Positions 1 to 32,000 of a stretch of 32,000 nt of DNA are shown piece by piece. Every line of letters begins with the position of its first letter. Position 1 is the first letter of the stretch. This stretch comes from Caldivirga maquilingensis IC-167 (GTDB taxonomy: Archaea > Thermoproteota > Thermoprotei > Thermoproteales > Thermocladiaceae): contig NC_009954.1 of NCBI RefSeq assembly GCF_000018305.1, forward strand, positions 210,001 through 242,000. The letters are read 5' to 3'. The translations under genes were made by a program, and so were the position numbers. Under the pieces are notes generated by a model, which was given only the letters and a program-made list of their open reading frames with translations, was not told the DNA's origin and did not search any database.

Positions 1-1356
1 GTATTCATTAGCATGGGCTGGGGAATCCCTCCTAGTTGGGACTTGGGCCCTATATATCGTATAGTCACCTGATACTATGTAGGCTATTGCCACGGCTATC
101 ATGGCTGCAGGCAATAATTGATAACTACCCGTCATTTCAATAACCATGAACATTACCGCCAAGGGGGCTTTAGCAGAAGCCCCGAAGAGCGCAAGCATAC
201 TCACTATTACAAATGGCGCAGGATTAGGGGTTAAGCCTGGTGTCAGGTAGTGGAAAAGAAGCCAAGCATCAAAACCAGTGAAAGCCCCTATCACTATGCC
301 TGGCGCAAAGACACCACCACTACCACCTGAACCTACTGTGAATGATGTTGCAATAATCTTGAGGAATGGTAGCAGTATTAGAATCATAAGCGGTGGTATT
401 AGTACTGGTGACGCAAATGCATTAACATTATTGAACTCAGCTAAGTTAACCCAACCATAACCAGTGCCTAATATTTCAGGCACCAGTAGGCCTATTAAAC
501 CAGTGGCAAGGCCACCAATTACAGGTTTCACGTAGTTGCTAATCCTCCACCTCTTGAAGGAGTCGTGAATGAAGTAGAAGGTCTTCACGTAAAGTACCGC
601 TACTAATCCATCCACTATACCGAGAACGGCGTATAATGGTAACCTTAATGGATTGAAGACACCGGTGTAGTACCCGAATATTGGGGTGAAGCCAACAATG
701 GAGCTAAATATTGAGTAACCCACCACTGAGGCCACTAGGGCCGGGAATAAGACCTCAGTCTCCATATCCCTCTTATAAAGCACCTCAGCCGCTAATATTG
801 CTCCACCCATGGGTGCCTTAAATATTGAACCAATACCAGCACCAATACCAACAGCAACAGCAATCCTCCTATCCTCAGCAGATAAGCCTAATAAATCGGC
901 TATAAACGACCCAATACCAGCGCTTAATTGAGCCGTGGGCCCCTCCCTACCGGCACTTCCCCCTGACCCAATCGTTATGGCTGAGGCTATGAGTTTAATA
1001 GGCGGTATTCTCCTTCTAATCCTGCCTTGAAGCCTATGAAAGGCATTAATCGCCGCATCAGTCCCATGACCCTCAGCCTCAGGAGCCCAGGTATACACTA
1101 TTAAACCTGAAAGTAACCCACCTAAGGCAGTGGACACCGGTATTAACCAAAGCCTACCTGCATGAAGTACGTAGTTTAATGAACCACCCTCCCCTATGGG
1201 TAGAGGTGGTTTAAAAGCAATTAACCTAACCATGAATAAGTACTCCATGAACTTTAAAGTGAAGTAGAAGGCTAATGCCGATAAACCAGCAACCACACCA
1301 ATCACGATTCCTAAAATAAACCACTTGACATAATACGGCAACTCACTAATGTTCAT
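1..1356 (-). CDS. ClC-family voltage-gated chloride channel/transporter (C-terminus cut by window edge)
   Basis: Absent from the ORF track because it runs off the window. Minus-strand ATG at 1354-1356, with an open frame to base 1 (452 codons). The translation [20 protein letters not shown]... carries the ClC hallmarks [14 protein letters not shown] (GREGP), [12 protein letters not shown] (GxFxP) and [22 protein letters not shown]. It is hydrophobic throughout. Confidence 0.88.
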
Positions 1357-1379
1357 TAATACGCTGAGGAATTAAGGCA

Positions 1380-1386
1380 TTTATAA
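1380..1386 (-). promoter_or_regulatory. TATA box for the ClC gene
   Basis: TTTATAA lies 24-30 nt upstream of the minus-strand ATG at 1356, matching the spacing seen for most genes in this window. Confidence 0.5.
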
Positions 1387-1467
1387 GGCTTATTGTACAA
1401 CATCATTACCCTTTAAACCCAGCATCATTGGTTCTCATTTAATTAATAAATCGTAATACTGGTAAGG

Positions 1468-1474
1468 TATTTAA
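1468..1474 (+). promoter_or_regulatory. TATA box for the Arch_ATPase gene / cassette
   Basis: TATTTAA lies 30-36 nt upstream of the ATG at 1504, consistent with a leaderless or near-leaderless transcript. Confidence 0.5.
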
Positions 1475-1475
1475 C

Positions 1476-1502
1476 CCGGTACCGGCAAGTTACCGGTACC
1501 GG
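1476..1502. promoter_or_regulatory. Tandem perfect palindromes CCGGTACCGG-N7-CCGGTACCGG (putative operator)
   Basis: Two identical 10-bp perfect palindromes at 1476-1485 and 1493-1502 are separated by CAAGTTA (17 bp centre to centre). They fill the whole interval between the TATA box and the ATG at 1504. Confidence 0.55.
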
Positions 1503-1503
1503 T

Positions 1504-2610
1504 ATGAAATTCATATTCGGTAGGGAGATTCTTGACCCATCGGAATTCTATGATAGGGAGGAGGAACTTAAGGTACTTATTAATTCATTTAAGGTTAGGC
1601 AACCAATTGCAGTTATAGGTTATAGGAGAATGGGGAAGTCGTCATTAATTAATGTTGCTCTTAAATTAATGGATAATGAAGATACAGTAACCGTTAAGGT
1701 GTCTTTAGAGGGGGTTAGAAGCATTAGGCAGTTTCTCGACCTTTACGTTAGTAGTATTCTTACGGAGACCGTTAGGAAATCGATTAGACTTAAATTGAAG
1801 GTAGACTTAATTAACATTAGAGATGCATTACATGCATTACTCGGCGCTGTGAGGGAGGCTGGGGTTAGGTTTAATGGACTGGACTTCTACGTTAGGCTTT
1901 ACACTGATGTGATTGATTATAAGGTTAACATGATTAAGGCATTGGATGAATTCCTTCAAATGCCCCAGAAGATTGCTGAGGAGTTGGGTAAGAACATGGT
2001 GATTGCGCTTGATGAATTCCAGCAGGTTAGGTTCCTTAAGCAACCGTACCCTGATGTATTAAGGGTCATGAGGAGGATTTGGCAATCCCACAGCATGGTT
2101 GAGTATGTGATCGCTGGGTCTGAGGTGGGTATTATGAGGGAGTTACTGAGTAGGAGTGATCAACCCTTCTTCGCCTTCTTTAGGGTTATTGAATTAAAGC
2201 CCTTTAATAAGGACACCAGTATATCATTCCTAAGGGAGGGGCTTATGGAGAATGGGGTGTATTGTGTAGGTGAAGTCTTAGAGAAGGCTTATGAGTTAAC
2301 GGGTGGTTTCCCAGCTTGGCTTAACCTGGCTGGTTTAAGAATGGTTGAGGGAGGCTGCGATAAGTGGTTTATACTAAATGACCCAACAGTCAAACTCATT
2401 ATAGAATCCGAGTTAAGTAGCCTTAACCATAATCAACTTAGGCTCCTTAAGGCATTAGCCATGGGTATTAGGTTGAATAAGGCAAACGTTATGAAGCCTA
2501 ACAGGGTTTTAAATGAATTAATCGCAAAGGGGCTTGTTGAGAAGACTGGGTGGGGTAGGTATAGGATTGTTGACCCATTGTTGGCGAATTACTTGAAGAT
2601 TAATGGTTAA
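1504..2610 (+). CDS. AAA+ ATPase of the archaeal Arch_ATPase type (PF01637-like), probable C-terminal wHTH
   Basis: The N-terminal FYDREEEL is followed by Walker A IAVIGYRRMGKSSL (about 1618-1641) and Walker B MVIALDEFQQ (D170-E171, 2011-2016). The C-terminus LNELIAKGLVEKTGWGRYRIVDPLL looks like a winged helix. The layout is typical of this paralogue-rich archaeal family. Confidence 0.75.
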   Translation: MKFIFGREILDPSEFYDREEELKVLINSFKVRQPIAVIGYRRMGKSSLINVALKLMDNEDTVTVKVSLEGVRSIRQFLDLYVSSILTETVRKSIRLKLKVDLINIRDALHALLGAVREAGVRFNGLDFYVRLYTDVIDYKVNMIKALDEFLQMPQKIAEELGKNMVIALDEFQQVRFLKQPYPDVLRVMRRIWQSHSMVEYVIAGSEVGIMRELLSRSDQPFFAFFRVIELKPFNKDTSISFLREGLMENGVYCVGEVLEKAYELTGGFPAWLNLAGLRMVEGGCDKWFILNDPTVKLIIESELSSLNHNQLRLLKALAMGIRLNKANVMKPNRVLNELIAKGLVEKTGWGRYRIVDPLLANYLKING

Positions 2611-2680
2611 GGAGACTTAATACGTAATTCATTAATTTAACTGTTCCCTTAATTTAGGGGAGCCTTAACTCTACCTTAAG

Positions 2681-5600
2681 ATGGGGAATCCTTATGAAGC
2701 ATTAGGCTTCGTGGATAGGCCGCTTAACCCAAGTGGGCTCCCACCGGTGGTTAGGCGTTACGTCACCATGGGGCTTGAGAAGGAGATTAGCGAGATTATG
2801 AAGGCTGTGGAGGTTTTTCTAAGGGGTAGTGATAACATGCTGTTGGTTGTGGTGGGTCCGTATGGTTTCGGTAAGTCGGATCTACTTGATGATGTTGAGG
2901 AGAGGCTTAAGGGTCTTAACGTGGATGTGGTTAGGACCGCCCTCAGCCTAAGCATGAACATTAAGGATTACTTAATTAACAGATTCATGAGTAGGGATCC
3001 CAGTAAACCATTGATCCTAATGTTTGATGAGGCTGATGAGTTAACTAGGGCAGTCTCAATGTCAGGTGGAGTGAGTGGTGAGGTTAAGAACTCCATAATG
3101 CAGGTTACTGGATTAATTAGGGCTATTTTAGAACCAAGGAACTACGCCTCACTACTTAACCTTAAGCCAAGTGACTTAAGTAGAGTAATGATAATAGCAG
3201 CCTTCACCCCCCAATTATATTACAGTATACTGAAGAATAATGTACCGGACGTGTTCGATATTGCCAGGGGAAGGGTCTTCAAGGAGATTACCATTGATGA
3301 TAGGGTACCCTACTGGCTTTACGAGGCTATCATTGAGAATAGGCTCCTATCATACTCAAAGCCGGAGAGACTTAAGGCTATTAATGATGGTAAACTTAAC
3401 CCCCTTCACCCCTTTAATAGGGAATCATTATCATTAATATACCTAATAGCCAGGAGAATGGAGAATGGGCAGGCTTCACCCAGGAATCTGATTAAACTAA
3501 CCTCCAAGTTACTTGAAATGATTACTGAGGATGATGGTCAATTAACCGTAAACCTCATGATACGCTTCCTAACCTCAGAACTAGGCAAGTACATTAACCT
3601 CAGTCTACTTAATGAGTTAAAGACCTATGGTGATGATTTAATGCACGTAGCCTTATCCGGCATACCTGTTAAGGCTAATCCCAGTGTTGAGTTAACTGGG
3701 CTTGTTGAGAAGGTTAAGGTTATTGAGATTAACCCAGAGAATGCCAGTGAATTACATGTTATTAATAACTTGAGGATGATTTACGGTAAACCACCAATAG
3801 CTGCTGATGACTTGAGAAACCTATCCATAGAGTACGGCTCATACTACACAGTACCAATGGATAAGGGGGTTAAGTTAGTGGTTATACTTCCAGCTGAGGC
3901 TGATGTTAAGGGTTTCATAAGTCATGAAGCCTACGTACTTAAGAAGAGTATTCACGATAAGCTACTTGGCTTAACTAATCCAGAGACCAGTAGTCTTGAT
4001 GAGTTAAGTAGCTTCATAAGGCAAGTAGCCACAGCTAAGCCCATTGACGTAGCCAGTAGGATAATAAGCATGATCACTAAGAGTGAGCCTATTAAAACCC
4101 AGGATGGTTTAAGAATAGTCATCGCCGACAATGCCCTAGACGCTAGACTAGCCTACGTAGTGCTCACAAGCCCTGAGGGTGCATTAGGTGTTGCAGCTAA
4201 CTGTGGTGTTAGGGTTAATGGGCAGGTTAAGCATGTTGATGGTTTAATAGGGCTCATTGTTAATGACCAGTTACTGACAAGTCAACTTCAAGGTAACCTA
4301 AACGTGAAGTGGTGTGGAGTTTATGATGCATCTCAAAGAATCCTGTTAATTAACTACGGCTCAGATAACGTGGAGGAATTGAGGGGAATCCTAATAGGTC
4401 TCTACGTATTATCCAAGTTCAGTAAGATACCCAGTGAGTACGCCAGTCAGGTTCAAAGCGCCACTAGGTTCATTGAGAGGATCAGTGCCTTCAGGGATTC
4501 ATTGAGGAATCAACTCCTTCAATACACACTGGGCCTACCTAGGAGGAGGGAGGGTAAGAGGGATGCCATTAGGAGTGTTGTTAAGAGTTGGGTTGATGGT
4601 ACTATTGATCAATTAACACCCTCAGCCTTTAAGTGCGGGGATAAGCCATGCATATCTAGGGTTGAAGCAACCTTGGTGAATTACCTAAGTAGCCTTAAGA
4701 GGCCGATTGATGAGAAGGAGCTTGAGTACGTTATAAGGGGGCTTTTCCCCATTCAATTATGGAGGGACTTCAAGGAACACGATTTAATAGACTTAATGAG
4801 GCTAAGGGGACTGCTTTTTGAACGTAATGGGAAGTACGTAGTGACCATTAATGGTGGATTCAACGAGGCCGTTAACGACGCATGCCTCAGGGTGAGGGAA
4901 TTAGCTAAACTGCTTAATGGCAGTGTCCCAATAAGTATTGGTAATATTAACCTCACTTTACAGACAGGCTTCAGTGCACTTCAAGGAGAGGTTAAGGAAC
5001 TTGAGGAGGAGTGTAGGTTACTCACAACGGTAATAAGTAACCCCACTGAAGATGAGTTGAAGAAACTGGCTAAAATTAACTTAAGCCTAATTACTCTTCA
5101 AGATAAGGTGAATGAGGTTAAGGAGAATGAGGGGAAGTTAATTAATGAGATGAAGAACACCATAAGTAACCTGAACACCCTAATCAACTCCCTGAGTAAC
5201 CCTGAGGTTAATGTTGATGATGCGATTAAGGATGTTGTGAGAAGTAAGGTTAAGGAACTCCAGGAAACAGTAATGAGAGCTGTGGGTAACCTAAATGGCT
5301 TAAGCATTGATAAGGCATATGAGGCTTTAAAGTCCTTAAACGAAAACGTATCTAAGGAGATTAATAGACTTAGGAGGGAGCTGGAGCTTTCAGCATCAAT
5401 ACTGCATTACGCTCATGAACACGCGGTAATAGCACTTATATTATCTAAGGCGTCTCAATTAATTGGTAATGGCGATGAGATACCGCCTGAGGATAATATT
5501 ACTGATTCAATAATTGAATTATTGAGTAAGGATGCGTTGGATGATTTAGAGACCGTGTTAAGTGAGTATGAGAGTAGGGTTAAGGAGGCTAGGGGGAGGT

Positions 5601-5974
5601 TAATAGACGTTATTAGCAGGGTTAAGGCTAAGGCTGCTGAGTTATATAATTCAGTTAACTGGCTTAGGCATAAGGGGTTGGTTAACCAGGACTTGAAAAT
5701 GCCGAACTTGGATTCAGTTAACTTGAGTGAACTTAAGGCAAGCATTGATGAGTTAGTTAACGTTAACGGTATGGTGACCAGTAGGCTTAATGAATTAGCC
5801 AGTAAGCTTAACGTACCTTTAAGTGTACTGAGGTACATTGCCTCAATGGGCCCTAACGTCGGCCTTGATGAAGTAATCATGGCTAGGGAACTAGGCATGG
5901 AGTCCAGGGAGGTTATTAATTACCTTGAGACTTTATGGAGGGCTAAACTGGTGGAGAAGCGTTATGTCTCATGA
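2681..5974 (+). CDS. Large (1097 aa) P-loop AAA+ (ORC/Cdc6-like) ATPase with C-terminal coiled coil and terminal wHTH; function unknown
   Basis: Walker A VVVGPYGFGKSDLL (2855-2878), Walker B PLILMFDEADEL (3011-3040), sensor-like MIIAAFT, and a lid-like segment SPRNLIKLTSKLLE. Residues ~760-1010 (nt ~4958-5708) are heptad-rich and E/K/L/N-rich (LQGEVKELEEECRLL..., KEINRLRRELELS..., EYESRVKEARGRLIDVISRVKAKAAELY). The last ~50 aa, MARELGMESREVINYLETLWRAKLVEKRYV, look like a wHTH. Confidence 0.7.
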   Translation: MGNPYEALGFVDRPLNPSGLPPVVRRYVTMGLEKEISEIMKAVEVFLRGSDNMLLVVVGPYGFGKSDLLDDVEERLKGLNVDVVRTALSLSMNIKDYLINRFMSRDPSKPLILMFDEADELTRAVSMSGGVSGEVKNSIMQVTGLIRAILEPRNYASLLNLKPSDLSRVMIIAAFTPQLYYSILKNNVPDVFDIARGRVFKEITIDDRVPYWLYEAIIENRLLSYSKPERLKAINDGKLNPLHPFNRESLSLIYLIARRMENGQASPRNLIKLTSKLLEMITEDDGQLTVNLMIRFLTSELGKYINLSLLNELKTYGDDLMHVALSGIPVKANPSVELTGLVEKVKVIEINPENASELHVINNLRMIYGKPPIAADDLRNLSIEYGSYYTVPMDKGVKLVVILPAEADVKGFISHEAYVLKKSIHDKLLGLTNPETSSLDELSSFIRQVATAKPIDVASRIISMITKSEPIKTQDGLRIVIADNALDARLAYVVLTSPEGALGVAANCGVRVNGQVKHVDGLIGLIVNDQLLTSQLQGNLNVKWCGVYDASQRILLINYGSDNVEELRGILIGLYVLSKFSKIPSEYASQVQSATRFIERISAFRDSLRNQLLQYTLGLPRRREGKRDAIRSVVKSWVDGTIDQLTPSAFKCGDKPCISRVEATLVNYLSSLKRPIDEKELEYVIRGLFPIQLWRDFKEHDLIDLMRLRGLLFERNGKYVVTINGGFNEAVNDACLRVRELAKLLNGSVPISIGNINLTLQTGFSALQGEVKELEEECRLLTTVISNPTEDELKKLAKINLSLITLQDKVNEVKENEGKLINEMKNTISNLNTLINSLSNPEVNVDDAIKDVVRSKVKELQETVMRAVGNLNGLSIDKAYEALKSLNENVSKEINRLRRELELSASILHYAHEHAVIALILSKASQLIGNGDEIPPEDNITDSIIELLSKDALDDLETVLSEYESRVKEARGRLIDVISRVKAKAAELYNSVNWLRHKGLVNQDLKMPNLDSVNLSELKASIDELVNVNGMVTSRLNELASKLNVPLSVLRYIASMGPNVGLDEVIMARELGMESREVINYLETLWRAKLVEKRYVS

Positions 5975-6551
5975 ATCTCCATTAATAGTGGCTGTGGGTA
6001 ATGATCCTGGAAGCAGGTTATGTAGGCTTATTAAATGTGTAGACAACTATAGTGGTTACGTTGATGTAGCAATATGCCTTAAACAATGCCGAGACATTAA
6101 GGCACCCATTATTATTAATGTTACTAACTGCAATTGGGGTGGAGGGGTGGTTTACGGTAATGTAACCCTCAAGTCAATTAAATGCTGCAGTACAGACTGC
6201 GTTAAGATTATTGATAATAATATTGTTATTACTGGTTACGTGCCTAAAGTGTACATGGGGCCGATGGCTGAGGTATTAATTAAGGATGTTACAGCCCTCT
6301 GGAGGAGTACGCTTACTGATGATGCTGTTAATAGGATTAGTAGAAGGATACTTGCTGAGAGGAGTAGCCTTGGCTTATCTAAGACATTAATGGGCTTAGT
6401 TAGGATGCTTAAGAGTGGTGATGCCTCAGGCTTGGATGAGGAGGTGCTAATGATTCTTGAAACCCTAGGTATTGTTAATTCAGGAATACTAATGGATAAG
6501 GATAAGTTAAGAAGCCTAATAGAGGAGGTGAGTAGGATTGTATACCCTTGA
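5964..6551 (+). CDS. Cys-rich small protein (195 aa from ATG 5964; the ORF track offers an upstream ATG at 5925), function unknown
   Basis: The ATG at 5964 is preceded by GGTGGAG (5950-5956) and overlaps the upstream stop (5972-5974) by 11 nt. The first ~95 residues contain nine Cys (LCRLIKC, AICLKQC, NCNWGGG, KCCSTDC). The C-terminal half is helical (LDEEVLMILETLGIV). I recognise no family. Confidence 0.55.
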   Translation: MSHESPLIVAVGNDPGSRLCRLIKCVDNYSGYVDVAICLKQCRDIKAPIIINVTNCNWGGGVVYGNVTLKSIKCCSTDCVKIIDNNIVITGYVPKVYMGPMAEVLIKDVTALWRSTLTDDAVNRISRRILAERSSLGLSKTLMGLVRMLKSGDASGLDEEVLMILETLGIVNSGILMDKDKLRSLIEEVSRIVYP

Positions 6552-7434
6552 ATCATTAATAGGAGGCATATATAAGCTAAGTGAGGTTGAGTTAGCTCAA
6601 ATAAGCACTGAGCTTGATGGCTTAAACATTAGGGACATTATAATTGAGATTAAGGATAATTCAAGTAATGATTACAACACTGCAGCAGTGGATTCAGGTT
6701 TCATACCGGTAAAGTACCTTGGAGTGATTATTGGTTTAATAAACGTGGCAACTGTTGTGCTTCCAAGTAGTGTGAGAAGTAGATTCATTGTGAGGATGGT
6801 TGATAACTTGGAGTCCCTTGAGGAGGCTGCTAAGCTTGAGGAGTTTAACTCAGCAGCTGACTTACTGAAGGACCATGAGTTAGTTTTAATGGATGGACCA
6901 TTAGTGGTCAGTGATGAGGAGTCAAGTAAGTTAAATGCATTAATTAATAGCGCATTAAGCACCGGGCATTACGTATTATCCTTCACCAAGGAGGTTCGCG
7001 TTAACCGCGTCTCCAGTAGGTTAATGGGTGTTAGGAATCAGATTAATGAAGTGGCATTATTCTTCACCTTATTTGAAAGATTCAGGGAGAAGGAGTCGGG
7101 GTCTGTTTTAATCACGGTGCCGGTTAATGTGAGAAGTGGGGTGGTGGGATTCTACATGCAGGTTAATGGTGGTAGCCCCCCGGTTTACGTTGAGGCCAGT
7201 GAGAATGTGCTTAAGAATCCAAGCGTACTGGGGGCTGTGTCATTAATGATGAGTAGGGAGAATTACCCAATACCGCTTTACGTTGCTGATAAGTTATCTA
7301 AGGTTAGTGATGAGGTTAAGAGGTGGTTCATTATGGCATTACTTAGAATGGGTGAGAAAGGTGAGGTGGATCCACTACTGTATAGGTATATTAGGGATAT
7401 GCTTGGTTACGCCAGGGGTAGAAGCCTTTATTAG
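6538..7434 (+). CDS. NurA-family nuclease (divergent), TTG start
   Basis: The set of motifs matches NurA: NTAAVDSGF (D52, nt 6691), HELVLMDGPL (D119, nt 6892), YVLSFTKEV, VVGFYMQV, and ENYPIPLYVADKLSKV (D251). No in-frame ATG lies upstream of motif I. The TTG at 6538 sits 6 nt downstream of GGAGGTGA (6524-6531) and overlaps the upstream gene by 14 nt. Confidence 0.72.
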   Translation: MYTLESLIGGIYKLSEVELAQISTELDGLNIRDIIIEIKDNSSNDYNTAAVDSGFIPVKYLGVIIGLINVATVVLPSSVRSRFIVRMVDNLESLEEAAKLEEFNSAADLLKDHELVLMDGPLVVSDEESSKLNALINSALSTGHYVLSFTKEVRVNRVSSRLMGVRNQINEVALFFTLFERFREKESGSVLITVPVNVRSGVVGFYMQVNGGSPPVYVEASENVLKNPSVLGAVSLMMSRENYPIPLYVADKLSKVSDEVKRWFIMALLRMGEKGEVDPLLYRYIRDMLGYARGRSLY

Positions 7435-7853
7435 TTTTGGGGTGAATCCTCGTTAATCGACTTAAGTATGCTTAAGACGTCTTGGGTTCGCTGAATGTAG
7501 ACGTAATTATACTTACCCCTCTTCTCAACGTTAACTAACCCTAATTCACTTAACCTCTTAATTATCCTGAAGAGCGTGGACTTAGGTATGTTTAGTTCCT
7601 TACCTATAATGGATTGAATAACCGGCTTACCCCTACTCATAAGGTACTTAAGCACCTTAACCTCATCAGTGTTGAGCCTTGGCCTACTATCATTAATGGG
7701 TAATGAATCCAATTCGATACTATCATTAATCACCCTCAGTATTCCTTTAGTTAACCTAGCCTTAACATCATACATCATGTAACCCAGCACCATTATTAGG
7801 AAGGCCTCCATCATTACTATTACCATTATTACGTTACCTAAAGGTGGCTGCAC
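7431..7853 (-). CDS. Membrane-anchored winged-helix transcription regulator (MarR/TrmB-like wHTH)
   Basis: The N-terminal hydrophobic helix VIMVIVMMEAFLIMVLGYMMY is followed by VKVLKYLMSRGKPVIQSIIGKELNIPKSTLFRIIKRLSELGLVNVEKRGKYNYVYI. The gene overlaps the upstream minus-strand gene by 16 nt (alternative start at 7826). Its stop overlaps the stop of the convergent NurA-like gene. Confidence 0.6.
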   Translation of the reverse strand: MQPPLGNVIMVIVMMEAFLIMVLGYMMYDVKARLTKGILRVINDSIELDSLPINDSRPRLNTDEVKVLKYLMSRGKPVIQSIIGKELNIPKSTLFRIIKRLSELGLVNVEKRGKYNYVYIQRTQDVLSILKSINEDSPQN

Positions 7854-8578
7854 TCATTAATCACCCTAGTCACTGAATTCTCAAGTTTATCGGTTAGTAT
7901 TGTTAATAAACCAAGGGTTCTTATTGACCCACTGGCCAGTATCATGTAGCCGTAATTCTCTATATTATTTAGGCCGAGTTCAGAAATACCCTTTACAATG
8001 CATTCACTATTCCTTATCTTACCAATTACACTAATACTCACGTTAGCCGAGCCGGCGGTTAATCCACTGCTTAGGTTTATTGATATTACTGAGGCCACGT
8101 CACCAATCCTAATGACCTTGTAGGCTTCATTATTATTACCACTAACTAACCAATCATTATTACTAAGCATTAGTGCAATTTCTATGTTTGAAATGGGGGT
8201 GTTAGTCATGTATGACATTTCCTCTATAAGTTCACTTAACGCATTCAATAGGATTTTTAAGTCATTAATACTCTTAATACCCTTAAGTGTAACTGATGGT
8301 ATTAACACAGCCATTTTAGAATCCTTAACGTAATCAGCGTAGAAGCCTAATGAACCAACCGCTGGGGCTATTATTGAGAACTCCTCCTCATTAACCGGGG
8401 TTATTGTTGCTATTTTAAACTCAATTAAACCTGTATTAACCATTCTATTGAATGATAATTCAATAAGCTTTCCATTAACCATTGAGTAAACCTTAGACTT
8501 CTCCACACCACCACTGAACTCCTCAACAATAACACTATCCATTACGAATTTTACCATGTATAAGGTGCTTATATGCAT
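7838..8578 (-). CDS. Hypothetical protein (246 aa), no recognisable domain
   Basis: This is a long ORF with coding-like composition, coupled to the downstream wHTH gene. The start is uncertain: M13 at 8542 has ATATAAG about 30 nt upstream. No motif recognised. Confidence 0.55.
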   Translation of the reverse strand: MHISTLYMVKFVMDSVIVEEFSGGVEKSKVYSMVNGKLIELSFNRMVNTGLIEFKIATITPVNEEEFSIIAPAVGSLGFYADYVKDSKMAVLIPSVTLKGIKSINDLKILLNALSELIEEMSYMTNTPISNIEIALMLSNNDWLVSGNNNEAYKVIRIGDVASVISINLSSGLTAGSANVSISVIGKIRNSECIVKGISELGLNNIENYGYMILASGSIRTLGLLTILTDKLENSVTRVINECSHL

Positions 8579-8754
8579 TACTGTTACTCATTAAGCTTCC
8601 CTAACGTTAATTCCACCATACTGCAGCGAGTCCTATAACTAACTACTTTTTAAGCCAATGCATACACCAGTGATTACTAAGAGTTTTAGTCAGGAGGCAG
8701 TAATGCGGATTAATGGATTACGTAATTTAATGATCCTCGGTAAGCGTTAGGGGA

Positions 8755-9249
8755 TTAACCGCACCCACCACTTTTAGAAACGGTCATGGCTGTGACAAGA
8801 TTAAGTATTTCCTTATATGGCGGTTCATTCCTTGGATCATCACTAACCCACTTATACCTAACTACACCTTGTTCATCAAGTATGAAGGCTGCCCTCTTAG
8901 CCAGCTTCTTTAAACCAAGTAGATCCTCAAGCACTAGGCCATATTTCTCAATGAACTGCCTATTAAAGTCGCTTAGTAATGTGAAGTTTAACTTATTAGC
9001 CTCCTTAAAGGCCTTTAATGCCCATGGTTGATCAACACTTATAGCAATTACCTCGGCATTAGCCTTATTCAGTAAACTCATATTATCCCTTATTGTGCAT
9101 AACTCCTTCGTGCATACTGGGCTGAAGGCTGCAGGGAACGTTAAGACAACGACAGGCCTCCCTTTACCTAGGAAATCACTTAGCCTCCTCACCTTTAAGT
9201 CTGTGTCCAGTAGTTCAAAGTCAGGTGCCTTTTCTCCTACGTTAACCAT
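8755..9249 (-). CDS. bcp: Peroxiredoxin, Bcp/PrxQ type (AhpC/TSA family)
   Basis: APDFELLD..., the active site FPAAFSPVCTKELC (CxxxxC atypical 2-Cys), and a size of 164 aa. Confidence 0.9.
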   Translation of the reverse strand: MVNVGEKAPDFELLDTDLKVRRLSDFLGKGRPVVVLTFPAAFSPVCTKELCTIRDNMSLLNKANAEVIAISVDQPWALKAFKEANKLNFTLLSDFNRQFIEKYGLVLEDLLGLKKLAKRAAFILDEQGVVRYKWVSDDPRNEPPYKEILNLVTAMTVSKSGGCG

Positions 9250-9269
9250 GATAGCCTTGAGAGTTACTT

Positions 9270-9279
9270 AATTTAAAAA
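9270..9279 (-). promoter_or_regulatory. TATA box for bcp
   Basis: The minus-strand TTTTTAAATT lies 21-30 nt upstream of the ATG at 9249. Confidence 0.45.
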
Positions 9280-9351
9280 CTTAATGTACCTATTCATTAA
9301 TCTTGAACATATGGATTATCTTTATATTCCCTGGCATTGTGATGAGGAGAC

Positions 9352-9363
9352 AGATTTAAATCT
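9352..9363 (+). promoter_or_regulatory. Palindromic TATA element AGATTTAAATCT for folP
   Basis: A 12-bp perfect palindrome contains ATTTAAAT, 26-33 nt upstream of the ATG at 9387. Confidence 0.45.
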
Positions 9364-9386
9364 AGTCAAGTTGAATTACCCCTTTA

Positions 9387-10298
9387 ATGAGACTTAAATT
9401 AAATGCACCTGAGGTTATGGCAGTCATTAACGTAAGCCCCGAATCCTTTTACTCAGCAAGTGTTAAATCAACTGAAGAGGAGTTGCTTAAATTCGCCATT
9501 AATGTGTTTAAGGCTGGTGTAAGGATCTTTGACATTGGGGGAATGTCCACTGCGCCATTTAAGAGAACTTGGGTTCCTGAGGATGTTGAGTTAAGTAGGC
9601 TTAAATGGGCAGTAAACCTACTGAGGGGGGAGTTGGGTGATAGGATTATCATATCTGTGGACACCTTCAGGCCACGTGTAGCCTCTGAGGTGGCTAAATT
9701 AGGTGTAGATGTTTTGAATGATGTGACTGGTTTAAGGTATGATAAGGGGTTGGCTAAGGTGGCTAAGGAGCATGGATTAGCCATGATACTGTGCGCAAGG
9801 GAGGCTACTCAAAGTGGCTTAAATCCCGTTGAAGCTATTATTAATGAGGCTAAGTGGAGTATTAATGTTGCTGAATCCATGGGTGTTAATGATATTATAA
9901 TCGACCCATGCATAGGCTTCCCACCACTTGATAGGGACCAGAACCTGGAGCCGAATAGGCAGGTACCTAATACGCGTTACGATGACTGGCCCTATAGGGA
10001 TATTTACCTTGTTGCTAACGCCGCAAGGATAAGGAGGGAACTTGGTAAACCTATTTGCGTTGGCGTATCAAGGAAGGGATTCATAAGGAGGCTACTGGGT
10101 GGTGGTGTTGAGGATTCCATATGGGGAACACTGGGGCTTCACGCATACTTGGCCTACGTGGGTGTGGATGTAATTAGGGCTCATGATGCAGTGGAGACTC
10201 TTAATGTTGTTAAAATTATTAATATGGTGAAGGAATGTGGTGGTGATTATTTAAGCTGCATTGATAACGTGAGAAAAGCTTATAAAGAGGCTGATTAA
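9387..10298 (+). CDS. folP: Dihydropteroate synthase (pterin-binding domain)
   Basis: MAVINVSPESFY, FDIGGMSTAPF (compare DIGGESTRPG), SVDTFRP, VLNDVTGL, and IRAHDV. Confidence 0.85.
   Translation: MRLKLNAPEVMAVINVSPESFYSASVKSTEEELLKFAINVFKAGVRIFDIGGMSTAPFKRTWVPEDVELSRLKWAVNLLRGELGDRIIISVDTFRPRVASEVAKLGVDVLNDVTGLRYDKGLAKVAKEHGLAMILCAREATQSGLNPVEAIINEAKWSINVAESMGVNDIIIDPCIGFPPLDRDQNLEPNRQVPNTRYDDWPYRDIYLVANAARIRRELGKPICVGVSRKGFIRRLLGGGVEDSIWGTLGLHAYLAYVGVDVIRAHDAVETLNVVKIINMVKECGGDYLSCIDNVRKAYKEAD
10280..10286 (+). promoter_or_regulatory. TATA box (AAAAG-CTTATAAA) inside the folP 3' end, positioned for the 57-codon ORF
   Basis: TTATAAA lies 24-30 nt upstream of the ATG at 10310. Confidence 0.35.
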
Positions 10299-10309
10299 TC
10301 AGTGGTCAT

Positions 10310-10483
10310 ATGTCTATTAACATTATTCAGGAATATAAACGATATAGGACTATTAAGCAGCTTAAAATGCTCCGAACAGTAAAGGCTACTAGGGAGGTTA
10401 TGCTAATGGCAGTGGCCATGAGGCCACTACCCATTGAAAGGAGGGTTAAAGGCAGTATAATTGAAGTTAAGGCTACTCATTAA
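10310..10483 (+). CDS. Small basic ORF (57 aa), unknown
   Basis: Falls below the ORF-track size cutoff. Translation: MSINIIQEYKRYRTIKQLKMLRTVKATREVMLMAVAMRPLPIERRVKGSIIEVKATH. It has a correctly spaced TATA box and is followed directly by a perfect hairpin. No family recognised. Confidence 0.35.
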   Translation: MSINIIQEYKRYRTIKQLKMLRTVKATREVMLMAVAMRPLPIERRVKGSIIEVKATH

Positions 10484-10503
10484 GGCATCCTTAGGATGCC
10501 TTT
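10484..10503 (+). terminator. Hairpin GGCATCC-TTA-GGATGCC followed by TTT
   Basis: A perfect 7-bp stem with a 3-nt loop starts one base after the TAA of the small ORF and is followed by a T run. Confidence 0.4.
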
Positions 10504-10518
10504 AACTGGGAGAAAAAG

Positions 10519-10527
10519 TTTTATAAA
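10519..10527 (+). promoter_or_regulatory. BRE/TATA (AAAAAG-TTTTATAAA) for rpoA1
   Basis: TTTTATAAA lies 28-36 nt upstream of the ATG at 10555. Confidence 0.55.
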
Positions 10528-10554
10528 CCCAACGGGTACTATGGTGATCTTAGA

Positions 10555-13224
10555 ATGTCTTATTCTAATCAGGGAAGCGGTGAGGATAATATACCGCTTA
10601 AGGTAATTAAGGAAATAAGCTTCAACGTCCTCTCACCAGATTTAATACGAAAAATGTCGGTAATGGAGGTAACAACCTCAGAGACTTATGATGAAGCCGG
10701 CAACCCAGTTAAAGGCGGGTTAATGGATAGGAGACTGGGTGTTGATGAACCTGAGGCTAGGTGCGAGACCTGTGGCAATGACTGGAGGAGGTGCCCTGGA
10801 CACTTCGGTAGGATTGAGTTAGTTAGACCTGTTGTTCACCCTGAGTTCGTTAAACCCATTTACGATATACTGAGGGCAACATGCCCTAATTGCGGGAGAT
10901 TGAAGCTAACTGATGAGGAGTATAAGAGGTATTCTGAGAGGATTAAGAGGCTTAAGAAGCATTGGAGAGCCCTCTCCGATAGGCTTATTCTCAGGGTTAA
11001 GAAGAAGGCCGCGGCTAGGTCAACATGCCCACACTGCGGTGCACCTCAACCTAAGATTAGGCTTGATAAGCCATTCAAGTTCTACACTGAGTCCGAGGAT
11101 GGTAGGTTAACTAGGCTTGACCCAGTTAGCATAAGGGAGTGGCTTGAGAAGGTGCCTGACGATGACCTTGAATTACTCGGCTGGAACCCCTCAACAGCCA
11201 GACCAGAGTGGGCTGTCTTAACGGTTTTACCCGTACCACCACCTCAAGTTAGGCCATCAATACAATTACCCAGTGGCCAAACCAGTGCAGATGACTTAAC
11301 CCACGCCTTAACAACAATACTTAGGTATAATGAGAAGCTTAGAAACGCCATAGAGTCCGGTTCACCCACAACCTCTATTCTTGATCTTTGGGACTCGCTT
11401 CAAGCCAATGTAGCCACATACATTGATAATGAACTACCCGGTGGTATTCAGGCTAGGCATAGGAGTAAGAGGCCGCTTAAGGGTATTGCCCAGAGGCTTA
11501 AGGGGAAGGAGGGTAGGTTTAGGGGTAGCTTATCAGGTAAGAGGGTTGAGTTCTCAGCTAGGACTGTGATTAGCCCTGACCCTAATTTAAGCATTAATGA
11601 GGTTGGTGTACCAATTGATATAGCTAAGGAGCTGACTGTGGTGGAGCCTGTTACTGAGTGGAATATTGACTTAATGAGGATGCTTGTTGTTAATGGACCT
11701 GAGACCTGGCCTGGGGCTAATAGGGTTATTACGCCTGATGGTAAGAAGATTGAGCTTAAGGTTAGGAGGGATAGGAGTGAATTAGCCCAGCAGATTCAGC
11801 CAGGTTGGATGATTGAGAGGCATTTAATGGATGGTGACTACGTCCTCTTCAATAGGCAACCAAGCCTCCATAAGATGTCAATGATGTGCCACATAGTTAA
11901 GGTACTTCCAGGTAGAACCTTCAGGCTTCACTTAGCAGTATGCCCACCCTATAACGCTGACTTCGATGGAGATGAAATGAACCTCCACGTACCCCAGACC
12001 CCTGAGGCTAGGGCTGAGGCTAGGACTATAATGCTTGTTCAAAACTTCATAGTGACACCCAGGTACGGTGGCCCGATAATAGGTGCTAGGCAGGATTACA
12101 TAAGTGGAGGCTACTTACTCTCAAGGAAGGGGAATGTGTTAACCAGGGAGAAGGCACTATTCATACTCGGCGCCGTTAGGGAGAATGTGCAGCTTGAGGA
12201 ACCAGCAATAATGCATCCTGTGGAGCTTTGGACGGGTAAGCAGATAATATCAACACTACTGCCTAAGGACTTCAACTTCACTCAGGCAACATCCTTCAAG
12301 TCAACGTGCAGTGACCCATATAGGTGTGATACTGATGAGTACATTGTGGTTGTTAACGGTTACTTAGCCACTGGTGTGCTTGATAAGAAGTCCATTGGCG
12401 CTGAGCAGGTTGATTCACTGCTTCACGTACTAGTTAAGAGGTATGGTAATGAATTCGGTAGGAGGTGGATTGACTCAATGTTCAGATTAATAATAAGGTA
12501 CATTGACATAAGGGGCTTCACAATGGCCCTTGACTCACTTAACCTACCTGAGGATGCAATGAAGAAGCTTGATGAGGTTAAGAACACCTACATTAAGGAG
12601 GCCTATGAATTACTGGATAAGTACTATAAGGGTGCACTTGAGGCTGAGCCAGGTAAGACTATTGAGGAGACCCTTGAGGATAAGTTAGCTGAAACATTAT
12701 CAAAGATTAGGGAGGAGGCCTCTAAGATAGTTGACGACTACATGAATAAGGAGTCCGAGGTTTACATAATGGCTAAGACGGGTGCAAGGGGTAGTCTACT
12801 GAATGCCGCTCAAATGACCGCCGCCCTAGGTCAACAAACAATAAGGGGTGAGAGGTATAGGCGTGGCTTCACCGACAGGACCCTACCCCACTTCCTACCT
12901 GGCGATAAGGGACCTGAGGCTAGGGGCTTCGTTAAGAGTAACTTCAGGGATGGATTATCACCAATAGAGTACTTCTTCCACGCCGGTGGCGGTAGAGATG
13001 GATTAGTTGAAACCGCGGTAAGGACATCTCAAAGCGGCTACGCGCAGAGGAGGCTTATTAATGCAATGCAGGATATTTACGTTGCCTACGACGGGACAGT
13101 TAGGGATTCACAGGATGCAATAATTCAATTCAAGTACGGTGAGGATGGTATAGACGTCTCCAAGAGTGACCACGGTAGGTTAAATATAGATGAAATAATA
13201 AGGAGGGTGATGACAAGTGGCTGA
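10555..13224 (+). CDS. rpoA1: DNA-directed RNA polymerase subunit A' (Rpo1N)
   Basis: The N-terminal zinc motifs CETCGNDWRRCPGHFG and CPNCGRLK, RQPSLHKMSMM, and the catalytic YNADFDGDEMNLHVPQ. The 889-aa size fits A'. Confidence 0.97.
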   Translation: MSYSNQGSGEDNIPLKVIKEISFNVLSPDLIRKMSVMEVTTSETYDEAGNPVKGGLMDRRLGVDEPEARCETCGNDWRRCPGHFGRIELVRPVVHPEFVKPIYDILRATCPNCGRLKLTDEEYKRYSERIKRLKKHWRALSDRLILRVKKKAAARSTCPHCGAPQPKIRLDKPFKFYTESEDGRLTRLDPVSIREWLEKVPDDDLELLGWNPSTARPEWAVLTVLPVPPPQVRPSIQLPSGQTSADDLTHALTTILRYNEKLRNAIESGSPTTSILDLWDSLQANVATYIDNELPGGIQARHRSKRPLKGIAQRLKGKEGRFRGSLSGKRVEFSARTVISPDPNLSINEVGVPIDIAKELTVVEPVTEWNIDLMRMLVVNGPETWPGANRVITPDGKKIELKVRRDRSELAQQIQPGWMIERHLMDGDYVLFNRQPSLHKMSMMCHIVKVLPGRTFRLHLAVCPPYNADFDGDEMNLHVPQTPEARAEARTIMLVQNFIVTPRYGGPIIGARQDYISGGYLLSRKGNVLTREKALFILGAVRENVQLEEPAIMHPVELWTGKQIISTLLPKDFNFTQATSFKSTCSDPYRCDTDEYIVVVNGYLATGVLDKKSIGAEQVDSLLHVLVKRYGNEFGRRWIDSMFRLIIRYIDIRGFTMALDSLNLPEDAMKKLDEVKNTYIKEAYELLDKYYKGALEAEPGKTIEETLEDKLAETLSKIREEASKIVDDYMNKESEVYIMAKTGARGSLLNAAQMTAALGQQTIRGERYRRGFTDRTLPHFLPGDKGPEARGFVKSNFRDGLSPIEYFFHAGGGRDGLVETAVRTSQSGYAQRRLINAMQDIYVAYDGTVRDSQDAIIQFKYGEDGIDVSKSDHGRLNIDEIIRRVMTSG

Positions 13225-14383
13225 GCAGTACCTAAGCCAAGAGGAGGTTAGGTCAAGGATTGAGACCCTTAAGGAGGTGTTACCCAGTAGGTTAGTTAAT
13301 GAACTGCTTAATAGGTTGAATAACGTTAAGTTATCTGATAGGCAACTTGAGAGAGTTATGAAGGCTGTTGTGGCTGAGTACTATAAGTCAATAGTTGATC
13401 CAGGTGAGGCAATAGGCATAGTTACTGCTCAAAGTGTTGGTGAACCATCAACACAAATGATATTGAGGACCTTCCACTACGCCGGTTTAAGGGAGTTCTC
13501 AATGGCCTTAGGTTTACCTAGGTTAATTGAGATAATTGACGCTAGGAGGAAGCCCCAAGTACCTAGGATGACTATTTACCTTAAACCAGAGTACGCGCAC
13601 GATGAAGAGAAGGCTCATGATGTCGCCAAGAGGATTCAAGCAATAACCATTGAGAACCTAGCTAAGAGCGTTGATGTGGATTACTTCAATTCAACAATAA
13701 TAATAACCCTTGATGAGGATGCCTTAAGGTACAGGGGGTTAAGTGTTAATGATGTTAAGAAGGCCTTAGATAGGATTAAGGGTAAGGCAGGGGAAATAAC
13801 CGTTGAGGGTAATTCAATAAGTGTGACTGTTAATGCCCAGGAGGTATCAGCATTAAAGAAGATGAGGGATAAGATTCTTCAAACCAAGGTAGCTGGCATA
13901 AGGGGGATTAAGAAGGCCTTAGTTATGAAGACTGATAATAATGAGTACGTAATATACACTGAGGGAACAAACCTCGAGGCGGTACTACTGCTTGATGAGG
14001 TTGACTCAACGAGGACAATATCACACGACATACATGAGGTTGCTGAGGTACTTGGTATTGAGGCTGCAAGAACCATGATTATGAGGGAACTAAAGGCCGT
14101 TCTAGATGACCAAGGCCTAGATGTAGACACCAGGCACTTAATGATGGTTGCTGACGTAATGACATGGGACGGTAAGGTTAGGCAGATTGGGAGGCATGGT
14201 GTAGCAGGCCAGAAAGTCAGTCCATTAGCCAGGGCAGCCTTTGAGGTAACGGTTAAGAACCTAATTGAAGCAGCCTACATGGGGGAGAGCGAGAAGTTTA
14301 AGGGCGTTGTGGAGAACATTATATCAGGCAGGTACGTGCCAATAGGCACTGGTTACGTTGAATTAATGCTTGAGCATCCGTGA
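13217..14383 (+). CDS. rpoA2: DNA-directed RNA polymerase subunit A'' (Rpo1C)
   Basis: GEAIGIVTAQSVGEPSTQMILRTFHYAG (trigger loop/helix region). The GTG start overlaps the rpoA1 stop by 8 nt. Size 388 aa. Confidence 0.96.
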   Translation: MAEQYLSQEEVRSRIETLKEVLPSRLVNELLNRLNNVKLSDRQLERVMKAVVAEYYKSIVDPGEAIGIVTAQSVGEPSTQMILRTFHYAGLREFSMALGLPRLIEIIDARRKPQVPRMTIYLKPEYAHDEEKAHDVAKRIQAITIENLAKSVDVDYFNSTIIITLDEDALRYRGLSVNDVKKALDRIKGKAGEITVEGNSISVTVNAQEVSALKKMRDKILQTKVAGIRGIKKALVMKTDNNEYVIYTEGTNLEAVLLLDEVDSTRTISHDIHEVAEVLGIEAARTMIMRELKAVLDDQGLDVDTRHLMMVADVMTWDGKVRQIGRHGVAGQKVSPLARAAFEVTVKNLIEAAYMGESEKFKGVVENIISGRYVPIGTGYVELMLEHP

Positions 14384-14505
14384 AACTCACATATTAAACA
14401 CCCGTAGTCAAGGCCTCATTAAATTAAAACTAAGCCTCATGATCCATATACTTAAATATATTTTAAGCTTATTAAATATCTACAATATTAAATAGTATTT
14501 TAATT

Positions 14506-14525
14506 ATTTCACTATAAAGTGAAAT
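14506..14525 (+). promoter_or_regulatory. TATA box bracketed by a 7-bp inverted repeat (ATTTCAC-TATAAA-GTGAAAT)
   Basis: The perfect arms at 14506-14512 and 14519-14525 flank TATAAA, 20-25 nt upstream of the ATG at 14538. Confidence 0.45.
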
Positions 14526-14537
14526 AAATTTTATTAA

Positions 14538-15203
14538 ATGCTTGAATCTATAGAAATTATGGCTTCCACTACGGTTACGATCAAGAAGGCTGACCCAACT
14601 GCCCTTGGAATCTTCTCCTATGGATTCAGCCTACTCATACTGTCAATATACGCTATGGGTTTTTACCCATGGAGTGAAAGCATTGTAATGATTGCACCAG
14701 CATTAGTATTTGGAGGGGTATTCCTACTTGTTGCAGCCAACTGGGAGTATAATAATGGGAACACCTTTGGAGCCACTGCATTCGGTACATACTCAGCATT
14801 CTTCCTAACATTTGCGGTTGCCCACATTGGAATTGTGGCTGGTTGGTTCTCCTCACTGGAGGTTGCGCACTTAATTGGATTACTTGCAGTAGCCTTTGCG
14901 GTAATGACATTCTTCTACTGGATGGGTAGCTTCAAGATGAACCTAGCGTTAAACTTAACATTACTATTTCTACTAATAACCTTCATACTCTACGCAATAC
15001 CACTCACATCCCTATCATCATCAATGACTAGCTTAATGGGTAAAATACCTGATGCACTTAAGCCAGCTGGCTACGTAGGCTTCGTAGATTCATTATTCAC
15101 AATGTGGGTTGGAGCTGCAGTAGTAATAAATGATAGATGGGAATTAGCTGGATTGAAGGGTCCAATACCCACTTACCCCCTCACTAAAAGGAAGAGTAAG
15201 TGA
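14538..15203 (+). CDS. GPR1/FUN34/YaaH (SatP/AceTr) family acetate-succinate channel-like membrane protein
   Basis: ADPTALGIFSYGFSLL (compare NPAPLGL.GF), ANWEYNNGNTFGATAFGTYSAFFLTF, and six predicted TM helices in ~220 aa. Confidence 0.7.
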   Translation: MLESIEIMASTTVTIKKADPTALGIFSYGFSLLILSIYAMGFYPWSESIVMIAPALVFGGVFLLVAANWEYNNGNTFGATAFGTYSAFFLTFAVAHIGIVAGWFSSLEVAHLIGLLAVAFAVMTFFYWMGSFKMNLALNLTLLFLLITFILYAIPLTSLSSSMTSLMGKIPDALKPAGYVGFVDSLFTMWVGAAVVINDRWELAGLKGPIPTYPLTKRKSK

Positions 15204-15216
15204 AGGCTCACTTCAC
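15200..15216. terminator. Hairpin GTGAAG-gctca-CTTCAC spanning both convergent stop codons
   Basis: A 6-bp stem covers the TGA (15201-15203) of the + gene and the stop (15213-15215) of the - gene. Confidence 0.25.
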
Positions 15217-15446
15217 GAGAATCTACTTAAAACCCTCATTAATCCCTTATTGGTTAAGAAAACGTTATTATCCTTTAAAGCCACGTAACCCTGGTCAACA
15301 AGTGACTTTAAGACATTACTCACTAAGCTTACCTCACTATTAATTATCTTAGCTAACGCGCTCACGCTTATGGCCTTACCTTCACTAACCGCGGATTGCA
15401 TGAATAACGCAAGCAGTATCCTCTCCTCGGGTCCAGCCACACCCAT
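15213..15446 (-). CDS. Small winged-helix DNA-binding protein (77 aa)
   Basis: ISVSALAKIINSEVSLVSNVLKSLVDQGYVALKDNNVFLTNKG is HTH plus wing-like. It has its own TATA box (TTTATAA, 15469-15475), 23-29 nt upstream. Confidence 0.5.
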   Translation of the reverse strand: MGVAGPEERILLALFMQSAVSEGKAISVSALAKIINSEVSLVSNVLKSLVDQGYVALKDNNVFLTNKGLMRVLSRFS

Positions 15447-15533
15447 GCCTAATTCCCCTTAAACCCCCTTTATAACTGTTTAATCAATTCGTTACCCTCA
15501 GGGATTAAGCCAGGTGAAATTAACGAGGGGGCC

Positions 15534-17048
15534 TTATTCCGGTGGTATCTCCTCGTAAACTAGGCTTAATGGTATTCCCTCCTTATCCCTAATGTACTTA
15601 GCTATAGTGAATACTACCAAGCCGATCACAAATATCACCGATGACTCAGCCAGTAATTGCATTGGGTTTCCTGTCACGTAAAGATAATACTGGGGTTGCG
15701 TTAACCAGTAGTATGCGAATATGAGTAGGAATGCTAGGTAAATTACCGTTAAGGGAATTATCACTGCTTTACTTACCTTAAGTTTAACAACACCCTTAAG
15801 GTACATGATTAAGGCCAATAACACTGAGGCTATGAACGTGAATACCAGTAGAATTAAGGCATCAAGATCCAGTGCGTAAAGGAGAGCTGAACTAAATGGT
15901 GTTAGTATTAGAATATACATTAGGATTACCGTCACCGCTAAGTCAAATAAGTGGGCTACAATGGGTGAGTGAGTCCTTGGGTTAACGTAGGAGAATGCAC
16001 TCGGTAAAACCCTATCCATTGAGAAGGCTAACAGGTACCTTGATACCTGGATAACAACCCCCGTAACTGGGGCAATATACCAGAGTATTGATGAGTATGC
16101 TAAAGCCACTGCCATGGGGGTGTGTATTAATGCTAAGTCGGCACCTGGATTAACTAGAATGTAGCCATCATCCACCCCGTAGGCATTCATGTAGCTTGCA
16201 CCAACGTAGAAATTAACCCCAAGGCTTCTTAGAAATGAGGCAACGAATAATGTGAAGAATAAGCCACCCATTACGAACATACCAACGACACCAAGGAGCG
16301 CCGTTACCCTATCCCTCTTAATCTCACCACCAATCGTGGCCGGGAAGTTAACGTACGCCCAAACAGCCGTTGTGAATGAAGCCATACCAAGTACACCATA
16401 AACCCCACCCACTGGCGAGGCCTTACTGGCGTTGGTTAAGGCCTCAGCATAAGCCGACCCTAGGGAAGCTTTAATTAGGCTTACTGGAAGTAAGGCAACG
16501 TAAATGGCTGAGGCTATGAAGGTTAATAGCGCTGCAGCGGATATCACCATGAACATTGTTAAACCAGCCCTGGCTGACGCCACATTAACCATTATTAACA
16601 CTACCACTAGTGCCACGGCTATGGCGAACTCATACCTAGGGCTCATTATGATGCTTGCAAGTGGATTACCCAATGCCTGAAGAATAGTACCTAATTGGCT
16701 TATTGAGAAGTAGACTAATACGGCATCGTAAAGCATTTCACCAATGGTGAAATTAAACCAAGCAGCGAAACCCACCGGTGGGTTAAGCCTGGAGAAGTAG
16801 ACGTAGTCACCGCCAGTCCTTGGGTATTGACGGGTTATTAGATACCACATAATCACCCCAGGTATGAACATTAACCATGATGCGATTAACGCCACGTAGG
16901 CTGCATTACCCCCACCGTATAGGTATATCCCAGTTAAGTATACGAATGGCACTATTAGGAAACCGTTATAACCCATACTCACTAATAATGCCTTAAGGGG
17001 CCCAACCTCCCTCACCAAGCCTGTACTCTCCCTCACGAAGAGGCTCAT
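15534..17048 (-). CDS. APC-superfamily amino acid/polyamine permease
   Basis: 504 aa with about 12 hydrophobic segments and an N-terminus, RESTGLVREVGPLKALLVSMGYNG, typical of APC transporters. The ATGA overlap with the upstream aminotransferase gene suggests translational coupling. Confidence 0.7.
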   Translation of the reverse strand: MSLFVRESTGLVREVGPLKALLVSMGYNGFLIVPFVYLTGIYLYGGGNAAYVALIASWLMFIPGVIMWYLITRQYPRTGGDYVYFSRLNPPVGFAAWFNFTIGEMLYDAVLVYFSISQLGTILQALGNPLASIIMSPRYEFAIAVALVVVLIMVNVASARAGLTMFMVISAAALLTFIASAIYVALLPVSLIKASLGSAYAEALTNASKASPVGGVYGVLGMASFTTAVWAYVNFPATIGGEIKRDRVTALLGVVGMFVMGGLFFTLFVASFLRSLGVNFYVGASYMNAYGVDDGYILVNPGADLALIHTPMAVALAYSSILWYIAPVTGVVIQVSRYLLAFSMDRVLPSAFSYVNPRTHSPIVAHLFDLAVTVILMYILILTPFSSALLYALDLDALILLVFTFIASVLLALIMYLKGVVKLKVSKAVIIPLTVIYLAFLLIFAYYWLTQPQYYLYVTGNPMQLLAESSVIFVIGLVVFTIAKYIRDKEGIPLSLVYEEIPPE

Positions 17049-18199
17049 GCAGCAACACCGCTTAGGAAGGCTTCAATAACATCCCCAACCTTAACCCTGT
17101 ACCCTGAGTCATTAAGAGCCTTGGCAAGCGCAGTTAATGCAGTAACCATGGCGTTTACAGATGCGGTGTAACCCATGTGCCCTATCCTCAATACCCTACC
17201 CTTAAGCACACCCCAGGAGCCCGCTATTAATGCACCGTATTTTAACGCAGCCTCCCTAATAGCCACGTCACTTAGGCCGTTGGGTACGTAGAATGCTGTT
17301 ACCGTTGGGCTTGAGTACTCATCCCTCTCCGGTACTAGTTTAAGGCCCATTGCCCTCACAGCCTCCACGACACCCCTTGACACTGCCCTATGCCTCATGT
17401 AAACGTTACTGAACCCCTCCTCATTAATTAACCTCAGTGATTCAAGCAGTGCATTGATTAATGGTTCACTGTGGGTGTATGGGAACTCACCCTTCTCGAT
17501 AACATTCCTCCACAGTCTAATGTTTAGGTAAAACCCCCTGTAATTAACCCTCTCAGCCTCATCCCAAGCCTCATTACTAATCACCATTATTGTTAAGCCC
17601 GATGGTAGGTTAAGCACCTTTTGACTACCCCCAATTAACACATCAATACCCCATGCAGTGTTAACCTCAACACCCCCAATTGATGAGACAGCGTCAACAA
17701 TAAGCAACCTACCCTCAGACTTAACTACGCCTGCTATCTCCTTAAGGTTATTCAATGTGCCGCTGGGCGTCTCGCAATGAACCATGGTGACTACCTTAGC
17801 CTCCTTAGCCTCATTACGTAGGAACACCCTAACCTTATCTGGGTCAAGTAATTCACTGTAGTTAACCCTATGTATGATTGGTGATCCACCATATGGTGAA
17901 ACAAGGTCCGCGAAGGCATCACCAAACATACCATTACTTAATACGGCCACCTTATCACCGGCCTTAATTAAATTAGCCACAGCGGCCTCAAGCCCACTCA
18001 TGGCTTCACCAACCCATACTACCACATTATCCTTACTTGAACCAACCATACTAGCTATAATACCCCTAGCCTCATCATAACGCCTAAAGAAGTCTGGATC
18101 CAAGTCAGGGTTAGTGGTGCGCTTAGCCATAGCCAGTAGAATCCTCTGCGGTATCTCGGTTGGACCGGGGGTGGCTATTAATGGATCAATCGTTAACAT
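17045..18199 (-). CDS. Class-V pyridoxal-phosphate aminotransferase (serine-pyruvate / alanine-glyoxylate type)
   Basis: ATPGPTEIPQRIL, MVHCETPSGTLN, DAVSSIGG, and GGSQKVLNLPSGL (PLP lysine). Size 384 aa. Confidence 0.85.
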   Translation of the reverse strand: MLTIDPLIATPGPTEIPQRILLAMAKRTTNPDLDPDFFRRYDEARGIIASMVGSSKDNVVVWVGEAMSGLEAAVANLIKAGDKVAVLSNGMFGDAFADLVSPYGGSPIIHRVNYSELLDPDKVRVFLRNEAKEAKVVTMVHCETPSGTLNNLKEIAGVVKSEGRLLIVDAVSSIGGVEVNTAWGIDVLIGGSQKVLNLPSGLTIMVISNEAWDEAERVNYRGFYLNIRLWRNVIEKGEFPYTHSEPLINALLESLRLINEEGFSNVYMRHRAVSRGVVEAVRAMGLKLVPERDEYSSPTVTAFYVPNGLSDVAIREAALKYGALIAGSWGVLKGRVLRIGHMGYTASVNAMVTALTALAKALNDSGYRVKVGDVIEAFLSGVAA

Positions 18200-18655
18200 G
18201 GTTCAATGCAACAGTTTTAGGGTAAATAAGCGTTGTTTAACGTTAAATACCGCCTACCCGCTCCTCATTAATCCGGGGTTACTTTAACCATGAGGGGCGC
18301 CTCTTAAACAATTCTCATATTTAGGGAAACTAAGTTGAGGAGGACCAGAATAAGGGACTTTTACTGCAACTATATAGCTTTAATTCCCTACCACCTCTTT
18401 ATGTGAATCCTCTAACAGCATTCCCCTACCCATGGGCATGTTGAGTATTTTAACTCTTAGGCATCATTAGTATTCTGTTTCACGAATATTTTAAGTGGCA
18501 CTATTGAGGGTTTACTTTAAGGGATGTGTTAAGTATGGTTTCTCTGAGGAATTAGCGTGTAGGCTCTTGATTAATCATACCTCAACTGCTTTAGCATTAA
18601 GTTTATATTACTAAACCGTGTTTATAGCTTGGTGCAGAGGCGTAGATTAGGCTAC

Positions 18656-18796
18656 ATGAAGATTAAGGAGTACCTTGGAATAACTAGGTTTGAGTTCATT
18701 CCCATTGATAGGGAGACGGCTCTTAAGATACTTAAGGGCGAGGTTAATGCCAGTGAGGTTATTGTTAAGGTTAAGGAGAGTAAACACAAACAATGA
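18656..18796 (+). CDS. 46-codon ORF, possibly the frameshifted N-terminus of the downstream retropepsin-like gene
   Basis: MKIKEYLGITRFEFIPIDRETALKILKGEVNASEVIVKVKESKHKQ* looks protein-like. In contrast, the overlapping N-terminal 35 codons of the tracked ORF (18690 frame) are an Arg/Leu-rich off-frame-looking string. Confidence 0.3.
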   Translation: MKIKEYLGITRFEFIPIDRETALKILKGEVNASEVIVKVKESKHKQ

Positions 18797-19160
18797 GACT
18801 TTGGTGAAGGCCATTGTTAATACAGGTTTCATAAGTGATGATCCAGAGATTGCATTACCCATAGTAGTAGCTGAGAGGCTGGGACTTTGGCCAAGGCCTA
18901 GTGAGGCCATTAATGCATCCCTAGACACAGGCGGTGGGTCTGTGGAGGTCTATGTAGTGCCCCGGTCATTGATTGTTAATGTCATTACCGAGGATAAGAT
19001 CAGTGATTCTATCATAGCCAACGCATTGATCGATCCATATATTGATGAAACATTAATTAACGATGCACTCACTGAGGAGCTACGAATCGAAATACTAAGC
19101 CCCCGGAGTGGTTTATGGAGATTCTCGGGTGAAGCTATCATAAGGCGTAGTGCCCAATGA
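18690..19160 (+). CDS. Retropepsin-like (clan AA aspartic protease fold) protein; 5' end uncertain, possibly a frameshifted pseudogene
   Basis: From ETLVKAIVNTGFISDDPEIALPIVVAERLGLWP onward it resembles small archaeal retropepsin-like proteins (hh-DTGF-x-lP---a--LGL). Here the motif reads NTGF, and a DTGGG lies 38 residues later. The only in-frame starts near the domain are TTG at 18801 and GTG at 18804. Confidence 0.45.
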   Translation: MSSFPLIGRRLLRYLRARLMPVRLLLRLRRVNTNNETLVKAIVNTGFISDDPEIALPIVVAERLGLWPRPSEAINASLDTGGGSVEVYVVPRSLIVNVITEDKISDSIIANALIDPYIDETLINDALTEELRIEILSPRSGLWRFSGEAIIRRSAQ

Positions 19161-19391
19161 TTCAGTTTAGTTAAGCGTAATCACTAGGATTCGAAGCATT
19201 ATGTAAATAATGTAGTACTTAGTTGCATGGATCATTAAGAACCCTACTAGTTGAAACCCTCCCTAAATGATCAACGGATCTAGCACTTAATGAACGCATC
19301 ATTAAGGAACTGTGCAATCATAGGGTAGTAAGCTTAATTCATTAAAATAACGCAATACTTATTAATAGGGAGAAGTAATGTGAATGCTTAA

Positions 19392-21083
19392 ATGAGTATG
19401 AACAATGCTATGGTATTTTCAGTATGGGTTATTATGATGTTACTAGTAATTATGATGCTTACCACGTATAATATTGCCCTAGCGCAATCAATGGGCTCAA
19501 TAATCATATTTGATAATAATCAAGTCACCTTATTTGTAAACTTGACAGCGCATGTCGAAGGGTATACGGTTGTTCATGTTAATGGGAGTTACGTGGCTTC
19601 GGTGATTGAATCATTGAGTAGTTCATGTAATTTAACCAGTTATAGAATCATTAGTATTAATGGTGATTACGTAAACTTAATTCTAAACTTCCCACCGTTA
19701 TACTTAATGAGGAATTGGAGCCTAACATGTAACTTAACGTCATTATTAATTATCCTAGCCAAGCCCATTAGAATTTCATCACTATCATTCCCAACACTTA
19801 GAATAATTAATAATGCCTCAGGAATAATTAATGCAAGTAGATTAACGATGCGTATTACTGCGGGTTTAAACCAACCCTATGTTGCGTTAGTATACATTCT
19901 AATCATGGTGCCGGCCCCATTAGCCGCATATGTAATTAATGGCGTATACCTACGTAGATTAAAGGGGGTTGTTAGGTTTTACGCCTTCTCCCTATTAGGT
20001 AACCTAATACCCATGAGCATCTTTACTGCAACATATGTATCATCCATAGTGTTTCTAGACCCCATCGACCCCATGGCGGTTGCTTTACATTACCTAATAC
20101 CCCAATTAAACCCCCTTGAACTTATCGTAATCTCAATAGTGGTGATTACGCTTCTGGCGTTAATACCATCAATAGCGATTACGAGTCATTATAGGAGGAT
20201 TATTCTAAAGGAATCTAAACCATATATTGAAAGAATCACTAACCCAAGGGGGATTAGAAAGGCTGCGAGAATCATATCAACTGCCACCATACCCTTTATT
20301 GCCCTCACCGTGGCTTTAAACATACTGGTAATGAGTATTCATCAAATACCTGTATTAATTAAGTATGCTTTATCAGGCATGGTTACTGCTACATTAGCCT
20401 TCGCATTACCAAGCATGTTAGTTACTGGGATATTATTCAGGGGAGGTGAGTTTAATCAAGAGTTAACTAGGTTATCAAGTGAAATTTGGGTAATGCTTAA
20501 GGCTAAGGGTTCTTCACCCAGGGTTTACGTGGTTGATGATGTACTTGGGTCAGTTTACAATGCTGCAGCAACCTGGGGTAATAGGGTTTTCGTGAGCAGG
20601 AAATTACTTGAGTTAGTTAATGATGAGGAGTTAAGAAGTATACTTGTGCATGAATTAGGTCACTTGAAGCATAATCACCTCAAGTTAATACTAATCACAG
20701 GCGTAATAATCATAGCCGCATTTATATTCACCATTGAGTTACTGTACTCCAGTAATAACTCAACCCTATTCACTCTACTCATTGCAATTGCACCGATTAC
20801 AGTACTATTACTGACAAGGCTACTGTTAAGAAGCGCCGAGAAGAGCGCCGATGCTGAAATACTTGAGGCTGGTTTCAATCCAAGAGCATACATATCTGCA
20901 CTGGGTAAACTAGCTAGGATCACTGAATTTCCTAATGACATCGACACCATGAGCAAGGCATTACTCACCCACCCAACACCCCTATCCAGGGCTCTTAGAA
21001 TAGCTGATGAGTACGGAATACCTAGGGAGGAAGCCATTAGAATATTCCATGGTCAAGTTGATTATAGGTCAATGAAGAATTAA
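19392..21083 (+). CDS. Polytopic membrane M48-family (HtpX/Ste24-like) zinc metalloprotease with a long N-terminal extension
   Basis: HEXXH as LVHELGHLKHNH (HELGH at 20649-20663, residues 420-424). Multiple TM segments lie on both sides. The N-terminal signal/TM segment is followed by a ~150-aa non-hydrophobic domain. Confidence 0.72.
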   Translation: MSMNNAMVFSVWVIMMLLVIMMLTTYNIALAQSMGSIIIFDNNQVTLFVNLTAHVEGYTVVHVNGSYVASVIESLSSSCNLTSYRIISINGDYVNLILNFPPLYLMRNWSLTCNLTSLLIILAKPIRISSLSFPTLRIINNASGIINASRLTMRITAGLNQPYVALVYILIMVPAPLAAYVINGVYLRRLKGVVRFYAFSLLGNLIPMSIFTATYVSSIVFLDPIDPMAVALHYLIPQLNPLELIVISIVVITLLALIPSIAITSHYRRIILKESKPYIERITNPRGIRKAARIISTATIPFIALTVALNILVMSIHQIPVLIKYALSGMVTATLAFALPSMLVTGILFRGGEFNQELTRLSSEIWVMLKAKGSSPRVYVVDDVLGSVYNAAATWGNRVFVSRKLLELVNDEELRSILVHELGHLKHNHLKLILITGVIIIAAFIFTIELLYSSNNSTLFTLLIAIAPITVLLLTRLLLRSAEKSADAEILEAGFNPRAYISALGKLARITEFPNDIDTMSKALLTHPTPLSRALRIADEYGIPREEAIRIFHGQVDYRSMKN

Positions 21084-21298
21084 GATTCATGTTTAAGCGG
21101 AGAATCCCATATATTTAGATAGTTACTGTTAATGTATGATTCAATACCATGATAAAGTAATGATCCTTACATTATTTAAGTGAAATCAAATATCCTGTCT
21201 TCTCGGAAATTTAATAAAACTATAGGGAATCCAAGGAACTCATAATGAAGTATTAAGACTAGTGGCTTAGCGATTAATGTGCATAAGGTTAAAGGAAG

Positions 21299-22468
21299 GT
21301 GTTAAAAACTAGGTTATACTACATAATTATAATGCTTATTCGTGAGATTAATCGTGGTGGTACTAGGGGGTCTGAATACGCATATGTTATGTTAAATAAT
21401 GAGTTAGTTCATGTTTCGGAGGCAGGTAAGAGAATTAGATGTGATGGTGATTTATGCGTATATGAGGTTTTAGCCAATGTTAATTATGTTTACTTCTTCT
21501 CCTTCAGTAGAAGTGGCTATAGTTCCGTTGTAAGATGTTTGCCTGGTGATTATCCCGACATTATGATAGACAACAGCATATGTGAGGTTAAGGATGTTGA
21601 GGAGGTGCTCAATACCTGGCTTAGGGGTATTAAGTTTAGGATTAGAGATCCAGAGTTGAACAAACTACTCAATGAGTTGAATTCGGACTTCGCGATCATG
21701 TCTAGTGAGGTAAAGAGTTACTGGGGATCCGTGGGTGGTGTGTTCAAGGCTGTAGGTCACGCTGCCCGGTTTAATGAGTTTCTTAAGGATCCGAGGATTT
21801 ATTACTTCACAGGGATGAGCATACCCAATGATAATGGTAGGGTTAGAAGTATTAAGGTCCTAATGTCCATAATGTATGAGAACTGGGTAGCTATGAAGAC
21901 CGCTAAGGTGCTGGGTGTTAGAGGTCTCATTAGGAGGAGTTGGGAAGCAAACACAACTAGCTCTATTAGCATGTGGTTTGAGCAGGGTAGTGATAACAGT
22001 TTCGCCATACTGGATACTACGTATGGTCCCATTACCATGTGGATTGAGTTCCAGTGGGATCCAGCTATTCACGTATTTCTTGACGCTGAGATAATTAAAA
22101 AGAATGGTAAACTGAAGTTCATTAGGAAGCCAGGAAGGAAGGCTGTTAGGCCAGATATAGTACTAGTTAAGGGAGCATTCGATAACGTGAATGCCTTAAT
22201 GCAAGCTAATAAAGATATTGACGTATTAATAGAGTGTAAGACCTTGCCTTACAATGAATGGGCTTCTGATGCGGATGAACAGGTAATGCAATACCTAAGT
22301 AACTTCAGACCCAAGAATATGGCATTAATCACAAGGTACGGCATACCAATCAACATTAAGAATAAGTTGACGAAATATGGAATAAGGGTTATAGATAACG
22401 TAAAACCAAGTAGCATGATAGAGAATGAATTAAGTAATTTCATTCAAAACGCCTTTAGCAGTCTATAA
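21299..22468 (+). CDS. Hypothetical protein with a C-terminal PD-(D/E)xK nuclease-fold signature
   Basis: MYENWVAMK (helix with E), VRPDIVLV (D286, nt 22154), DVLIECKT (E312-x-K314), then EQVMQY (QxxxY, 22280-22294). The order and spacing fit RecB/McrC/restriction-endonuclease-like domains. The start is uncertain (GTG at 21299 or ATG at 21332). Confidence 0.55.
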   Translation: MLKTRLYYIIIMLIREINRGGTRGSEYAYVMLNNELVHVSEAGKRIRCDGDLCVYEVLANVNYVYFFSFSRSGYSSVVRCLPGDYPDIMIDNSICEVKDVEEVLNTWLRGIKFRIRDPELNKLLNELNSDFAIMSSEVKSYWGSVGGVFKAVGHAARFNEFLKDPRIYYFTGMSIPNDNGRVRSIKVLMSIMYENWVAMKTAKVLGVRGLIRRSWEANTTSSISMWFEQGSDNSFAILDTTYGPITMWIEFQWDPAIHVFLDAEIIKKNGKLKFIRKPGRKAVRPDIVLVKGAFDNVNALMQANKDIDVLIECKTLPYNEWASDADEQVMQYLSNFRPKNMALITRYGIPINIKNKLTKYGIRVIDNVKPSSMIENELSNFIQNAFSSL

Positions 22469-22507
22469 CACCATGCCCAGCACATGGCCTACACATACTT
22501 TGATGAC

Positions 22508-22870
22508 CTTTCTAATCCCTTTTGGGATTTTCTTTCTCTCTCTTTCACACTACGTACATGGATACAGATATATCTTTCTAATCCCTTTTGGGATTTTCTA
22601 GTGACACGAAGTTCACTGTATTCGACATTAAGGTAGACTATACTTTCTAATCCCTTTTGGGATTTTCTTGTTTGGTTGAGAATCTGCTCAATAGCGGAGT
22701 AAGCCGATCTTTCTAATCCCTTTTGGGATTTTCATGAAAAATTCATGTTAAATTAATTAGAAAAATCATGATTTTCACTTTCTAATCCCTTTTGGGATTT
22801 TCTTCACAGTCGGTAACTGCCACACCTGGTTACCGTTAAACCCCACTTTCTAATCCCTTTTGGGATTTTC
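22508..22870 (-). CRISPR. CRISPR array, 6 repeats / 5 spacers
   Basis: Six identical copies of CTTTCTAATCCCTTTTGGGATTTTC (25 nt) start at 22508, 22574, 22643, 22709, 22778 and 22846. The spacers are 41, 44, 41, 44 and 43 nt and all differ. The repeat core is the palindrome AATCCC-TTTT-GGGATT. The reverse complement GAAAATCCCAAAAGGGATTAGAAAG ends like the crenarchaeal ...ATTGAAAG repeats, so I orient it on the minus strand. Confidence 0.95.
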
Positions 22871-23160
22871 CGATTTATTGGCTTTTTTAGGGTTTTTAAA
22901 TTTTACCCTATTACTTGCTTTACTCACCATCAGCACACACCATTCCACCATCCCACACCCCCACATTACTGTGCTGATGATAAACCATAACCACCCAATG
23001 GTTGTGCTAATTGAAAGAAATGAAGAATGAAAATGAAACTGTGCCAATGATAATATATAGAATATATATTCAATAGTAGGAGGATGGCCAATGTAAATGG
23101 TGAGTGTTTTGGTGATTGTGGATATAAGTGAGTGTGTTGGTTTAATCATTATAAGGCCTT
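22871..23160 (-). promoter_or_regulatory. Putative CRISPR leader
   Basis: This non-coding AT-rich sequence abuts the repeat that is 5'-most in the inferred transcription direction. It contains TATA-like ATATATAGAATATATAT. The 99-aa ORF here (22850-23149) reads into a repeat and is not credible. Confidence 0.45.
22928..22979. repeat. 10-bp perfect inverted repeat CATCAGCACA / TGTGCTGATG in the leader
   Basis: The arms lie at 22928-22937 and 22970-22979, separated by a 32-nt G-free loop. Related TGTGCTGAT and TGTGCTAAT copies lie near 23211 and 23001. Confidence 0.6.
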
Positions 23161-23716
23161 ATCTAGCCATAAGGTGTCTTATGCTTAATGCTGGAGTTGG
23201 GGGTTGTTGATGTGCTGATTGGTATAGGCCTTAGGCTGGTTAACATGGTATGAGGGCTAATGGTAGTATGGTTATGGATCCTAGTGGTGATGCTATATTA
23301 CTTAAGAAGACTATTAGTGGTATTGTACTCCATGAGTGTTGCAATGCTTGACTTCAATTATATTAACATGAATATGAGCTAGACGCTATGATGCCTAGGA
23401 TAAGGTTAAGTTGTATTATTAGTTAAAAGCTTGTTAACTTTAGTGAGCATCAGTTCGTATTGAAGAAGCCTAATTAATAAAACTACATTGATTTGCAATT
23501 CTGGTAACTAACACCCCTTAAATAATTCCCTATCTAAAGGCGATACTTAGTATTCGTATTAGTGATTGCCGTAGTTGCAATAAGTGTATCTTAAAGTAGT
23601 GAATTGATGTTAGTGAGCTTAGGTTAAGGTTGGTGGAATACTTTCTCAATGCTCGGTGGCTTGGAAATGATAATCGTGAATTCATTTTTCATAGGGGTGT
23701 TGCTTATGTTGAGTAT

Positions 23717-24088
23717 TCAGCCCTTTAACTCGATTTTATAAATCCTTAATGGTTCCATGGCCTTATCATCAACGTAAATATAGAAGATTAATGAGCCGGG
23801 CACAATATACCTTACATCCTCCACCGACATCTCCACTCTATCACTCGGTACCTTAGCCCCCGCTACCCTTAGGGCTATTGCTGATTCCTTATTATTAAGC
23901 ATGTTGAATATTTTAAGGCCTTGGGCGACGTAATCGTTGAATTCGTTTATGAAGGATTTAAGTGGAATCTCGGTGAATTTAACTATGGCCATCTCCTCCT
24001 CAGTTAATATTGCCGGTGTGAACCAATCTATTAGAAGTATTCTGCCTGTCTCCTTACCTGATTTCTTCTGCCTCTCCTCAAGTAACAT
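23717..24088 (-). CDS. Hypothetical protein (123 aa)
   Basis: The ORF has a plausible TATA box (minus-strand CTTTTAAAC) about 20-27 nt upstream of the ATG at 24088. No motif recognised. Confidence 0.5.
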   Translation of the reverse strand: MLLEERQKKSGKETGRILLIDWFTPAILTEEEMAIVKFTEIPLKSFINEFNDYVAQGLKIFNMLNNKESAIALRVAGAKVPSDRVEMSVEDVRYIVPGSLIFYIYVDDKAMEPLRIYKIELKG

Positions 24089-24214
24089 TAATTAGATACT
24101 TGGCTTATTTGTTTAAAAGCTTTAAGCAGTGGTCTTATGAGTGTTATTGGGAAATATGGTATCACTTTCATAATTATGAATATAGTGCACTCAGTATATT
24201 GCCATAAATAATCC

Positions 24215-24220
24215 TTATAA
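24215..24220 (+). promoter_or_regulatory. TATA box for hppA
   Basis: CCTTATAAG lies with TTATAA 23-28 nt upstream of the ATG at 24243. Confidence 0.45.
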
Positions 24221-24242
24221 GACCTATTTACTAATCCATAGT

Positions 24243-26426
24243 ATGGTTACTTCACTAAACCCCCTAAGCCTCCCCCTAGTAATACCATTAATTGGGTTAG
24301 CGTACGCACTATACAATACTCACTGGGTCCTCTCAAGGGATCCTGGAGATGAGAAACTGAAATGGATAAGTGATCTAATAGCTAAGGGTGCGGGGGCATT
24401 TCTTAAAAGGGAGTATAAGGTTATTCTCCCAACGGGCCTAATCCTAATGTTAATAATAGGTGCCACATATTACTTACTCTTCCATTCACCATCATTAGCA
24501 GCCTACTCAATGTTATCATTCGCCCTCGGGGCCGTGGGTAGTGGATTAGCAGGCTACATTGGTATGTATGTCACAACCAGGAGCGCCTCAAGAACGGCTG
24601 CAGCGGCTAGGGGAGGTATTGATGAGGCTCTTAAGGTTTCCTTCAGGGCTGGGAGCGTCATGGGTATTATACTGGCCAGTGTAGCGGTGTTAACAGTATC
24701 ATCACTGTACTTAGCCTACTCCGCATTGGTTAAGGATTGGGCATTAGCCATAGCCCCCGTGGCCCTTGGTGCAAGCCTAATGTCACTCTTCATTAGGGTT
24801 GCTGGGGGTATTTACACTAAGGCCGCTGACTGGGGTGCGGACATGGTTGGTAAGGTTGAGTCAAACATACCTGAGGATGACCCAAGGAATCCAGGGGTTA
24901 TAGCTGATAATGTGGGTGATAATGTTGGTGATGTTGCAGGCATGGCCAGTGACGTCTATGAGAGCTTCATAGTTGTCCTCACCGGGTCACTCATATTAAT
25001 CTCAGTATTCAATATACCTAAGGTATTCGCATCACTAATACTATCAGTAACATCACTAGTACTCCTCTCAACACTACTGGGTATACAGGTGGTGAGGGGG
25101 AGGGTTAGTGGGAGGGATTTAGCCTTAGCATCAATGAGGAAGCTGGGTAATTCCCTAATAGTAACCGTGATCATTAGTTCACTACTTATCATAATTTACT
25201 CAATACTGGTTGTTAAGCCCTTGGAGGCCATGGCCCTCTCAATCAGTGTAATAATGGGTTTCGTAACAGCTGTGGCCGTATTATACATAACCCAGTACTT
25301 CACCCACTACACCTACGGACCCGTTAAGGATATTGCTAAGCAGGCATCATTATCAGCATCAAATGTAATAGTTGCAGGTTACTCATACGGCCTACTAAGC
25401 GCCACGCCAGTAATACTAATAGTTGCAGTAGCCCTCGGGGTATCATTCTACCTCGGTTACGTTTACATCCCAGCCTCAATGCCCATTGAAGGTGGTATAA
25501 TGGGTACGGCCTTGGCTTCAGTTGGCTTACTGAGCTTAGCAGGCATAGTTATTTCACTTGACTCCTACGGACCCGTTAGTGATAATGCTAATGGTTTAGT
25601 GGAGATGGCTGGGCTTGGTGATGAGACTAGGATGGTTACTGACGCGCTTGATGCAATAGGCAATACATATAAGGCTACGACTAAGGGTTACGCCATAGCC
25701 AGTGCCGGTTTAGCATCACTAGTGTTATTCATAGGCTTTATTTATGAAGCAGTAAGCTACAGTAATCCAGCTAATGGCGCCTTAACCGTTGCATTAAATT
25801 ACCTTAATGTAATTAATCCACTACTCCTCGTGGGCATACTAATGGGTGCTGTCTTAGTTTACGTATTCTCATCAAGACTACTCACAGCCGTGGGTAAGGC
25901 CGCCTCTGAGCTTGTTGAGGAGATTAGGAGGCAATTCAGGACGAGGAGGATTCTCGAGGGTTTAGATAAACCTGATTACGATAGGGCAATAGACATAGCC
26001 ACTAGACATGCCTTAAGGGAATTCATGCCTCCCGCATTACTGGCTGTGGCAATGCCAATAATAGTTGGCTTAACCCTGGGTTGGGTTGCCTTAGCTGGCC
26101 TAATACTGGGCACTATAATAGTTGGATTCCCCAGAGCCCTACTAATGGCTAACGCTGGTGGCGCATGGGATAACGCTAAGAAACTCATTGAGGCTATGCT
26201 TGACCCTGAACTTGGGGGTAAGGGTAGTGTAGCCCATAAGAACGCAGTCATAGGTGACGTGGTTGGTGACCCATTCAAGGACACTGCGGGGCCATCCCTG
26301 AACCCATTAATAAAGGTGGTTAACACAGTATCAATAGTGTTCGCGCCTGCAGTAGCCATGGTTAGTGCCGTAAACCCAGTGGCCCACTTAGGTTACTTAA
26401 TACTACTGCTTATTCACCTGCTTTAA
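24243..26426 (+). CDS. hppA: Membrane-bound proton-translocating inorganic pyrophosphatase (K+-independent signature)
   Basis: GVIADNVGDNVGDVAGMASDVYES, GNTYKATTKGYAIASA, and DPFKDTAGPSLNPLIKV. Size 727 aa, polytopic. Confidence 0.96.
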   Translation: MVTSLNPLSLPLVIPLIGLAYALYNTHWVLSRDPGDEKLKWISDLIAKGAGAFLKREYKVILPTGLILMLIIGATYYLLFHSPSLAAYSMLSFALGAVGSGLAGYIGMYVTTRSASRTAAAARGGIDEALKVSFRAGSVMGIILASVAVLTVSSLYLAYSALVKDWALAIAPVALGASLMSLFIRVAGGIYTKAADWGADMVGKVESNIPEDDPRNPGVIADNVGDNVGDVAGMASDVYESFIVVLTGSLILISVFNIPKVFASLILSVTSLVLLSTLLGIQVVRGRVSGRDLALASMRKLGNSLIVTVIISSLLIIIYSILVVKPLEAMALSISVIMGFVTAVAVLYITQYFTHYTYGPVKDIAKQASLSASNVIVAGYSYGLLSATPVILIVAVALGVSFYLGYVYIPASMPIEGGIMGTALASVGLLSLAGIVISLDSYGPVSDNANGLVEMAGLGDETRMVTDALDAIGNTYKATTKGYAIASAGLASLVLFIGFIYEAVSYSNPANGALTVALNYLNVINPLLLVGILMGAVLVYVFSSRLLTAVGKAASELVEEIRRQFRTRRILEGLDKPDYDRAIDIATRHALREFMPPALLAVAMPIIVGLTLGWVALAGLILGTIIVGFPRALLMANAGGAWDNAKKLIEAMLDPELGGKGSVAHKNAVIGDVVGDPFKDTAGPSLNPLIKVVNTVSIVFAPAVAMVSAVNPVAHLGYLILLLIHLL

Positions 26427-26479
26427 TGAAGCATTGAGTGTTAGAAACACATTTTAAACCCAAATTAAGTGGTGAATCC

Positions 26480-27721
26480 ATGGGGACTAGGATAAGTAGA
26501 TTAGGTATTAGGAAGGTTTTCACAGGGAGGGGTGATTTAACCGTTGAGGTTGAGGTGCATCTTGATGATGGATGGGGTAGGGCTATTGCACCAGCTGGTG
26601 CATCAAGGGGTAAGCACGAGGTTAAGTACTTCCCAGATGAGGGCGTTGATGCAGCTATAGACGTCTTCAAGAGGTGGGTTGAACCAGGCCTAATAGGCAT
26701 GGATGCTGTTAACCAGGTCGCGGTGGATAAGAAGCTTGAGGAGATTGATGGAACCTGGGACTTCTCTAAAATAGGGGGTGCTGTGGCTGTGGCTACATCA
26801 ATGGCTAATGTAGTGGCTGTGGCTGATTCAAAGGGATTATGGCCGTATCAAGTGATTGGCGGTTCATTAGCCAACGTGATACCATACCCATTAGGCAACA
26901 CTATTGGTGGTGGTAAGCACAGTAGGGGCCTTGGGCCTGATTACCAGGAATTCCTAATCCTACCCTACGGTGCACCCGACATATATACAGCCGTATACAC
27001 TAACATGGAGGTTCATAGGGAGGTTGGGAGGATACTGGCTAAGGAGGACCCAACCTTCGCTGGTGGTAGGAATGATGAGGGGGCGTGGACTGCTAAAATA
27101 TCCACTGATAAGGCCCTTGAGGTACTTAGCTCAGCTGTTAAGGAGGTTTCAAGAAGACTTGGTGTTGAGATTGGCCTAGGTATTGATGCCGCATCATCAA
27201 GTATGTGGAATGGTAAAGCCTACGTATACACTAATGAGGGGAGGGAGTTAACTCCAAGGGAGCATTTTGAAAGGATTAAGAGTATAATTGAGAAGTATGA
27301 TTTAATTTACATTGAGGACCCATTCCATGAGGAGGATTTCCAATCATTCGCTGAGTTAACGGCATTGTTTAAGGATAGGCTTATTGTTGGTGATGACTTA
27401 TTCACAACCAACCCAGATAGGTTAGCTATTGGTATTCGTGAGAAGGCGACTAACGCCGTTTTAATTAAGGTTGATCAAATAGGTACTGTGACGAGGGCCC
27501 ATGAGACTGTTAGGCTTGCGTTAAATAATGGCTACAGGATAGTGGTTTCACACAGGTCTGGTGATACTGAGAGTGGATTATTAGCACACATAGCCGTTGG
27601 CTTCAAGGCACCCATAATTAAGACAGGCATAATGGGTAGTGAACGCGTTGCCAAGGCTAATGAACTATTGAGGATTTGGGATCACTTAAGTGGTGTAGCC
27701 AGGATGGCTAAGATTAAGTAA
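26480..27721 (+). CDS. eno: Enolase (phosphopyruvate hydratase)
   Basis: GDLTVEVEV, APAGASRGKHEV, LIKVDQIGTVT, and SHRSGDTESGLLAHIAVG. I prefer the ATG at 26480 (TATA ATTTTAAA at 26451-26458, GGTGA at 26471-26475) to the track's GTG at 26438. Confidence 0.95.
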   Translation: MGTRISRLGIRKVFTGRGDLTVEVEVHLDDGWGRAIAPAGASRGKHEVKYFPDEGVDAAIDVFKRWVEPGLIGMDAVNQVAVDKKLEEIDGTWDFSKIGGAVAVATSMANVVAVADSKGLWPYQVIGGSLANVIPYPLGNTIGGGKHSRGLGPDYQEFLILPYGAPDIYTAVYTNMEVHREVGRILAKEDPTFAGGRNDEGAWTAKISTDKALEVLSSAVKEVSRRLGVEIGLGIDAASSSMWNGKAYVYTNEGRELTPREHFERIKSIIEKYDLIYIEDPFHEEDFQSFAELTALFKDRLIVGDDLFTTNPDRLAIGIREKATNAVLIKVDQIGTVTRAHETVRLALNNGYRIVVSHRSGDTESGLLAHIAVGFKAPIIKTGIMGSERVAKANELLRIWDHLSGVARMAKIK

Positions 27722-27752
27722 TGTTTTTAACTAACCGAGTTGGTTAACACGC

Positions 27753-28454
27753 ATGTCTAGTAAGAGGGTGGTTACGGTTAAGTATGATGCTAAGGGTGAG
27801 CATTTCGAAATAATTGTTGACCCTGAATACGCCCTTGAATTTAAACTAGGTAAACCAATAAGCCTAGATAAGGTTCTCATAACTGATACCGTTTTCAGGG
27901 ACTCCAAGAGGGGGTTAAGGGCCTCTGAAATAGCCCTTAAGAGAGTCTTCGGAACCACTGACCACAGGAAGGCTGCTGAGATAATACTAAGGAACGCTGA
28001 GATACCGTTAACCTCAGAGCAGAGGAGGAGGCTTATTGAGGATAAGAAGAAGCAGATAATAGATTGGATTAGTAGGAATTGCATCGACGCTAGGACAAAA
28101 GCCCCCCTACCACCCCAGAGGATTGAGTTAGCCTTAAATAACGTGGATGTGGCAATTGACCCGTTTAAAGGTGTTGATGAGCAGATTAACGATGTGTTAA
28201 AGGCTCTTCAAAAGGTCATACCAATAAAGGTTGCTGTAGCTACCCTGGAGGTAACCGTTGGCCCTGAACACGGGCAGAGGGTTAAGTCAGCCTTAGCTAG
28301 GATGGGTAGGATACTTAAGGAGCAGTATGATGAGTCAGGTAACTTAATCCTTCAACTGGAGGTGCCGGCTGGGTTGCAGGATACTGTTATTGGGAAGGTT
28401 AATGAAATGACCCATGGGGAGAGTGAAGTTAAGTTACTTGGTGTGTCGACTTAA
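27753..28454 (+). CDS. SBDS-family ribosome maturation protein (Sdo1 homologue)
   Basis: VVTVKYDAKGEHFEIIVDPEYALEFKLGKPISLDKVLITDTVFRDSKRGLRASE is the typical SBDS N-terminal domain. Size 233 aa. Confidence 0.9.
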   Translation: MSSKRVVTVKYDAKGEHFEIIVDPEYALEFKLGKPISLDKVLITDTVFRDSKRGLRASEIALKRVFGTTDHRKAAEIILRNAEIPLTSEQRRRLIEDKKKQIIDWISRNCIDARTKAPLPPQRIELALNNVDVAIDPFKGVDEQINDVLKALQKVIPIKVAVATLEVTVGPEHGQRVKSALARMGRILKEQYDESGNLILQLEVPAGLQDTVIGKVNEMTHGESEVKLLGVST

Positions 28455-28496
28455 TTTTGAATATGGTTTATAAAACGGTTTAATTAAACGGTTCCA

Positions 28497-29177
28497 GTGT
28501 CAGTCAGTAAGTTTGACATAGTGCCCATTAGGATTTACGGCACAGCCAGTATAGGTGTCTACATGGCTACTAATGATGAATACGCCTTAATACCCATGGA
28601 TTCCCCTGAGAAGATTGATAGGCACATTGAAGAAACCCTTAAGGTTAACGTTGTTAAATTAACCATAGGTAGATCCCCGCTCCTAGGTGTTTTCACAGTC
28701 ATGAATAATAACGGTGTACTAATACCCTCAATAATTAGGGATGAGGAACTTGAGCAATTAAAGAAGTCACTGGGTGACTTAAACATCACTATCCTACCAT
28801 CTAAGTACACGGCTATAGCTAATTTAATACTGGTTAATAATAAGAGGGGGTTAGTGTCACCGATAATTGAACGGGAGTACGTGAATCTAATTAAGGATAA
28901 TTTAGGCGTTGAACTTGAGGTTAGGGATATTAGGGGATTATACATAATCGGCTCACTAGCCGTTGTTAATGATAGGGGTGTGTTGGTTTCCCCTGAGGTT
29001 GATGAAGGTGATGTAAGCTTCCTTAGGGAATTCTTTGGCCTAAGGGTTGGTATAGGTACTATAAACAGGGGCATTAGCCTAATTAGGAGCGGCATGATTG
29101 CTAATAATAAGGGTGCTGTGGTGGGTGACTCAACCACTGGTTTCGAAATGATGAGGATAACGGAGGTTTTGGGTTAA
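28497..29177 (+). CDS. eif6: Translation initiation factor 6 (aIF6)
   Basis: IRIYGTASIGVYMATNDEYALIP plus repeated ...G.L..P.. pentein-like segments. Size 226 aa. The GTG start is supported by TTTATAAAA (28467-28475) 22-30 nt upstream. Confidence 0.92.
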   Translation: MSVSKFDIVPIRIYGTASIGVYMATNDEYALIPMDSPEKIDRHIEETLKVNVVKLTIGRSPLLGVFTVMNNNGVLIPSIIRDEELEQLKKSLGDLNITILPSKYTAIANLILVNNKRGLVSPIIEREYVNLIKDNLGVELEVRDIRGLYIIGSLAVVNDRGVLVSPEVDEGDVSFLREFFGLRVGIGTINRGISLIRSGMIANNKGAVVGDSTTGFEMMRITEVLG

Positions 29178-29182
29178 TGACC

Positions 29183-29237
29183 ATTCAGGACGCCCATTAA
29201 TCTTCACTTCCTCTGACTACCGTCATCTCATCACCAG
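29183..29237 (-). ncRNA. C/D box sRNA candidate (2'-O-methylation guide)
   Basis: The minus strand reads ctg-GTGATGA-gatgacggtagt-CAGA-ggaa-GTGAAGA-ttaatgggcgtc-CTGA-atgg. That is C(7)-12 nt-D'(4)-4 nt-C'(7)-12 nt-D(4), the canonical archaeal architecture with 12-nt guides. It is intergenic, about 90 nt downstream of rps27e on the same strand. Confidence 0.6.
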
Positions 29238-29325
29238 TTAACAACACCAACCACCTCAAATTTAAACCTTAACCACTCAATCTGAGGCAGGATGAGTTGA
29301 AAGGTACCTTAATTGAAGTGGGTTA

Positions 29326-29526
29326 TTAATCAAGCACCCTAACCACTGTACCCAGTACCTCAGCCCTACCCCCAGTTGGCCTGGCTAGGAGGTTACCGCA
29401 GACTAGGCATCTAACCTCCACAGTGGCGTGGTCAAATATTATCTGCTCATTACCGCATTGGTTGCACCTAACCCTAATGAACCTTGACTTAGGTGCTGGT
29501 ATTAACACGCTCCTGAAGTTAGGCAT
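29326..29526 (-). CDS. rps27e: 30S ribosomal protein S27e
   Basis: C4 zinc ribbon RVRCNQCGNEQIIFDHATVEVRCLVCGNLLARPTGGRAEV. The start is moved to M20 of the tracked ORF (MPNFRSVLIPAPKSRF...) because TTTATAAAG (29549-29556) sits inside the longer ORF, 23-30 nt upstream of 29526. Confidence 0.9.
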   Translation of the reverse strand: MPNFRSVLIPAPKSRFIRVRCNQCGNEQIIFDHATVEVRCLVCGNLLARPTGGRAEVLGTVVRVLD

Positions 29527-29720
29527 ACCATCCATGCAGCCCCATGGGTTTATAAAGATTACACTAACATGCACTTGAAACACCTAAATATGAGCCACCC
29601 ACCATACCATTAGCATTAAGGGCCCGGGAATTAATTTAATAACCTGCATTCACGTTAATACAGTAACACATACGCATTACTATTATTTAATTTAAATAAC
29701 CATATTTAATGCTCCTGGAA

Positions 29721-29981
29721 TCAACCCTGGTACTCAACTAATACTGATCCATCCTCACGCTTAGTTACCTTAACCTTAATTCTTGATGGTGGTTTTTGAA
29801 TACCCCTGCTCCAGAGTAGATTATTTAGGTTTTCATTTAACTTAACCTTATCCTCATCAACCTTAACATACCTAGCGATTATTCTCTTAATGAACCTAGC
29901 TGCATAAGGCGCCCTTATTCTCCTTGACGCCTCCTTAACATCCCTTAGGTTTATCGTGAGTATAATCTCATTACTCGACAT
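29721..29981 (-). CDS. rpl31e: 50S ribosomal protein L31e
   Basis: INLRDVKEASRRIRAPYAARFIKRIIARYV...LNENLNNLLWSRGIQKPPSRIKVKV. Confidence 0.9.
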   Translation of the reverse strand: MSSNEIILTINLRDVKEASRRIRAPYAARFIKRIIARYVKVDEDKVKLNENLNNLLWSRGIQKPPSRIKVKVTKREDGSVLVEYQG

Positions 29982-29985
29982 TCAA

Positions 29986-30144
29986 TCACCCTAACTTAAG
30001 CTTAACCCTCCTCCAATTCCTACGCTTAGTATTGTACGTAACCTTCCTGTCTGTTTTAACCATGACCCAGGCTGGTGGATTCCTATTAGACTTCCCTGCT
30101 GACGCCAGCCTGAGCTTGAAGCCCAATGGCTTATGGGTAGCCAT
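29986..30144 (-). CDS. rpl39e: 50S ribosomal protein L39e (52 aa; below ORF-track cutoff)
   Basis: Minus-strand ATG at 30144. Translation: [52 protein letters not shown]. It lies 4 nt upstream of rpl31e and 5 nt downstream of the PDCD5-like gene. Confidence 0.88.
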
Positions 30145-30149
30145 ATTAC

Positions 30150-30500
30150 TCACCTGAACCTTATCCTATACTCCCTCCTGGTTTGGCTATAGACCGTTTC
30201 CAGTATCTTTTTAAGTTCTTCGTCTGTTATAGGAACCTTAATTCTACCTGACTGAGCTAGGGCAATTAACTGATTCTCAATTGATTCAACTAACTCAGGT
30301 TTAATAAGCCTAAGGTTATCAAGCCTACTCCTAGCCTCTGGGGTTAATATAACCCTTATAACAGCCCTCCTCTGAGCCTCCTCAGCCCTCTTCCTCTCCT
30401 CTTCCTCAGCCTTACGCTGAAGCTCCTCAAGCCTTCTTCTCCTAGCCTCCTCAAGCTCATCCTCATCTTGAATATTATCCTCATCGTCGTAGTAACTCAT
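30150..30500 (-). CDS. PDCD5/TFAR19-like double-stranded DNA-binding protein
   Basis: An acidic N-terminus and a charged helix are followed by [52 protein letters not shown]. The gene occupies its usual archaeal position upstream of rpl39e-rpl31e. Confidence 0.8.
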
Positions 30501-30523
30501 ACATCACTAAGTTGCGCATTGGC

Positions 30524-30531
30524 TTTAAAAA
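30524..30531 (-). promoter_or_regulatory. TATA box for the PDCD5-like/rpl39e/rpl31e operon
   Basis: The minus-strand TTTTTAAA lies 24-31 nt upstream of the ATG at 30500. Confidence 0.5.
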
Positions 30532-30766
30532 CCTAATGCCGGTCGCCTTCATGAAGTAAGCATCATGGTCATGAGGCGATTAATCAATGATTATTACCCA
30601 GGCTTTAAGTTAAGTGTAAATTGCTTCCTTATTTTACAAACTACTAAGTGTCAATAATAACTATGAAGCATTTAATCCACTTTAAGAACACATACCTTTA
30701 CATAATGAAGTAGGGGAATATAAATTATATAATAATATATTGTATTAAATAAAATAACTAGAAAAC

Positions 30767-30774
30767 TTTATAAA
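30767..30774 (+). promoter_or_regulatory. TATA box for gdhA
   Basis: TTTATAAA lies 32-39 nt upstream of the ATG at 30806. GGTGA (30796-30800) lies between them as a Shine-Dalgarno-like element. Confidence 0.5.
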
Positions 30775-30805
30775 GGCATGCAGATAGTACCCTCAGGTGA
30801 ACTAT

Positions 30806-32000
30806 ATGAACTCTGTACTGGGAATGCCCACGCAGTCAATATTCCTCCAGGACACGTTGAAAACTTTAATGAGAGCTGTTGAAGTAGGGGGATTCGATAA
30901 GATTGTATATGATTACTTATCCAGACCCATGAGGGTTATCGCCGTGTCAATACCAGTTAGGGTTAATGGGTCAATTACAATATTTGAGGGCTACAGGGTT
31001 CAGCACAATAATGCCTTAGGTCCATTTAAAGGCGGTATTAGATTCCACCCAGAGGTTACCTTAGGCGATGACATTGCATTAGCAACACTCATGACGCTTA
31101 AGAACTCCCTAGCCGGTATACCATACGGTGGTGGTAAGGGTGCTGTGAGGGTTAATCCAAAGACCCTTAAGGCGAAGGAACTTGAGGAATTGGCAAGGGG
31201 TTACGTTAGGGCATTATACAGTGCCCTAGGACCTGATGTTGATATCCCAGCACCGGACGTTGGAACAAACCCACAGATAATGGCCTGGATGGTTGATGAG
31301 TATAGTAAAATAGCTGGTAAGAACATTCCCGCAGTATTCACCGCGAAGCCTATTGAACTATGGGGTAACCCAGTGAGGGAGTACGCCACTGGGTATGGTG
31401 TAATAGTTGCTGCTGAAACCTTCATGAAGGAGCTCTTCGGCTCAGGATTAAGTGGAGCCAGGGTTTCAATACATGGGTTCGGGAACACTGGGCAGTGGGC
31501 GGCATACTGGGCCAGTAAAATGGGTGCTAAGGTTGTAGCTGTGGCCGATACCTCAGGTACGGTTTACGACCCCAATGGTATTGATGTTAATAAGGCCATG
31601 GAGGTTAAGAATAAGACAGGTAAGGTTATTGACTACCCCGGTGGCCAGAAGCTTAAACCCGATGATGCATTATACGTTAACGCTGATGTACTGGTACCAG
31701 CCGCAATAGAGAACACTATTAATGCAAGTAATGTATCAAGGGTTAAGGCTAAGTTAATAGTTGAGGGTGCCAATGGGCCAACAACCCCGGAGGCCGAGGA
31801 GTATTTGACGCAACACGGCGTAACCATAGTGCCCGATATACTAGCCAATGCGGGTGGAGTCATAATGAGTTACCTGGAGTGGGTTGAGAATCTCCAGTGG
31901 ATGACTTGGAGTGAGGATGAGACAAGGGATAGATTAGGGAAGATTATGGAGAATAATTCAAGGAAAGTAATGAATAAGTACAGTGAGTTAAAGGTCAAGA
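30806..32000 (+). CDS. gdhA: Glutamate dehydrogenase (C-terminus cut by window edge)
   Basis: Absent from the ORF track because there is no stop in the window. ATG at 30806 (in-frame alternative at 30824). Motifs: [39 protein letters not shown], and [11 protein letters not shown]. Confidence 0.95.

Follow-up and report, generated by a model that had tools for sequence, protein, structure and literature searches.

A conserved three-gene module of Thermoproteales that joins a large ORC/Cdc6-like AAA+ ATPase, a small partner protein and a minimal NurA-family nuclease

What kind of protein is the large ATPase encoded at positions 2681 to 5974 of this DNA, and with which partners would it work? 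In the window, by which we mean the whole stretch of 32,000 nucleotides analysed, the gene leads an operon. The initial annotation saw no partners beside it, which is correct for BREX partners, but the next two genes overlap and the second encodes a NurA-family nuclease. The three genes are as follows:

2681..5974, plus strand: large ATPase gene, the lead gene of the operon; ORF from ATG to TGA, 1097 aa
5964..6551, plus strand: small partner gene, 195 aa from the ATG at 5964, which overlaps the ATPase stop by 11 nt
6538..7434, plus strand: minimal NurA-family nuclease gene (Pfam NurA), 298 aa, TTG start

The TTG start of the NurA gene overlaps the stop of the small partner by 14 nt, and GGAGGTGA lies 7 nt upstream of this TTG. 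The three products are currently annotated as hypothetical or left unnamed.

The 1097-residue ATPase lies outside every catalogued family (Pfam, NCBIfam, PADLOC, PDB). No family exceeded its cut-off in scans against Pfam, NCBIfam, PADLOC and PHROGs, and PDB sequence-profile searches with the full and the N-terminal ATPase alignments returned only generic AAA+ P-loop or coiled-coil noise. The protein was divided on the basis of an AlphaFold2 (AF2) model with a mean pLDDT of 85.9, of a separate model of residues 330-762 (pLDDT 86.9, pTM 0.79), and of the homologue alignment:

2681..3295, plus strand: residues 1-205, conserved N-terminal motif (GFxDxPFxPSGV...VGxExEL) and AAA+ alpha/beta core; predicted five-strand core (AF2), Foldseek matches to ORC/Cdc6
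2855..2878, plus strand: Walker A, residues 59-66, GPYGFGKS with K65; G62, G64 and K65 invariant
3014..3040, plus strand: Walker B, residues 112-120, LMFDEADEL with D116/E117; D116, E117 and D119 invariant
3272..3274, plus strand: R198, candidate trans-acting arginine, invariant including distant relatives, directly before strand 201-204 (AF2)
3296..3547, plus strand: residues 206-289, helical lid with candidate sensor-2 arginine R268 (SPR motif); predicted helices 211-283 (AF2)
3548..3703, plus strand: residues 290-341, variable winged-helix-like unit after the lid, tentatively assigned from short helices followed by strand 342-350
3704..4540, plus strand: residues 342-620, fast-evolving alpha+beta region; its fourth strand is followed by two helices and then two long helices (AF2)
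4541..4855, plus strand: residues 621-725, conserved internal winged helix domain, helix-helix-helix-hairpin topology in both models
4856..5815, plus strand: residues 726-1045, heptad-rich helical arm: an opening helix and a beta-hairpin, then seven helices of 10-53 residues (heptad score, AF2)
5816..5971, plus strand: residues 1046-1097, C-terminal wHTH, three predicted helices at 1047-1087 (AF2)

The claims that the ORF carries a Walker A lysine and a Walker B pair within its first ~120 residues, and that these belong to an ORC/Cdc6-like AAA+ module, were both borne out. The two Walker motifs were kept across 26 homologues (down to 26% identity) and in two very distant relatives, and P14, G19, G31 and N52 were likewise invariant in the homologue alignment and the distant relatives. 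When the model was compared with the PDB by Foldseek, the best matches of the N-terminus were Orc1, Orc4, Cdc6 and Sulfolobus solfataricus Orc1 (probability 1.0, TM on target 0.36-0.49, E 4e-5 to 3e-4). Among solved AAA+ structures, ORC/Cdc6 subunits are thus the closest fold to the predicted N-terminus. K65, D116/E117, R198 and R268 are invariant and stand in the model at the places expected of an ORC/Cdc6 AAA+ protein, which is consistent with the functions proposed for them; in the lid, P267 is invariant in the 26 homologues and R268 there and in the two distant relatives. The ExEL motif before Walker A, the lid arginine and the post-lid wHTH are shared with ORC/Cdc6 proteins and with the ATPase_2 family (PF01637), but the ATPase is three times larger and below all Pfam cut-offs. 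The helix-extension-helix (initiator-specific) insert after strand 2 is not evident either, a single 10-residue helix (94-103) lying between strands 82-87 and 111-116, while the extra AAA+ helices form an insertion between strands 3 and 4 of the model. STAND-type matches were sub-threshold and confined to relatives (AAA_16 in 15/26, nSTAND_NTPase5 in 3/26, NACHT and NLRC4_HD2 in P0049). Foldseek matches to dynein were rejected: with an rmsd of 40-55 A over ~1300 columns, they come from an AAA+ module combined with long helices. In BFVD, the full model matched nothing but generic AAA+ proteins.

The initial annotation recognised no motif in the ~640 residues that follow. No Pfam or NCBIfam model reached its cut-off between residues ~120 and 760, yet the AF2 model divides this stretch into the remainder of the AAA+ core, the lid, the winged-helix-like unit, the alpha+beta region and a wHTH. 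The counterpart of residues 290-341 in P0051 and P0069 matches TrmB-type wHTH models and aligns there. The middle ~430 residues match no solved structure; Foldseek against the PDB gave nothing better than E=0.12 for the middle region. The internal wHTH is built in the model from helices 660-672, 678-688 and 699-709 and a hairpin at 712-721, and its P690, W694, D701 and G710 are invariant in the homologue alignment.

A coiled coil of ~250 aa had been proposed at nt ~4958-5708. The heptad signal is real and reaches to about nt 5818, but the model shows seven loop-joined helices (17, 48, 23, 53, 10, 45 and 29 residues) rather than a single rod. The heptad-register score exceeded the 99th percentile of shuffles at residues 759-788, 789-856, 872-918, 947-994 and 1012-1046, and elsewhere only at 575-620. 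Within the ATPase, the arm and the alpha+beta region evolve fastest. Conservation is lowest in the arm, which carries lineage-specific deletions: Pyrobaculum homologues lack residues 842-870, 919-938 and 1010-1028, which shortens it by ~70 residues. Because the helices are loop-joined and the deletions are tied to lineages, the arm is probably a folded-back helical arm or bundle and not one rod of ~250 aa. That it is appended to the ATPase, and not inserted as in SMC/Rad50, agrees with the AF2 model. The winged helix foreseen at the end of the protein was found as well: the C-terminal end of several homologues matches TrmB, MarR, HTH_24 and ArsR models, and this wHTH is among the best-conserved parts of the ATPase.

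Of the two partners, the small protein had no match in Pfam, the PDB, PHROG or PADLOC and belongs to no family known there; E132, R133, S139 and Y194 are invariant in its homologue alignment. The third protein matched Pfam NurA with E=3.2e-9 and 37.1 bits (cut-off 21) over profile positions 2-254 of 254, while a PDB sequence-profile search with the NurA alignment gave no informative match. Its active-site residues D52, E102 and D119 were invariant in all 37 NurA partners and D/H251 was kept in 36 of them. These positions correspond to D51, E105, D126 and H411 of Pyrococcus furiosus NurA, which were proven essential (PMC3300031). Judged by the retained motifs, the ATPase and NurA both look active. 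Three NurA-HerA families have been catalogued in Pyrobaculum (PMC3396285); the NurA of this module is none of them, and represents a fourth, previously uncatalogued NurA paralogue.

The ATPase had 46 homologues, and every named one is from Thermoproteales. A search of 1.84 billion proteins returned just 30 cluster representatives at E<1e-30, and a second search with P0069 as query added one further protein. Identity to the window ATPase was 91-67% in Caldivirga, 47-37% in Thermocladium and allies, ~33% in Vulcanisaeta and ~30% in Pyrobaculum, and each genome with a match had one locus. Since identity tracks taxonomy and each genome carries a single locus, the pattern is chromosomal and vertical. 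The neighbours of the module in the window are housekeeping genes (RNA polymerase A'/A'', H+-PPase, enolase, SBDS and eIF6). No relatives of the module were found in viral contigs, phage records or plasmids, so the test for a mobile-element origin was negative in these collections.

The ATPase, small partner and NurA genes were directly adjacent, in this order, in 37 of the 45 informative loci, defined as those with at least 1.5 kb of downstream sequence. The adjacent trio covers Caldivirga, Thermocladium, Vulcanisaeta, Pyrobaculum and Thermoproteus, that is, all five sampled Thermoproteales genera, together with a Guaymas Thermoprotei MAG. Among the exceptions, three loci of one subclade (L006, L021 and L030) have the ATPase with neither partner nearby, L047 has no NurA nearby, and L036 carries both partners 4 kb away; an apparent exception at L039 was an ORF-calling artefact. 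With the ATPase alone in that subclade and without NurA in L047, it can evidently persist uncoupled. Two deep relatives, P0069 and P0080 (1218-1225 aa), align with the ATPase over 1017 columns (hhalign 98.8%), and their operons have the order x, ATPase, y, NurA, HerA. As these relatives also stand beside NurA, the link between ATPase and NurA is older than Thermoproteales. HerA was present only in these deep-relative loci (L005 and L007), where HerA and a TGT-family gene lie downstream; no DUF87/HerA gene occurs in the window or was listed in the Thermoproteales loci with Pfam marks.

Other neighbours were less constant. A GNAT gene adjoins the operon in Thermoproteaceae, and GNAT, Metallophos and ThermoDBP were rejected as conserved partners because they are syntenic within Thermoproteaceae only. 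Immediately upstream, the window has a gene for a PF01637 ATPase (1504-2610), which was rejected as a fourth subunit because only the window and its closest relative have it next to the operon.

These results indicated that the three genes form a vertically inherited, previously undescribed module, and a literature search for NurA with an AAA+, STAND or Cdc6-type partner returned no description of it. In the explanation we prefer, which we hold to be about evenly balanced, the large ATPase acts with the ~200-aa partner and the minimal NurA, as an ATP-gated scaffold that binds DNA and positions or licenses the nuclease. The ATPase would be an ORC/Cdc6-like switch or ring with a complete nucleotide site (K65, D116/E117, the trans-acting R198 and the lid R268), and might oligomerise on DNA in an ATP-dependent manner. 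The DNA would be held by the alpha+beta region together with two or three winged-helix domains, and the fast-evolving arm may serve as a spacer or oligomerisation element. NurA would be recruited or licensed by the ATPase, possibly by way of the small protein, the conserved wHTH at the C-terminus, or both, and its cutting would be limited to where and when the ATPase is engaged.

The ATPase would then stand where HerA, and conceptually Rad50, stands in HerA-NurA/Mre11-Rad50 end resection. In both the module and the HerA-NurA complex, a NurA with the same catalytic residues is encoded beside a large P-loop ATPase, and the deep relatives still keep HerA in the operon. However, the ATPase here is an ORC/Cdc6-like AAA+ protein and not a HerA/FtsK hexameric translocase, NurA has shrunk to 243-308 aa in most Thermoproteales partners (P. 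furiosus NurA has 451), the module has a small third subunit, and no mre11/rad50 is adjacent. We slightly favour a chromosomal role (DNA ends, damaged or stalled DNA) over anti-invader defence. Thermoproteales already own canonical NurA-HerA pairs, so a role of the module in repair would be an additional one.

Anti-invader defence is a realistic possibility, to which we give less than an even chance. A BrxC-like scaffold of Orc/Cdc6 type would sense foreign DNA and direct NurA to it. In this view the HerA-containing deep form would count as a "HerA/FtsK capture system", of which the Thermoproteales version would be a reduced, domesticated derivative. The published layout of the defence protein BrxC consists of an ORC/Cdc6 AAA+ module, a wHTH, an alpha+beta domain of ~200 aa without a fold match, a second wHTH and a coiled coil of 250-500 aa (PMC12839542). 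The initial annotation found the combination of parts unfamiliar; no catalogued family covers the protein, but the predicted order of its parts appears to have this precedent. Judged by the succession of secondary-structure elements in the two confident AF2 models, the part order of the ATPase would agree with that of BrxC/PglY, including an alpha+beta domain that lacks a fold match and the C-terminal coiled coil. It falls in the same size class (1100-1300 aa), with a helical bundle on the N-terminal AAA+ module in both, and differs by an extra wHTH after the arm. The comparison with BrxC/PglY- or DUF499-sized ATPases was therefore a good lead, although no BrxC membership was detectable. Weak matches to PF10923 (BrxC/BrxD) occurred in 8/26 relatives, all within profile positions 15-92 of 414, the P-loop region. 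With hhalign, the ATPase alignment gave 4% probability over 29 columns around Walker A against seven type-1 BrxC proteins (bacterial and haloarchaeal), and 3.6% against a single BrxC.

The gene content speaks on both sides of the defence explanation. An Orc/Cdc6-family ATPase together with HerA/FtsK, a nuclease and wHTH proteins is a published conflict-system theme, as in the capture and BRC systems (PMC10853773, PMC12839542), and the TGT gene beside HerA in L005 and L007 and the GNAT gene beside the Thermoproteaceae operon are further points of likeness. Upstream in L007 lie HNH and Schlafen/AlbA_2-RNase HII genes, and the rapid evolution of the alpha+beta region and the arm also fits defence. 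Against it, the archaeal family of the TGT-like neighbour is widespread and its adjacency may reflect synteny only, as may that of GNAT. Capture and BRC effectors are of REase or PglZ type while the nuclease here is NurA, a word that occurs in neither of the two papers, and the Thermoproteales module carries no HerA, STAND, PglZ or DUF4007. PADLOC gave no match for the small protein or NurA and only a sub-threshold coiled-coil match to LmuB for the ATPase. PglZ, PglX and BrxA/B/L are missing from the module, whose partner is NurA instead. Finally, the module is confined to one archaeal lineage, lineage-wide and single-copy rather than patchy, and it is flanked by core genes in the window.

A more specific and rather unlikely form of the chromosomal role is that of an ancient Thermoproteota machine, fixed in the chromosome, in which an ORC/Cdc6-type AAA+ ring with a BrxC-like body, and not HerA or Rad50, would load onto DNA and drive or license a stripped-down NurA.

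It is very improbable that the main task of the ATPase is to organise the chromosome or bridge DNA in the manner of SMC/Rad50, with an arm that tethers DNA segments and a nuclease in an accessory part. An ATPase that carries wHTH domains and a long helical region rich in heptads would suit such a role, and weak profile matches were seen to helical proteins of the SMC, MCP and apolipoprotein types; those to SMC, LmuB and TrlF were sub-threshold coiled-coil matches only. The likeness to Rad50/SMC, where an ATPase with a long helical arm and a nuclease act on DNA together, is one of analogy only, as the head is AAA+ and contiguous rather than of ABC type, no zinc hook or hinge was recognised, and the C-terminal arm has a longest helix of just 53 residues and is the part that varies most. 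The strict operon link is, moreover, to a nuclease with an intact active site.

Equally improbable is a genuine, highly diverged BrxC/PglY or DUF499 ATPase of a degenerate BREX-type system, for which the size, the predicted domain order and the PF10923 matches of the relatives speak: the window ATPase had no PF10923, PF19557 (DUF6079), NCBIfam BrxC or DUF499 match at E<=1, neither it nor its relatives matched DUF499 (PF04465), whose members end in a wHTH and RRM without a coiled coil while this protein ends in a helical arm and wHTH, PglZ and the PglX/BrxX methyltransferase were absent from the window and from every relative's locus whose called genes carried Pfam marks, and BrxC membership was rejected because the profile comparison with real plasmid-borne BrxC aligned the P-loop alone.

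To our knowledge, NurA has been described solely in partnership with the HerA translocase, for end resection in archaea and bacteria, and BrxC-type scaffolds solely in BREX-like defence systems. Here, an apparent BrxC body plan without a detectable BrxC sequence signal stands in an operon with an uncatalogued NurA across the five sampled genera. If the ATPase and NurA work together, the motors or regulators of NurA would include a new class, the BrxC architecture, which is poorly understood, could be studied in a simpler model of three components whose enzymatic read-out is clear, and a Thermoproteales-specific pathway of DNA metabolism or immunity would be added. If the ancient-machine reading holds, Thermoproteales would have a new pathway for DNA-end or damage processing or for genome surveillance, and the BrxC-type scaffold would be a general nuclease-delivery platform that predates BREX or is independent of it.

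Two minor observations complete the picture. Used as a query, the TGT-like neighbour placed the L005 locus vaguely, among TACK-type archaea. And according to PMC4041433, Thermoproteales have replaced their canonical SSB.

The initial annotation saw no partners for the 1097-aa AAA+ ATPase, but two genes overlap the ATPase gene and each other, and the second of them encodes a NurA nuclease. The genes concerned are as follows:

2681-5974 (+): ATPase gene
5964-6551 (+): small gene, ATG at 5964, 11 nt inside the ATPase gene; 195 residues
6538-7434 (+): NurA gene, TTG start at 6538, 14-nt overlap with the small gene, GGAGGTGA motif ahead

The small protein had no known family in Pfam, PADLOC, PDB, and PHROGs. 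Its C-terminal half was helical and conserved, with E132, R133, S139, and Y194 invariant. The NurA partner (298 residues) matched the Pfam NurA profile over its whole length at E=3.2e-9 and 37.1 bits, against a gathering score of 21. Among the 37 NurA partners that the fetched loci provided, the positions of D52, E102, and D119 were invariant, and position 251 was D or H in all except one (36/37). These four positions match D51, E105, D126, and H411 of P. furiosus NurA in order and spacing; there, D51, E105, and D126 bind Mn2+ or serve catalysis, and H411 binds a second metal (PMC3300031). PMC3396285 lists three NurA-HerA families in Pyrobaculum and Vulcanisaeta; the partner belongs to none of them, and no NurA is given there near Pogu_0218, the ATPase of P. 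oguniense.

HMMs of the three proteins were then run over all fetched loci with ATPase relatives, and those whose downstream sequence reached 1.5 kb or more were counted. Both partners lay directly downstream of the ATPase in 37 of 45 loci. Of the eight exceptions, L039 is an artefact of ORF calling. In L036 the partner pair was found 4 kb upstream on the opposite strand, and L047 had the small gene with no NurA nearby. L005 and L007 carried NurA, with a middle protein of no detectable relation to the small protein. Moreover, three loci of one subclade (L006, L021, and L030) had neither partner within 3.9-6 kb of downstream sequence, and their ATPases were full-length (1117-1125 aa).

The deep-branching relatives had larger operons, located as follows:

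L005: 4429-13610
L007: 5257-14288
L008: 5196-11605

The relative P0069 (1225 aa) aligned with the ATPase family profile over 1017 columns with an hhalign probability of 98.8%. It and P0080 come from unplaced TACK-type archaea, and their operons run in the order of a ~250-aa protein (hereafter x), the ATPase, a 240-306-aa protein, NurA (370-398 aa), HerA (DUF87 with a HAS barrel), and a TGT-family gene. The last two genes were carried by L005 and L007. In the Guaymas Thermoprotei operon, x and the ATPase are followed by a protein recognisably homologous to the small protein and then by NurA. The x proteins of L005, L007, and L008 were homologous, with a weak MCM8-WH match, and x was absent upstream of the ATPase in Thermoproteales proper. 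The sampled Thermoproteales operon lacks x and HerA, and its NurA has merely 243-308 aa. Since the operons of the deep relatives already combine the ATPase with NurA, the link between the two predates Thermoproteales. The operon is tightly coupled and conserved over deep divergence. In addition, a second NurA gene and a 486-aa gene lie nearby in L005, and HNH and Schlafen/AlbA_2-RNase HII genes lie upstream in L007.

The ATPase itself was largely as first described. Its reading frame was open from ATG to TGA over 1097 residues, and the Walker A (GPYGFGKS, K65) and Walker B (DEADE, D116/E117) motifs were found at the residues named. Both were invariant in an alignment of 26 homologues with identity down to 26%, and also when two very distant relatives joined the N-terminal alignment. 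P14 and G19, part of an N-terminal GFxDxPFxPSGV motif, were invariant as well, together with G31, N52, R123, R147, E151, R198, W212, and R268. Judged from the sequences, the catalytic motifs are intact in both the ATPase and the nuclease. Scans of the ATPase with Pfam, NCBIfam, and PADLOC gave no match above threshold; the generic P-loop models AAA, AAA_16, and ATPase_2 touched residues 30-150, all sub-threshold.

AlphaFold2 modelling, proposed in the initial annotation, was run on the 26-sequence alignment and gave a confident model (mean pLDDT 85.9, pTM 0.61) with the following parts:

1-205: AAA+ core with five strands
211-289: helical lid
290-341: short, variable WH-like unit; its equivalents in the relatives P0051 and P0069 match TrmB-type models and align here
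342-620: alpha+beta region, with two helices past the fourth strand and then two long helices
621-725: clear winged helix
727-745 and 748-761: opening helix and beta-hairpin, the start of the 726-1045 region
after the hairpin, up to 1045: arm helices of 17, 48, 23, 53, 10, 45, and 29 residues with loops between them
1046-1097: terminal wHTH

The ATPase starts with an ORC/Cdc6-like AAA+ fold, after which several winged-helix units follow. The best domain-level Foldseek matches in the PDB were ORC/Cdc6 subunits (yeast and human Orc1, Orc4, and Cdc6, and S. solfataricus Orc1), with a probability of 1.0 and a TM on target of 0.36-0.49; dynein matches were disregarded for their rmsd above 40 A. Two arginines agree with ORC/Cdc6-type ATPases by their positions in the model: R198, directly ahead of strand 5, would be the arginine finger, and R268, a lid residue, would be sensor-2. 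However, the helix-extension-helix insert that ORC/Cdc6 proteins have after strand 2 was not evident, and the model places extra helices between strands 3 and 4 instead. Residues 330-762, modelled separately, were also confident (pLDDT 86.9, pTM 0.79), and their best match in the PDB was no better than E=0.12.

The E/K/L/N-rich periodicity reported for the C-terminal part was reproduced, as five segments within 759-1046 exceeded the 99th percentile of shuffled sequences in heptad-register score, and outside this range only 575-620 did so. The reading of this region as a coiled coil of ~250 aa was kept in part. The region is heptad-rich, but the model splits it into seven helices separated by loops, so that a folded-back arm or bundle is predicted, and not one continuous rod of ~250 residues. 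The terminal winged helix was borne out, with the last 50 residues modelled as three helices and TrmB, MarR, HTH_24, or ArsR-type wHTH matches in several homologues. The AAA+ core, lid, internal wHTH, and C-terminal wHTH were the conserved modules; evolution is fast in the alpha+beta region and in the arm. The arm was the least conserved stretch, and 842-870, 919-938, and 1010-1028 were missing from the Pyrobaculum homologues.

The initial annotation had likened the protein in size to BrxC/PglY- or DUF499-type ATPases. In a comparative study from 2026 (PMC12839542), BrxC, the scaffold ATPase of BREX, consists of an ORC/Cdc6-clade AAA+ with helical bundle, a wHTH, a ~200-aa alpha+beta domain that matches no fold, one to three further wHTH, and, at the C-terminus, a coiled coil of 250-500 residues; DUF499 ATPases have this core in common with BrxC and end in wHTH and RRM. 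By the secondary-structure order of the two AlphaFold2 models, the parts of the ATPase would fit the order of BrxC, which gives the size comparison substance. Family membership, however, failed all the sequence-level and context tests run. PF10923, DUF6079, and DUF499 did not match the window ATPase, and PF10923 matched 8 of the 26 relatives only within profile positions 15-92 of 414. When the family was compared by hhalign with seven aligned, bona fide type-1 BrxC proteins, the probability was 4% over 29 columns around Walker A. Furthermore, the loci with Pfam marks on their called genes contained no PglZ, methyltransferase, BrxA, BrxB, or BrxL.

In 5.8 billion proteins, a word-indexed search returned 46 ATPase homologues annotated as hypothetical, and all the named ones belong to Caldivirga, Vulcanisaeta, Pyrobaculum, or Thermoproteaceae. 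Among 1.84 billion cluster representatives, an exhaustive HMMER profile search gave just 30 matches at E<1e-30; three distant N-terminal matches (P0069, P0080, and P0091) came next, and the remainder was noise from coiled coils. With one genome scanned per species, 39 loci were found, from Caldivirga, Thermocladium, Vulcanisaeta, Pyrobaculum, Thermoproteus, MAGs of Thermoproteales/Thermoproteota, and the Guaymas 'Thermoprotei archaeon'. Each genome matched had a single ATPase locus, and identity dropped along taxonomy. The viral contigs of IMG/VR, the phage records of GenBank, and the plasmids of PLSDB gave no relatives. The window is a region of the Caldivirga chromosome with 91% identity to Caldivirga sp. 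UBA161, and it also encodes RNA polymerase A'/A'', H+-pyrophosphatase, enolase, SBDS, and eIF6. In the JCM drafts of Vulcanisaeta and Thermocladium (L025, L034, L041, L046, and L048) the ATPase gene appeared to be in 3-7 ORF pieces, and NurA was also split in some of them. Because the genes were intact in other Vulcanisaeta-type loci (L001 and L016-L019), this suggests probable indel errors in these drafts rather than pseudogenes.

The ATPase is best read as the signature subunit of an ATPase-adaptor-NurA module that is undescribed and spans the lineage, and the finding reaches past a single odd protein. NurA-ATPase machines and BrxC-type scaffolds are already known, and the module is a variant of these rather than categorically new. 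We propose that the ATPase would assemble on DNA in an ATP-dependent manner, hold it through its wHTH and alpha+beta domains, and position or license the minimal NurA, directly or via the small protein, taking the place of HerA in the canonical complexes. Vertical inheritance at the level of the order, a single copy, a place in the core genome, and the absence of relatives from mobile elements speak for a role in chromosomal DNA processing, which we consider about evenly balanced. A role in defence is possible though somewhat doubtful; it is favoured by the BrxC-like body plan, the fast evolution of the putative recognition parts of the ATPase, the nuclease-rich neighbourhoods around some deep relatives, and a published conflict-system theme. 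In these anti-invader 'capture systems', published by the group behind the BrxC study, Orc/Cdc6 ATPases occur with HerA/FtsK, nucleases, and wHTH proteins, and a BREX-related one includes HerA, GNAT, and TGT (PMC10853773, PMC12839542). The operons of L005 and L007 resemble this theme, their nuclease being NurA, a word that does not occur in these two papers.

In 13-16 loci of Pyrobaculum and Thermoproteus (L003, L004, L026-L033, L038, L039, and L042-L045), the upstream side of the ATPase gene carries divergent genes for a GNAT acetyltransferase, a protein of 161-171 aa, and a Metallophos phosphoesterase of 255-260 aa. In 13 loci, NurA is followed within 0.2-2 kb by the gene for the ssDNA-binding protein ThermoDBP (PF18361). 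The GNAT and ThermoDBP adjacency in Thermoproteaceae is family-level synteny only, and this neighbourhood may reflect inherited gene order or a functional association. Directly upstream of the ATPase gene, 1504-2610 (+) encodes a 368-aa 'archaeal ATPase' (PF01637, ORC/Cdc6-like, C-terminal wHTH). It adjoins the operon only in the window and its closest relative, L011, and is therefore not part of the conserved module.

Further features of the window are as follows:

1478-1503: palindromic ACCGGTACCGGT-type sequence, immediately before the ATG of the PF01637 gene
2611-2680: 70-nt intergenic stretch before the ATPase gene, with an A/T-rich TTAATTTAA element ~40 nt upstream of the ATG that could be a candidate TATA box giving a short leader
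7432-7434: NurA stop codon, spanned by a T-rich run, TTTATTAGTTTT
7431-7853 (-): 140-aa protein with hydrophobic N-terminus and Csa3/Lrs14/TrmB-like wHTH, convergent with the operon, its gene end overlapping the NurA stop by 4 nt
7838-8578 (-): next gene, a 246-aa ORF of no known family
21299-22468: 389-aa ORF with no Pfam match, just upstream of the CRISPR mini-array
22508-22870: CRISPR mini-array of six 25-nt repeats, CTTTCTAATCCCTTTTGGGATTTTC (Rfam CRISPR-DR17), whose starts are 66-69 nt apart

Among the scanned window ORFs, none was recognised as a cas gene, and the array lies ~15 kb from the operon. The 140-aa gene and the 246-aa ORF show synteny across the Caldivirga loci and also in L014, a Thermoproteaceae MAG.
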